Notes under the pieces: model-generated
Told to the model about the DNA's origin: nothing
Database searches by the model: none
Seen by the model: only the letters and a program-made list of their open reading frames with translations
Program-made: the position numbers and the translations under genes
From: Candidatus Multivorans sp.
GTDB taxonomy: Bacteria; Acidobacteriota; Thermoanaerobaculia; Multivoradales; Multivoraceae
Assembly: GCA_965224025.1 (NCBI GenBank)
Contig: OZ245033.1
Location: 2,208,001 to 2,272,000, forward strand
Length of the DNA: 64,000 nt
Direction of reading: 5' to 3'
In this document: piece by piece, positions 1 through 64,000 of the stretch
How the letters are laid out: each line of letters opens with the position of its first letter
How positions within the stretch are numbered: the stretch's first letter is position 1

Positions 1-297
1 ATCATGGCCGAGCGCATCCCGAAGATGCTGCGGGCGGCCCTGGACGCGGTCGTTGGCGGCGACACGGAACTCGCCCGTTCGGTGATTGCGGAGGACGAGG
101 TCGTCGACCGCAGTCACGAGGCGATGTACGGCGTGGTCCGGAGGATGATCGACGAGGATCCCGAGCTGGCGTCGGCCAGCATCCAGTTCCTGTCGATCTC
201 GCGCTATCTCGAGCGGATGGCCGATCTGGCGACGAACGTCGCCGAGGACGTCGTCTTCCTGGTCGACGGCGAAGTCGTACGCCATCAGGCGTCGTAG
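1..297 (+). CDS. phoU: Phosphate signalling regulator PhoU (3' part, runs off window)
   Basis: Motifs DEVVD and SRYLERMADLATNVAEDVVFLVDG typical of the PhoU C-terminal repeat. Confidence 0.9.
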   Translation: MMAERIPKMLRAALDAVVGGDTELARSVIAEDEVVDRSHEAMYGVVRRMIDEDPELASASIQFLSISRYLERMADLATNVAEDVVFLVDGEVVRHQAS

Positions 298-359
298 GCC
301 CGTCCTTCTCTGTTTCGCGGAGGCCGGCGCGCCCAACCGGATGGATGTTGCAGGGGGGG

Positions 360-388
360 TTTACGGCTGCCGAAGAAGCGGCTAGACT
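360..388 (+). promoter_or_regulatory. Candidate sigma70 promoter for tRNA-Thr/tuf
   Basis: TTTACG-N17-TAGACT upstream of the tRNA. Confidence 0.5.
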
Positions 389-531
389 CCGCCCCTTCCC
401 CGCGATGCACCGCGGAGCTTGGCTCCGGGGGGCGGGTCCCATTGCGTGTCGAGGGTCGCCTTGGCGAGCGGAGAAAAGGGTGTCCCGAAACACGGTTCAG
501 AAACTTGAGGATGGGGAATCCTGAGACGGCT

Positions 532-606
532 GCCCACGTGGCTCAGGGGTAGAGCACTTCCTTGGTAAGGAAGGGGTCACCGGTTCAAATCCGGTCGTGG
601 GCTCCA
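532..606 (+). tRNA. tRNA-Thr(GGT)
   Basis: Acceptor GCCCACG/CGTGGGC, anticodon arm CTTCC-TTGGTAA-GGAAG, GGTTCAAATCC T-arm, encoded CCA. Confidence 0.95.
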
Positions 607-672
607 GACGGGCGTCAAAGCAGCAAGCACACGGATAGTTGAGCCGCTAGAGCGGGAGAGGCAACGAGCGTC

Positions 673-1866
<1,194 letters not shown>

Positions 1867-1899
1867 AGGGGTTGGATTTGTGACTGGACTTGGGGACTC

Positions 1900-1975
1900 A
1901 GGCCAGTAGCTCAATTGGTAGAGCATCGGTCTCCAAAACCGAAGGTTGGGGGTTCGAGACCCTCCTGGCCTGCCA
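1900..1975 (+). tRNA. tRNA-Trp(CCA)
   Basis: Acceptor AGGCCAG/CTGGCCT, anticodon loop CTCCAAA, GGTTCGAGACC, CCA end; usual position before secE. Confidence 0.95.
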
Positions 1976-2068
1976 GACGTTCTCCGGGCGATTCCGGGGA
2001 CGGGACCCGACGGGTTTCGCGGAGACAGGGCGAGTTTCAGAGAGACCGGAAGGGGCAGGAGGATAGAG

Positions 2069-2272
2069 ATGGCGGCAATCGGCAGGCTCGGCGTGTTCCT
2101 GGGCGAGGTGCGCACCGAGATGAAGAAGGTGACCTTTCCCTCGCGGGAGGAGGTGGTGGGCACCACCGGCGTCGTGCTGATCACGAGTGTCATCTTCGCC
2201 ATCTTCCTGTGGATCGCCGATCTCGTCATCCAGCGTCTCTACCATGGCCTCGTCGACCTGTTCCTGCAATGA
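2069..2272 (+). CDS. secE: Preprotein translocase subunit SecE
   Basis: EMKKVTFPSREE plus one TM helix; AGGAGG SD; synteny. Confidence 0.95.
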   Translation: MAAIGRLGVFLGEVRTEMKKVTFPSREEVVGTTGVVLITSVIFAIFLWIADLVIQRLYHGLVDLFLQ

Positions 2273-2307
2273 GCCCCAAGGGCGCGAGCGACGACAGGGA
2301 GTACCGG

Positions 2308-2940
2308 ATGAGCGAAGTCGAAACGGCAGCCATGGGCAGCGTCGAGGCCGCGGCGGACGGCGGCGAGGAAGCCTCCGCTCCCCAGCGGCAGTGGTACATC
2401 GTCCATACGTACTCGGGCTACGAGGAGCGCGTCCGGGAAACCCTGCGGCAGCGCTCCGAGGCGCACGACATGGGCCACGCGTTCGGCGAGGTGCGCATCC
2501 CGACCGAGACGATCGTGGAACTCAAGGGCGGCAAGAAACGGGAAACGCAGCGCAAGTTCTTCCCCGGCTACATCCTGATTGAGATCGAGTGCGAGCAGCG
2601 CGGCGACGGACGGCTGAAGATCTCGGACGAAGCGTGGCACGTGGTCAAGAACACGCCGAAGGTGACCGGCTTCGTCGGTACCGGCAAGGAGCCGACGCCC
2701 CTCGACCAGGCCGAGGTCGACGCGATCATCGAGAAGGTGGTCACGGCGAAGGAGAAGCCGAAGCCGAAGTACCTGTTCGAGAAGGGCGAGCTGGTCAAGA
2801 TCGTGGATGGGCCCTTCAACAACTTCACCGGCACCGTGGAAGAGATCAACCTGGACCGGAGCACGTTGAAGGTGATGGTCACGATCTTCGGCCGCCAGAC
2901 GCCGGTCGAACTCGAGTTCCTCCAGGTCCAGAAGACCTGA
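2308..2940 (+). CDS. nusG: Transcription termination/antitermination factor NusG (alternative start 2269)
   Basis: WYIVHTYSGYE, FFPGYILIE, KOW motif GPFNNFTG, IFGRQTPVEL. Confidence 0.97.
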   Translation: MSEVETAAMGSVEAAADGGEEASAPQRQWYIVHTYSGYEERVRETLRQRSEAHDMGHAFGEVRIPTETIVELKGGKKRETQRKFFPGYILIEIECEQRGDGRLKISDEAWHVVKNTPKVTGFVGTGKEPTPLDQAEVDAIIEKVVTAKEKPKPKYLFEKGELVKIVDGPFNNFTGTVEEINLDRSTLKVMVTIFGRQTPVELEFLQVQKT

Positions 2941-3001
2941 GGGCGTGCGAACTGAGCGGATGAAGGTCGAGTTCGATTTGGTTGCAACCAGGTAGGGAAC
3001 T

Positions 3002-3442
3002 ATGGCGAAGAGAACGACGGGCAAGAGAGTAACCGGGCAGATCAAGCTCCAGATCCCCGCCGGCGCGGCGACGCCGGCGCCTCCGGTCGGTCCCGCACTC
3101 GGTCAGGCCGGCCTGAACATCATGGACTTCTGCAAGGCATTCAACGCCAGGACGCAGAACGATGGGGGGTTGATCATTCCCGTGGTCATCACGGTCTACG
3201 CGGACCGCACGTACTCGTTCATCACCAAGACGCCGCCCGCCGCGGTGCTGCTGCTCAAGGCGGCTTCCCTGGACAAGGGATCGTCTGAGCCCAACCGGGA
3301 CAAGGTCGGCAGCGTGACCCGCGCCCAACTCGAGGAGATCGCGCGCACGAAGATGGTCGACCTGAACGCGGTCGACCTCGACGGCGCGTGCAGGATCATC
3401 GCCGGCACCGCCCGATCGATGGGGCTGGAGATCGACGCCTGA
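3002..3442 (+). CDS. rplK: 50S ribosomal protein L11
   Basis: [20 protein letters not shown]. Confidence 0.98.
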
Positions 3443-3502
3443 TCGGCGTCGAAGCTTCACGGAACACAGGCTTCAGGGAAACAGGGCTAAGGAGAAACGC
3501 AC

Positions 3503-4207
3503 GTGGCCAAGGCAGGCAGGAAGTACAGGGAGGCGAGAGCCGCCGTTGAAGACCGTCCGCACGGGCTCGACGAGGCCCTGGAGCGGGTCAGGAACGGCAG
3601 TTTCGCCAAGTTCGACGAGACGGTGGAGATCGCGATTCGCCTTGGTGTGAACCCCAGGCACGCGGATCAGATGGTGCGCGGCACCGTCGTGCTTCCGCAC
3701 GGTACCGGGCGAACCGTTCGGGTGCTGGTGTTCGCCTCCGGCGAGAAGCTCCAGGAGGCCGAGGCCGCCGGCGCCGACGAGGTCGGCGGCGAGGAACTGG
3801 CGGCGCGGATTCAGAGCGGTTGGCTGGACTTCGACGCCGTGGTCGCGACGCCGGACATGATGCGGGTCGTGGGCCGGCTGGGTCGCGTCCTGGGCCCCCG
3901 CGGCCTGATGCCCAACCCGAAGACCGGGACAGTCACCTTGGGCGTGGCAAAGGCGATCGAGGACATCAAGGCGGGCAAGGTCAACTTCCGGGTCGACAAG
4001 GCCGGAGTCGTCCATGCGCCCCTGGGGAAGGTCTCGTTCGACAAGGAACGACTGAAGGAGAACGCCGCGGTCCTGCTGGCCGAGGTGATCCGGGCGCGGC
4101 CCAGCGCGGCCAAGGGCACGTACGTCCGCTCGCTCAACCTGAGTTCAACGATGGGCCCGGGCGTTCGGGTCGACCCGGCCGAAGCCGCCGCGGCGGAAGC
4201 GTCGTGA
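3503..4207 (+). CDS. rplA: 50S ribosomal protein L1
   Basis: [30 protein letters not shown]. Confidence 0.98.
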
Positions 4208-4235
4208 GCGACCGCGACGGCCTGGAGGAGTCGAA

Positions 4236-4763
4236 ATGGCGCTGACGCGGGAGACGAAGGCCGAATTGCTGGCCAGCTACCAGAGCGACATGGCCGCGGT
4301 GCCGCATGCGTTCCTGGTTGGCTTCTCCGGCATTACGGTGGGGCAGGTCGACGACCTGCGGCGCCGGGTGCGGACAGCCGGCGGCAGCTACTCGGTGGTC
4401 AAGAACCGGATCGCCAAGCTCGCTTTCGAAGACAGCAGCCTTGGCGCGCTCACGGAGCACCTGGCCGGTCCGACGGCGATCGCGTACAGCGAGGACGATC
4501 CGGTCGGGTTGGCCAAGACGCTGACCGAGTTTGCGAAGGACGTACCGGTACTCGAGTTCAAGGCCGGCCTGGTGGACGGCCAGACGATCTCGGCCGATGC
4601 GATTCAGGAGATCGCCAATCTGCCGAGCCGGGAGGCTCTGGTGGCGAAGCTCCTGTTCCTGCTCCAGTCGCCGATTGCGCGGTTTGTGCGGGGCCTGGGC
4701 GACGTGACGCCGCGGTTCCTCCGCACCCTGAACGAGATTGCAAGTCGGAAGGAAGAGGGCTGA
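4236..4763 (+). CDS. rplJ: 50S ribosomal protein L10
   Basis: [23 protein letters not shown]; synteny. Confidence 0.97.
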
Positions 4764-4838
4764 CGGCGGCCTTCGCTATCGATGTTTGGAACCGCGGCGC
4801 CCGACCGGCGCCGCTGAATAGGAAGGGGATCCCAGGAA

Positions 4839-5219
4839 ATGGCAGTAGCAGCAACGGATCTGATCAAGCAGATCGACGAGATGACCGTCCTCGAGCTGAA
4901 CACGCTGGTCAACGAGCTCGAAGAGCACTACGGTGTGTCGGCGGCGGCGGCGGCGGTTCCCATGGCCGCGGCCGCGGGCGGCGGCGAGGCCGAAGAGGCC
5001 GAAGAACAGACCGAGTTCGATGTGCGGTTGACCTCGTTCGGCGACAAGAAGATCGCCGTCATCAAGGTCGTGCGCGAAGTGACCAGCCTCGGATTGAAGG
5101 AGGCCAAGGACCTGGTCGAATCGGCGCCGGTCGCCGTCAAGGAGGGTGTGTCGAAGGACGAGGCCGACGAGGTCAAGTCGAAAATCGAGGAGGCCGGTGG
5201 CCAGGCCGAGGTCAAATAG
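4839..5219 (+). CDS. rplL: 50S ribosomal protein L7/L12
   Basis: Ala-rich hinge, [21 protein letters not shown]. Confidence 0.98.
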
Positions 5220-5464
5220 CCATTCCGGTTGGCGATCTTCTCCCGGGGCCGCGTAGAATCACGTCGGCCAACCTCGACCCGGCAGTCGGCGCCGGGGTGG
5301 CATTCGTGTGGTTGCCCGTCGCTCCGGCGCTCTTTCCGTTCCCTGTCCGCCCGCCGCAACGCGGCGGACCAATTCCGGGCGAACAACTGTGCTCATCGCC
5401 CCGGCTACGGCATCTGCCTTGCTCCCGCCTCGCGCAGAGGACCTGAAGTAGGAGACATCGAAGC

Positions 5465-9730
<4,266 letters not shown>

Positions 9731-9743
9731 GGGAGGTCGCCTG

Positions 9744-13930
<4,187 letters not shown>

Positions 13931-13934
<4 letters not shown>

Positions 13935-13985
13935 CGGCTTGGCCGCTAGACGCCGTCCGGCCACTAGCGGACCTGGTCCGCTAGT
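13931..13985. repeat. Two adjacent inverted repeats sharing CTAGCGG/CCGCTAG arms at the rpoC stop
   Basis: CTAGCGGC-TTG-GCCGCTAG (13931-13949) and ACTAGCGGACC-T-GGTCCGCTAGT (13963-13985). Confidence 0.7.
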
Positions 13986-14227
13986 CGCGGTCCCGCCACT
14001 GAGGGTCCGGCTCCGAGAGTTTCGACAGCTCCGGAACTCGGCCACCCGCTCTCCCGCCGGTAGGCGTCGGCGCCGAGTTCCTGCGTTTCACACTCGGCCC
14101 ACGATACGCTGCCTGATCAAGACGCCGATCTACAACTTTCGGCAACATCTCTCCGGTTCTTCTTCTCGGCTCTGCTGTCGGGGCAGAGGCGAAGTCAACC
14201 GCCGTACACCAACCTCTGGAGTTCTGC

Positions 14228-15145
14228 ATGAAGCATCTCATCGCCCTGCTGGCACTGGCGCTTGCGGTCTCGCCCGCCACATCCCAAGACGCGGCTGTAG
14301 CTGTTCCCGACATCGTGAGCATGGACGATCGTCCGGTGTGGTTCTCTGCCGCCAGTCTGTTCGATCAGAACGGGAACGTAGCGCCGGAGCTTGGGAACCG
14401 GCTGCGGCTCGAACTCGTGCACCAGTCGGCTGACTTTCGTCGGAAGTTCGGCTCTGCGAGCACCTATGGCCTAGTCGATGGCGATGTGCCTGCGGTCTCA
14501 TACTGCCCCGAGAGTTGGGCAGTCGACTTCGTCCACTTCGCTTCACCGGAGTACAAGGCGTTCGATCTACACCTCCTTCTCTCGGAAGTAGCGGTATTGG
14601 CCGAAATCGTCGAGGTTGTGCCGGGACTCTTGTCAGACGGACAACCCACGGCGTTGGTCGTCCTCGACCGCGTGGAGCCTCTCCGCGGCAATGTGCAGGT
14701 GCCCGAGTTCGCGTTGCTGCCTCTCGGCCAGCTCGTCGTCCGCGACCATGTGATTTGCAGTCCGATTGAGAGCGAAGTAGTTCCGAGTCTCGTTCCCGAG
14801 AGGGGACAGAAGGTCGTGATTGTCTCGGACTGGCGAGATCAGCCTGTGGTTGGAGGGGCGCAAGGGCTGGCGGTGGTGGATGAGGGCGCACACCTGAAGT
14901 GGTCTTACGGCCCCGCTGGCCCACCGACCTTGCGGGGACTCCGAAGCCGCGTAGATGATCTCGAGGTACAAGGAGCTTTCGGGATTGCGGCCGACCTTGC
15001 GAAGCAAAGTTCGTACTCGAAGGAGCGGCGGCAGTTTATCTCCGAGTGGAACCGCCTCAGCGACTCCGGGTGTTTCGGCGATGGGCCAATTGAGCGACTC
15101 TCAACCGGCGAACTCGCGACTGCGGCGTGCCCGGTGGAACGATGA
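14228..15145 (+). CDS. Hypothetical secreted protein
   Basis: 305 aa; signal peptide MKHLIALLALALAVSPA; GGAG SD; ATGA overlap with next gene. Confidence 0.7.
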   Translation: MKHLIALLALALAVSPATSQDAAVAVPDIVSMDDRPVWFSAASLFDQNGNVAPELGNRLRLELVHQSADFRRKFGSASTYGLVDGDVPAVSYCPESWAVDFVHFASPEYKAFDLHLLLSEVAVLAEIVEVVPGLLSDGQPTALVVLDRVEPLRGNVQVPEFALLPLGQLVVRDHVICSPIESEVVPSLVPERGQKVVIVSDWRDQPVVGGAQGLAVVDEGAHLKWSYGPAGPPTLRGLRSRVDDLEVQGAFGIAADLAKQSSYSKERRQFISEWNRLSDSGCFGDGPIERLSTGELATAACPVER

Positions 15146-15884
15146 AGCGGCTGCTTGTAGCCGCTGTTTCGCTTCTTGGCTTCACGGCGGTGTCGGAAGC
15201 ACAGACCGGATGCGTTGTCCCGACAACCGCACATCTTCGAGCGGTTGACATCCTCCCCAACACGATCTTCGTTGACTCCGAGACCAGCACGGTAGATTCA
15301 GAGGACATCGACGAGGGCTTGGCACTGTGGACCGCCGAATGTACGGATCCCGGTCAACTGCCGGCCATTGAGAGGACATCGGCATCGGCCGATAGCGAGA
15401 CTTGGTCTGTAGTCACGGACACCTACGAAGAGCTTGGTGTAGCCCCGATTGATCCGTTGACGGGTCGGAAGAGGTGTGGTCTTACGCGCTAATCCTCTAC
15501 GGGCCTGAACAAGGTCATGATTTTCTCCGACCGACCGGACACATGTCCCCCGATCGAGAGCACGCTCGCGCACGAGTTCGGTCATGTGTTCCGCTTGGGT
15601 CACCCGACAAGCCAGGAATGTACGTCGCCGACCGATCCGAACGACAAACCGTCGATCATGTCGTATAGCTCTGGCAGAACAGTAAGCGATCAGACTTGCG
15701 ACGACACGAAGCGAGCGTTGGATCGCACAGTCAAGCCACTGCCGTCGGGCGGCGGCGGTGGCGGCGGTGGTGGCGGCGGTGGTGGTGGCGGCGGCGGCGG
15801 CGGCGACCTGGAGCGGGACCGCTGCACGGACTTCCCCAACACTCCGGGGTGCCCTGGTTACCCCAACTGCGAGCTGAATCCGAA
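15142..15884 (+). pseudogene. N-terminal part of a secreted metzincin-like zinc protease (in-frame TAA at 15490-15492; split by IS)
   Basis: Signal peptide MKRLLVAAVSLLGF; ORFs 15127 and 15517 share one frame across a single TAA; HEFGHVFRLGH, Met-turn SIMSY, poly-Gly linker. Confidence 0.8.
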
Positions 15885-15902
15885 GGGGATTATATATTAG
15901 GC

Positions 15903-15931
15903 TTGACACGGGCGCTGATTTCCCGTAGTGT
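15903..15931 (+). promoter_or_regulatory. Candidate transposase promoter overlapping IRL
   Basis: TTGACA-N17-TAGTGT, 28 nt before the transposase ATG. Confidence 0.65.
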
Positions 15932-15959
15932 CTAGGGACACTGGACGGGAGATGAAACG

Positions 15960-16946
15960 ATGAAGCACAAGGCACCCGGCAAGGCTTACCGCAAGGGACT
16001 GACGTTCGTGCAACTGGCGCGGATGTTCCCCGATGAAGCAGCCGCGCGAGACTGGTTCGAGACGTACCTTTGGCCCGATGGAGTGAAGTGGTGCCCGAAC
16101 TGCGGCGGCGACAACACGCACGCATGCAAGCACAAGCAGATGCCGTACCGCTGCCGCGACTGCAAGCGGTACTTCAGCGTCAAGACCGGCACGCTCATGG
16201 CTGGTTCGCCGTTGCCTCTGTTGACGTGGCTCTACGCGATCTACCTCGAACTCACATCGCTCAAGGGCGTATCGAGCATGAAACTGCACCGTGACCTAGG
16301 CGTCACTCAGAAGACCGCTTGGCACATGCTCCAGCGCATCCGCGAAGCGTTCGCCGCCGAAGGGCCGGAAGTCCGGTTCGACGGTCCCGCCGAAGTGGAC
16401 GAGACGTACTTCGGCGGTCTGCGGAAGAACATGCCGAAGTGGAAGCGTGCGGAGCTTGAAGGTCGCGGCACGGTCGGCAAGACCGCCGTGGTGGGCATCA
16501 AGGACCGCGAGACCAAGAAGGTCGCGGCGAAGGTGGTCCGCTCCACCGACGGCGAGACCCTACAGGCGTTCGTGCGCGAGCACGTCGAACCCGGCGCGAT
16601 GGTGTACAGCGACGATACCGGGGCGTACAGCGGTCTGACCGAGTACGAGCGTGGCACGGTGAAGCACTCGGTCGGCGAGTACGTGGACGGCAAGGTCCAC
16701 ACGAACTCGATCGAGAGCTTCTGGTCGATGCTCAAGCGGGCGCACAAGGGTGTGTTCCACAAGATCAGTCCGAAGCACCTGCAACGCTACGTCGATGAGT
16801 TCGCGGGTCGGCAGAACATCCGCGAGTACGACACGCTGGCGCAGATGGTCGCCGTCACGGAGGGACTCGCGGGCAAGCGGCTCCGCTATCGTGACCTGAT
16901 CGCCGACAACGGCCTGCCGTCGGGCGCGCGCGAGGCCGCCGCATGA
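15960..16946 (+). CDS. IS1595-family (ISXO2-like) DDE transposase
   Basis: Zn ribbon CPNC...CRDC, EVDETYFGG, YSDD, HTNSIESFWSMLKR, HLQRYVDEF. Confidence 0.95.
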   Translation: MKHKAPGKAYRKGLTFVQLARMFPDEAAARDWFETYLWPDGVKWCPNCGGDNTHACKHKQMPYRCRDCKRYFSVKTGTLMAGSPLPLLTWLYAIYLELTSLKGVSSMKLHRDLGVTQKTAWHMLQRIREAFAAEGPEVRFDGPAEVDETYFGGLRKNMPKWKRAELEGRGTVGKTAVVGIKDRETKKVAAKVVRSTDGETLQAFVREHVEPGAMVYSDDTGAYSGLTEYERGTVKHSVGEYVDGKVHTNSIESFWSMLKRAHKGVFHKISPKHLQRYVDEFAGRQNIREYDTLAQMVAVTEGLAGKRLRYRDLIADNGLPSGAREAAA

Positions 16947-18389
16947 CCATCCTCGGTTCGTTCAGTCTGGTTCCAAACAGCCTCTACTACGGCGACTGCC
17001 TCGAAGTCATGGGCGGTTGGCCAGCCGAGTCGGTGGATCTGATCTACCTCGATCCGCCGTTCAACTCGAAGGCGGACTACAACCAGTTGTTCGGCACCGA
17101 GAACGGCGTGCCGGCCCAAGTTCGGGCGTTCACCGACACATGGACATGGAACGACTCGGCGGCCGAGCGGTACGACCGTTTCAGCCGTGCAGTCGCGCAT
17201 CCCGCGCACAAGGCGGTAGTCGGCCTGCACATGGCGCTAGGTCCATCGGGGATGCTCGCGTACCTCACCTACATGGCCGAGCGGCTCGCGGAGTGCAAGC
17301 GCCTGCTCAAGCCGACCGGCTCCATCTACCTGCACTGTGACCACACGGCGGGCGCGTACCTGAAGATGCTCATGGACGCGATCTTCGGAGCGAACAATCG
17401 CCGAAGCGAACTCCACTGGTACTACTACAACAAGATGCACGACAGCCGGAAGAAGCTGTTTGCTGCCGCCACGGACACAATCTTCTTCTATGTCAAGGAT
17501 GTGGACTCCGGTTTTTCGTTTGAACAACTTCAAGAACGCCGCGAAAAGCCCGTCAAGCAGCTTGTACGAGCCAAAGTCAACGGCCGCATGGTCAACAAGC
17601 GAGACGAAGACGGTCGGCTGATGTACCAGACCAAGACACATAGAACCATTGACAATGTGTGGCGGATACCCTGTTTGCAACCAGCATCGAGGGAGAGATT
17701 AGGCTGTCCAACACAGAAGCCCCGTGCGCTGTTGGATCGCATCATCAAGGCGTCTTCTAGGGAAGGTGACTTGGTGCTTGACCCGTTCTGCGGTTGTGGC
17801 ACGACGATAGACGCGGCGAATCGACTGCAACGGCAGTGGGTCGGCATCGACCTTTCACCGTTCGCCACTCGCCTTGTGCGTGACCGCAGGCTCAAGGATG
17901 CGAGTATCCAGATCTTCGGTATCCCGACAGATGTTGAAGGCGCACGGCTCCTGCTACGCAACAACCCGTTCGACTTCGAGGCGTGGATCGTTACGTCGGT
18001 GGACGGGCTGGCGGCGAACGAGGTCCAGGTAGGCGACGGCGGCATCGACGGGCGCGGCAGGATGTTCACCGTGCCGGACGATGAAACAGGCTTGGTGCTC
18101 GCTCAGGTGAAGGGGGGGGTACACCGCATCGGCGCTGCGGGACTTCGAGGGCACGATGGGCCGCGAGAACGCCACGGCGGGCATCTTCGTCACCTTGAAG
18201 CGCGTCACAACGTCCAGTGCCCGCGCGGCTGCCAAGGCGATGGGCGAGTACCGCGTAGGCGCGACGCGCTACCCTCGGCTCCAGTTCTGGTCCGCAGAGG
18301 AGTATCTGAGGGGCGTCCGTCCTCACCTACCCGCGATGGCCGACCCGTACACCGGCAAAGCAGTTCAGACCGACATGTTCACCGGATAG
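16943..18389 (+). CDS. Beta-class N6/N4 DNA methyltransferase fused to a C-terminal Mrr-like endonuclease domain; frameshift in G8 run 18112-18119
   Basis: DLIYLDPPF, PTQKP, VLDPFCGCGTT, DGGIDG...QVKGG; deleting one G joins ...KGG to YTASALRDFEGTMGRE (ORF 18156-18389). Confidence 0.85.
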
Positions 18390-18402
18390 CAGGGAGGAAG
18401 CG

Positions 18403-18585
18403 TTGCCCAAGAAGCCGAAGCGCCACACGGAACACAAGAAGGTGTACAAAGCCGAGTACGGCGGCGCTACGCCCGCGCAGGTCACGCTTGCGCTTCTACG
18501 CTACCGTCCAAACGCACCCGAAGCCGTCACGAAGCGTTTGCCACCGCAGGTTCAAGCCGACCCCGCTATCAAGTCTAGTGTATAA
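18403..18585 (+). CDS. Small basic hypothetical protein ending inside IRR
   Basis: GGAGG SD before TTG; 60 aa. Confidence 0.4.
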   Translation: MPKKPKRHTEHKKVYKAEYGGATPAQVTLALLRYRPNAPEAVTKRLPPQVQADPAIKSSV

Positions 18586-18590
18586 TCCCC

Positions 18591-20228
18591 AATCCGAAGC
18601 TGCCCGGGTGCCCGGACGTGACGTACGGGCCCGAGTGCTTCGGGAAGTGGGAAGACAAGAACGGCAACGGAGAGATCGACCAGGGAGAGTGCAACCTCTT
18701 CGCGTTCTCGGGCACTCCGGGATCGGGGAGCGTGACGACGACCCGAACGGGGGTGTCACAGAGCCAGAGCTACGTAGTCGGGCTCCGCGCCCGGTCCACG
18801 GTCACCGTCTCGCTGACCGGGATGAGCCGGGACTTCGATTGTCGCGGCAGAGCGGGCAGCAGCCTCGACGGCAGTGGAGGCACGCCTGCGCCGACTCGAA
18901 GCGTCTCGGGCTCCTGGCGGTGCTCAGACCGTCGGGGCGCCGCTGACGATTCATGGAGCGGCTCGCTCGACGCCGGAACCCACACCCTCACGGTCTCGCC
19001 ATACGGCGGCCGCACGGCAGGCGGCTACACGCTGTCGGTGGCGATCGTGGAGAGCCTGATACCGGAGCCTCCGCCGCTTTCGCTGCCGGCTGTCTCCAAC
19101 CTCCAGTCGTCGTCGGGCGGCTCCTTGGACACGGTGCTCCCCGCTGCGACGGGAGGGACGACACCGTACGTCTACAGCGTCTCGGGGCTGCCGTCGGGGA
19201 TCACGTTCGCCGCGTCGACCCGGCGGGCGAGCGGGACGCTTCCGGCCGTCACGACGGATACGGACTACACGATCACCTATACGGTCACGGACAGCACGGG
19301 CGGAGCCAGCGTGACGTTCGTTGTTGCCGTCGCTGCGCCGACGGCGCCGTCGGCGCCGGTGTTGAGCGGTTCGGTTTCGGGGCGGACGCAGACCCTGACC
19401 TGGATCGCACCTGGCGGCGGCGGGATCACGCGCTATCAGTTGCAGACCAGGGCATCGGCGGCCCACGCATGGCGCTTCTCGGGGACTGGCGCTCCTTCGC
19501 CGTCGTCGAACATCGGTGCGAGCGTGAGGTCGTGGAGCCTGCTGACGCCCTGGACGCTGGTTCGTCAGTATCAGGTGCGGGCGACGAACGGAGTTGGAGA
19601 CGGCGCGTGGTCCAACGTCGTCGAACTGACGACGCCGCCGGCTCCGCCGCCACCGCTTTCCGTGCCGGCGATCCCGAACTTCCGGCTACCGTCAGGCGGC
19701 TCGGTGAACACGGTGTTCCCGGCCGCTACGGGAGGTACGGCGCCCTACTCGTACAGCGTCTCGGGGCTGCCGCCGGGGATCACGTTCGCGGCCTCGACGC
19801 GGCGAGCGAGCGGGACGCTTCCGACCGTGACGACCGACACGGACTACGCGATCACCTACACGGCCATGGACAGCGCAAGCGGGTCGTCCTCCGTGACCTT
19901 CACCGCTACCGTCACGGCGCCGGCGAAGCCGGCCGCGATGTCGTTGACCGGGAGCGTTGTTCGACAGACGCAGAGCCTTAGCTGGAGCCCGCCCACATCG
20001 TCGATCCCGATCACGAAGTACGAGCTACAGCTCCGGAACTCGGCGAACCATGGGTGGAGGCATACGACCGCGGGTTCGCCGTCGCCGTCGTCCGCGATTG
20101 CCGCCACGGCGACCGGATGGAGCGTGACCGGTCCGGCCGGCCTTGTCCGGCACTACCGGATCAGGGCATGGAACGCCAGCGGCGCGGGAGGATGGTCGAG
20201 CATCGTCATCCTGGAGTCGGATTCCTGA
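18591..20228 (+). pseudogene. C-terminal part of the IS-split secreted protein: Cys-rich linker, PPC-like domain, two Ig-like/FN3 pairs
   Basis: Removing the IS gives in-frame ...CELNPKLPGCPDVTYGPEC...; two GLPxGITFAASTRRASGTLP Ig-like units and two FN3-like W...Y...RAxN..G.G.WS units. Confidence 0.8.
19069..20220 (+). repeat. Intragenic tandem duplication of an Ig-like + FN3 module (about 580 bp unit; ends approximate)
   Basis: Near-identical DNA, e.g. TACAGCGTCTCGGGGCTGCCG...GGGATCACGTTCGC near 19172 and 19752. Confidence 0.8.
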
Positions 20229-20709
20229 TCTGCCAGGAGCGATCAGAGGGACCGGACGCAGGATCGAAACATCTGCTCCGACGCCCCATCCGCGACGACA
20301 GGCGGGCCAGGCGGTTTGCGGTAGCGGTGGAGTGTCCTTCGCGATGCCCGAGGAGCTCCGAGCCCGCTCCGAGGCTCCTGTTGCCCGGACTCTCGAGTCT
20401 CTGCTAGTGTTCGCGCTCTTGTGCGGCTCGCGCGGAGCGAGCCAAGTAGACAGTTCACTACAACAGTTACGCCATCTGCGAGCCAGGCCTTGAACCGGGA
20501 AGTAACCCGGTGCTGCGTGCGGCGTCCAAAGCCGCGCGGAGTCAGCTAGGTCCGGTCGCTCCGGCTTTCGGGTTCGCCCGGTTGGCCGGTCTTTGCGCCG
20601 CTCTGACGAGCCGATCGGTTGACGATCGCTCCGTTCTGCGGCGCGAATTGCGCCAAGAGGCCGGCTTCCCGGCCGCGAGGCAGAAGGTTTCGCGCGAGCA
20701 GGAGTTTCA

Positions 20710-21084
20710 ATGCCCACCATTCGCCAACTGGTCCGCAAGGGCCGCCAGCGTCAGGTCATCAAGACCAAGAGCCCGGCGCTTCAGGGTGCGCCGCAGAGGC
20801 GCGGCGTGTGCGTGCGCGTGTATACGCAGACGCCGAAGAAGCCGAACTCGGCATTGCGCAAGGTGGCGCGGGTCCGGCTGACCAACGGCATCGAGGTCAC
20901 GACCTACATTCCCGGCGTGGGGCACAACCTCCAGGAGCACTCGATCGTGCTCATCCGCGGAGGCCGGGTGAAGGACCTGCCCGGCGTCCGTTACCACGTG
21001 ATTCGCGGCACGCTGGACGCCGTCGGTGTCGACGACCGTCGCCGGGGGCGCTCCAAGTACGGCGCCAAGCGTCCCAAGAGCTGA
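20710..21084 (+). CDS. rpsL: 30S ribosomal protein S12
   Basis: [29 protein letters not shown]. Confidence 0.99.
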
Positions 21085-21103
21085 AGCCGGAGGAACCTGC
21101 AAG

Positions 21104-21577
21104 ATGCCTCGACGCCGCGAAGTCCCGAAGCGCCAGATCCTGCCCGACCCGCTGTATCACTCGCAGTTGGTCAGCAAGTTCGTCAACGTCCTGATGAAGG
21201 ACGGCAAGAAGTCCGTCGCCGAACGCATCCTCTACGACGCTCTGAACACGATGAGGGAGCGCACCGGCGAGGAGGATCCGGTGGCCGTCTTCCAGAAGGC
21301 GATCGACAACGTGAAGCCGGCGGTGGAGGTCAAGTCGAGGCGCGTCGGCGGTTCGACGTACCAGGTTCCGATCGAAGTGCGGCCCGCGCGCAAGCTGGCC
21401 CTGGCCATGCGATGGCTGATTCAGGCGGCGAAGGGCCGCAGCGAAAAGACGATGAGACTGCGGTTGGCTGGCGAGTTGCTCGACGCGGCCGAGAACCGTG
21501 GAGTGGCGATCAAGAGGAAAGAGGACACCCACCGAATGGCAGAAGCGAACAGGGCTTTTTCCCACTACCGCTGGTAA
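21104..21577 (+). CDS. rpsG: 30S ribosomal protein S7
   Basis: [33 protein letters not shown]. Confidence 0.99.
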
Positions 21578-21772
21578 CGGGCGATTCCGGCGCCGCCCCG
21601 GCGACGCCCACACCGTCCCCAGCCGCCGGTTGTCCACGGCCCATCCCTGCGCCGCCCGCTTTCCACGTGGAGCGGCGTTTCCCGCGCCCGTACCCCTTAC
21701 CCTGTCTGCGGATCTTCCTGCCAATCTTCAGAACGACGAACGCCTCGCAAACCCGATTTCACCTACTGCGCC

Positions 21773-23857
<2,085 letters not shown>

Positions 23858-23946
23858 GTCCCTGGCGGGCCCAGCCGGCAACCATTTCAGAAGACGTTCC
23901 AGACAAGACAATCAAGCACACAAGAGAGTTAGCAGGAGCACCGCAA

Positions 23947-25140
<1,194 letters not shown>

Positions 25141-25183
25141 GCGGTTCAAGGTCGGTATTCGAGGAAGGCTGGGATCAGGCAGA

Positions 25184-25501
25184 ATGGTGAACGAGAAGAT
25201 CCGTATCCGGCTCAAGGCCTTCGACTACCGCATCCTGGATACGTCGACGCACGAGATCGTCGACACCGCTCGGCGTAGCGGCGCGCGCGTGGTCGGGCCG
25301 ATTCCGCTGCCGACCCACATTGCCCGCTACACGGTGAATCGCTCTCCGCATGTGGACAAGAAGTCGCGGGAACAGTTCGAGATCCGCACCCACAAGCGGT
25401 TGCTGGACATCTTCGAACCGACCAGCCAGACCGTCGATGCGCTGATGAAGCTCGAGCTTCCGGCGGGCGTCGACGTCGAGATCAAGGCATTTGGGAGCTG
25501 A
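25184..25501 (+). CDS. rpsJ: 30S ribosomal protein S10
   Basis: [23 protein letters not shown]. Confidence 0.98.
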
Positions 25502-25541
25502 ACCGGCAGTTGAGCCGGCTCTAGCGAGGGGGATTGGGACG

Positions 25542-26174
25542 GTGAGGGAAAGCAAGGGTCTCTTGGGGCGAAAGATCGGCATGACGCAGATCTTCGCCGA
25601 GGACGGCGCCGCGGTGCCGGTCACCGTGCTGGAGGTCGGCCCGTGCCGGGTCGTGCAACGAAAGACAGCGGACTCCGACGGCTACGAGGCGGTGCAGATC
25701 GGCCTTGTCGAGAAGCGGCCGCCGAGGCGGGTCACCGAGGCGCGCCGGGGCCACTTCAAGAAGGCCGGGGTCGACGCGATGCGCCACTTGGTCGAGGTGC
25801 GGGTCGACAGGGCGAACGAGTCGCAGCCTGGCGATGAGATCGGCGTCTCGATCTTCGAGGTCGGCGCCCGTGTCGATGTGATCGGCAACGGCAAGGGGAA
25901 GGGATTCCAGGGCGTCATGCGCCGCCACGGTTTCGGGGGCGGCCGAGCCACCCACGGCTCGATGTTCCATCGCGCTCCGGGTTCGGTCGGGCAGTCGGCG
26001 AGTCCCTCGCGTGTCTTCCCGGGAATGAGGTTCCCGGGCCGGATGGGCGGCAAACGGGTGACGACGAAGAAGCTGAAGGTGGTCAAGGTGGACGTGGAGA
26101 ACCGCCTTCTGTATCTGCGTGGCGCAGTTCCGGGCGCCCGCAACGGTCTGGTCGTGGTTCGGAGTTCGGTCTGA
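25542..26174 (+). CDS. rplC: 50S ribosomal protein L3
   Basis: [26 protein letters not shown]; GTG start inferred. Confidence 0.97.
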
Positions 26175-26824
26175 TGCCAAAGGTCGCGATCAGGAGCCTC
26201 GACAACGAGGCGGTCGGCAGCCTCGAGCTGCCGGAAGAGGTTTTCACTTATCCGTACAACGAGCATCTGATCCTCCTGGCGGTGGTGTCGGTCCGGGCCG
26301 CGCAGCGGGCGGGTACGCACAGCGTCAAGGGCAGGCACGAAGTGCGCGGTTCCGGGGTCAAGCCGTATCGCCAGAAGGGCACCGGGCGATCCCGCGCGGG
26401 CAGCCGCCGCTCTCCGCTGCGCCGCGGCGGCGGCGTCGTGCATGGTCCGCAGCCTCGCAGCCACCGCAACAAGCTGTCGCGGAACGAGAAGCGCAACGCG
26501 CTCAAGTCGGCGCTCTCGCGCAAGCTGGCCGAGGAGCGGATCATGGTGGTGGACTCGCTCGATCTCGACAACCACAAGACGGGCGCCTTCGCCGCGCGTC
26601 TGCGGGGCTTGGGGATCGACGAGAAGACTCTGATCGTCGACGACCACGGCAACAGGAACCTGATCCTGGCGTCGCGCAACAACCCGCAACTCAAGGCTGT
26701 CGACGCCCTGGGCGTCAATGTCTACGATGTCGTCGATCGTGGCTACGTGCTGTTCAGCGAAACCGCGATCGGCCGCTTGTCCGCCATGCTGCGGAAGCAG
26801 CGGAAGAACGGGAGCGGGTCATGA
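26174..26824 (+). CDS. rplD: 50S ribosomal protein L4
   Basis: KPYRQKGTGRSRAGS, GGGVVHGP. Confidence 0.97.
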   Translation: MPKVAIRSLDNEAVGSLELPEEVFTYPYNEHLILLAVVSVRAAQRAGTHSVKGRHEVRGSGVKPYRQKGTGRSRAGSRRSPLRRGGGVVHGPQPRSHRNKLSRNEKRNALKSALSRKLAEERIMVVDSLDLDNHKTGAFAARLRGLGIDEKTLIVDDHGNRNLILASRNNPQLKAVDALGVNVYDVVDRGYVLFSETAIGRLSAMLRKQRKNGSGS

Positions 26825-27108
26825 GAGTGCAGGAAATCCTGCGTCGGCCGCTGATCACCGAGAAGTCGACCGCACTCCGTGACGATCGGAACATCGTCGC
26901 CTTCGTCGTCGACTCCCGGGCCAACAAGATCGAGGTGCGGCGCGCGGTGGAGGCTCAGTTCCAGGGTGTCAAGGTGGCGGAGGTCCGGATCGTGAACATG
27001 CACGGCAAGGTCCGCCGCCAGGGCCGCTTCTTCGGCCGGCGTCCTGATTGGAAGAAGGCATACGTACGGCTGGCCGAGGGCCAGATCGATCTCTTCGACA
27101 ACGTGTAG
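26821..27108 (+). CDS. rplW: 50S ribosomal protein L23
   Basis: PLITEKS, ANKIEV, WKKAYV. Confidence 0.97.
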   Translation: MRVQEILRRPLITEKSTALRDDRNIVAFVVDSRANKIEVRRAVEAQFQGVKVAEVRIVNMHGKVRRQGRFFGRRPDWKKAYVRLAEGQIDLFDNV

Positions 27109-27123
27109 CAAGAGCCAAAGAGA

Positions 27124-27954
27124 ATGGCGATCAAGAAACTCAAACCGACCAATCCGGCCAGCCGCTTCCAGGAGTACGCACAAAGGCTGGAGGTCACGAC
27201 GGACAAGCCGCACAAGGCCCTCGTCGAGGGCAAGAAGCGGATCAGCGGCCGCAACAACAAGGGCCGGCAGACGATCTGGTTCCGGGGCGGCGGCCACAAG
27301 CGGCGCTACCGGCGGATCGACTTCCGACGCGACAAGATCGGCGTGCCCGCGAAAGTGGCCACGATCGAGTACGACCCGAACCGGAGCGCGCTGATCTCCC
27401 TGCTGCACTACGCCGACGGCGAGAAACGCTACATCCTCCATCCCCAGGGCTTGAAGGTAGGCGCGGTGGTCCAGTCGGGCGAGGGCGCCGAGATCGATGT
27501 CGGCAACTGCCTGCCGATCCGGTTCATTCCCCTGGGTACGATGATCCACAACATCGAACTGAAGATCGGTGGCGGCGGGCAGATGGTGCGCAGCGCCGGC
27601 ACGGGCGCTCAGTTGATGGCCAAGGAGGGCGTCTACGCCCAGATTCGCCTCCCCTCGGGGGAGGTCCGCCGGGTTCATATCGACTGTTCCGCCACGATCG
27701 GCCAGGTCAGCAACTCGGAGCACTCGAACATTGCGCTTGGGAAGGCCGGTCGCAACCGTTGGCGGGGCCGCCGACCGCACAACCGGGGCGTGTCGATGAA
27801 TCCGGTCGACCATCCCATGGGCGGCGGCGAGGGCAAGGCCTCCGGCGGACGGCATCCGACCACGCCATGGGGCAAGCCGACCAAGGGCTACAAGACACGG
27901 AGAAACAAGCGCACGAGCGGCATGATCGTACGGCGGCGGGGACGCCGCAAGTAG
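27124..27954 (+). CDS. rplB: 50S ribosomal protein L2
   Basis: [21 protein letters not shown]. Confidence 0.99.
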
Positions 27955-27984
27955 GGCCGGCGAGAGCACGAAACAGAGGTCAGC

Positions 27985-28272
27985 ATGGGACGTTCACTCA
28001 AGAAGGGTTTCTTCATCGACAGCCATCTGTACGACAAGGTGACCGCGATGAATACGAGCCACGACCGGAGGGTCATCAAGACCTGGTCGCGGCGGTCCAC
28101 GGTCATTCCGGACATGGTGGGTCACACCATCGCAGTTCACAACGGCATGAAGTTCATTCCGGTCTTCGTTAGCGAGAACATGGTCGGTCACAAGCTCGGC
28201 GAGTTCGCTCAGACGCGGACCTTCCGCGGCCATGCCGGCGGCAAGAGGGAACGCCGGGCTCGTCCCCGGTAG
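27985..28272 (+). CDS. rpsS: 30S ribosomal protein S19
   Basis: RSLKKG, KTWSRRS, GHKLGEF. Confidence 0.98.
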
Positions 28273-28290
28273 TTAGAGAGAGAGAGAACG

Positions 28291-28659
28291 ATGGAAGCAA
28301 TCGCCCGACTCAGGTACCTTCAGGCGTCGCCCCAGAAGGTGCGCCTGGTGGCGGACCTGATCCGCGGCCGCGATGTCGAGGAAGCCTCGACGCTGCTGCA
28401 GTTGAGCACCAAGGCGGCCGCGCGGCCGCTCTCGAAGTTGCTGCGCTCGGCGGTCGCCAACGCCGAGAACCGCGCCGAGAACCAGCAGAGGGGCGTCGAC
28501 GAGGGGCAGCTCTACGTCAAGGAGATCTTCGTGGACGGTGGTCCGACGCTGAAGCGCCTGCGCCCGCAGCCCATGGGCCGTGCGTTCCGCATCCTCAAGC
28601 GGCAGAGCCACGTCACGATCAAGCTTGATTCCCGCAGCCAGTCGGCAGAGCCAACGTAG
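28291..28659 (+). CDS. rplV: 50S ribosomal protein L22
   Basis: [29 protein letters not shown]. Confidence 0.98.
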
Positions 28660-28667
28660 GAGCGCTC

Positions 28668-29318
28668 ATGGGTCAGAAGACACATCCTTACGGCTTTCGT
28701 TTGGTCTACAACCAGGGCTGGCATTCGCGCTGGTACGCCGAACGGGACTACGCCAGCACCCTGCACTCGGATATCGATTTGCGGACCGGTTTGAAGAAGC
28801 GCCTGATGCACGCCGGCGTGAGCCAGATCGACATCGAGCGCGCAGCGGACAAGCTGCGCGTCACGATCTACACGTCGCGCCCCGGCATCATCATCGGCCG
28901 CAAGGGCGCGGAAGTGGACAAGCTGCGCGACGACCTGAGCCGGCAGATGGGGCGGGAAGTCCATATCAACATCCAGGAGATCCAGCGTCCAGAGCTCGAT
29001 GCCCAGCTTGTGGCCGAGGCGATCACGGGACAACTTCTCCGCCGGGTTGCCTTCCGCCGGGCCATGAAAAAGGCGATGGAATCGGCCTTCCGTTTCGGCG
29101 CCAAGGGTGTCAAGATCATGGTTTCGGGTCGGCTTGGCGGCAATGAGATCGCCCGTACCGAGTGGTACCAGGAAGGGCGGCTGCCGCTGCACACCCTGAA
29201 GGCCGACATCGACTACGGCTTCGCCGAGGCCTACACGACCTACGGCGTGATCGGAGTCAAGGTCTGGGTCTACCGGGGCGATCTTTCGCGGGAGCGCGGC
29301 CGCCGCGCGGTGGCGTAG
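28668..29318 (+). CDS. rpsC: 30S ribosomal protein S3
   Basis: [32 protein letters not shown]. Confidence 0.98.
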
Positions 29319-29360
29319 GCACGGCTGGACGCAAGGGGAACTTCGAGGGAGTAACGAACG

Positions 29361-29780
29361 ATGTTGATGCCGAAGAAGGTCAAGTTCCGTAAGCACCACC
29401 GCGGCCGCCGCAGAGGCCTGGCCAAGGGGGGCAATGTGGTGGCGTTCGGCGAATACGGCCTGCAGGCGCAGGAGGCGGGCTGGGTCACGGCCCGTCAGAT
29501 CGAGGCCGCGCGAATCGCGATCACCCGCCACATCAAGCGAACCGGCAAGGTTTGGATTCGGATCTTCCCGGACAAGCCGATCACCAAGAAACCTCTCGAA
29601 ACCAGGATGGGCAAGGGCAAGGGCAACCCGGAGGAATGGGTTGCGGTCGTTCGTCCCGCCCGCATCCTCTACGAGCTGGAGGGCGTGTCGCCGGAGTTGG
29701 CGAAGTCGGCAATGAGGCTGGCTTCCCACAAGCTCGGTATCAAGACCCGCTTCGTCGTGCGCCACGGCGCACAGGTCTGA
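29361..29780 (+). CDS. rplP: 50S ribosomal protein L16
   Basis: [18 protein letters not shown]. Confidence 0.98.
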
Positions 29781-29808
29781 GGCATAGGTCCTAAGGGGTG
29801 AGAAGGCG

Positions 29809-30006
29809 ATGAAGGCAAGCGAACTCAGGGAGTTGACCGGAGACGAGCTGCGGCGGAAGGAGGAGGAACTGGCGGACCAGTTGTTCGCCCTGCGGCTGCA
29901 GAAGTCGATTGGCCAACTGGAGAAACCGAGCAGGATCAGGAAAGCCCGAGTCGAGTTGGCGCGGGTTCTTACCGTCAGGCGCGAGAGAGCGACAGGAACG
30001 ACATGA
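29809..30006 (+). CDS. rpmC: 50S ribosomal protein L29
   Basis: MKASELR, LFALRLQ, ARVLT; synteny. Confidence 0.95.
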
Positions 30007-30278
30007 ACGTGGATCAGCAAGAAGCGCGGGGCCGCCGCCAGGTTCGGATGGGCCAGGTGGTCAGCGCCAAGATGGACAAGACAGTCATCGTGGCGGTCGA
30101 GAAGACGGTCATGCACCGGCTCTACCACCGCCTGATGAAGAAGTCGTCGCGGTTCGTGGCGCACGACGAATCGAACGACTGCCGGGAGGGAGACGTCGTT
30201 TCCCTCGTCTCGACCCGACCAATGTCGCGCCGCAAGCGCTGGCGCGTGCAGCGAATCGTCAAGCGCGCGGAAGGGTAG
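30003..30278 (+). CDS. rpsQ: 30S ribosomal protein S17
   Basis: [23 protein letters not shown]. Confidence 0.97.
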
Positions 30279-30286
30279 GTGCGACG

Positions 30287-30655
30287 ATGATCCAGATGGG
30301 AACGGTGCTTGATGTCGCCGACAACTCGGGGGCCAAGCGAATCGCCTGCATTCAACTGCGGGGCGGTTCCTCCGGGCAGTACGGTGTGCTGGGTGACGTG
30401 ATCACCGCCTCGGTCAAGGAGGCGGTGCCCGAGGGCACGGTCAAGAAGGGCCAGGTCGTGCGCGCGGTGATCGTGCGGACCCGCAAGGAGCGGCGCCGCC
30501 GCGACGGGAGCTACATTCGCTTCGACAACAACGCCGCGGTGCTGATCAACGAAGCGCGGGAACCGATAGGGACCCGCGTCTTCGGCCCAGTCGCCCGCGA
30601 GCTGCGCGAGCGGCGCTTCATGCGCATCGTGTCGTTGGCGCAGGAGGTGATCTGA
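30287..30655 (+). CDS. rplN: 50S ribosomal protein L14
   Basis: [26 protein letters not shown]. Confidence 0.98.
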
Positions 30656-30656
30656 C

Positions 30657-30995
30657 ATGCCCAAGTCTGACAGGCCCAAGGTGAAGATCAAGAAGGGCGA
30701 CGAGGTGCTCGTCATCGCGGGCCGGAACCGCGGCGTGCGCAGCAAGGTGTTGCGGGTGCTTCCGGCCGAGAATCGCGCCATCGTCGAACGCGTAAACCTG
30801 GTCAAGAAGCACGAGCGGCCGAACCCGCAGCGCCAGGTTCAGGGAGGCATCCTGGAGCGGGAGGCGCCCATCCACCTCTCGAATCTCAAGGTTATCTGTC
30901 CAGACACCGACAAGCCGACGCGGGTCGGCAAGCGGCGTCTCGAGGACGGCAAGTCGACACGCTACGCCAAGGTCAGCGGCGCGGTGTTGAGCTGA
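30657..30995 (+). CDS. rplX: 50S ribosomal protein L24
   Basis: [22 protein letters not shown]. Confidence 0.97.
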
Positions 30996-31012
30996 GGCTG
31001 TGACCTGAAGGA

Positions 31013-31561
31013 ATGACCATGGTTCCCCGACTCAAGACTCTCTACAAGGAGGAGGTCATCGCCAGCCTGCAGCAGGAGTTCGGCATCTCCAACCAGATGG
31101 CGGTGCCGCGGCTGGAGAAGATCGTTCTCAACATGGGCATCGGCGAAGCTATCCAGAACATCAAGATCCTGGAGAACGCCGTGCCCGAGCTGGCCCTGAT
31201 CGCCGGTCAGCGGCCGGTCATCACCCGTGCCCGCAAGTCGATCGCTGCATTCAAGTTGCGCGAGGGCATGCCGATCGGTTGCCGGGTCACGCTGCGCCGC
31301 AACCGGATGTGGCACTTCCTCGATCGCCTGGTCACCGTCGCGCTGCCGCGAGTCCGCGACTTCCGCGGCATCTCGGACCGGAGCTTCGATGGCCGGGGCA
31401 GCTACACCCTGGGTGTCCGGGACCACCTGATCTTCCCCGAAGTCGACTACTCGAAGAGCGACGGTTCCAAGGGCATCAACGTCACCCTCGTCACGTCGGC
31501 GGACTCCGACGCGCAGGCACTGCACCTGCTGCGCGGTCTCGGCATGCCGTTCGCGACCTGA
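31013..31561 (+). CDS. rplE: 50S ribosomal protein L5
   Basis: [25 protein letters not shown]. Confidence 0.98.
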
Positions 31562-31601
31562 GTTTCTACTTTCGCGAACTCTCAACCAAGGACTGCCACC
31601 G

Positions 31602-32000
31602 ATGACCATGACCGACCCCGTCGCGGATCTGCTGACCACGATTCGTAACGCCCTGATCGTCAAGCACGACCAGACCGAGGCGCCGTTCTCGAGCCTGAAG
31701 ATCGCGTTGTGCCGCGTGCTGCGGGACCAGGGCTACATCAGCGACTACGAGGTCTACGACTCGCCGCCGGGCAGGACGCTCCGGATCTTCCTGGCCTACG
31801 ACGGCCAGGGGGTGCCGGCGATCACCAAGGTGCGGAAGATCAGCAAGCCCGGGCGTAGGGTGTACCGTGGCGCCGACGATCTGAAGCCGGTTCTGAACGG
31901 GTTGGGCGTCGCGATCCTGTCGACTTCGAAGGGTCTGCTCACGGATGCCGAAGCGCGGCGCCAGCGCGTGGGCGGCGAGGTCCTCTGTGAAGTGTACTGA
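31602..32000 (+). CDS. rpsH: 30S ribosomal protein S8
   Basis: TDPVADLLTTIRNA, SKPGRRVY, STSKG. Confidence 0.98.
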   Translation: MTMTDPVADLLTTIRNALIVKHDQTEAPFSSLKIALCRVLRDQGYISDYEVYDSPPGRTLRIFLAYDGQGVPAITKVRKISKPGRRVYRGADDLKPVLNGLGVAILSTSKGLLTDAEARRQRVGGEVLCEVY

Positions 32001-32020
32001 GACGCACGAGGTGTATTGAG

Positions 32021-32563
32021 ATGTCACGCATAGGAAAGGCGCCGATCCCGCTGCCGGAGAAGACGAAGGTGGCGACAAGCGGCGGTACCGTGACCATCGA
32101 GGGTCCGAAGGGAAAGCTGGAGCAGCCGCTCCAGCAGGGCATCGAGGTCCGGGTGGAGGACGGCGTCGTCACGCTGCACCGTTCCGGCTCGAGCGGACCG
32201 GAACGGGCCCTGCACGGGCTGGCTCGCGCGCTGCTCGCGAACGCTGTCGTGGGTGTCAACGAGGGCTTCCGGCGAGAGCTGGACATCGTCGGCGTCGGTT
32301 ACCGGGGAGAGGTCAAGGGGCGCGAAATCCACTTGGCGCTGGGGTACTCCCACGCCGTGGTCTACCCGATCCCGGATGGGATCGACGTTTCGATCGACGA
32401 CCGGGCGAACCGGATCGCGGTCTCCGGCATCGACAAGCAGCAGGTCGGGCAGGTAGCGGCCGACCTCCGCAGCCTGCGCAAGCCGGATGCGTACAAGGGC
32501 AAGGGCATTCGTTACCGCGACGAGGTCATCCGGCTCAAAGTCGGCAAGGCGGCGGCGGTCTAG
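32021..32563 (+). CDS. rplF: 50S ribosomal protein L6
   Basis: [19 protein letters not shown]. Confidence 0.98.
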
Positions 32564-32603
32564 ACGGTTCGGAACGACTTCGGGAAACAGGGACATCGAG
32601 GCA

Positions 32604-32990
32604 ATGAGCGACCTGCGCAGAAAGAGAACGTTGGATCGGAGCCGCCGCCGGCGCCGCGCGCGCTACCGCGTCCGGAAGAAGCTCCGGGGCTCACAGGAGA
32701 GACCGCGTCTGGCGGTCCACAAGAGCCGCCGTCACATCTACGCTCAACTGATCGACGATCGGGCGGGGCACACGCTGGCGTTTGCGAGCTCGCTCGAGCC
32801 GGAACTCTGCGAGGAGCTCGAAAACTCGACCGGGAGTTGCCGCGCGGCGCAGGCGGTGGGCGAGGCGCTTGCGGCGCGCGCCAGGGAACGGGGCCTGCAA
32901 TCGGTGGTCTTCGACCGCGGCGGGTTCCTGTACCACGGCCGGATTCGGGCGCTTGCGGACAGTGCGCGCGCCGGAGGCCTCGAGTTCTGA
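32604..32990 (+). CDS. rplR: 50S ribosomal protein L18
   Basis: [27 protein letters not shown]. Confidence 0.97.
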
Positions 32991-33027
32991 TGCAGCAGAG
33001 CGCAGCAGAGCAACGAAGGAGACAGCA

Positions 33028-33104
33028 GTGGCTAGGGACGTGAACGGTGGCTAGGGGACGTGAACAGTGGCTGGAGATATGAACATTGGCTAGAGACATA
33101 GATC
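33028..33104 (+). repeat. Four degenerate 19-20 bp tandem copies of the rpsE start region
   Basis: GTGGCTAGGGACGTGAACG / GTGGCTAGGGGACGTGAACA / GTGGCTGGAGATATGAACA / TTGGCTAGAGACATAGATC. Confidence 0.85.
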
Positions 33105-33649
33105 TCGACAGCGAGTTCTTCGAGCAGGTTGTCGACATCAACCGGGTGACGAAGGTCGTCAAGGGCGGCAAGAACTTTTCCTTTACCGCCCTGGTTGTGA
33201 TCGGCGACGGCGCCGGCCGCGTCGGCTACGGCTCGGGCAAGGCGAAGGAGGTTCCGGCCGCGATTCGCAAAGGGATTCAGATCGCGAAGCGCAGCCTGGT
33301 GCGGGTGCCGCTCGCTGGAACGACGATCCCGCACGAGACGGTGGGCGTCTTCGGCGCCGGTCGGGTGATGTTGAAGCCGGCCTCTGAAGGAACCGGGGTC
33401 ATCGCCGGCGGCCCGGTGCGCGCCGTGGTCGAGGGCGCCGGCATTCAGGACATCCTGACCAAGTCGCTGGGGACGACGAACCCTCAGAACGTGGTCAAGG
33501 CGACTTTCGCGGGGCTCCTGTCCCTGCGCAGCGAAAAGCAGGTCAGGACACTGCGTGGCTTGGACTCGCTGGACGGCGCGTCGATGAACACAGATCAGGG
33601 AGGAAGAGGTAGTGACGGGCAGGACGATACGGATACAGCAGGTGCGTAG
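33086..33649 (+). CDS. rpsE: 30S ribosomal protein S5 (acidic tail overlaps rpmD by 38 nt)
   Basis: [27 protein letters not shown]. Confidence 0.97.
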
Positions 33650-33809
33650 CGCGATCGGCAGGCCGAGACCGCAACGCGAGGTTCTGCGCGGTCTGGGCTT
33701 GAGGCGCATTCGCCACATCGTCGAGCGGGAAGACTCCCAGGCGGTGCGCGGCATGGTGCGGAAGATTCCCCATCTGGTCCGGATTCTTGGGGACTCCGAG
33801 GAGGGCTGA
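33612..33809 (+). CDS. rpmD: 50S ribosomal protein L30
   Basis: [23 protein letters not shown]. Confidence 0.95.
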
Positions 33810-33810
33810 C

Positions 33811-34245
33811 ATGAAACTTCACGAACTCAGACCGGCGCCGGGAAGCCGCCGTGCGCGCAAGCGGGTCGGCCGTGGACCTGGCGCCGGCACGGGCAAGACC
33901 GCCGGGCGAGGCCACAAGGGCCAGCGCTCGCGCGCGGGCTTCTCCCGCCGCGCCGGCTTCGAGGGCGGCCAGATGCCGCTCGTGCGGCGCGTCCCGAAGC
34001 GCGGGTTCACCAACATCTTCCGGACCGAGTACACGGTGATCAACGTCGGAGACCTGGATGGTCTCGGCGATGTGGTCGATGTGGACCTCCTCGTTTCTCA
34101 CGGCCGTGTGCGCCGGGGCATGAAGCTGAAAGTTCTGGGCGTTGGCGATGCGCCGGCCGGGTTGACCGTCCGGGCGCACCGCTTCAGCGCGTCGGCGCGC
34201 GCCAAGATCGAGGCCGCCGGCGGCGCCTGCGAAGAGATCGCCTGA
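33811..34245 (+). CDS. rplO: 50S ribosomal protein L15
   Basis: [20 protein letters not shown]. Confidence 0.98.
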
Positions 34246-34257
34246 CGGAGCTGGCAC

Positions 34258-35643
34258 GTGGGCGTCGAGAGTTTCCGCAACATCTTTGTGATTCCGGATC
34301 TCCGGAATCGGGTGTTGTTCATGTTCGGCCTGCTGGCCGTCTACCGCATCGGCTGCATCATTCCGACGCCGGGGATCGACCCCCAGGCCCTGCTCGAGTT
34401 CATGGACCAGATGCAGGGCACCGTGCTGGGGTTCGTCAACACGTTCACCGGCGGCAGCCTGGGCCGGGTGGCCATCTTCGCTCTCGGCATCATGCCGTAC
34501 ATTTCGGCGTCCATCATTCTGCAACTGCTGACCGTGGTCTGGCCCTACCTCGAGAAGCTCTCGAAGGAAGGCGAGATGGGCCGGCGGAAGATCACCCAGT
34601 ACACACGGTACGGAACGGTGATCATCTCGATCATTCAGGGCACGAGCATCGCCTTCTTCCTGGAAAACCTGACCTCGCCGGGAGGCGCGCCCCTGGTCTT
34701 CAACCCCGGCCTCGGGTTCAAGTTCATGACCGTGCTCTCGCTCACCACGGGCTGCGCATTCGTGATGTGGCTGGGCGAGCAGATCAGCGAGCGCGGCATC
34801 GGCAACGGCATTTCCCTGATCATCTTCGCCGGCATCGTCGTGGGTCTGCCGGGCGCCGTGCTGACGCTCTTCAGTCAACTGCAGAGCGGCGCCATGTCCC
34901 TGCTCAAGATCCTCTTCCTGTCGGCATTCATGCTCGTGGTCGTCGCCTTCATCGTCTACATGGAGCGGGCGCAGCGGCGCATTCCGGTGCAGTACGCGAA
35001 GCGGATCGTCGGCCGGCGCCAGTACGGCGGACAGAGCACCTACCTGCCCCTGCGGGTGAACACCGGCGGCGTGATTCCGGTCATCTTCGCGAGTTCCGTG
35101 GTCACGGTGCCGGCGACCATCGCGCAGATGATCCAGTACGAGCCGATCCAGCGGATCTCTGCCGCGCTGCAGTGGGGCCAGCCGGTCTACTACCTGCTCT
35201 ACGTGGCGGCGATCATCTTCTTCTCGTACTTCTACGTCTCGATCATCTTCAACCCGAACGATCTTGCCGAGAACATGCGCAAGTACGGCGGGTTCATTCC
35301 CGGCATTCGCTCGGGCAGGCGAACTTCGGAGTACATCGACCGGGTTCTGACCCGGCTGACCCTGGTCGGCTCCCTGTACCTGGCGGGCGTTTCGGTGTTG
35401 CCGGAGTTCCTGATCGCCGGCTTCAAGGTCGGGGGGCTGCCCTTCATCGGTGGCGCCCTGGACCGGGTGGCGCCCCTCTGGTTGACCGAGGGCATGGGGA
35501 TCAACTTCTACTTCGGCGGCACGTCGCTGCTGATCGTCGTGAGCGTGGCCATGGACACGCTGCAACAGATCGAGAGCCAGCTCGTGATGCGCAACTACGA
35601 GGGCTTCATGAAGCGGGGCCGGATCCGGGGTCGCCGTGGCTGA
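34258..35643 (+). CDS. secY: Preprotein translocase subunit SecY
   Basis: FALGIMPYISASII, GIGNGISLII, GGTSLLI. Confidence 0.99.
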   Translation: MGVESFRNIFVIPDLRNRVLFMFGLLAVYRIGCIIPTPGIDPQALLEFMDQMQGTVLGFVNTFTGGSLGRVAIFALGIMPYISASIILQLLTVVWPYLEKLSKEGEMGRRKITQYTRYGTVIISIIQGTSIAFFLENLTSPGGAPLVFNPGLGFKFMTVLSLTTGCAFVMWLGEQISERGIGNGISLIIFAGIVVGLPGAVLTLFSQLQSGAMSLLKILFLSAFMLVVVAFIVYMERAQRRIPVQYAKRIVGRRQYGGQSTYLPLRVNTGGVIPVIFASSVVTVPATIAQMIQYEPIQRISAALQWGQPVYYLLYVAAIIFFSYFYVSIIFNPNDLAENMRKYGGFIPGIRSGRRTSEYIDRVLTRLTLVGSLYLAGVSVLPEFLIAGFKVGGLPFIGGALDRVAPLWLTEGMGINFYFGGTSLLIVVSVAMDTLQQIESQLVMRNYEGFMKRGRIRGRRG

Positions 35644-36208
35644 TTCTCTTCGCATCGTGCTGCTGGGAGCTCCCGGTTGCGGCAAGGGCACCCAGGCCGA
35701 ACGCCTGGAGGTGTCGCTCGGCGTGCCGGCCATCTCGACCGGCGAGATGCTGCGGGCCGCGGTCGCCGCGGGCAGCGAGCTGGGCCGGCGTGTCGAGGGT
35801 GTGATGGCCTCGGGCGCTCTGGTCGACGACGATCTGATGGCCGAAGTGGTTCGCGACCGGCTGGCTCGGGCCGATACGGTCGCGGGTTTCCTGCTCGACG
35901 GTTATCCGCGCACCGCGCCGCAGGCCGACACCCTGGACGAGATCCTGAAGGGCGGGGCACTCGATCACGTGGTGACGATCGACGTGCCGGACGAGGTTCT
36001 CGTTCGGCGTTCCGTGCTGCGCGGCCGCGGCGACGACGACCGCGAAGAGGTCGTGCGCGAACGGCTGCGGGTCTACGCCGCGCAGACCGAGCCCCTGATC
36101 GCTCACTACGAGGGCCTGGGGCTGCTGCGCCGCGTCGACGGCAACGTCCCCATCGAACAGGTCACGACCGCAATCGAGGCGTCGCTGGCGGAAGGGAGAG
36201 CCGCCTGA
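35636..36208 (+). CDS. adk: Adenylate kinase, short-LID type
   Basis: GAPGCGKGTQ, ISTGEMLR, LDGYPRT; LID reduced to RGRGDDD. Confidence 0.95.
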   Translation: MADSLRIVLLGAPGCGKGTQAERLEVSLGVPAISTGEMLRAAVAAGSELGRRVEGVMASGALVDDDLMAEVVRDRLARADTVAGFLLDGYPRTAPQADTLDEILKGGALDHVVTIDVPDEVLVRRSVLRGRGDDDREEVVRERLRVYAAQTEPLIAHYEGLGLLRRVDGNVPIEQVTTAIEASLAEGRAA

Positions 36209-36964
36209 TGGTGACGCTCAGGACCGAAGAGGAACTCGACCTGATGGACCGCGCCAACGGCATCGTTCTGGAAGTGCTGGCTTCCCTGGAGCAGCGGCTG
36301 CGCCCCGGGATGACCACGCGCGAACTCGATGTCCATGCGGAAACGGCGATTCGTGAGCGTGGCGGCCGGCCGGCGTTTCTCGGTTACCGGGGGGTTTCCG
36401 GGCAGCCTATGCACTTCGGTGAACGATGTGATCGTCCACGGCATCCCGGACGACGTGCCTCTCGGGGACGGAGACATCGTCAGCATCGACTGCGGGGTGG
36501 AGTTTTCGGGGTACTATGGCGACGCTGCGCGCACGTACCGTGTAGGTGCGGTCTCGGAGCAGGCCGCGGGCTTGCTGGAAGTCGCTCGCCGGGCCCTGGA
36601 TGTGGCTCTGGAATGCGTGGCGCCCGGCAGGTGGCTGCACGACATCGGTCGAGCGGTCGAGCGGTACGTCAAGGGTCACGGGTACTCCGTGGTTCGGGAT
36701 TTCGTCGGTCACGGTATCGGTTCCGCGCTACATGAGGAACCGGAAGTGCCGAACTACCGTTGCCGGGGTGGTGGCATGGAGTTGCGGTCGGGAATGGTCT
36801 TGGCGATTGAGCCCATGGTCAACGCTGGAAGCCGGGCCGTGAAGATGGACGGAGATGGTTGGACGGCGAGAACGAAGGATGGATCGTTGTCGGCTCATTT
36901 TGAGCACTCGGTCGCGGTGACAAAGGCCGGAGCGCGCGTACTGGGCCAGGAGGCCGCGCCGTAG
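36208..36964 (+). CDS. map: Methionine aminopeptidase type I (apparent +1 G frameshift at 36389-36394, probably a sequencing error)
   Basis: ...AFLGYRG then FPGSLCTSVN..HGIP, D..RT, GHGIG, HEEP, AIEPM, SAHFEH. Confidence 0.93.
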
Positions 36965-37111
36965 AACGATGCGGAGCGAAGCTCGGAGACGCAGCGCTCC
37001 CGGCGAGGTGGGGGATGGGGCCGCAGGACCTGCAGATTCCGGCCGAGCCTGCGAAGGGTTTGGAGGCGCTGGCGGCTTGAACCTGAGAGGTAGCAAGAGG
37101 ACGAAGGGAAC

Positions 37112-37339
37112 TTGGGCGTGAAGAAGGAAGAGGCGATCGAGGTCGAGGCAACCGTGGTGGAGACACTGCCGAACGCAGTCTTCAAGGTCGAGCTTGACAA
37201 CAAGCACCAGGCCTTGGCCCACATCTCGGGAAAGATGCGCAAGCACTTCATCCGGATTCTTCCGGGGGATCGCGTTCTGGTCGAACTTTCGCCCTATGAC
37301 CCCGGCCGTGGCCGGATCGTATACAGGCTGCGGACCTGA
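37112..37339 (+). CDS. infA: Translation initiation factor IF-1
   Basis: [26 protein letters not shown]. Confidence 0.97.
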
Positions 37340-37369
37340 CGGTCGGTTCGGAACCTGAGGAGAACCATC

Positions 37370-37483
37370 ATGAAGGTGCGGGCGTCAGTGAAGAGGATGT
37401 GCGTGAAGTGCAAGGTGGTCCGGCGTCGCGGAGTTATCCGCGTCATCTGTGAGAACCCCAAGCACAAGCAGCGGCAGGGCTGA
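37370..37483 (+). CDS. rpmJ: 50S ribosomal protein L36 (Zn-binding form; not in ORF track)
   Basis: [37 protein letters not shown]; GAGGAG SD. Confidence 0.97.
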
Positions 37484-37504
37484 GAAGAACGGGAGAGAGC
37501 TGGA

Positions 37505-37885
37505 ATGGCGAGAATCGCGGGGATCGATCTACCGCAGAACAAGCAGGTCGGCATCGGCCTCACCTACATCTACGGCATCGGCCGCTCACGGGCGCTCGTG
37601 CTGCTGGATCAGGCGGGTGTCGCGGCCGAGATCAAGGTCAGGGATCTGACCGAGGACGAGACGGGCCGGATCCGCCGGGTCGTTCAGGAGGCGGGGTCTG
37701 TAGAGGGAGACCTGCGCAAGGAAGTGACCCAGAGCATCAAGCGTCTGATGGAGGTCGGCAGTTACCGCGGTGTCAGGCATCGCAAGGGCCTGCCCGTCCG
37801 AGGCCAGCGCACGCACACCAACGCGCGTACCCGCAAGGGACCGCGGCGTGCCACCGTGGCCGGCAAGAAGAAGGTCGGGAAGTAG
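37505..37885 (+). CDS. rpsM: 30S ribosomal protein S13
   Basis: [28 protein letters not shown]. Confidence 0.98.
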
Positions 37886-37917
37886 GCGAGAGAGGACTAC
37901 CGGAGACACAACACTAG

Positions 37918-38295
37918 ATGGCAAAGTCGAGGAAGAAGGAGAAGCGCGTCGTGCCCCACGCCGTGGCGCACGTCAATGCGACCTTCAACAACACACTGGT
38001 CTGCATCAGCGATCCGGATGGCAATGTTCTGACCTGGTCGTCGTCGGGCCGAAACGGCTTCAAGGGGTCGCGAAAGGGAACGCCGTTCGCGGCTCAAGTG
38101 GCCGCGCAGGCGGTCGGCTATCAGGCCAAGGACCTGGGCGTGCGGTCGGTCGACGTGCTGGTCAAGGGTCCGGGAGGCGGGCGCGAATCGGCCGTCAGGG
38201 CTCTGCAGGCCACCGGCATCAGCATCCGATCGATCCGTGACGTGACGCCGATTCCGCACAACGGCTGCCGTGCCCGGAAACGGCGTCGGGTCTGA
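37918..38295 (+). CDS. rpsK: 30S ribosomal protein S11
   Basis: [30 protein letters not shown]. Confidence 0.98.
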
Positions 38296-38372
38296 ACGCG
38301 GTATCGCTGCCGGTACTGCACCGAGACATCAACGTTTCAACCTGGAACGCAATCGAGATTGTAGGAGTGAAC

Positions 38373-39359
38373 ATGCTCTGGAAGGGATTTCAACGCCCGA
38401 AGCGGATCGAAATCGATACCGAGACTCTGACCGATACGTATGGCAAGTTCTCGGCCCAGCCGTTCGAACGCGGCTTCGGCTCTACCGTTGGCAATGCACT
38501 GCGTCGTAGCCTCCTGTCGGCAATCGAAGGCGCCGCGATTACCGCGGTGCGGATCGACGGCGCGCTGCACGAGTTCTCTTCACTCGAAGGGGTGGTAGAG
38601 GACGTCACGGACATCATTCTGAACCTGAAACAGGTGCCGCTGCGGTCCTTCGACGGAACGACGCGCGTGATTACGCTGGATGTGTCGGGCCCGCGCGAAG
38701 TGACCGCCGGTGACTTCAACGGCGACCCGAGCGTCGAGATTCGCGACCCGAACAGCAAGGTGGCGACGCTGAACGAACGGGGCCGGCTCCGCCTCGAGGC
38801 GCAGGTCAAGAACGGACGCGGCTACGTCGGCGCGGACCTCAACCTCGACGAGTCGATGGGGATTGGCTGGATTCCGCTCGACTCCGTCCACAGCCCGGTG
38901 AAGCGCGTGAACTACCGCGTGGAGGCGGCGCGACTCGGCCGGACCACCGACTACGAGCGACTGATCGTCGAGGTCTGGACGGACGGAACGGTGACGCCGG
39001 AAGAGGGAGTATCCCGTGCCGGCGCCCTGCTGCGCGACCACCTGACGATCTTCATCGACGCCGAGGAGAGCCTGGTCGTCGAAGCCGCGGCCGAGGAGGA
39101 AGTCGACGGGAGCGACCTCGGCACCCTGCTCCGGAGGGAGATCGACGATCTGAACCTGAGTGTTCGTTCGGCGAACTGCCTGAGGAACGCGAACATCAAC
39201 ACGGTGGGCGACCTCGTCGCGCGGAGCGAGAAGGAGATGCTGGAAACGAAGAACTTCGGCCGCAAGTCGCTCGAAGAGATCCAGAAGGTGCTCGACAGGA
39301 TGGGACTCTCCTTCGGCATGGAGGTTCCGGAGAACGCGGAGAGCGGCGTCCAGGCCTGA
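38373..39359 (+). CDS. rpoA: RNA polymerase alpha subunit
   Basis: PFERGFG.TVGNALRR, HEFS, SVRSANCL, NFGRKSL. Confidence 0.98.
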   Translation: MLWKGFQRPKRIEIDTETLTDTYGKFSAQPFERGFGSTVGNALRRSLLSAIEGAAITAVRIDGALHEFSSLEGVVEDVTDIILNLKQVPLRSFDGTTRVITLDVSGPREVTAGDFNGDPSVEIRDPNSKVATLNERGRLRLEAQVKNGRGYVGADLNLDESMGIGWIPLDSVHSPVKRVNYRVEAARLGRTTDYERLIVEVWTDGTVTPEEGVSRAGALLRDHLTIFIDAEESLVVEAAAEEEVDGSDLGTLLRREIDDLNLSVRSANCLRNANINTVGDLVARSEKEMLETKNFGRKSLEEIQKVLDRMGLSFGMEVPENAESGVQA

Positions 39360-39402
39360 CGGCCTCTGGACCGCTCTAGAGCTTTCCCGGGAAGGAGCGA
39401 AG

Positions 39403-39765
39403 ATGCGTCACGGAGTTGGCTACAAGAAACTGGGCCGGACCACGGCCCACCGGCGGGCGATGTTCCGCAACATGCTCGCCTCCCTGGTCGTACACGGCCG
39501 GATCCGGACCACGCTGGCCAAGGCCAAGGCCCTGCGCCCGGTGGCCGAGAAGCTCATCACCAGGAGCCGCGAGGACTCCGTCCACGCCCGGCGCCTGGTC
39601 CGCCGCTGGCTCCCCAACCGCGACCACGTCAAGAAGTTGTTTGACGAGATCGCCCCCCGCTACGCCGACCGCCCCGGCGGCTACCTCCGCATCACCAAGC
39701 TCGGCCCTCGCCGCGGCGACGCCGCCGAACTGGCCGTCATCGAGTTCGTCGACACCGACGAGTAG
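39403..39765 (+). CDS. rplQ: 50S ribosomal protein L17
   Basis: MRHG, IRTTLAKAK, RPGGYLRI, RRGDAA. Confidence 0.98.
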   Translation: MRHGVGYKKLGRTTAHRRAMFRNMLASLVVHGRIRTTLAKAKALRPVAEKLITRSREDSVHARRLVRRWLPNRDHVKKLFDEIAPRYADRPGGYLRITKLGPRRGDAAELAVIEFVDTDE

Positions 39766-39811
39766 CGGTGCCGCGCCGTCGCGCGTCGGCGTGGCGTGGC
39801 GGCGTCGGTTC

Positions 39812-39995
39812 CACCCGCCTGCAGCGGGCCGAAGGAGGGGGTCCCAGCGGCCGCTCGCGCTCTCTGGGTGAAAAGAGGGGGTTGCGCTCGCTTCGGTCGG
39901 CTGCGCTCCGGTTTGGCGTCGGACGATGTGTGGGCGTCGGCCGTCGCTTGCCGACAGCCCGCAGGGACCCCCTCCTTCGGCCCACTGCAGGCTGG
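39812..39995 (+). repeat. ~183-bp hairpin (MITE/REP-like) repeat, copy A
   Basis: Terminal IR 39817-39845 / 39964-39992 (28/29); core GGGGGTTGCGCTCGCTTCGGTCGGCTGCGCTCCGGT shared with copy B. Confidence 0.85.
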
Positions 39996-40038
39996 GCGTC
40001 GCCGGGCAACGGCGCACTTCGACCAGGCCCAGCTAGCA

Positions 40039-40125
40039 GCTAGCGCGGCAGAAACTGGGTGCGCCGGCCTTCTGGCCGGAAGCCGGCGCAAAGCGCCGGC
40101 TTCCGGACCTTTCTGCGGCGCTAGC
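40039..40125 (+). terminator. Nested stem-loop, candidate terminator of the alpha operon
   Basis: 14-bp stem CCGGAAGCCGGCGC-AAA-GCGCCGGCTTCCGG (40076-40106) inside a 15/16 outer IR; weak U-tract. Confidence 0.45.
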
Positions 40126-40176
40126 CGAACCGGACGGCTAAGCTTCGCCGCTGAGACAAGGCCAAAGGAGCCGCGC

Positions 40177-41166
40177 ATGCCACTCGAAGTGAAGCTCTGG
40201 AAGATCGATTCCGACCGACTCCAGCCGGTGCGACAGTCGCGCCTGGATCTGGAAGGGCGGCTCGAAGAGTGGCTCCGTGGGGATATTCGACTGCTGAGCG
40301 ATGACCTATTGGTCATCGGTTGGCAGATTGCGAGATACGGCGTGCCTCTGGATCTCCTCGCGGTGGATCGAGACGGCAACTTGGTGGTTGTGGAGTTGAA
40401 GCGGGACCGGACGCCCCGGGACGTGGTTGCGCAGGCTCTGGACTATGCCTCTTGGGTACAGGAGCTTGGTAGAGACGATGTCGAAGAGTGCGCCCGCGAG
40501 TACTTGAAGGAGCCTTTCGAGGTGGCCTTTCAGAGGAAGTTCGGTGACGAACCACCAGAGGTCGTCAACGAACGACACCGCATCTACATCGTGGCGTCGT
40601 CGCTTGACGACACGACGCAGAGGATCGTCGAATACTTGTCCTCGACGCATGGCGTGGACATCAACGCGGCAACGTTCGCATACTTCAACACGGACGACGG
40701 TGAGTTCGTGGCACGCTCTCTGCTGCTCGACGAGGAGGATGTGCAGAGACGCGCCAAGGCGCGGACTGGGGCGAAGCGGCGGCCGGCGCGGAGCGAGGAC
40801 GAACTGCGCGCCCTCGCCGAGAAGAGCGGTGTTGCGGACCTGTGGGATGTGGCCGTGAGCGGGTTCGGAGGCGTCCTGCGAAAGCAGAGGAGCCGGACAA
40901 CTCTCTGGTTTCAGGTCAAGCTGGAGGAGGGCTACAGCGCCATCATCTCAGTGTTCCCCGAGGCAAGCTCGCGCGAGAAGGGACTGGCGGTGGCGGTCGT
41001 CACAGAACGCATCGCGCGGCACTTTGGCATTGCCGAGGACAAGATCAGGGCGATCTGCGGCGACAGTACGGAGGCGTACTTCGGAACGTGGCACTCTCCT
41101 GACGATTGCTTCCATCTCGACGAGGAGAAGCTGCCGCGTCTGGTCGCGCTGATCACGGAGCAGTAG
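40177..41166 (+). CDS. NucS-like (DUF91-type) PD-(D/E)xK endonuclease
   Basis: E..LEEW, LDLLAVD.DGNLVVVELKR, AQALDY; AAGGAG SD before ATG 40177. Confidence 0.8.
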   Translation: MPLEVKLWKIDSDRLQPVRQSRLDLEGRLEEWLRGDIRLLSDDLLVIGWQIARYGVPLDLLAVDRDGNLVVVELKRDRTPRDVVAQALDYASWVQELGRDDVEECAREYLKEPFEVAFQRKFGDEPPEVVNERHRIYIVASSLDDTTQRIVEYLSSTHGVDINAATFAYFNTDDGEFVARSLLLDEEDVQRRAKARTGAKRRPARSEDELRALAEKSGVADLWDVAVSGFGGVLRKQRSRTTLWFQVKLEEGYSAIISVFPEASSREKGLAVAVVTERIARHFGIAEDKIRAICGDSTEAYFGTWHSPDDCFHLDEEKLPRLVALITEQ

Positions 41167-41202
41167 CACTTAGGTGATGGCTCGGCAAGGGCTAACCCCA
41201 AG

Positions 41203-42142
41203 CTAGGCGGTTGGCCCAAGAAACTTGTCCCCGTCGAAGTGGATCAGGTGATCCGGCACCTCTGCCAGCCAGACTTCGGTTTCCCAGGCGATGGCCTTCA
41301 TGTGCTTGCGGAACTCGTCGAAGTCCGGGAAGGCGCTCACGTACACGGGCTTGACGCGGCAAGACTGTAAGAGGGCCTCGAACTCGGTCAGGCGCTTCCG
41401 GTCGACGGGGCCATGTGACGTCACCGCCTCAATGAGGAAGAGCCGGTCGCGGGCGCGGTCGTGGAGGACGATATCGGGCAGCTTGTCGTGCTCCGTCAGC
41501 GGAAGGCCTACTTGAAGGAGGTGTTGCCGGTCGACGTGGAGGTCCTTCTTGGCGGTGTCGCCGAGGTAGAGCACATGGGCGCCAGGGGCGAAGCGCGGAG
41601 CGAACTCCTCGATCACAGCCTTCTGAAGCTCGTTGTGCGAGCCTGGCGAGAGTCGCACCTCTTGGCCGTCGGGGAACCGAATGGGGACCAGGGTCCGGGA
41701 CCGCGAGTCCTCGTACTTTGCGAGCCAGGCGCTTAGGTCGCGGCGAAACGCCGTGACGTTGGGTTCCCATTGGGCGGTCCCGAAAGACTGAACGACCCGA
41801 AGCGCGGCCTCGCTGATGGCGTAGTGAGACCGTGGACTGTTGGTTGGCAGGTCAGGCTCCAAGGGGTTGTGCTCGGCGACGCCCGCGAGTACGAACTGGT
41901 GGAGTACCTGGCGGCGAAACGTCTCGCGGGTGTTTTGGGGCGTAGTCGCCGCCGAAGTGTTCGCGGACGTAATCCATGATGCCCTTGGTCACGGTTCGTC
42001 GGCCGCGTGACGCTTCAGACCAGGAGTCGTGCTCCGTCATTCCGCACAGCGCAAGCAGGGTTAGCCCCGCCATCGCATTCGACTGCGCTGGGGGCATCCC
42101 CAAGCCGCGCAGGATTGCTCGCGCCTCGTCAAGTTTATCCAA
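41203..42142 (-). CDS. BsuBI/PstI-family type II restriction endonuclease (+1 frameshift at T4 run 41933-41936)
   Basis: Restored YAPNTRETFRRQVLHQF, NSP..HY, LSPGSHNELQKAVIEEFAPRF, KLPDIV, IEAVTSHGP, IAWETEVW. Confidence 0.88.
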
Positions 42143-43763
42143 CGACGCACTTCCGGTGAGTGTCGGCGGACAGTGCGTCCGCGATCAATGGGTCGAGATG
42201 GTCGATCGGGTTGGCGAGTTGTCGGACTCGCTCGCCGAGTTCGATGATGAAGTCGCTTGCCGGCAGGGGCATTGCCCGAAGCTCGGTCGCGTTGACCTGA
42301 GTGTGCCCATTCAGACACCTGAAGTAGGTGTCGAGGAGGCGGCTGTTGTAGAGCGCCGCCAACCCCCATGCCTCGTCGTCGGTGAGCGCGCCGGCCTGTC
42401 GATAGATGTAGTTCAGGTGGTTTTCAAGACCCACCAGAGGAACGGGCATGGACTTGGCAACGTAGGGTGCCGCCGAAAGCCGACGGACCTCTTCCTTCGC
42501 GGTAAAGCGGCGCAGGAGAACGTAGTTGCGGTTCGGGAGGAGTAGTTTCTCGGCGCCCTGACGCTTGATGTACTCCGGCTTGTGCCGGTGCAATGGCCAG
42601 GTGACCTGCATTGGGCGTACGTGGTTCATCCAGAGGAGCGGAACGTGCGACTCGGGTACCTCACCCTCGTGATCGACCAGATCCTTCGCGCGGAAGGGGA
42701 CGACCGGTCCGGTGGAGATACGGAGGCCCAGACTGGCCAGTGTGTTCGGCCACGAGTCGACCAGGTCGAGGACCCGGGCATCCTCGTCGGATACGGGCAG
42801 TCGCAGTACGCGGTCGCCGTCGTCGAGATTGAGGGCCGCTTGAAGCGATGTCGTGCGGCGGCAAGAGTCGCTCAGGTCGCTGACGCCGCGGCTGCTGGAG
42901 ATGACAAACGGAGCCTGCCGATCTTGCGGCTGGGAGTTCAGACGGGTGCCATGCAAGATGACATTCTCCTGCAGCACCTCTTCGCGTTTGAAGGCCTCCC
43001 GACGTGATCCGAATGCGTGAACCAGAGTCGGCCGAATGAGGTCGAAGAAGACTTGCCGGAACTGCCGGAAGTACAAGCCGGAGGCAAAGCTCCTCGGCGT
43101 GATGGAGATGAAGTCGCCGTCCGGGCGGACCAGGACGGCGCTGACCGCCATGAACAGGGCGTAGATGTTCGGTTGGCCGTGGACCACGTTGGAAGCGAGA
43201 ACCGCCCGCGGGTCACCCTTGTTGATCTTGAAGTACGGCGGGTTTGAAATGACGATGTCGAACTCGCGGTCATCTGACTCGGACGGAATCAGACTGCCTT
43301 CGAGCCCAAGAGCCTCCGCGTGCTCCATGACGAAGTCTGCGGATTCGATTCGCACGTCGAGTCCGATCCCGTGCTCCTCGCGGCACCACTGTTCGAGGTA
43401 CTCGAGAACGGCCTCCAGCGGTTCTGTCAGCTCAGCGTCTACCTCGTAGGCGACCAGCTCGATCGAACCCGGTGAAGCGTCGCGGTTGGCGAGCGCTTCT
43501 ATCGCCGCGCAACAAAGAGCGCCCGCACCGGCGGCAGGATCCAGGACTCGAAGGCCGTCACCGGCGACTCGGATCTGAGCCGCCATGAAGTCGGCGGCGG
43601 CCACAGGCGTCAAGTAGAGACCGTGCCGCTTTCGGTGCGTTTCCGACCTGGAGGCGACGTAGTACTGGCCGATGCGATCGGCGTACTCCGTGGGTCGCTC
43701 GCGCGGTGCTGGAGGAGGGATGAAGCTGGTTGGGGCCGGTACAGGGCTTGGCTCCACGACCAT
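42135..43763 (-). CDS. Gamma-class N6-adenine DNA methyltransferase (BsuBI/PstI, Eco57I-like)
   Basis: GLYLTP, VLDPAAGAG, ISNPPY, STGPVVPFR, ENHLNY, GHTQVNATEL; overlaps REase start. Confidence 0.9.
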   Translation of the reverse strand: MVVEPSPVPAPTSFIPPPAPRERPTEYADRIGQYYVASRSETHRKRHGLYLTPVAAADFMAAQIRVAGDGLRVLDPAAGAGALCCAAIEALANRDASPGSIELVAYEVDAELTEPLEAVLEYLEQWCREEHGIGLDVRIESADFVMEHAEALGLEGSLIPSESDDREFDIVISNPPYFKINKGDPRAVLASNVVHGQPNIYALFMAVSAVLVRPDGDFISITPRSFASGLYFRQFRQVFFDLIRPTLVHAFGSRREAFKREEVLQENVILHGTRLNSQPQDRQAPFVISSSRGVSDLSDSCRRTTSLQAALNLDDGDRVLRLPVSDEDARVLDLVDSWPNTLASLGLRISTGPVVPFRAKDLVDHEGEVPESHVPLLWMNHVRPMQVTWPLHRHKPEYIKRQGAEKLLLPNRNYVLLRRFTAKEEVRRLSAAPYVAKSMPVPLVGLENHLNYIYRQAGALTDDEAWGLAALYNSRLLDTYFRCLNGHTQVNATELRAMPLPASDFIIELGERVRQLANPIDHLDPLIADALSADTHRKCVVG

Positions 43764-43813
43764 GCGTCGATGGTAGCAACGGCGCCGGCCTCCGGACACA
43801 AGCCCGACGACCT

Positions 43814-43995
43814 CCAGCCTGCTGCGGTCCGGGGAGAGGGTCCCAGGGGGCTGTCGGCAAGCGACGGCCCATGTCCCCCCATGAACCGACACCAGACCGG
43901 AGCGCAGCCGACCGAAGCGAGCGCAACCCCCCCTTTTCACCAAACAAGCGCGAGCGGCCCCTGGGACCCTCTCCCCGGACCGCAGCAGGCGGGTG
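43814..43995 (-). repeat. ~183-bp hairpin (MITE/REP-like) repeat, copy B (inverted relative to A)
   Basis: Perfect 33-bp IR 43817-43849 / 43958-43990; same internal blocks as copy A. Confidence 0.85.
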
Positions 43996-44080
43996 CGTCC
44001 ACCGCACGTCCGCCGCGTGTCAGCCGCGCGCGCCAGCGGCGCGCGCCGCGCGGCGTAGCCGCGCCTCCGGATCCGGCGAG

Positions 44081-46177
44081 CTAGTCCTCTTCCTCCGCCC
44101 GCTTCGCTTCGGCGATAATCTTCTCCTGGATCTGGCGGGGGACTTCCTCGTAGTGGGAGACGTTCATCGTGAAGCTGGAGCGGCCCTGGGTCATTGAGCG
44201 CAGGGCGGGGGCGTAGGTCAGCATCTCGGCCATGGGGACGGTGGCCTTGACGATCTGGGCGTTGCCCTTGGCTTCCATGCCCTGGGGGCGGCCGCGGCGG
44301 GACGACAGGTCGCTCATGATGTCGCCCATGAAGTCTTCGGTGGTGTTGATGTCGACCTGCATCACCGGTTCGAGCAGGGTGGGGGCGGCCTTCGCCATGG
44401 CGTCCTTGAAGGCCAGGGAGCCGGCGACCTTGAAGGCTATCTCGGACGAGTCGACGTCGTGGTACTTGCCGTCCTGGAGGCGGACCCGGAAGTTGCCGAC
44501 CGGGTAGCCGGCCAGGTAGCCGCGTGCGGCTGCCTCGAGCAGGCCCTTCTCGACCGCCGGGCGGTAGTTCTGGGGGATCGAACCGCCGAAGATCTCGTCG
44601 ACGAATTCGTAGTCCTCCGGGGTCGGGACGGGCTCCATCGTGATCGTGCAGTCGGCGAACTGGCCGCGGCCGCCGCTCTGCTTCTTGTGCCGGCCGTGGC
44701 CGACCGCGGGCCTCCTGATCGCTTCGCGGTAGGGCACCTTCGGCGGGTGCAGGATGACCTCGACCTTGGACCGGGCCTTCAGCTTGGACACCGCGATCTC
44801 GACGTGGAGTTGGCCGGCGCCCGAGAGCAGGAACTCTCCCGTCTGCGGGTCGCGCCCGGCCCGCAGGCTCGGATCCTCCTCGACCAGCCTTAGCACCGCT
44901 TCGCCGATCTTCTCTTCGTCGCCTTTCGTCTTCGGCTCGATCGCGAACGAGATCGCGGCGACCGGGGGGGTGGGGAATCCGAGGCGAAGCGGCCGTTCGC
45001 GGCTCGTGATCGAGTCGCCGGTGACGCTGCTCTTGAGCTTCGCCACGCCGCCGATGTCGCCCTCGAGGAGTTGGGGCACGTTCTGGCCGGTCTTGCCCTG
45101 CAGGTGCATCAGGTGGCCGACGCGTTCCGCCTCCTCGCGCCGTGAATTCCAGTAGCCGGTGTCGGAGGTCATGCGGCCCGCGGCTACGCGGAGCAGGGAG
45201 ATGCGGCCGGTGAAGGGGTCGTTCATGGTCTTGAAGACGATCGCGCTGACCGGCGCGCCGTCGCCGCGCTCGAGTTCCACGGGTTCTCCGCCGAGATCTG
45301 CGGCCGGCATCGGCGGCGCGCACGTCGGCGACGGCAACAGCTTGACCACCGCGTCGAGCAGAGCCGAGTTGCCGATCCCGTGTCCGGCGGACGACATGGT
45401 GACCGGGAACAGCGCCCGGTTCCTGATCGCGTTCTTGAGCCCCTCGACCAACTGGTCTTGATCGAGGTCGCCCTGGTCGAAATAGGCCTCCATCAGATCG
45501 TCGTCGCTCTCGGCGACGGCTTCCGTGAGTTTTGCCCGCCACTCTTCGATCTGGTCCGCCAACTCTGCCGGCGGCTCGGACCCCTGGCTGCGGCCATTCC
45601 CATTGTGGTCGTAGAGATAGGCGTTGCCGCTCAGCAGGTCGACGACGCCGGTGAAGTCCTTGCCGTCGCCGATCGGGATCTGCACCGGCAGCGCCATGCG
45701 GTCGAAGTTCTGCTGCAGTTCGGCGATGCAACCCTCGAAGTCGATGTTGTCGCGGTCCATCTTGGTCAGGTGCAGCATCGCCGGCTGCTCCAGCCCCGCG
45801 GCGACTTCCCAAGCCTTCTCGGCCATGACCTGGGTCGGCGATGCGGCGTTCAGGCACAGCAGGGCGGCGTCGGCCGCCCGCATGCCCGAACTGGTCTCGT
45901 GAACGAAGATCCCGGAGCCGGGACAGTCGATCAGGTTGACCTTGTGCTCGCCGGCGCCGTCGGACCAGGGCGTGTAGCAGACGGCGAGGCCGATGGAGAT
46001 GCCGCGGCGGATCTCCTCGTTGTCGAAGTCGGTGACGGTGTTGCCGTCCTCGACCCGGTTCTGCCGGTTGAAGACGCCGCCGGTGTAGAGCAGGCCGGCG
46101 ATCAGAGTCGTCTTGCCGATGTCGTTGTGTCCGACGACGGCGAGGTTGCGTATCTTGTCCGAACTTTCGAGTTGCAT
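44081..46177 (-). CDS. Elongation factor G paralog (EF-G2 / EF-G-like)
   Basis: GHNDIGKTT, RGISI, DCPG, TKMD, KKQSGGRGQF, YHDVDSSE, LRSMTQGR. Confidence 0.93.
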   Translation of the reverse strand: MQLESSDKIRNLAVVGHNDIGKTTLIAGLLYTGGVFNRQNRVEDGNTVTDFDNEEIRRGISIGLAVCYTPWSDGAGEHKVNLIDCPGSGIFVHETSSGMRAADAALLCLNAASPTQVMAEKAWEVAAGLEQPAMLHLTKMDRDNIDFEGCIAELQQNFDRMALPVQIPIGDGKDFTGVVDLLSGNAYLYDHNGNGRSQGSEPPAELADQIEEWRAKLTEAVAESDDDLMEAYFDQGDLDQDQLVEGLKNAIRNRALFPVTMSSAGHGIGNSALLDAVVKLLPSPTCAPPMPAADLGGEPVELERGDGAPVSAIVFKTMNDPFTGRISLLRVAAGRMTSDTGYWNSRREEAERVGHLMHLQGKTGQNVPQLLEGDIGGVAKLKSSVTGDSITSRERPLRLGFPTPPVAAISFAIEPKTKGDEEKIGEAVLRLVEEDPSLRAGRDPQTGEFLLSGAGQLHVEIAVSKLKARSKVEVILHPPKVPYREAIRRPAVGHGRHKKQSGGRGQFADCTITMEPVPTPEDYEFVDEIFGGSIPQNYRPAVEKGLLEAAARGYLAGYPVGNFRVRLQDGKYHDVDSSEIAFKVAGSLAFKDAMAKAAPTLLEPVMQVDINTTEDFMGDIMSDLSSRRGRPQGMEAKGNAQIVKATVPMAEMLTYAPALRSMTQGRSSFTMNVSHYEEVPRQIQEKIIAEAKRAEEED

Positions 46178-46230
46178 CGAGCCGGAGAAGATACCACGCG
46201 GCCGGCCCTTGACAGCGGCCGCATTGGCGC

Positions 46231-47631
46231 TCACCCGGCCGGTTGCACCGCGATCGTTCCCAGGCTCTCGAGTTGCGGCGCGAGTTCGGATGCCGGCCCG
46301 ACCGCGGTCACGGTGAGCCGGTCGGGGAATAGATGGCGTTGGCAGACCTCGTGGACATCTTGGCGGGTCGTGGCGCGGATCCGCTCGGGCCAGCGTTCGT
46401 ACTCGTCGCGGTCCAGGCCGAAGGTGGCGAGCGCCTGCAGCCGGGAGGCGAGATTCTGGATCGTCTGCAGGGTGTACGGGAAGACGCCGACCAGGTAGTT
46501 GCGGGCGTCGTCGAGTTCCGTCTCGCTCGGCGGCTCATGGCAGAGACGCTCGAGTTCGCCGACGATCTCCCGGCAGGCGGCGCCGGTCACTTCGTTGGCC
46601 ACCGCCAAGGACACCACGAACGGACCCGGTCCACGGCGGGAGCTGAAGTTGCTGGAGACTCCGTACGTGTAGCCGTGCCGCTCCCTCAGGCTGAGGTTCA
46701 GGCGGCTGATGAACTTGCCGCCGAGGATCGAGTTCGCGACCTGTACCTTGATGCGGTCGGGATGCCGGCGCGGTATCCCGACATGGCCGACCCGCAACTG
46801 GGTCTGCGCCGCGTCGGGGCGGTCCACGATCACGACCCGGCGGGTCGGTGTCGTCGCATCTTCCGGTTCGAGGCCGGCCGGTTCGAGGCCGGCCGGTTCG
46901 CCGTCGAACTCCCCGCGGTGGGATCGGAGATCGCGTTCGATCTTCTCCTCGATCGTCTGCCGTACCCGGCCGGGTCCCAAGTCGCCCACCGCGATGAGGT
47001 GGCAGGAGCGCGCGGCGAGGGCCGCTTGATGGAAGGCGGCGATGTCGCTCCGGGTGATCGCCTGGGCGGTATCGCGATCGCCGATTGAGGGATTGCCGTA
47101 GGGGGTCCCGTCGTAGACGGCGCGCGCGAAGGCTGCTCCGGCCAGACTGGAAGGATCGCTGCGCCGCCGGTCGATCTCGGCCAAGCGCCGCCGGCGGGCG
47201 CGTTCGATCTCCTCCGCCCTGAAGGCCGGTTCCAACGCGGCTTCGGCGACCAGTTCCAGGCCGGCGGCGACGTCCTCCGAGCGCATCGTGGCGCCGATCC
47301 CCGCGATCTCCCAGGAGCAGGAGGACGAGATGCCGGTCCCCAGGTCTTCGGCCGCGGCCGCGAACTCGAGCGCCGTGCGCTGCTTTGTGCCCTTGCCGCG
47401 CAGTCCCGCCGTGAACGAGGCGAGTCCCGCCAGTTGCGGCGGATCGAGTTCGCTGCCGCCCGGCATGAGCAGGGTGACGGTGACGAGATTGCGGTCCGGG
47501 ACATCGAGAGTCCACAGACGGACGCCGGACATGAGGCGCTCGTGCCCGAACTGGGGGAAGGCGCAGGGCCGGCTCGCCGCCGGGACTGGAGGCTGGCCGC
47601 GGTCGAGAGCCGGGGAAGTTGCAGTCTTCAC
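46231..47631 (-). CDS. M16B peptidase, non-catalytic subunit
   Basis: No HxxEH; ILGG.F.SRLNLSLRERHGYTYG; GTGA-coupled to upstream M16. Confidence 0.85.
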   Translation of the reverse strand: MKTATSPALDRGQPPVPAASRPCAFPQFGHERLMSGVRLWTLDVPDRNLVTVTLLMPGGSELDPPQLAGLASFTAGLRGKGTKQRTALEFAAAAEDLGTGISSSCSWEIAGIGATMRSEDVAAGLELVAEAALEPAFRAEEIERARRRRLAEIDRRRSDPSSLAGAAFARAVYDGTPYGNPSIGDRDTAQAITRSDIAAFHQAALAARSCHLIAVGDLGPGRVRQTIEEKIERDLRSHRGEFDGEPAGLEPAGLEPEDATTPTRRVVIVDRPDAAQTQLRVGHVGIPRRHPDRIKVQVANSILGGKFISRLNLSLRERHGYTYGVSSNFSSRRGPGPFVVSLAVANEVTGAACREIVGELERLCHEPPSETELDDARNYLVGVFPYTLQTIQNLASRLQALATFGLDRDEYERWPERIRATTRQDVHEVCQRHLFPDRLTVTAVGPASELAPQLESLGTIAVQPAG

Positions 47632-48950
47632 GGTTTGGGCACCACGACGACGGCCGCACGGCGCTCCGGACCGAGAGCGCGCTCGGCCAAGCCGCGGATC
47701 TGCTCGGAATCTACACGGAGCAGTCGATCCGGTTCGGTCCAGGCGCCGGCGGGGTCGCCCAGGTAGGTCGCCGCGGCGGACAGCCGGTCGGCGCATAGAG
47801 ACAGGTCCTGCTCACTGTCGCGATAGTCGAGCAGCAGAATTCGCCGCGCCCGTTCGAGTTCGGACTCGGTCGGACCCTTCGCGCGGATCGCTTCGATGTG
47901 TTCGAGGACTGCCTCCTCGACGGCCTCGGCGTTTCCGAGCGCGTCCGGCTCGCGGCTCTGGCAGGTGGCGACGACGGCGAACATCGCGCAGATCTCCGTG
48001 GGCAGGATCATCGCGGACACGGACTGCGCGATCTGGCGCTCGTAGACGAGGTCGCGGTGGAGCCGGCTCATCATGCCGGAGGAGAGAGTCGTCGCCAGCA
48101 TCGCGCCGGCGTACCAGTCGTCGCTGCCGTATCCGTCCAGGCAGTAGGCGGAGTAGGAGCGGGGCAACTCGATCGTGTCCTGGAGCACTTCCCGCGCCGT
48201 GCCGCGGGGACCGATCTCGGCTACGGGGTCGACCTGCGGCGCCTGCGGCAGCGGTCCGGCCGCGATGTCTTCGAAGTAGCGCCTGACCTGATCGAGGGCG
48301 CGGGCGCTGTCGATGTCGCCGGCCAGAGTGAGGACCGCGTTGTTTGGCCGGTACCAGGTGCGGAAGAAGTCTCGGACCCCGTCGAGGGTCGCCGCTTCCA
48401 GGTCGTCCATGTAGCCGATCACCGGCCAGGCGTAGGGGTGGCTGCTGCCGTCGCGCTGGCGGTACAGCAGTTCGCTGAGGCGTTCGCTGGCCAGACCGTA
48501 GGGCTGGTTGTCGACGCGCTGCAGCCGCTCGTTCATGACCACCGAGAGCTGGTTCTCGAACTTCTCCTGGGTCAGGGCCTCGAGCAGGAAACCGAGACGG
48601 TCGGACTCCAGCCAGAGGCCGAGTTCGAGATGGTTCGAGGGCAGGGTCTCGTAGTAGTTCGTGCGGTCGTACCAGGTCGAGCCGTTGGCGACGCCGCCGA
48701 CGCTCTGGATGTGCTCGAAGTGCCCGTTCTCGGACACGTGCGCGGAGCCCTGGAACAGCATGTGTTCGAACAGGTGGGCCAGTCCGGTGCGTCCGGTCTG
48801 CTCGTTCTTGGAGCCGACGTGGTACCAGATGTTCACGGCCGCCAGGGGCAGACGCCGGTCTTCGTGGAGCACGACGCGCAGGCCGTTGGCGAGTTCGTGC
48901 TGTTCCAGGTGCTGTCGTGGCATGTGGGGTGTGGTCTGAAGCCGGTTCAT
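47628..48950 (-). CDS. M16B (pitrilysin-family) zinc peptidase, catalytic subunit
   Basis: VGSKNE..GRTGLAHLFEHMLFQGS, NGSTWYDRTNYYE, YRPNNAVL. Confidence 0.93.
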   Translation of the reverse strand: MNRLQTTPHMPRQHLEQHELANGLRVVLHEDRRLPLAAVNIWYHVGSKNEQTGRTGLAHLFEHMLFQGSAHVSENGHFEHIQSVGGVANGSTWYDRTNYYETLPSNHLELGLWLESDRLGFLLEALTQEKFENQLSVVMNERLQRVDNQPYGLASERLSELLYRQRDGSSHPYAWPVIGYMDDLEAATLDGVRDFFRTWYRPNNAVLTLAGDIDSARALDQVRRYFEDIAAGPLPQAPQVDPVAEIGPRGTAREVLQDTIELPRSYSAYCLDGYGSDDWYAGAMLATTLSSGMMSRLHRDLVYERQIAQSVSAMILPTEICAMFAVVATCQSREPDALGNAEAVEEAVLEHIEAIRAKGPTESELERARRILLLDYRDSEQDLSLCADRLSAAATYLGDPAGAWTEPDRLLRVDSEQIRGLAERALGPERRAAVVVVPKP

Positions 48951-49101
48951 CGGCGCGTGCTCCAAGGCAGGTGCGAGGCGTGGTCGGGTAGTGTATGCGG
49001 CAAAGGCTGAGTACGCTGGCCTCTGGCCGGCTTCTGCGAGGAGACGCGCCGCGAAGCGGCGACCGTACTGTCCGCGCCGGCTCCCAGCCGGGGCGCGGAA
49101 T

Positions 49102-49130
49102 TTGTTTTACGCTCGGTTTCCGTCTAGTAT
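49102..49130 (+). promoter_or_regulatory. Candidate lexA promoter (near-leaderless)
   Basis: TTGTTT-N17-TAGTAT ending 9 nt before ATG; no SD. Confidence 0.45.
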
Positions 49131-49139
49131 CGCTGGTCC

Positions 49140-49763
49140 ATGGACGACTTCCTGACCGAGCGGCAGAAGCAGATTCTCGACTTCGTGTGCGAGTTCGTTG
49201 CGGTGCGCGGCGTTGCGCCCACCCACCTCGAGATCCGGCGCCGATTCGGCTACCGCTCCTACGGCACCGTCCACAAGCACCTGAAGCTGTTGCGGCAGAA
49301 GGGCTACCTGCGGGGCGGCTGGAATCAGAAGCGCGGCCTCGAGTTGACCGAGAAGACGCTCCGGTCGCGCCGTCCGGCGTCGAATGCCGTGCCCTTCCAC
49401 GGCCGGATCGCGGCCGGCCAGCCGATCGAGGCGGTGGCCGGCGTCGACGACCTGTCGGTGCCGGAGCACCTGCTGGAGCGTGGCGCCGCCGGCCGCCACT
49501 ACGTGCTCCAGGTGGAAGGCGACTCGATGGTCGACGACGGCATCTGCGACGGCGACCTGGTGGTCATAGCCCAGCGGGAAGAGGCCCACTCGGGTGAGAT
49601 GATCGTGGCCCTGGTCGGCGACGAGGCGACTCTCAAGCGGTACTACCCGGAGGGCGACACGGTTCGCCTCCAGCCGGCGAACCGGGAGATGGGGCCCATC
49701 CACGTGCCCGCCGACCAGCTCAGCATCCAGGGCAAGGTGGTCGGCCTTATGCGTCGCTACTGA
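49140..49763 (+). CDS. lexA: SOS repressor LexA
   Basis: LTERQKQIL wHTH, AG cleavage site GRIAAGQP, VEGDSM (Ser), EATLKR (Lys). Confidence 0.95.
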   Translation: MDDFLTERQKQILDFVCEFVAVRGVAPTHLEIRRRFGYRSYGTVHKHLKLLRQKGYLRGGWNQKRGLELTEKTLRSRRPASNAVPFHGRIAAGQPIEAVAGVDDLSVPEHLLERGAAGRHYVLQVEGDSMVDDGICDGDLVVIAQREEAHSGEMIVALVGDEATLKRYYPEGDTVRLQPANREMGPIHVPADQLSIQGKVVGLMRRY

Positions 49764-49820
49764 GGGGCGCGCAAGCGTAAGCACCCAGGACGTCGTGGTC
49801 GGCCTTATGCGTCGCTACTG
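49737..49820 (+). repeat. 26-bp direct repeat of the lexA 3' end
   Basis: GTGGTCGGCCTTATGCGTCGCTACTG at 49737-49762 and 49795-49820, 32-bp spacer. Confidence 0.9.
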
Positions 49821-49849
49821 GGCGCCGCGCAGGCGTCGGCGCGCGCGCA

Positions 49850-51619
49850 TCAACTGCCGCCGGCGGTGACGGTGCGGTCGGCGCCGCCCTGGGGGACGCC
49901 GTAGTACGACAGGATGCCGTCGACGATGGCCTCGGCGACCTGCTGGCGGTAGGCGCGAGTCTTCATCAGCCGGCGGTCCTGCTCGTTGCCCAGGTTGCAG
50001 ACCTCGAGCAGGATTTTGGCCGGTACCCGGTTGAAGCGGATCTGTGCCGGCACGTAAACCCTCCACTGGCGGACGATCCGATCCCGGACGGGTCCGTTGT
50101 GATGAACCGCCAGGTCGGAGTTCCGGAAGCTGGCCAGCATGTGCTGGGCCAGGTCGCGCGACAATCCCCTGCTGGTGATGCGTTCGCTGCGCGTGAAAGA
50201 CACCCGCGGTTCTGCCCGGACTTCCCGGCGTGAAGAGTAGGGCGAGCCGCTCTTGCCGTAGTTGTTGGTGATGCCGACCAATCCCGGTATGTAGACCATG
50301 GCCCCCCGCAGGGAGTGGTGTAGCGAGTCGGCGTGAATGGAGATGAAGATCACCTGGCCGGGCTCGACGCCGGCCTTCCGCCGTTGCTGGTAGACCCAGT
50401 TTGCGAGGTACCAGCGAAAGTTCGTCGCCGCGGCGGCGTTGTCGATCCGGTAGGGCGGATTCGTGAGCACGGTGTGGCCCCGGGACTTCGGCAGCACGTC
50501 TCTGTCGGCGATCCGGAACGTCGAACCCTCGCGGGTCGTCGGCAAGACGGCGGCGGCGGTGCGGCTCTCCAGCACTCTCTTGGTCCGCAGCATGATGTCG
50601 TAGACGTAGTTGCTCTCCCAGAGGCCGCCGACCGGCGCGCCGATGTCACGGCCGCCGTGGCCGGCGTCGAGCACCACGGTCACCCCGTCGAGGTCGAGCG
50701 CCAGCACTTCGTTCTCGATCTGCTCTCCGGCGGCGCGTTGCGCCTCCCACTCCACGCGGCGCGGATGGTCCGGGGGCAGGTAGCGCGCCGAAAGCAGGTC
50801 GACCGGGATCTTGACTTCATATCCGACCGGCAGATCCCTGACGTTGCCGATCTCGTTGCGCTGCTCGATCTCCCGCACCAGCTCGTTCACGTCCGGGGCG
50901 TGCAGACGGCCGGTGAACCGCATGACGACACTCGAGTAGAGAGCCTCGCCCGCCTTCAGGCGGTAGCTCGCGTACTCACCCTTGTCGTCCGACCCGTAGC
51001 GGACGAAGGGCGTCGCCTCGGTACTGGAGCTGATGGCCGCCGTTCGGGGCGCGGGCAACATGCCGGCGAAGGGTTCGCCGAGGACGCGGCGCGGGACGAG
51101 GATCAACTGGCCCGGTCGGATGACGTTGCTGGTCAGATTGTTCGCCTGCCGCAGAAGCCGGTGGTTCTCGCCAGCGCCGGTGAACCACTCCGCGATGGTC
51201 CACAGGCTTTCTGCATCCCGGCCGCGCGAGGAAGACGAGACCCTGTGTTTCCAGCCGTCGGCGGTCGCCTGGTCCTTCGGCAGCAGGGCGAGGATCGCCG
51301 CCTGCTGACTTCCCTTGGGGAGCAGATCGAAGGGAACCCTGTAGCGGACGCCGCGCTTGAGGCGCCGTACGCCGCCGTTGGCCCGGCTGAGGGCGGAGGA
51401 GTGCCTCGAGTTGCCGCAGAGCCGCTTCGCGAAGGCGAGCAGGCCTTCGTTCGCGCGCGGCTTCGCCTCGATGTGGATCTTGCCGTGCCCGGTCATCACG
51501 GCGACCGGTGTCGGCGATCCGATCTCGGGCACGGCGGCGCGCTTCGTCGCCGCGGCAGCCACGGCGGGTAGCAGAATGGCAAAAGCCGCGGCATAGACAG
51601 CGGCGGTGCGGGTCCTCAT
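49850..51619 (-). CDS. Secreted N-acetylmuramoyl-L-alanine amidase (Amidase_3) with LysM-like N-terminal domains
   Basis: Signal peptide; ESLWTIA...IRPGQLILVP; VVLDAGHGG, ISIHAD, LLEVCN; ATGA-coupled to gatA. Confidence 0.85.
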   Translation of the reverse strand: MRTRTAAVYAAAFAILLPAVAAAATKRAAVPEIGSPTPVAVMTGHGKIHIEAKPRANEGLLAFAKRLCGNSRHSSALSRANGGVRRLKRGVRYRVPFDLLPKGSQQAAILALLPKDQATADGWKHRVSSSSRGRDAESLWTIAEWFTGAGENHRLLRQANNLTSNVIRPGQLILVPRRVLGEPFAGMLPAPRTAAISSSTEATPFVRYGSDDKGEYASYRLKAGEALYSSVVMRFTGRLHAPDVNELVREIEQRNEIGNVRDLPVGYEVKIPVDLLSARYLPPDHPRRVEWEAQRAAGEQIENEVLALDLDGVTVVLDAGHGGRDIGAPVGGLWESNYVYDIMLRTKRVLESRTAAAVLPTTREGSTFRIADRDVLPKSRGHTVLTNPPYRIDNAAAATNFRWYLANWVYQQRRKAGVEPGQVIFISIHADSLHHSLRGAMVYIPGLVGITNNYGKSGSPYSSRREVRAEPRVSFTRSERITSRGLSRDLAQHMLASFRNSDLAVHHNGPVRDRIVRQWRVYVPAQIRFNRVPAKILLEVCNLGNEQDRRLMKTRAYRQQVAEAIVDGILSYYGVPQGGADRTVTAGGS

Positions 51620-53076
51620 GGAATCGCCTCCGGGCTGCACTCGAAACCGATCGTGAGCTCGACGGCCCTTGCCGCCCGCAGAGCCATGGCGTCGGCGAGG
51701 GGCGGGGCGAGGATCTGAAGACCCAGGGGAAGGCCTCGCCTGTCCAGACCGCACGGTACCGAGACTCCGGGAATCCCGACCAGGCTGGGCGGCGTGGTGA
51801 AGACGTCGGACAGGTACATGGCCAGCGGATCGTCGACCCGCTCGCCGCGGGCGAAGGCGCCCGAGGGACAGGTTGGAGTCACCAGCAGGTCGACGGCTTC
51901 GAAGGCCTCCGCGAACTGCTGCCGCATCGCCCCGGCGATGCGCGCGGCGCGGCCGTAGTAGGCGTCGTAGTAGCCGGAGGAGAGCGCGAACGTACCCAGG
52001 ATGATGCGGCGCTTGACCTCGCTGCCGAAGCCCTCGCTCCGGCTGTCGGTGTACATCCTCTGGAGGGAACGGGCGCTGGCGGCCCGGTGTCCATAGCGGC
52101 TGCCGTCGAAGCGGGCCAGGTTCGCGCTGGCCTCGCTGTTGGCGAGTACGTAGTAGGTCGCCACCGCCGCGTCGATCAAGGGAATGCTCACCTCGGCCAG
52201 CCGGGCGCCGGCTGTCTCGAGTGCGTCGAGCGCCTGCTGATAGCCCTCCGCCGCGTCCTCGTCCAGTGCCGAGGTCCGGACTTCGCGGATCGTGCCGACC
52301 GTCAGGCCTTCGACGCCGTCTTCGATCGATTCGAGATAGTCCTCGACCGGCAGTTCGCTGCATGTGGAATCGCGGGGATCGCGGCCGGCAATGGCACCGA
52401 GAGCCAGCGCGGCGTCCCGCACGTTTCGGGTGAGCGGTCCGATCTGGTCGAGAGACGAGGCGAAGGCCACGAGGCCGTAGCGGGAAACGCGGCCGTAGGT
52501 TGGCTTGACGCCCACGACGCCGCAAAAGGCTGCCGGTTGCCGGATCGAACCCCCGGTATCGGAGCCCAGGGCGAGCGGCACTTCGGTCGCCGCGACCGCG
52601 GCTGCCGAACCGCCGCTCGAACCGCCGGGCGCCATGGCCAGGTTCCAGGGATTGCAGGTGACGGCCAGCCCCGAGTTCTCGCACGAAGAACCCATCGCGA
52701 ACTCGTCCATGTTCACCCGGCCGACCGGCACGGCGTCGGCCGCCAGCAGGCGCTCGACGGCTCCCGCCGTGTAGGGCGCGCGGTAGCTGGACAGAATCCG
52801 GGAGCCGCAGTTCAACTCGTGTCCGGCCAGCGACAGGTTGTCCTTGAGCGCCGTGGGCACGCCGGCCAGCGGGCCGAGGTTCTCGCCGGCGTCCCGGCGC
52901 CGGTCGATGGCGGCTGCCCGTTCGTCCGCCCCCTCCCGCCAGAGTTCGAGGAAGGCGCCCACCGACGCGTCGACCTCCTCGATGCGGGCGAACGCCTGCT
53001 CGACCGTCTCGGCGGCGGTGCGCTCGCCCGACCGGACGGCGGCTGCCAGCGCTTCGGCGGTCATGGCCGGCCTCAC
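51616..53076 (-). CDS. gatA: Asp/Glu-tRNA amidotransferase subunit A (alternative start 53064)
   Basis: KDN, NMDEFAMGSS, PGGSSGGSA, GSDTGGSIRQPA, SSGYYDAYY. Confidence 0.96.
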   Translation of the reverse strand: MRPAMTAEALAAAVRSGERTAAETVEQAFARIEEVDASVGAFLELWREGADERAAAIDRRRDAGENLGPLAGVPTALKDNLSLAGHELNCGSRILSSYRAPYTAGAVERLLAADAVPVGRVNMDEFAMGSSCENSGLAVTCNPWNLAMAPGGSSGGSAAAVAATEVPLALGSDTGGSIRQPAAFCGVVGVKPTYGRVSRYGLVAFASSLDQIGPLTRNVRDAALALGAIAGRDPRDSTCSELPVEDYLESIEDGVEGLTVGTIREVRTSALDEDAAEGYQQALDALETAGARLAEVSIPLIDAAVATYYVLANSEASANLARFDGSRYGHRAASARSLQRMYTDSRSEGFGSEVKRRIILGTFALSSGYYDAYYGRAARIAGAMRQQFAEAFEAVDLLVTPTCPSGAFARGERVDDPLAMYLSDVFTTPPSLVGIPGVSVPCGLDRRGLPLGLQILAPPLADAMALRAARAVELTIGFECSPEAIP

Positions 53077-53381
53077 TCGGCACCGCCGGGCGTCGCCTTG
53101 ACCTGTGGCACGAGCAGGAAGCGGTCGAGGGATGCCGGTGCGTTGTCCAGGAAATCGTCGAGGAGCGGACGGCTTGCCGCCGGCACGTCGTTGGCGGCGA
53201 CTTTGTCCCGTTCCGGCTCCGTGTCGCCGGGCCGCGGGGCGCCCGCGCCGAACGCGCGAAGCTGGTCGATGAAGCCTATGATCTCCGAGAGTTGGGACGC
53301 GAACGTCTCTTCTTCACCGGCCGAGAGCCGCAGCCTCGCCAGTTCGGCTATCCGCCGAACCTCCTCCACATCCAGAGACAC
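53073..53381 (-). CDS. gatC: Asp/Glu-tRNA amidotransferase subunit C
   Basis: EVRRIAELARL, NAP....FLLVPQV; coupled to gatA. Confidence 0.9.
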   Translation of the reverse strand: MSLDVEEVRRIAELARLRLSAGEEETFASQLSEIIGFIDQLRAFGAGAPRPGDTEPERDKVAANDVPAASRPLLDDFLDNAPASLDRFLLVPQVKATPGGAE

Positions 53382-53477
53382 TTCGCCATAAGTCTAGCAT
53401 TCCTCGCGTTTACGTGGCCGCCACAGCCTTGTGCCCAGGTGCTGTGCGACGAGCAGTGGTCGGAGAGGGGGAGAAAT

Positions 53478-53891
53478 TCAAGGCCGACATCGGCCTGTTG
53501 CCGAGGTCGACTCGTTCCTCGTAAGAGGCGGTCTGGGGAGGATCCTGGCGACACCGGAATCGATTCGGACGACCCTCTGGAAAGACGCCGCCATCTCCAC
53601 GAAGCAGAAGCCGTTGCCGCCGCCCCTGATCGTGATGACCAGTTCTTCGTTCGGCGGGTCGTCCTCCAGGATCAGTTGCACCACTTCCCGATCTGTCGAG
53701 TCGTACAGTTCGGCCTCGACCAGGGCGGACCGCATGTGCCTCAGATGCGCCCGCAACTGGTGAGTTCCCGCCTCCAGCCCCCGAACCTGAAATCGGCCGT
53801 TCTGGTCGGTGCCGACCGTCCTCCGACTCGGGAAGACGGTCACGCTGGCCAGGGGCGCGGGCTGCCCATCAGGGCCGATCACCGACCCCTC
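53478..53891 (-). pseudogene. 3' part of a carboxypeptidase-regulatory-like (beta-sandwich repeat) gene split by the element
   Basis: EGSVIGPDGQPAPLASVTV...TDQNGRFQVRGLEAG; joins in frame to 60483+ once the insert is removed. Confidence 0.75.
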
Positions 53892-54028
53892 CAACGAGAG
53901 TAGAGAAATTGGAGAAACCCGCAGAGATCTCGTGCGAGAAACGCTGCGCAAATCGGCGACCGAAGGGACGGCGTCAACAGGGTGTTGGCGGTAGCAACGG
54001 GAATTTCGCGGAATCTGGCGGGACGTTT

Positions 54029-54487
54029 CTAGGCCGTGAGGTGCTGAATGATGACGTCGACGATGTCGTCCACGTAGTCGCGCCGCAGGCCGAGGAAGGG
54101 GCGAGCGGGGATCGTGGCCTCGATGCCGCGGCCGAACAGGTTGTCGTGCTCGTGGCCGAACTGATGGGTGGCGGCATAGATGAGGTTGGTGCCGGCGACG
54201 GCCGTAGTAGGGGTCGACAGCTCGGTGAGGCTGCGCAGGTAACCGTCGCGCACAAGTGCCAAGGGGGAGTAGCCCTTGCGGGCCTTACGGGCTGCCGTGG
54301 CCGGCGCGAGCGGCGCCCAAGGCGTGCCGTCGGGGGCGGCCTGGCGCTCGAAACTCTCTTCGGCGCTCTCGCGCAGCAGGGAGGCAACGACTGCCATCGC
54401 GGGCGACAAATCCGAGGCGCGCTGCTGGAGGCGAGCGAGCGCCGAGGAGACCGCGTCGTCGTCGACCGTGATGTCGATCTGGGCCAT
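54029..54487 (-). CDS. Phage virion morphogenesis protein (Mu gpG-like)
   Basis: FERQAAPDGTPWAPL, GTNLIYAATHQFG, IPARPFLG. Confidence 0.9.
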   Translation of the reverse strand: MAQIDITVDDDAVSSALARLQQRASDLSPAMAVVASLLRESAEESFERQAAPDGTPWAPLAPATAARKARKGYSPLALVRDGYLRSLTELSTPTTAVAGTNLIYAATHQFGHEHDNLFGRGIEATIPARPFLGLRRDYVDDIVDVIIQHLTA

Positions 54488-54496
54488 TTCCCGGGT

Positions 54497-54874
54497 TCAG
54501 ACAACTTCGCCGCGGGGCATCGAGATCTCGATCGGCTGAGTCGGTCGGATGCCCTGAAGAGACGGAGGAAGCGCTTCCTGGGGCGGCATCGCATCGTAGG
54601 GCCACAGCAGCCGCAGCAGGTCGGGCGCGCTGTGGCTTACGTCCGACAGGACGTACTTCCATCCGGAGTGAACCCAACTGACTTCTCCGGGCGGTTCGCT
54701 AAAGACCCGGATCGCCACCGACAGACCATCTGTGTATGCCGGCGGATTGCCTTGCTGGTACAGGTCGGCCACGGTGTCGCCGAACGGGTTGCTGAGGGTG
54801 CCGGCCACATCGTCCCAGATGACGGTATAGCTGCTGAGGAGGCGGCGCCCCTTGTAGCGGATGCGGTGCTTCAT
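54497..54874 (-). CDS. Hypothetical protein, candidate immunity protein for the MuF C-terminal domain
   Basis: 125 aa, TGATG-coupled to the MuF stop, lies between MuF and gpG; function inferred from position only. Confidence 0.55.
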   Translation of the reverse strand: MKHRIRYKGRRLLSSYTVIWDDVAGTLSNPFGDTVADLYQQGNPPAYTDGLSVAIRVFSEPPGEVSWVHSGWKYVLSDVSHSAPDLLRLLWPYDAMPPQEALPPSLQGIRPTQPIEISMPRGEVV

Positions 54875-56457
54875 CAGGGGTAATCTACCAGCAGTCCGAC
54901 GAAGAACTCGAAGAAGTCGTAGTCCAGCTCGATCATTAGGTCGAGATAGTCCGTGACGTGCCAGAAACCGCCGCCGACGTCTATCCAGATGCGATCCGGG
55001 TCCGCGAGCGTTTCCAGTGCGGTGGTTGCCACCTCCAGCGGCCTCGAGCGGGCACGGGGATCGATCTGGCCGATCACGGCACCAAAGCGCGATGGGTCCA
55101 CGGGCGATGTGGACCCATCGTACGGCCTGTTGGCGTAGTCGTTGTAGCGCAGATCTCGTCCGCGGCGACGATAGAAGGCGTAGAACAGCCCGTCGAGGTC
55201 CGGGTGCATCTCCTGGATGTGGTGCACGAGTTCATGGAGCAGAGTCCTGTCGGTGGCGCCGCCGACCAACTCGATCGTTTTCGTGGCGCCATTGTAGGAG
55301 CCGAGGGCTTCGCGGTCTGCAGGCATAGCCCTTAGCCGCACGCCCGGCCCTAGATTGGCGCGGCGGATCCAGTTGGCCGGCAGGAGCCGCGAGAGCGCGC
55401 GAATTCGGTCAGCGTGCTCTGATTGGCCTAGCCCCGATTGGAGCGTCCGGATCTCAACGCCGGCCCCCTGCTCCTCGATCAACCGCCGCAGAGCCTGTCT
55501 CCGTGCAGTGCCGCGCTCCAGGAGGAGGTCGCGCTCGAGGGCGTTCCGGCGCCTGTTCTGTTCTCGCGGGTCCGGATGCGCAATCTCGCTGCGGCGGTGC
55601 TGGATCTCGGCGTCGCTCGGGCCGACGGCTCTAATGGTGGCGGCCGGTCTCCGCCCGGCAGCGATCGTTTCGTCGATCGGCAAATCAAATGCTCGCAGCA
55701 TCGAATGGACCGTTTTCTCGCTGGCGGCAATGGTTGGCCTCGGCCGGCGGCCGAATCCGGGGTCGGGAATAAGGGTCTCGCCGTTCGGGGCCTGGTAGCC
55801 CCTCGTCCATGTCTGGCGCGCGCCGAAGTCCTGGTCGACGCGGACGAGGCGGCCCTCGCTGCTCTGCACCTGGAGGCCGCGCCGCCGCACCTGGCGTTCC
55901 GTCAGGGCGCGGACCTTGCACCTGCAGTTGAAGCCGTTGGGCGGGTAATGCGTTTGCCAGATCGGGTCGTCGTGCCGGAAGACGAGGCCATCGAGGGCAG
56001 CGTGAGACGGCCGCGTCCGCGAGTCGTCGATCGCGTCGTACTGCCAGTACGGCAGGGACTCGGCGGACCGTTTCTGCTGCTGGTGCCGGGCCGCGGCGTG
56101 GGCGGTCCGCAGGTTCGTGGCGTAGATCGTCCGCAGTCGGCGTGGACTGCCGAGCTCGATCGTCTTTCCGTCCTTCGTGACACGGCCCCACCAACCCTTC
56201 CTGCGCAGCACGGGTTCGAGGCCCCGACTGAATTGACGGAGGGTCTGCCCCTCGGCAAGCGCCCGGTCGACCGCGCCGCGGATGTCTCCGAGGACGTCGA
56301 ACCCGGCCGATTTCGCCACCGTGAAGGCGAGCGCGTGCGCCTCCTCCCACATGTCGCGCCACGACCAGGTGAGCGCGTACCCCTTGTCGCGGAAATAGGC
56401 GATCGCCGCCTCCGGTGCGAGCCCGACGGCGTGGCCGAGGTTGACCTCCTCGGGCAC
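54874..56457 (-). CDS. Phage head morphogenesis protein MuF (SPP1 gp7/Mu gpF) with C-terminal HExxH extension
   Basis: AFTVAKSAG.D.L.DI, RLRTIYATN, YWQYDAIDDSRTRPSH, YPPNGFNCRC; extension with LLHELVHHIQE and distal LEVAT. Confidence 0.9.
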   Translation of the reverse strand: MPEEVNLGHAVGLAPEAAIAYFRDKGYALTWSWRDMWEEAHALAFTVAKSAGFDVLGDIRGAVDRALAEGQTLRQFSRGLEPVLRRKGWWGRVTKDGKTIELGSPRRLRTIYATNLRTAHAAARHQQQKRSAESLPYWQYDAIDDSRTRPSHAALDGLVFRHDDPIWQTHYPPNGFNCRCKVRALTERQVRRRGLQVQSSEGRLVRVDQDFGARQTWTRGYQAPNGETLIPDPGFGRRPRPTIAASEKTVHSMLRAFDLPIDETIAAGRRPAATIRAVGPSDAEIQHRRSEIAHPDPREQNRRRNALERDLLLERGTARRQALRRLIEEQGAGVEIRTLQSGLGQSEHADRIRALSRLLPANWIRRANLGPGVRLRAMPADREALGSYNGATKTIELVGGATDRTLLHELVHHIQEMHPDLDGLFYAFYRRRGRDLRYNDYANRPYDGSTSPVDPSRFGAVIGQIDPRARSRPLEVATTALETLADPDRIWIDVGGGFWHVTDYLDLMIELDYDFFEFFVGLLVDYP

Positions 56458-56458
56458 G

Positions 56459-57478
56459 TCAGGCGGCGATCGGCAGCCCGCGGTCCAGGGCCGCCCGGAC
56501 CGCCCGGCCGCCGGGGCCGGCACGGTACACGGCGGACAAGTCCAGCAGATCGACAGCGGACTGGTGGATCGCCTCGCCGAGCACGGCCTCGTCGCCCGGC
56601 GTGCGCTGGTGGCGGCCGAGCAGGCGGTACGGTGCCGACATTGAGTCGCCGGCCCGGCAGTCCCAGACAGGCCGGAGAGGGCGGGTGAGCGCGGCCAAAT
56701 CGAGCCCGGCCGCTCGAGCGCGGCGCCACATCCAGGTCAGCGCCCGATCGGAGAGTCCCGTGTCGGCGCGGCCGCCACCGACGTCGCCGTGCACGCCCGG
56801 GAACCAGACCTGCTCCACGACCTGGTCGGCCTGCTCGCCAGCCCACAGACTGGGGGCGAACGGCCGGCGCTGCTCGTCAATCGCGACCGCGTGACAGGCG
56901 TGACGGATGTGGGCGCCGAGGCCGACGTCATGCCAGCGCCAACGCCGGGCGCCGACCCACCGCAGGCCGTCAATCGGCACGCCCAGGGAGCCCACCGTGT
57001 CCCAGACGCCCAGGAAGCGCACGCGGGCCCGCACGGGGCTCACCCTGGCCTCCCACTCTGCGACCTCCTCCGCGCGGCGCCGGCGATAGACGCCCATTGC
57101 TGCCCGGGCAAGCGCGTAGGCCGAGTCCCGCTGCGGCGGAATGCCCAGAAGACCGACCATGCCGGCGAGGCTGCGAGCAGTGTAGGCTCCGCGGCTGTAG
57201 CCGAACAGATAGAGATCGAGTCCAGCGCAGTAGTGCTTGATCAGCCAGTGGTACGCCTCCTCGACGTTGCGGGCCAGCCCGAGGCCGACGACGCCGCCGC
57301 GGAGACGATCGAACCGGCCGGTGCCCACGCCCTCGTCGTAGTAGACGTGCGCCGGCACGAACCGCTCGGCCGCGGCCGCAGCCGAACGGGTCATGGCCAC
57401 GTTGGTGGGGTGTGGCGCGTCGGCCCTGTTCCAGGTGCCGTCGAAGCACATCACGAGATTCACCGACGGGACGCTCAT
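56459..57478 (-). CDS. DUF2235 alpha/beta hydrolase (Tle1-like phospholipase family)
   Basis: CFDGTWN, TNV, YYDEGVGT, GYSRGA, GVWDTV, AIDEQR, WFPGVHGDVGGG. Confidence 0.9.
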   Translation of the reverse strand: MSVPSVNLVMCFDGTWNRADAPHPTNVAMTRSAAAAAERFVPAHVYYDEGVGTGRFDRLRGGVVGLGLARNVEEAYHWLIKHYCAGLDLYLFGYSRGAYTARSLAGMVGLLGIPPQRDSAYALARAAMGVYRRRRAEEVAEWEARVSPVRARVRFLGVWDTVGSLGVPIDGLRWVGARRWRWHDVGLGAHIRHACHAVAIDEQRRPFAPSLWAGEQADQVVEQVWFPGVHGDVGGGRADTGLSDRALTWMWRRARAAGLDLAALTRPLRPVWDCRAGDSMSAPYRLLGRHQRTPGDEAVLGEAIHQSAVDLLDLSAVYRAGPGGRAVRAALDRGLPIAA

Positions 57479-58575
57479 GGTCGGCTCGCTTGGTGGTGGA
57501 CGCCGCCAGCGTCGATCCGCAAGTCGGCGGTCGTTTCATCGAGCCACGGGATCCAAGATCTGCGGCCGCTGTCTCCGTCTACGGCCTCGCACCCGCGGGC
57601 GTCCCACTGGATCCGCGGCGCCCTCGACACTGACCGAAGAGGCGACACGGCCTGGATTGAGATTCCCCGCGAATCGAGCCGTGCCGCGGTCACCGCGCCC
57701 TTCTGCCAGCTCGTGGCCCTGTCGAGCGCCGCGAGGACGAGCCTTCCGCGCCGCTGGATGCGGACTCGCAGGTCGCCCCAGGTGCAGATATGCGACGACA
57801 CGAGCCGCGTCGCGCACCGGCGGACGGCATGCGCCTCGCCGCGGACGACTCGACACAGCCTCTCCTGGACCGGCGAGCTCAAGGGCTGTCCGCTCAGCGC
57901 CAGGACCGTCGCCAGTTGCCGGCCGGAGATCGGCCGATCGTGGGCGGCGGGATCCGTCGGCATCGGGTGCCGGCGCTCCTGCCGCCGGGCCTTGGCGGCC
58001 GCGTGGCGGCGGGCGCCCGGCCATCCGATCAGCAGGCCGAGGAGATCGGTCGCGCCGCTGCTGAGAGCGACCCACCGACTGGCCCTCATCCCAACCGGAC
58101 AGAGGTGCAGGTTGCGGACGCGGGCACGGACCGGCTCGCCGCCGTACTCTCCCGTCCGGACGCCCGGTCTGGACGGCACCGCCAGCATCGCCAGCAAGTC
58201 GCACCAATCGCGGACGGCACGGGACAGAGCCACCCGATCGGCGCCCCGCTCGGCGAGCGCCGCGCCGACAACCAGCGCCGCCAGCACCCGGGCGGTGTAG
58301 GTGGGGCTGTTCCACTCACGGAGCTGCCAGCCCTCGCGCTCGTAGCGGCGGACCCACTCCACCAAGGCCTCCCAGTCACCGAGGCCGGCCAGCAGCACAG
58401 GGCGGAAGTTCATGCTGGTGTCGCGGTCCGTCGTCCGGAGGAGCAGGCCGTCGCGCCGGCGCTGGCCGCGGCGGCGGTCCGAGGCGAACGCCTCGGCCAG
58501 GTCTGGGCGGCCGTTCGCGCGCCAGTAGAGCGCGATATCGCCCAGGTCACGAGGGCCGACCTTAGTCGCCGGCAT
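57475..58575 (-). CDS. Hypothetical protein (366 aa)
   Basis: Fills the gap between portal and DUF2235; ATGA overlap with DUF2235; no recognisable motif. Confidence 0.6.
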   Translation of the reverse strand: MPATKVGPRDLGDIALYWRANGRPDLAEAFASDRRRGQRRRDGLLLRTTDRDTSMNFRPVLLAGLGDWEALVEWVRRYEREGWQLREWNSPTYTARVLAALVVGAALAERGADRVALSRAVRDWCDLLAMLAVPSRPGVRTGEYGGEPVRARVRNLHLCPVGMRASRWVALSSGATDLLGLLIGWPGARRHAAAKARRQERRHPMPTDPAAHDRPISGRQLATVLALSGQPLSSPVQERLCRVVRGEAHAVRRCATRLVSSHICTWGDLRVRIQRRGRLVLAALDRATSWQKGAVTAARLDSRGISIQAVSPLRSVSRAPRIQWDARGCEAVDGDSGRRSWIPWLDETTADLRIDAGGVHHQASRP

Positions 58576-58639
58576 CGGAATCCTCCGGCAGGCCGTGGAT
58601 CGCCACGGCCGCGTTCGCCATCATCTGCGCCTGTTGCAT
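58562..58639 (-). other. 25-codon ORF coupled to the portal stop (possible remnant)
   Basis: TGATG overlap; MQQAQMMANAAVAIHGLPEDSDAGD; overlaps next start. Confidence 0.3.
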
Positions 58640-60189
58640 CAGCGTGATGCCTCCTCGGCCTCCAGCCGGCCCCACACCTGGGCCACGAACAGCACTCGCG
58701 CCAGGCGCTCGGCCAGCTCGCCGACGTCCATCTCCGGCCACACCGAGGCGAGGTCCGAGAGCAGCGCCTCGGGGTCCTCCTGCGCCCGGCGCAGGACAGG
58801 CTCGATCATCGGGGCCGCCATCTCGTCCCAGGCGTCGGCGTCGATCGCCGCCATCACCTGCTCGATCCGGTCGAGCTGCCGCTCCGCCAGGTCCACTTGC
58901 GTGATGTGGCGCGACGGCCGTTGTCGCGCGCTGCCGCGCCGCGACGCAAAGGGACGGTCGGCCCACGCCATCTCGGCGTCGGCGGCGCCGGCCCCGGGAG
59001 ACGTCGGCGGCGCCGGCCGCTCCTCGCCGAGCTCCACGCCGTACGTCTCCTCGACGTAGGCGTCCGACAGGCGCCGCCCGCTGATATCGACGATCAGCTT
59101 GTCCCTTTCCGCCTGCACGAGGAGGTCCGGGTCCTCCTCCTGCACGCGGCGCAGGATCGGCACGGCCGCCCCGGGCCAGTTCCAGTCGACGATCCACCGC
59201 GCGACCTGACTCCGGAACGAGTCGTGGATCAGCCAGGCGTCCGCGGACACGATCTCCTGGCGGACGTCCATGTGGATCTCCGCTTGGGAGCGCGACGAAC
59301 CGTCCTCGGACGTCATTGTCTCCGAGAGCACCACCTGGGTGATCGCGTCGTTCATCCTGCCGTAGAAGGACTCGTAGTCCATCGTGCCGCCGGAGCGCTC
59401 CAGGAGCTCGATCGTCGTCGAGTCCGGGACCACGACGCCGGAGTCCGTGTGCAGCGCCTTCACGGCCTCGAGCAGCTTCGCCTTGTCCGCTTCGCTCGCG
59501 GTGGGCAGGTACCTTCCGACGCCCGTTGGCTGGCCAAACTTCTCCAGCGCCACCAGCCAGAACTCGGTCTGGTGGCGCTTGAACCAGACCGGCCAGTACA
59601 GCGCGTGCCCGAGGCCGCGGCCGTACGGCTCGTCCACGTGATCCGCGCCCGTTGATGTGGTCCAGAACTTCCGGTCCGGCAGGGGCTTGCCCGCGGCGTC
59701 CTTCACCGTGCGCAGCAGCAGCCGCCACCGCGTCGCTCGGCCGCCGTCCTCGGCGCGCCAGGCGAAGCGCCGCCGGTCGCGGGGGAGGATCGCTTCCGGC
59801 ACGACGTGACGGCCGTCGCGCATCCACATGACTTCCGCGACGCCCCATCCATAGAGGGTGGCGTACAGCATCTGGTCCGTGATTGCGTCCCACGGCGACC
59901 CCCCGAGGACCTCCTCGAGCTGCTCGGCCGCCATCTTGTCCCGGCGCGTCTTGCCGCCCGGCAGCACTTGCGTCTCGCGGGCGACCAGCGCCGCACGGCG
60001 CTGCTGGTGCGTCGACCAGACCTTGTCGTCGCGGAGCAGATCCTCGTACAAAATATGGTCCGACCGGCCGCGCTCCCGGAGCACACGGTCCTGCGGCGCC
60101 AGCCACCACAGACCGTCCACCCAGCCGCGGGTGATGTCGCGGCCGCTGGTGACGCGGGCGATCTCGCCCTGGGGCGCCCTGGCCACCAT
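58639..60189 (-). CDS. Mu-like portal protein (DUF935/gp29)
   Basis: YEDLLRDD.V, YGWGVAEVMW, PYGRGL...YWPVWFK, EKFGQP, VLSETMTS, SRSQAEIH. Confidence 0.9.
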   Translation of the reverse strand: MVARAPQGEIARVTSGRDITRGWVDGLWWLAPQDRVLRERGRSDHILYEDLLRDDKVWSTHQQRRAALVARETQVLPGGKTRRDKMAAEQLEEVLGGSPWDAITDQMLYATLYGWGVAEVMWMRDGRHVVPEAILPRDRRRFAWRAEDGGRATRWRLLLRTVKDAAGKPLPDRKFWTTSTGADHVDEPYGRGLGHALYWPVWFKRHQTEFWLVALEKFGQPTGVGRYLPTASEADKAKLLEAVKALHTDSGVVVPDSTTIELLERSGGTMDYESFYGRMNDAITQVVLSETMTSEDGSSRSQAEIHMDVRQEIVSADAWLIHDSFRSQVARWIVDWNWPGAAVPILRRVQEEDPDLLVQAERDKLIVDISGRRLSDAYVEETYGVELGEERPAPPTSPGAGAADAEMAWADRPFASRRGSARQRPSRHITQVDLAERQLDRIEQVMAAIDADAWDEMAAPMIEPVLRRAQEDPEALLSDLASVWPEMDVGELAERLARVLFVAQVWGRLEAEEASR

Positions 60190-60395
60190 CAGGACACCCA
60201 CCCGGCCAGGCCGTCTGCGGCGCCGCGCTGACCGCCGGTGATGAACGACCGGCGCCAGTCCTCGCCCGTGCTGACGCGCCCGCCGGCCGAGTCGGCCGTC
60301 GGCGGCCCGACCGCCTGGTCGGCCGCCTGGCAGCCGAGCGCCAGTGCGACCGCGCTGTCCCCGTGGCGGTCCTTGCCGGCGCCGGGCAGGCGCCG
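60189..60395 (-). pseudogene. C-terminal remnant of a Mu-like terminase large subunit (5' limit approximate)
   Basis: RHGDSAVALALG motif; stop overlaps portal ATG (TGATG), matching terminase-portal order. Confidence 0.6.
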
Positions 60396-60482
60396 ACATC
60401 TTTGCCCAACAGCAGCCCGTTGGCCGTGCCTACGCGGCTGCGCAGGGTTTCTCACACGAGATCGGAGGCCATTTCTCGCGCG

Positions 60483-62560
60483 CCTCTACAGAGATGCCGT
60501 CGTACCGGAAGTCCAGCACGGCCTCGCGGCCTTCCGGCACCGTGACGGACCGAGCATCCTGCCTCCCGCCCGAGAGTGGCGCCCAGATGACTTCCCACTC
60601 GCCGGGGAGCACCGACTTCAGGCGGTAGCGGCCCTCGCCGTCCAGTGTCGCCTTGAGTTCCAGCCTCTGCGTGGACACCAGCTCTTCGGTTCTGGCGAGC
60701 GGACCCGACCCGTACGTGATGCCTCCCTCCGGCAACTGCGTGTCCGCCGCTCGGCGCCATACCAGCAGGCCGTCTCCCGGCTGACCGCCCCTGGTCACCG
60801 ATCCCGTGACCCTTGCGGCGCTGCGGTTGCAGGTGACGACCTCGTCGCCCGCGGCATCCTCTTCGACCTCTTCGCGCACCGGGTCGCCGCCCTCGTACAC
60901 CAGGACGCCGAACGGTTCCTCCGGTACGGCGGTGAAGGAGGCTTTTCCTTCCACCAGGTTCGCTGTGAACCGGTCCTGCGGCGGACCCGTTCTTCCTGAA
61001 TCGAGCACGACCGTCCCTTCGTCGATGTGCGAACGGACCGTAACGCGGCGGCCGCGCGAGAGTTCGACCACGCCGACATCGATTCCCTGGATCGTTGGCG
61101 CCTCCACCTCCAGCTTCCGGGGAGCGAACCCGTCGGCCTGTACCCTGAGCGTCGGCCTTCCCAGCTCAAGGCCGAAGATCTCGAAGTAGCCTTCGGCGTT
61201 CGTTTTAACCGTGGCGACATGGCCCACCACCGACGCCAACAGCGGCCCGAACTCCGAGGGTCGCGTGTAGGAGACGGAGGCTCGCGCCACGGGGCGTAGT
61301 CGTCCTCGTCGAGCACATACTCCCAGACCCATGGGGAGGGCGGCGCCGAGACGACGCCGAGGTTGCGCACCTCTCCCGCCGCGCCTTGTACGTGAAGACG
61401 CAGGAACCCCGTGTTCCCTGCCGTCAACTCCAGGTCGTACGCCCCCGCGGGCAGGTCGAGGGAGAACGCTCCGTCGGCCTCGATGCCAGCGTGCATGCCA
61501 CTCCCATTCGTCTGACTCATTGCATTCACTCGTCCACCCGCCGCGGGAGTGAGGCCGTCCGCCGCGACGAACACACCCTCCACGGAGAAGGCCGGTTCCA
61601 GTTCGACAACCTGTGGTTCCTCGGCGGTCGGTCCGGCCCGCCTGGGCAACTCGAGCTGCATGCGGAGGTAGCCCGTGGCCGAGACGACGATGCCGCGGCC
61701 GAAACCAAGCGACAACCGAATCAGTCCATCTTCGTTGACCTCGGTCCAGCGACCGCCCGCATCCCGAATCCTGGCGCTGGGGATGGCGGCACCGTCCCTC
61801 GAATCGACCACTCGGACCCAGGCGACCTCGGGAGCACGCAAGACGACGGCGCCCGGATCCACGGACCCTTCGAGATCGAGGGTCCGCGAGTAGACCAGGT
61901 CCCCTGCTTCCTCGGTCTGCAGCGAGGCAGGGCCAGCGAAGAAACCACGGATCTCGAAGCGACCATCCGGACCCGTTCGGCCGCGGTGCCGCTGCATCAG
62001 GCCGAAGCCGCTCGGGATGAAGGAGAGGCCTCTGAGCCGTACTCCTCCAACCGGTGCTCCCGCCTCGTCCACGGCCTGGCCGCTCACCGCGAGGCCAGGA
62101 CCGAGTTCGATCGTCGTCGGAGCTTCCCTGAGCCTCGGGAAAGGCGCCGCGGACCGGGAGTCGTGCGAGACGATCACCGCCGAAGGCTCCGTGGTCGGCA
62201 GAGTGAGTGCCACGATGCCCTCGTCGTCCGAAACCTCGAAGCCGAGCAGCTCCGTCGGATACGGGTGTCTCGGCCTGAACAGATTGAAGCGAGAGCCGCC
62301 CAGAGGCGCGCCGTCCGCGGTCACCGCGAACCGGAAGTCGGTCGCCGGCAGCATTGCCAGTTCCACCGAAGCCTGATCGGGGGCGGCGTTCTGCCACGCC
62401 GATGCATGGTCGCCGGCCTGAGCTTGCAGCCGCCAGTCGTCGTCGTGGCGAGGAAGGGACAGAACGGGGGATTCCGTCGTCGTCGTCGTCGGCAGGAGGC
62501 GGCGGGCAACCTCTCGCCACATCTCGGCCGGCGCGGCGGTCACCTGGAACTGACGAGGGG
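60483..62560 (-). pseudogene. 5' part of the split carboxypeptidase-regulatory-like repeat gene (frameshift near G4 61291-61294; start missing)
   Basis: Repeated G.V.D..G.P / TGPDGRFEI / TNAEGYFEI / LDGEGRYRL units across ORFs 60795-62678 and 60430-62520. Confidence 0.7.
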
Positions 62561-62579
62561 CCTCGTCGGATGAGGCGGA

Positions 62580-62815
62580 CCGCGAGGGTTCGAAGATCCG
62601 GCTCGTTCTTCGCCTATCTGCCACGAGTAGATCCCGTTGCCGCCTACTCCGAGCAGCAAAGCGCCGTCCTCCCGCCATCGCACGTCGCTGGCGGCGGCGA
62701 CCTCCTCCGGAAGATCGAAGGTCGCCAGCAGCTCAAGACTCGGACCATCGGCTTCGGCGGCAAGCACGACGGAGCCTGCCGCCGCCAGAGCGACGACGAC
62801 TAGACTCGACGGCTG
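62580..62815 (-). pseudogene. Fragment of another secreted protein lacking a start codon
   Basis: Hydrophobic SSLVVVALAAAGSVVLA then ASDVRWREDGALLLG; frame ends at 62540. Confidence 0.35.
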
Positions 62816-62834
62816 CAGACCCTGGACGAGGTCC

Positions 62835-63998
62835 CTACTTCGGCGCCAGACTGCCGGCCTGCAGGTTCTCGATCGCCTGGAGCGTGAAGGTCTCGCCGTC
62901 CATGTCGACCTTGGCGCCCGGCTCGGAGCCCAGCAATCTGAGGGCGAGGTCGGACTCGTACGAGATGATGCCGCGCTCGGGCGCGCTCTCCCAGGGGCCG
63001 AGGATGGCCAGAACGCGCTGCTTGCCGCTTACCGACTCGAAGATCGCCCGGTTGCCGATGCGGAGCTTGTCGCAGGCCGCGGCGCCGAGGTCGATCGGCG
63101 TCGAGCGTTGCAGGTCCTGCTGCAGTTCGGTGGCCAGGGAAGTCAGGTACTCGTGGCGCTGGCGGGCGGACTTGTACTCGAAGTTCTCGCGCAGGTCGCC
63201 GAGCGCGCGTGCTTCCTCGATCGCCCTGCGATTGGCCGGCAACTCCTCTTCGACCAGCTCGCGCAACCGGTCCCGCTTGGCGGCGATCGAAGCAGGCAGG
63301 GCATAGAGATCGTCGTCGGTGTCCTGGTCGGCGAGCAGGTCGGGGAATTTCAGGTGCAGCGCCGCGAGCAGGGGCTCCCGCCGGTAGTCCTCGAGCGCCG
63401 CGTGGCGGATGGAGGCCTCGGCCTGCCGGGCTTCGTCCAGGGTCAGTTCGGGTAGCAGTTTGGGCACCGTGCCGCCGGAGTCGAAGAGGGCCTTGAGGCG
63501 GAGTCGGAACGGGGCGAAGGCTTCGTGCCTCAGGGCCTGAATCAAGAGATTGAGGAGACGGTTCTGCCGGCCCTCGCGCAGCGCCGGGTCGGCCGCGGCG
63601 CCCTCTGCGAGCCAGGTGAAGGCGGCAGGCGTGCGATGCGGTTGGACCTGGGCGCGCGCGGCGCAGCGGAGCAGCAGTTCCTGGTCGATCATCTCGACGA
63701 TCGTGCCGATCGCCTTGGTGTCGGTCTCGAGGAGGAAGCGCCTCTCGAGCACGTCGCGCCAGTCGCCGCGACAGTCGGGCAGGAGACGGTAGGCCTGTTC
63801 ACGTGGACCTCGCGGGTCGATCGACGCGAAGAAGCCCAGCGGATTCTTCAGGCTGCTGAGGAGTTCCTCCGCCGGCCATGTCGGCTCGGCGCCGAAGCGC
63901 TCCAGCGCGCAGCGAATCTCGAACGCGAGCGCGGGCTGCCCACGGGTCAGGCTCCGGCCCAGGTCGTCCAGGGCGGCCGTCATCCGATCCCTCAGGTC
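62835..63998 (-). CDS. GreA/GreB-family factor with long N-terminal extension (5' end beyond window)
   Basis: AIEEARALGDLRENFEYKSA, ILGPWES, ISYESDLA..LLG. Confidence 0.88.
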   Translation of the reverse strand, partial: DLRDRMTAALDDLGRSLTRGQPALAFEIRCALERFGAEPTWPAEELLSSLKNPLGFFASIDPRGPREQAYRLLPDCRGDWRDVLERRFLLETDTKAIGTIVEMIDQELLLRCAARAQVQPHRTPAAFTWLAEGAAADPALREGRQNRLLNLLIQALRHEAFAPFRLRLKALFDSGGTVPKLLPELTLDEARQAEASIRHAALEDYRREPLLAALHLKFPDLLADQDTDDDLYALPASIAAKRDRLRELVEEELPANRRAIEEARALGDLRENFEYKSARQRHEYLTSLATELQQDLQRSTPIDLGAAACDKLRIGNRAIFESVSGKQRVLAILGPWESAPERGIISYESDLALRLLGSEPGAKVDMDGETFTLQAIENLQAGSLAPK

Positions 63999-64000
63999 CT

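What the first reader, a model, noticed from the sequence alone, without database searches (positions are those of the whole stretch)
15885..18590. IS1595 transporter element carrying a methyltransferase-endonuclease fusion
Seen: the IRs and a perfect 8-bp TSD enclose the transposase, an ATGA-coupled MTase/Mrr-like gene and a small ORF, all behind one TTGACA-N17-TAGTGT promoter. Known: IS1595-family members can carry passenger genes and make 8-bp TSDs. Inference: a minimal self-mobile methylation/restriction unit that could alter the host methylome, defend against phage or stabilise itself. The intact TSD suggests recent movement.
Basis: partly seen in the sequence, partly recalled or inferred. 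Interest (0 to 1): 0.7.

Follow-up and report, generated by a model that had tools for sequence, protein, structure and literature searches.

The report
Jumping gene carrying broken methylase-nuclease
This is a real 2.7-kb insertion sequence of the IS1595 family, present four times in the genome, that carries a DNA-methylase gene fused to a DNA-cutting domain; the cutting half is knocked out of frame here, and the element is one more example of a kind of mobile element that is already described.

Summary
Window 15885-18590 is a real 2,706-bp IS1595-family transporter IS. It has 22-nt inverted repeats (19/22) and a perfect 8-bp duplication (AATCCGAA), and it splits a gene that reads as one 673-codon frame once the element is removed in silico. 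The cargo is a beta-class N6/N4 DNA methyltransferase with a C-terminal Mrr-like PD-(D/E)xK nuclease domain. In all four copies, and in contigs from a second sample, a G8 run (18112-18119) is 2 nt short of the intact orthologue. That shifts the frame just after the catalytic QVK, so this element is at best methylase-only. Three sister elements in the same genome carry methylase-Mrr (4 identical intact copies) or methylase-HNH cargo, with swapped recognition modules. The small ORF is IS backbone, not cargo. The fusion is mostly a stand-alone gene on prophages and plasmids (transposase beside 2 of 47 metagenome and 2 of 80 viral loci). It is therefore a true passenger. This scan noted the same elements before on other DNA of this genome and in other genomes. 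Verdict: new member of a known kind, moderate interest.

The parts
15877..15884 (.). left copy of the 8-bp target-site duplication AATCCGAA
   Evidence: identical to 18591-18598
15885..15906 (+). left terminal inverted repeat (GGGGATTATATATTAGGCTTGA)
   Evidence: 22 nt, 19/22 with the right arm; identical in all 4 copies
15903..15931 (+). candidate promoter: TTGACA (overlaps the end of the repeat), 17 nt, TAGTGT
   Evidence: letters present. Not listed by the consensus scan. TTGACA sits at the same place in the terminal repeats of relatives L013, L016, L017, L025, L028.
15960..16946 (+). IS1595-family transposase, 328 aa, intact in all 4 copies
   Evidence: PF12762 1e-39, PF12760 3e-07; NF033547 2.7e-55
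16943..18119 (+). cargo gene, in-frame part: beta-class N6/N4 DNA methyltransferase plus the first half of the Mrr-like nuclease domain (GDGGIDG ... QVK). Its start overlaps the transposase stop (ATGA).
   Evidence: (PF01555 1.1e-48)
17424..17707 (+). target-recognition block of the methylase. GC is 0.51 against 0.62-0.64 for the rest of the gene and 0.676 for the genome. It has no match in the closest elements and resembles protein P0120.
18112..18119 (+). G8 run, 2 nt short of the intact reading (orthologues read AAGGGCGGTGGATAC/TTC = K-G-G-G-Y/F); this is the frameshift point
   Evidence: Same length in 4 of 4 copies and in contigs of two samples from two studies.
18120..18389 (+). rest of the Mrr-like nuclease domain, in the other frame
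   Evidence: Mrr_cat 20.8 bits, cut-off 21. It aligns to the intact orthologue L045 and to family B.
18403..18585 (+). small ORF (60 codons, TTG start after GGAGG). It belongs to the IS backbone and its core motif is Y-x-G-A-T-P-x-x-V-x-x-A-L-L.
   Evidence: No Pfam, NCBIfam or PADLOC hit.
18569..18590 (-). right terminal inverted repeat
18591..18598 (.). right copy of the target-site duplication
15493..15884 (+). 5' part of the interrupted host gene (zinc-metallopeptidase motif HEFGH, poly-Gly linker)
18599..20228 (+). 3' part of the interrupted host gene (He_PIG and fn3 repeats)

Best explanation
This is a transporter insertion sequence of the IS1595 family; its ends look like the ISNwi1 type. 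Shown: the zinc-ribbon/DDE transposase gene, the 22-nt terminal repeats, the 8-bp target duplication and four near-identical copies, all of which include the cargo. Inferred: the transposase is made from a weak promoter whose -35 box lies inside the left repeat. It binds both repeats and inserts the whole 2,706 bp at staggered 8-bp cuts. The cargo is translationally coupled to the transposase by the ATGA overlap. Ancestrally the cargo is a single-chain enzyme: a beta-class amino-methyltransferase with an internal recognition block, tethered to a non-specific Mrr-like PD-(D/E)xK cleavage domain. That layout resembles the cleavage modules of MspJI/AspBHI, type ISP and FokI-type enzymes. The most likely ancestral working mode is a self-contained methylate-or-cut unit that rides on prophages, plasmids and, in this lineage, IS1595 elements. 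In this element a 2-nt deficit in a G run breaks the frame right after the catalytic QVK. The nuclease is therefore most likely dead, and the product is at best a methylase with a nonsense tail that differs at each insertion site. The element multiplied after that break, so the nuclease is not needed in cis for transposition. The element is a mosaic. Its ends, transposase and small ORF are closest to an element that carries methylase-HNH. Its methylase-Mrr is closest to another genome's element. Its recognition block is foreign and low in GC.
For: Anatomy. Copies and ends. Second sample with the same right boundary, other flanks and the same G8: (X3 records 17 and 24). Depth of element over flank is 4.3-5.2 in X1/X2. 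The host gene is restored in silico. Frameshift: the intact orthologue L045 and family B read KGGG(Y/F) where A has G8. Nuclease fold of the C-terminal domain (model pLDDT 86.9): AspBHI Z 9.5, LlaBIII Z 9.0, MspJI Z 8.8, AF1548 Z 8.4, FokI Z 7.5; the Foldseek top rows are MspJI and AspBHI at E 7e-3. D-x-G-x-D-G and V-K-G are invariant in 50 sequences. The methylase is beta-class: PF01555 hit, structural hits to EcoP15I Mod, CcrM, M.BceJIV, MboIIA and RsrI. It is a passenger and not a partner: an IS1595 transposase lies beside the fusion in 2 of 47 metagenome loci with at least 1 kb upstream and 2 of 80 viral loci. Neighbours are heterogeneous. An integrase is the nearest large ORF in 7 of 37 viral loci. 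The gene stands alone on two plasmids. Plain 1,245-bp relatives have target duplications. Sister elements: B has 4 identical copies with an intact 528-aa fusion; C has 3 copies and D has 1, both with methylase-HNH. Mosaic structure.
Against: No methylation, cleavage or transposition was measured. Logan contigs drop rare variants, so a minority of cells with G7 or G10 cannot be excluded. The Pfam Mrr_cat scores are just under the gathering cut-off (20.8 and 18.1 against 21). The Foldseek E-values for the nuclease domain are weak (7e-3). The promoter did not pass the consensus scan. Two of the four copies (A2, A4) lack matching duplications; I explain this by recombination between copies, but only one of the two expected flank pairs matches. 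The methylate-or-cut mode is inferred from architecture. No member of this fusion family was found with a solved structure or a tested function. Its abundance on viral contigs fits phage self-protection equally well.
Confidence: 0.72

Rival explanations
1. The G8 run is a working switch or recoding site and not a dead end. Either slipped-strand changes (G8 to G7 or G10) turn the nuclease half on in a subpopulation, as in phase-variable mod genes. Or ribosomes or RNA polymerase slip by +1 on GGG-GGG-GTA to read TAC and make some full-length enzyme.
For: The homopolymer lies exactly at the domain's core. The 0-frame codon after the run, GTA, is the least used Val codon (7.1 per 1000, against GTC 39.9), which is the kind of context that favours +1 slippage (established knowledge of prfB and Ty1, recalled). 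Earlier notes of this scan report variable homopolymers at the start of methylase-HNH cargo of related elements in other genomes (not checked here).
Against: The run is G8 in 4 of 4 copies and in contigs from two samples of two studies, with 0 gaps. The only orthologue found (L045) and family B have no run at this place (AAGGGCGGTGGA), so the site is not conserved as a recoding signal. Copy A4 has a second frameshift (1-nt insertion at element position 1540), which looks like decay.
Confidence: 0.12
2. The fusion family is not a restriction-like unit. It is a protective or epigenetic methylase of mobile DNA (anti-restriction, as for many phage methylases), and its nuclease-like domain serves DNA binding or another role. 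On this reading, losing that domain in element A matters little.
For: At least 430 viral stretches encode relatives. 73 of the 80 kept viral loci have the C-terminal domain. The gene often sits next to integrases (7 of 37) and stands alone on plasmids among stability genes. No partner gene is conserved. Element A multiplied with the domain broken.
Against: The catalytic D...(Q/S)-x-K residues are invariant or nearly so over 50 diverse sequences, and 65 of 80 viral loci keep both motifs; this argues for a working nuclease. The nuclease module is exchanged for another nuclease (HNH) in sister elements and is not lost.
Confidence: 0.1
3. The methylase-nuclease is a transposition accessory, for instance a TnsA-like second-strand nuclease or a methyl mark on the ends, and not a passenger.
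For: The gene is translationally coupled to the transposase in A, B and D. A methylase-nuclease is found repeatedly next to this transposase clade in several phyla: 10 of 22 loci, and 10 of 27 loci in the genus and relatives sample.
Against: Plain relatives transpose without it (1,245 bp, target duplications). L028 has no methylase match in a 2,704-bp element with a matching duplication, so it carries other cargo. In L016 and L025-27 the methylase is on the opposite strand. The fusion mostly lacks a transposase neighbour. A spread with the nuclease broken, although the intact family-B protein could act in trans.
Confidence: 0.03
4. The frameshift is a homopolymer miscount of the assembly, and the gene is really intact.
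For: Homopolymers are error-prone in long-read assemblies. All four copies would carry the same systematic error.
Against: Contigs built separately from runs of a second sample and study (X3, X4) cover 17417-18591 and 17919-18273 with 0 gaps. Restoring the frame needs -1 or +2, and the orthologous reading needs +2, which is an unusual miscount.
Confidence: 0.03

Closest known systems
Transporter ISs (tIS) of the IS1595 family, ISNwi1-type group with passenger genes (Siguier, Gagnevin & Chandler 2009, Res Microbiol 160:232; that paper was not seen, and its subgroup details are recalled)
   Same: IS1595-type zinc-ribbon/DDE transposase, short terminal repeats beginning GGGGATTAT, 8-bp duplication, and extra genes carried inside the repeats. 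The tIS concept is stated in a review passage (PMC11891212). Furuta et al. 2010 cite the 2009 paper for R-M systems and solitary M genes flanked by IS elements (PMC2853133 passage).
   Different: The closest annotated transposases in plasmid records are at most 42% identical and bear no element name. The cargo is a methylase fused to a nuclease domain, with Mrr and HNH versions and swapped recognition blocks on one backbone. Whether such fusions are listed in ISfinder could not be checked.
Single-chain restriction-modification enzymes (type IIG/IIC such as MmeI and BpuSI; type ISP LlaGI/LlaBIII)
   Same: Recognition-plus-methylation module and a non-specific PD-(D/E)xK cleavage module in one polypeptide. 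The nuclease domain model matches the LlaBIII nuclease domain (Z 9.0) and BpuSI (Z 4.5).
   Different: Those enzymes have an N-terminal nuclease and, as I recall, a gamma-class methylase; type ISP enzymes add a helicase-like motor. Here the methylase is beta-class (PF01555, closest folds type III Mod and CcrM), the nuclease is C-terminal and there is no motor. No activity is known, and the window's copy is frameshifted.
Mobile forms of R-M systems flanked by inverted repeats with short target duplications (Furuta, Abe & Kobayashi 2010, PMC2853133; passages read)
   Same: R-M or M genes inside inverted repeats with an 8-bp target duplication; R-M genes treated as mobile, selfish units.
   Different: Those units mostly lacked a transposase of their own. 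This one is autonomous and multi-copy.
Phase-variable DNA methyltransferases (phasevarions; type III mod genes with homopolymer or tetranucleotide repeats; recalled)
   Same: A beta-class methylase whose closest solved folds include type III Mod subunits, with a homopolymer run inside the reading frame.
   Different: No length variation was seen. The run is absent from the orthologues. It lies in the nuclease domain, not at the 5' end of the methylase.

Membership tests
IS1595 family insertion sequence | Transposase with a DDE_Tnp_IS1595 catalytic domain and an N-terminal zinc ribbon | tested here: met
   PF12762 1e-39 (136.5 bits, cut-off 27) and PF12760 3.1e-07 (30.7 bits, cut-off 25.4). NF033547 2.7e-55.
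IS1595 family insertion sequence | Short terminal inverted repeats flanked by an 8-bp target-site duplication | tested here: met
   22-nt repeats, 19/22. AATCCGAA on both sides. Copy A3 has ATCCGGAG on both sides. All 4 family-B copies and D1 have perfect 8-bp duplications.
IS1595 family insertion sequence | Moves as a unit: several copies with the same ends in different contexts | tested here: met
   4 copies of 2,706-2,707 bp. Same right boundary with other flanks in a second sample.
ISNwi1-type subgroup (ISfinder; the definition is recalled, not read) | Repeat tip ggnnatTAT; DDEK catalytic tetrad with a following E-x3-R | tested here: inconclusive
   The tip is GGGGATTAT. The transposase reads VDETY, YSDDT, NSIESFWSMLK and EFAGR, which fits my recollection of the subgroup signature. 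The published definition could not be consulted (papers not held).
Transporter IS (tIS) | Carries genes that are not needed for transposition | tested here: met
   Plain 1,245-bp relatives with duplications. The cargo family is mostly found without a transposase (2 of 47; 2 of 80). The element spread with the cargo broken. This is indirect; no transposition assay was done.
Beta-class N6-adenine/N4-cytosine DNA methyltransferase | PF01555 domain with the DPPF/Y motif ahead of the SAM-binding FxGxG motif and a recognition block between them | tested here: met
   PF01555 1.1e-48. DPPFNS comes first and DPFCGCGTT later in the translation. PDB sequence hits to CcrM, MboIIA and RsrI. Fold hits to EcoP15I Mod and CcrM.
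Beta-class N6-adenine/N4-cytosine DNA methyltransferase | Methylates DNA at a defined sequence | not testable with these tools
   No kinetic or methylome data were available.
Mrr-like PD-(D/E)xK nuclease domain | Pfam Mrr_cat (PF04471) above the gathering score | tested here: inconclusive
   20.8 bits for the window's C-terminal piece and 18.1 bits for family B, against a cut-off of 21. Precomputed PF04471 is listed for 24 of the 120 close homologues shown.
Mrr-like PD-(D/E)xK nuclease domain | Restriction-endonuclease-like fold with a conserved D...(E/Q/S)-x-K | tested here: met
   Domain model pLDDT 86.9. AspBHI Z 9.5 (rmsd 3.4, 123 aligned), LlaBIII Z 9.0, MspJI Z 8.8. D42, G44, D46, G47, K68 and G70 are invariant in 50 sequences. 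The model is of the intact family-B protein, not of the window's copy.
Mrr-like PD-(D/E)xK nuclease domain | Domain encoded intact in this element | tested here: not met
   Frameshift at G8, directly after QVK, in 4 of 4 copies.
Single-chain R-M enzyme (type IIG/IIC) | Methylase and endonuclease in one polypeptide | tested here: not met
   Met for family B (528 aa) and the orthologue L045. Not met for the window's element as it stands.
Single-chain R-M enzyme (type IIG/IIC) | Cleaves unmodified DNA and is blocked by its own methylation | not testable with these tools
   Needs biochemistry.
Phase-variable methyltransferase (phasevarion) | Simple repeat in the reading frame whose length varies between cells, copies or strains | tested here: not met
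   A repeat is present (G8), but the length is the same in 4 copies and in two samples. Limit: contigs hide rare variants.

The most novel reading that the evidence does not exclude
IS1595-type elements of marine symbionts act as a modular shuttle for single-chain methylate-or-cut enzymes. One backbone (ends, transposase, a conserved small regulator-like ORF) exchanges nuclease modules (Mrr or HNH) and recognition blocks by recombination between copies. That gives the host a self-spreading, quickly re-programmable set of DNA specificities. In element A the G8 run would be a slippage or +1-recoding site that doses the toxic nuclease half, not a dead mutation.
Probability: 0.12. Interest if true: 0.7.

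Novelty: new member of a known kind. Interest (0 to 1): 0.38.

Why it matters
It is a clean, multi-copy example of a restriction-modification-type gene riding inside an autonomous insertion sequence. The genome holds twelve such elements of four sub-families. Seven of them have intact cargo: the four B copies and the three C copies. Nuclease and recognition modules are visibly swapped between them. That makes the genome a natural series for asking how DNA-methylation specificities spread and change inside a cell line, and whether such cargo defends, stabilises or merely hitch-hikes. For annotation, the long 667-codon ORF called across the G8 run is an artefact of a frameshift and runs out of the element. 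The copies also mark rearrangement breakpoints in the chromosome.

Tried and rejected
- Promoter and terminator consensus scan of 15700-18800: 0 sites of either kind.
- Small ORF: no Pfam hit even at E up to 5, no NCBIfam or PADLOC hit, and no homologue by the word-indexed protein search (only lengths 33-105 aa were searched).
- I planned a profile comparison of the small ORF with the transposase N-terminus.
- RNA evidence: no RNA holder was listed for the stretch.
- Empty site in relatives: the right flank matches a multi-copy He_PIG/fn3 gene family in 29 of 41 other genomes of the genus. No clear orthologous empty site could be named, so the in-silico excision stands in its place.
- No joint across 15884/18591 was among the 15 joints shown by read laying, and 87 more were not shown. 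Nothing can be said about an empty allele.
- The Foldseek search with the whole 528-aa model returned only methylases, so the nuclease domain had to be folded alone.
- Literature: the FEMS 2014 IS review (DOI, and PMC7190074) is not held. Siguier 2009 was not seen. PMC7371123, PMC9296519 and PMC6563490 were searched for passages and held nothing on IS1595 cargo.
- PADLOC gave only generic type II/III methylase models and no defence-system name.
- Coordinate slip: my first notebook entry gives the G run as 18113-18120; the correct place is 18112-18119.
Full report
1. WHAT IS THERE

Window 15885-18590 is bounded by the longest inverted repeat of the region: 15885-15906 against 18569-18590, 22 nt, 19 of 22 complementary. 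The 8-mer AATCCGAA lies directly outside both arms, at 15877-15884 and 18591-18598.

Inside the repeats, all on the + strand:
- A 328-aa transposase at 15960-16946. It hits PF12762 at 1e-39 and PF12760 at 3e-07, and NCBIfam 'IS1595 family transposase' at 2.7e-55.
- A gene that starts at the ATG of an ATGA overlap (16943) and carries PF01555, 'DNA methylase N6_N4', at 1.1e-48.
- A 60-codon ORF at 18403-18585, behind a GGAGG.

The element splits a host gene. The 5' part has a zinc-peptidase motif and a poly-Gly linker. The 3' part has He_PIG and fn3 repeats. Taking out the element and one repeat copy in silico gives one 673-codon frame, against 135 codons with the element in place.

2. COPIES

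The window's genome (5.14 Mb, 3 contigs) holds four full-length copies. They differ by one 1-nt insertion (copy A4, element position 1540) and two substitutions. All four have the same two ends, so the methylase and the small ORF move with the transposase.

Copies A1 (the window) and A3 have perfect 8-bp duplications. A2 and A4 do not, but the left flank of A2 equals the right flank of A4 (ATTTGAAT). This is what recombination between two inverted copies leaves behind. The other pair of flanks does not match, so that history is only half explained.

Contigs of public runs give an element-to-flank depth ratio of 4.3 to 5.2 in the likely source sample (X1, X2). In a second sample from another study (X3, X4) the same element is present with different flanks and the same right boundary.

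3. THE CARGO IS BROKEN

The frame that starts at 16943 does not stop inside the element. It runs to 18946, which is why ORF lists show a 667-codon gene. The cause is a G8 run at 18112-18119.

Two intact relatives read AAG GGC GGT GGA TAC/TTC (K-G-G-G-Y/F) at this place and then continue with the sequence that in the window lies in another frame (18120-18389). They are the orthologue in another genome of the genus (L045) and the sister family B in this genome.

Element A is therefore 2 nt short. The break falls directly after the catalytic Q-V-K. The run is G8 in 4 of 4 copies. It is also G8, with 0 gaps, in contigs of both samples (records 7, 15, 24, 31). A simple assembly miscount is therefore unlikely, and no length variation is seen. 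Contigs hide rare variants, so a minority of other lengths cannot be excluded.

4. WHAT THE CARGO IS

The N-terminal 345 or so residues are a beta-class amino-methyltransferase. DPPFNS comes first, then a variable recognition block, then DPFCGCGTT.
- Sequence matches in the PDB are CcrM, MboIIA, M.BceJIV, RsrI and type III Mod subunits.
- Fold matches of a model of the intact family-B protein (pLDDT 76.5) are EcoP15I Mod, a Mod-like methylase and CcrM.

For the C-terminal 159 residues, Pfam Mrr_cat scores just under its cut-off (20.8 and 18.1 bits against 21). I therefore folded the domain alone on a 50-sequence alignment (pLDDT 86.9).
- An all-against-representatives structure search gave AspBHI Z 9.5, type ISP LlaBIII nuclease domain Z 9.0, MspJI Z 8.8, AF1548 Z 8.4 and FokI Z 7.5. 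All 36 rows with Z of 5 or more were restriction-endonuclease-fold proteins.
- Foldseek put MspJI and AspBHI on top at a weak E of 7e-3.
- D-x-G-x-D-G and V-K-G are invariant over the 50 sequences.

So 'Mrr-like nuclease' holds for the family, and the residues argue that it is catalytically alive where intact. The matched domains are non-specific cleavage modules tethered to a specificity module. On that basis I infer a methylate-or-cut single-chain enzyme. This is inference from architecture. No tested or solved member of the fusion was found.

5. IS THE CARGO A PASSENGER?

The fusion family is very large. The protein search scored 8,000 of 8,000 candidates at E of 1e-10 or better (the candidate cap), and the 120 listed are 56% or more identical over about the full length.

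| Sample of fusion loci | IS1595 transposase present |
|---|---|
| 47 of the 80 metagenome loci kept, those with at least 1 kb upstream | 2 |
| 80 viral-contig loci kept, of at least 430 matching stretches | 2 |

Other context points:
- 73 of the 80 viral loci have the nuclease domain.
- Neighbours in 18 metagenome loci share no partner gene.
- In 37 viral loci the nearest large ORF is an integrase in 7, and otherwise mostly of unknown function.
- On two plasmids of cultured bacteria the gene stands alone.

Looking the other way, among 22 loci that encode relatives of the window's transposase in 12 reference genomes (Acidobacteriota, Gamma- and Alphaproteobacteria, by record titles):
- 10 have a methylase or HNH match beside the transposase and 12 do not.
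- Two of the six near-identical transposase loci of one Bryobacterales genome (L017, L018) are plain 1,245-bp ISs with perfect duplications. A third (L019) has the same ends 4,193 bp apart around a 767-codon ORF.
- One element of 2,704 bp (L028) carries other cargo.
- Elements of 2,599, 2,880 and 2,863 bp carry methylases on either strand.

In the genus and relatives sample, 10 of 27 loci with a transposase match also had a methylase match within the short flanks held. The methylase-nuclease is thus a recurrent but dispensable passenger of this transposase clade.

6. SISTER ELEMENTS AND MOSAICISM

The same genome holds three sister families.

| Family | Copies and size | Cargo | Notes |
|---|---|---|---|
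| B | 4 identical copies, 2,857 bp | Intact 528-aa methylase-Mrr, ATGA-coupled | All with perfect duplications |
| D | 1 copy, 2,588 bp | Methylase-HNH | The N-terminus is out of frame with the only start |
| C | 3 copies, about 5.0 kb | Methylase-HNH, plus a minus-strand M48-like lipoprotein peptidase and two small minus-strand genes | Flanks permuted among the three copies |

C1 differs from C2 and C3 only in the central recognition block of the methylase.

Element A is itself a mosaic:
- Its left end with transposase (84% nt) and its small ORF with right end (80% nt) are closest to an element in genome G027 whose cargo is methylase-HNH.
- Its methylase-Mrr is closest (71-76% nt) to the element in G009.
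- Its recognition block (17424-17707) matches neither, has GC 0.51 against 0.676 for the genome, and resembles protein P0120.
- A short stretch is 92% identical to family C.

7. THE SMALL ORF

Its core motif (K-A-E/D/N-Y-G/N-x-A-T-P-x-Q-V-x-x-x-L-L) recurs just inside the right end of elements with Mrr cargo and HNH cargo. It recurs on the opposite strand in the plain 1,245-bp IS and in the element with other cargo, across phyla. It therefore belongs to the IS backbone. No family or homologue was found by the libraries or by the word-indexed search. A role in regulating transposition is my guess only.

8. PROMOTER

TTGACA (15903-15908), 17 nt, TAGTGT (15926-15931) is present, but the scan lists nothing. 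TTGACA sits at the same position of the terminal repeats in five relatives, at both ends. It may be a -35 box, a transposase-binding element, or both.

9. COMPARISON WITH WHAT IS KNOWN

IS relatives that carry passenger genes (tIS), including IS1595-family members, are in print. This is stated in a review passage citing Siguier et al. 2009 and 2015 (PMC11891212). Furuta et al. 2010 cite the 2009 IS1595 paper among reports of R-M systems and solitary M genes flanked by IS elements, and describe R-M units inside inverted repeats with 8-bp duplications (PMC2853133 passages). I could not read Siguier 2009 or the 2014 review. The ISNwi1 subgroup signature that I quote (repeat tip ggnnatTAT, DDEK plus E-x3-R, sizes 1,750-4,750 bp with passengers) is recalled.

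This scan has already described the same elements on other DNA of this genome (e1-3115936, e1-3115934) and related elements with candidate homopolymer switches in other genomes. My checks agree with the former. I found no length variation in this element.

10. VERDICT

This is a new member of a known kind. Interest is moderate, chiefly for the within-genome series of module-swapped methylase-nuclease cargoes.

Noticed in passing
G000:C1 909278-911983 (A2) and 2130591-2133297 (A4); C copies at 240863, 1567988 and 1968036: Flanking 8-mers are exchanged between copies. A2-left equals A4-right. In the 5-kb family C, C1-left equals C3-right, C1-right equals C2-left, and C3-left differs from C2-right by 1 nt. 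This suggests large inversions or rearrangements by recombination between copies, or else assembly joins at repeats.
   Followed up: partly
G000:C1 1308147-1311003 (B3): Copy B3 sits inside a copy of a 1.5-kb IS that is itself present in at least 14 copies. A 1.34-kb IS is also multi-copy. The genome is IS-rich.
   Followed up: no
G000:C1 887933-890520 (D1) and L013:5926-8524: In the methylase-HNH cargo the conserved N-terminal residues (IVP.RYGPQDWVRAIHTGDNL) are out of frame with the ATGA/GTGA-coupled start in both elements, and no ATG/GTG/TTG is in frame. A conserved GGAATTGTCCC could hide an ATT start or a frameshift site.
   Followed up: partly
G000:C1 1567988-1572992 (C2): A 5.0-kb relative carries, besides the transposase and methylase-HNH, a minus-strand 499-aa lipoprotein-like peptidase (HELAHN motif) and two small minus-strand genes upstream of the transposase. 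None of these was put through a family search.
   Followed up: no
window 18403-18585; L017:6827-7066(-); L028:6868-7347(-); L023:9523-9714: A small basic ORF with the motif Y-x-G-A-T-P-x-x-V/L-A-x-A-L-L recurs in this IS clade in either orientation and has no known family. To the eye it resembles the transposase's own N-terminus (G-L-T-F-V-Q-L-A-R-M-F). This was not tested.
   Followed up: partly
target duplications listed: The insertion sites are AT-rich 8-mers in a 67.6% GC genome, and many contain TTCG/CGAA (AATCCGAA, TTTCGTTG, TTTCGGAT, TTCGTATA, TTTCGATT, TTTCGCAA). This may be a target preference.
   Followed up: no
window 15747-15807: A (GGC/GGT)n tract encodes a run of about 19 glycines in the interrupted host gene. 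Public contigs break there.
   Followed up: no
L156-L235 (IMG/VR contigs): The methylase-Mrr fusion family is common on viral contigs (at least 430 matching stretches). An integrase is the nearest large ORF in 7 of 37 loci sampled, which is the accessory-gene position of temperate phages.
   Followed up: partly
L019:5923-10115: The same 1.2-kb Bryobacterales IS ends enclose 4,193 bp with a 767-codon ORF of unknown kind and a matching 8-bp duplication. This is another passenger or a nested element.
   Followed up: no

Follow-up and report, generated by a model that had tools for sequence, protein, structure and literature searches.

The 6.6-kb insertion described here, which we call copy A, is very probably the left arm of a Mu-like transposable siphophage that was kept after one internal deletion. 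Copy A lies in genome G000, within a 64-kb window (the whole stretch of DNA analyzed). In the first-pass annotation it ranked first in the window as a candidate undescribed system. On our reading it is an ordinary prophage relic, and the phage lineage from which it derives has some unusual traits. The phage transposed into a gene for a CarboxypepD_reg protein and duplicated 3 bp of target. A single internal deletion of roughly 35 kb would then have taken out the larger part of the terminase gene, all lysis and early functions including the transposase and its ATPase, the protease and capsid genes, and every tail gene, with both transposon ends surviving.

The termini of copy A were set from a comparison of five ends within G000 and from host-gene copies without the insertion. 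Taken together, these give a span of 53899-60490 (6592 bp), with the 7-bp terminus AGTAGAG on the left and TGTAGAG on the right. A 3-bp duplication, GAG, flanks the element at 53896-53898 and 60491-60493. Homology with two other copies in G000 begins exactly at 53899, and 72 bp at the opposite end (60419-60490) are identical to the end of one of these, copy B, that follows its tail genes. The CCTC repeats previously proposed as borders were not retained, as 53888-53891 is host sequence and 60483-60486 lies inside the terminal repeat. Coordinates of the ends, genes, and interrupted host gene are given in Table 1.

Table 1. Features of copy A and of the host gene that it interrupts (positions in the window)
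Feature	Position	Strand	Evidence or description
Host gene, 3' part (multidomain CarboxypepD_reg protein)	53523..53898	-	Pfam CarboxypepD_reg 8e-11; tblastn with uninterrupted homologue, aa 841-966
Left (gpG-side) end	53899..53990	+	AGTAGAG; three GAGAAA boxes; repeat arm 53926-53950; CGTCAACA..TGTTGGCG inverted repeat 53972-53990
gpG-like virion morphogenesis/neck protein, 152 aa	54029..54487	-	PF05069 (Phage_tail_S) 6.5e-31; phrog_26 5.8e-36
Orphan ORF, 125 aa	54497..54874	-	Directly downstream of the MuF fusion; no Pfam/PHROG family
MuF head protein with C-terminal HExxH (zincin-like) domain	54874..56523	-	PF04233 (Phage_Mu_F) 3.3e-29, residues 80-204; phrog_220 1.5e-90
DUF2235/Tle1-like alpha/beta-hydrolase, 339 aa	56459..57478	-	PF09994 8.3e-67, profile positions 2-286 of 287
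Protein without family, 366 aa	57475..58575	-	No Pfam/PHROG match
Mu-type portal, open frame of 586 aa	58639..60399	-	PF06074 (Portal_Mu) 9.1e-91; phrog_113 1e-114
Large terminase remnant, last 57 codons	60198..60368	-	tblastn with G007 TerL, aa 552-608
Right (tail-side) end	60396..60490	-	TGTAGAG, reverse complement, ending at 60490; two GAGAAA boxes; repeat arm 60439-60463; CCAAC..GTTGG inverted repeat 60406-60423
Host gene, 5' part	60491..62558	-	tblastn with uninterrupted homologue: aa 149-575 in frame -3, aa 574-850 in frame -2

Several end features named in the first-pass annotation were borne out. The 25-nt inverted repeat matches at 23/25 positions and is the only pair with >86% complementarity among the 25 longest pairs listed; its core occurs five times in G000, with no occurrence of the reversed control. 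The CAAC..GTTG inverted repeats are likewise present at both ends. GAGAAA occurs 16 times in the window (20.8 expected), and five of these, all pointing inward, lie no more than 45 bp from a terminus (53903, 53912, and 53936 on the plus strand, 60448 and 60472 on the minus strand). An alignment of eight ends showed conservation of the termini, the inverted repeat, and the boxes (two or three per end), the last in 8/8. We infer from sequence that the GAGAAA(C) boxes are putative transposase binding sites. The TCTCG-TG-CGAGA palindrome, also listed as an end feature, is missing from the homologous ends of a full-length relative in a congeneric genome, G007, and thus is probably incidental.

The ends had also been called unlike the TG..CA of Mu and of an unusual type. 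The first statement applies to the left end, which starts with AG in 3/3 copies of G000, and fails for the right end, which starts with TG; the G007 prophage has TG at both ends. As to type, the ends are typical of multisite transposable phages, and the one real oddity is a duplication of 3 bp instead of 5 bp. A departure from the 5 bp of Mu had been noted correctly, and we found 3 bp in 3/3 insertions: GAG for copy A, GTG (perfect) for copy B, and CTC for the G007 prophage. A published account (PMC8705779) puts the duplication of Mu at 5 bp and that of B3 at 6 bp, and a literature search for 3-bp duplication by transposable phages turned up no title on the subject. We considered a duplication of 5 bp (CGAGA/AGAGA and GGTGT/TGTGT, 4/5 positions each) and discarded it, as the G007 insertion permits only 3 bp and the base adjoining each terminus is conserved among copies.

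All three relatives fetched (3/3) carry the CarboxypepD_reg locus uninterrupted, with both flanks contiguous and ..CGAGATG.. at the site, and deleting copy A plus one GAG in silico restored the host reading frame. The host gene has an additional frame change near 61293. The genes of copy A run in the direction of the host gene (minus strand), so read-through transcription from it is possible. A scan for sigma-70-like promoters, a weak test, gave 0 sites, and the one terminator-like site found is no more than chance would give.

Copy A carries six minus-strand genes, all intact, plus the terminase tail, as first listed. None of the six ORFs matched transposase, integrase, capsid, or tail-tube families in Pfam or PHROG, which agrees with the earlier reading. 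The open frame of the portal is longer than its homology: residues 1-527 of the G007 portal align to 60189-58651, and because homology to other portals starts at ~60189, the real start is probably there. The MuF fusion likely starts near 56457 and has a HELVH motif, read in translation, in its C-terminal half. This half has two homologues, both MuF fusions; ESM Atlas gave leads only (0.87-0.90, one cluster being 19% MuF carrying), and the fusion had no match by phmmer against PDB sequences. The protein would be a member of an established class of MuF fusions, which are packaged in the head and travel with the DNA on delivery. The 125-aa ORF occupies the position of an immunity gene and may be a putative immunity gene for the fusion. 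It had no homologue except itself among 5.8 billion proteins, and a complex prediction with the MuF C-terminal half scored 0.00, with the partner poorly folded.

Between the portal and MuF genes lie the DUF2235 and 366-aa genes. The DUF2235 protein contains GYSRG, WDTV, and HGDVGGG, which we take to be motifs of DUF2235/Tle1-like hydrolases, and its gene occupies the same position in prophages of G007 and of a further genome, G009. It had no match in 50,697 phage records, and neither it nor the 366-aa protein matched any of 46 distant Mu-like loci. A literature search combining DUF2235 and prophage found nothing that, judged by title or abstract, places DUF2235 in a head module. The 366-aa family is restricted to this phage lineage (9 proteins, including itself). 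Its AF2 model has a pLDDT of 84, and Foldseek returned nothing at E<=0.001 (best, 0.05). Assignment as an alpha/alpha-toroid enzyme was rejected, since the best VIA-align Z of 6.6 is below the range that exceeds a common helical arrangement. Both proteins appear to be lineage-specific passengers of the head module.

The G007 prophage provides the template for a complete phage. It spans 49.9 kb (G007:C10:407430-457294) as an insert relative to G000, where the site is empty, and its ends, TGTTGAG..CTCAACA, are homologous to those of copy A. It encodes a transposase (phrog_310, 4.6e-23), MuB-like AAA ATPase, Gam-like protein, GemA, Gp27, TerL, protease I, major head protein, and tail proteins, and it shares with copy A the order left end, gpG, MuF, DUF2235, portal, terminase. 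The lineage resembles transposable phages of the Mu/B3/D3112 type and their internally deleted mini-Mu derivatives in its Mu-type head module (Gp27, TerL, Portal_Mu, MuF, gpG, protease I), in the DDE transposase, AAA ATPase, Gam, and GemA of the G007 relative, and in its varied insertion sites, short duplication, and several repeated boxes per end. It differs from them in the 3-bp duplication and the AG left end. Its gene orientation is also distinct: the early-to-gpG block reads toward the left end and the protease, capsid, and tail genes toward the right end, whereas the distant Mu-like loci had a protease match in 30/46, after the portal and on the same strand in 30/30. By phmmer against PDB, the G007 transposase had nothing better than sub-threshold matches to retroviral-integrase cores (E, 0.06-0.5). 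No full-length parent of copy A was found, and the nearest complete relative reaches only ~55% protein identity. Judged by the portal, the closest cultured phages are transposable phages of Pseudomonas of the B3/D3112 type (38-50% identity).

Measured against such a genome, copy A breaks off at ~60369, where its homology with copy C, the third copy in G000, also ends. The deleted stretch lies between terminase codon ~551 and a point ~120 bp inside the right end, and the resulting fusion of the last 57 terminase codons to the right end identifies copy A as an internal-deletion derivative. The earlier suggestion of a doubly deleted prophage with its ends kept was essentially right about a deleted prophage with both ends, but one internal deletion is seen, not two. 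We rejected nested insertion and self-targeted transposition as origins of the junction by reasoning on end orientation, because the inner side of the end, not its terminus, faces the terminase stub. The right deletion endpoint falls just inside the last recognizable end feature, a position that would be unlikely if endpoints were random.

The three copies in G000 were defined by blastn and end comparison. Copy B (C1:2368580-2383336, 14.7 kb) consists of right end, tail module, gpG, and left end, and its J-like tail gene changes frame, its G007 counterpart being a single 1703-aa ORF. Copy C, from C1:2918218, has the left end, gpG', MuF-PBECR2, DUF2235, the 366-aa gene, portal, and 267 terminase codons, followed by host DNA without a right end. 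Over the 2.1 kb of the DUF2235 and 366-aa genes, copies A and C show no differences (100% identity), and over the portal they are 99.1% identical (16 differences). This identity means that the copies are recent or homogenized, and it makes a dN/dS test for neutral decay impossible. The MuF C terminus is HExxH in copy A, a PBECR2 nuclease domain (1.5e-15) in copy C, and without extension in G007 (279 aa); the copy C gene has no small ORF behind it, only a 120-bp gap.

We searched G000 for the missing functions with 29 ORFs of the G007 prophage region as tblastn queries (E<=1e-4). The transposase, MuB-like ATPase, TerS, protease, and capsid had no match, and terminase occurs in G000 as stubs only (57 codons in copy A, 267 in copy C). 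The family phrog_310 was hit only by multicopy IS transposases, all outside copies A, B, and C. PF10123 (Mu-like_Pro) had no match in G000 and was silent in control genomes too, so the absence of the protease is given by tblastn alone. Lacking an element-encoded transposase and AAA+ activator, unlike Mu, B3, and D3112, copy A is a defective derivative and not an autonomous member of the group, and with no cognate transposase in the genome it would now be immobile.

Copy A could also be read as a natural mini-Mu, a satellite-like hitchhiker with all its cis sites, transposed and packaged in trans by a full-length helper of its own lineage and spreading MuF toxin cassettes. In its favor, both ends are complete, the duplication is perfect, the deletion endpoint spared the whole right-end architecture, copies A and B, two of the three, have lost internal DNA yet retain both ends, and the MuF C termini differ between the otherwise identical copies A and C. 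Intact ORFs and an endpoint sparing the end features could reflect selection for a transposable mini-form. A full-length insertion deleted in place, however, predicts an intact duplication equally, no helper transposase was found in G000, and the A-type junction did not recur. There was no second copy of it within G000, and it was absent from a second sample holding the portal block, where the sequence follows copy C. Beyond this, contigs from sequencing runs bore out only the repeat structure. Among 42 genomes of the genus, exact right-end matches were found in four only (G000, G007, G009, G021), not adjoining the portal in G007 and G021 and on another contig than the portal in G009. At two mismatches, the match rate equaled that of a reversed-pattern control, and one such match, in G049, belongs to a 6-kb insert without a phage gene match. 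A portal scan of genome contigs returned distant relatives only (<=49% identity) and is uninformative on recurrence of a mini-form. We regard the mini-Mu reading as very unlikely. The earlier proposal of a satellite unit loading toxins into helper heads found no support, as the junction was seen nowhere else and copy A has no mobility, replication, or helper-control genes. Like the phage satellites P4, PICI, and cf-PICI, it is small, has a subset of head genes, and would need a helper. Unlike them, it lacks genes for an integrase, a primase/replicase, and control of a helper (Pfam, PHROG), and it is bordered by transposon ends instead of att sites. Its truncated terminase stub, another difference from satellites, points to an origin by decay, not by design.

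It is highly improbable that copy A is a domesticated module whose portal, MuF toxin, lipase, and gpG are kept by the host for an advantage such as toxin/immunity, phage interference, or lipase activity. Six intact ORFs in 6.6 kb, beside a flanking host gene with an extra frameshift, would fit retention, as would the shared direction with possible read-through and the same block in copy C. Against this, the near identity of copies A and C suggests that intactness may equal youth, no orthologous copy occupies the site in the relatives examined, and the promoter scan was empty. That copies A, B, C, and D together make up a multilocus gene-transfer agent or tailocin-like machine is scarcely credible. 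Head-entry genes (A and C) and tail modules (B and D) are indeed dispersed over the chromosome, but capsid, protease, and complete terminase were not found in G000, the J-like tail gene of copy B is frameshifted, and the pieces bear transposon ends and target duplications, like insertions. A deleted Mu-like prophage remains our preferred reading.

The cargo of copy A resembles two described groups of proteins. Published work has already put forward the idea that MuF fusions bring effector domains into the heads of phages (Jamet et al. 2017, PMC5576092; Zhang et al. 2012, PMC3482391), and one of these papers (PMC3482391) describes such fusions in prophage remnants that have terminase, portal, and capsid genes. 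The copy A protein shares with these polymorphic toxins the N-terminal MuF domain, a variable C-terminal domain, a gene near the portal, and a small ORF behind, and by sequence it is a putative toxin. It differs in that copy A, lacking a capsid gene and retaining just a stub of the terminase, cannot build a head, and in that copy C lacks the small ORF. The lipase resembles the Tle1 phospholipases of type VI secretion systems (T6SS; PF09994, formerly DUF2235) in its near full-length catalytic domain and its GxSxG-type and HxDVGGG-type motifs. Unlike theirs, its gene lies inside a phage head module, and we saw no T6SS context or delivery domain within copy A, where the neighbors are phage genes.

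These observations also bear on the phage lineage itself. We consider it unlikely that they describe, in full, an undescribed Mu-like siphophage lineage (with 3-bp target cuts, tolerance of an AG left terminus, an early-to-gpG block toward the left end, and DUF2235 and 366-aa virion cargo) together with a 6.6-kb natural mini-phage that has every cis site, is moved or packaged by a helper, and shuttles swappable MuF toxin cassettes. A duplication of 3 bp instead of 5 to 6 bp would mean that the two active sites of the transpososome are spaced differently. The Tle1-type lipase and the conserved orphan protein between portal and MuF are candidate head-delivered proteins, and the near identity of copies A and C with different MuF C termini has the appearance of toxin-cassette replacement observed within a single genome. 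Natural deletion derivatives that keep complete ends are possible mini-transposon tools for the genus.

Copy A, the element in the window, is a defective member of the B3/D3112-type transposable siphophage kind, its closest cultured relatives by portal (38 to 50% identity). Family searches supported the gene list drawn up in the first-pass annotation (portal, unknown gene, DUF2235, MuF-HExxH, small gene, gpG). The region has a G+C content of 64-75%, and its genuine genes are all on the minus strand. Those of the element are close-set, with 1-63 nt of spacing or overlap between neighbours. A stretch of 57 codons matching the C terminus of a large terminase lies upstream of the portal.

We set the termini by aligning five ends in the host genome (G000) and taking the point where homology ceases. 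On the gpG side (the left end) this limit is A-GTAGAG in 3/3 copies, and at the opposite, tail-side end (the right end) it is T-GTAGAG in 2/2. The ORFs flanking copy A on either side encode CarboxypepD_reg domains. In all three relatives' loci that were fetched, the flanks are contiguous, and the uninterrupted site reads ..CCCTCGATCGAGATGC.. Together, the homology limits and contiguous flanks define the element as tabulated. Deleting it together with a single GAG puts the host gene back in frame. At 61290-61296, the interrupted host gene has a frame change relative to its uninterrupted homologue, reflecting decay or sequence error.

The earlier description of a mini-element bounded by inverted repeats was confirmed in part. 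The 25-nt inverted repeat is genuine (23/25 positions match), and the genome contains five matches to its core and none to the reversed control. The CCTC "repeats" taken as borders are a coincidence. The first is host sequence, and the second belongs to the terminal repeat. Five of the 16 GAGAAA boxes in the window are within 45 bp of the element termini, all pointing inward, but the motif is not enriched window-wide (20.8 expected).

Coordinates and gene content of the element and related insertions
Feature	Location	Strand	Match or remarks
Copy A	53899-60490 (6592 bp)		GAG duplication, 53896-53898 and 60491-60493
Mu-type portal	copy A	minus	PF06074, 9e-91
366-aa protein	copy A	minus	no family match
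DUF2235/Tle1-like hydrolase	copy A	minus	PF09994, 8e-67
MuF protein, HELVH in C-terminal half	copy A	minus	PF04233, 3e-29
125-aa ORF	copy A	minus	no family match
gpG-like morphogenesis protein	copy A	minus	PF05069, 7e-31
Copy B	C1:2368580-2383336 (L008 2580-17336), 14.7 kb		both ends, GTG/GTG duplication
Copy C	C1:2918218-~2924800 (L009 2218-8800)		begins with left-type end
G007 prophage	C10:407430-457294 (L015-L017), 49.9 kb		TGTTGAG..CTCAACA ends, CTC/CTC flanks

A full-length relative with a recombinase was found in a congener, G007, as a 49.9-kb prophage with homologous ends and a transposase. Synteny between the two genomes is lost at G007:C10:407430 and regained at 457295, corresponding to a single point in G000 (C1:4277614/5), where the unoccupied site has GTC once. 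The G007 gpG, MuF, DUF2235, portal, and TerL genes have the order and direction seen in copy A, while the tail genes are ~17 kb away on the opposite strand. Between these arms are Gp27, TerL, an M15 peptidase, GemA, an AAA ATPase, regulators, a Gam-like protein, a sulfatase, Mu protease I, the major head protein, and a 533-aa transposase (phrog_310, 4.6e-23; no Pfam family at E<=0.01). The lineage has a left end adjoining the gpG arm and a right end adjoining the tail arm. In G007, a further 7 kb of genes separates gpG from the left end, among them ORFs of 909 aa and 442 aa with faint matches to tail fibres. A strict first-look search of 41 genomes, whose count is therefore a floor, found a 56% identical portal in at least two congeners, G007 and G009.

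Eight aligned ends (copies A, B, and C, G007, and a G021 remnant) share one plan: a 7-bp NGTWGAG terminus, GAGAAA boxes at positions 14 and 38, TGYGCA, and a CAAC..GTTG inverted repeat ~75-90 bp in. This last repeat had been described as a hairpin; it is present, but its folding is weak (z -1.3 to -2.6), and it is as likely a putative protein site in duplex DNA. The G021 remnant (G021:C5:276001-277450; L099 6001-7450) is a lone right end in another congener; beyond it lie a small ORF and a gene with 30% identity to the 366-aa protein.

Against this plan, copy A consists of the left arm as far as a terminase stub, fused ~120 bp inside the right end. Copy A is therefore an internal-deletion derivative of a Mu-like phage, and the initial reading of a deleted prophage was essentially right. 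With 29 G007 ORFs as queries (E<=1e-4), the transposase, ATPase, TerS, protease, and capsid had no counterpart in G000. A transposase family search of G000 matched only multi-copy insertion sequence (IS) elements located elsewhere; a protease family search found nothing, yet its controls were equally silent. The transposase profile detected two IS families, one with eight identical matches in 335-aa frames (e.g., C1:2562267, 834688, 212605) and one with seven in 471-aa frames (e.g., C1:2750493, 3042924).

A blastn search of the genome with the element region, plus annotation, revealed three additional pieces. In copy B, also a derivative, gpG is fused to connector and tail genes. Copy B runs from a right-type end through a siphovirus tail module reading toward that end to gpG, which reads toward the left-type end. 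The module is near-complete (J-like central fibre, minor tail proteins, tape measure, major tail protein), but its J-like gene has a frame change compared to the single 1703-aa ORF of G007. Copy C is a one-sided truncation comprising a left-type end, diverged gpG, MuF-PBECR2 (nuclease domain, 1.5e-15), DUF2235, the 366-aa gene, portal, and 267 terminase codons, after which comes a host Ig-domain gene; it has no right end and no small ORF behind MuF. The terminase stubs, the J-like frame change, and the extra host-gene frameshift are signs of decay. A fourth remnant, Mu-like but more distant, has GemA, DUF2235, and tail genes; it is situated at C1:4995130-5007040, with a mirror image at C1:1-12690; this placement near both contig ends is a true inverted duplication or an assembly artefact.

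The DUF2235, 366-aa, and portal block is present again in copy C. The first two genes are identical between copies A and C and the portals 99.1% identical, whereas the first 200 MuF codons share only 70% identity. The presence of HExxH in one and PBECR2 in the other resembles the replacement of one toxin cassette by another within a single genome. Fusions of MuF to variable C-terminal toxin domains, with small ORFs behind them, form an already described family (PMC5576092, PMC3482391); PMC3482391 notes MuF fusions in prophage remnants and predicts that the toxin is packed in the head. Only two homologues of the HExxH half were found, both MuF fusions, and a homology search returned no homologue of the 125-aa ORF besides itself. 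The 366-aa family has nine members, itself included; its predicted structure is confident (pLDDT 84), and fold searches with it gave no convincing relative. In G007 and G009, DUF2235 is positioned as in copy A; searches with it gave no match in 50,697 phage records or 46 distant Mu-like loci. Another DUF2235 homologue (C1:55048-56145, 53% protein identity) lies outside every remnant examined.

Laboratory mini-Mu elements are moved by a helper. Since both ends and the target duplication of copy A are intact, a helper could in principle mobilise it likewise. However, the deletion junction at 60369 occurs only once in G000, and genes for mobility, replication, or helper control are absent from the element. 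In a second sample, the DUF2235-to-portal block (56677-60369) is present with almost no differences, but the match of its contigs to the window ends at 60369, the point at which copy C diverges. Exact right-end matches among 42 genomes of the genus were confined to G000, G007, G009, and G021; no portal adjoins the right ends in G007 and G021, and in G009 the two are on separate contigs. We consider helper mobilisation very improbable, and the proposed satellite-like unit loading toxins into helper heads was not upheld, given the single junction and lack of a helper-control gene.

Copy A belongs to a lineage that differs from known transposable phages in three ways. The target duplication is 3 bp in 3/3 insertions (A, B, G007), compared to 5 bp for Mu and 6 bp for B3 (PMC8705779). 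The left terminus is AG in the G000 copies, whereas that paper gives TG-CA ends for all transposable phages described until then, except its own TA-TA group. Gene order also departs from distant Mu-like loci, where the protease trails the portal on the same strand (30/30 loci with a protease match, of 46). Title and abstract searches found no 3-bp-duplicating transposable phage and nothing relevant on DUF2235 in prophages, though earlier reports are possible. Copy A is a prophage relic, and its unusual traits are those of the parent lineage.
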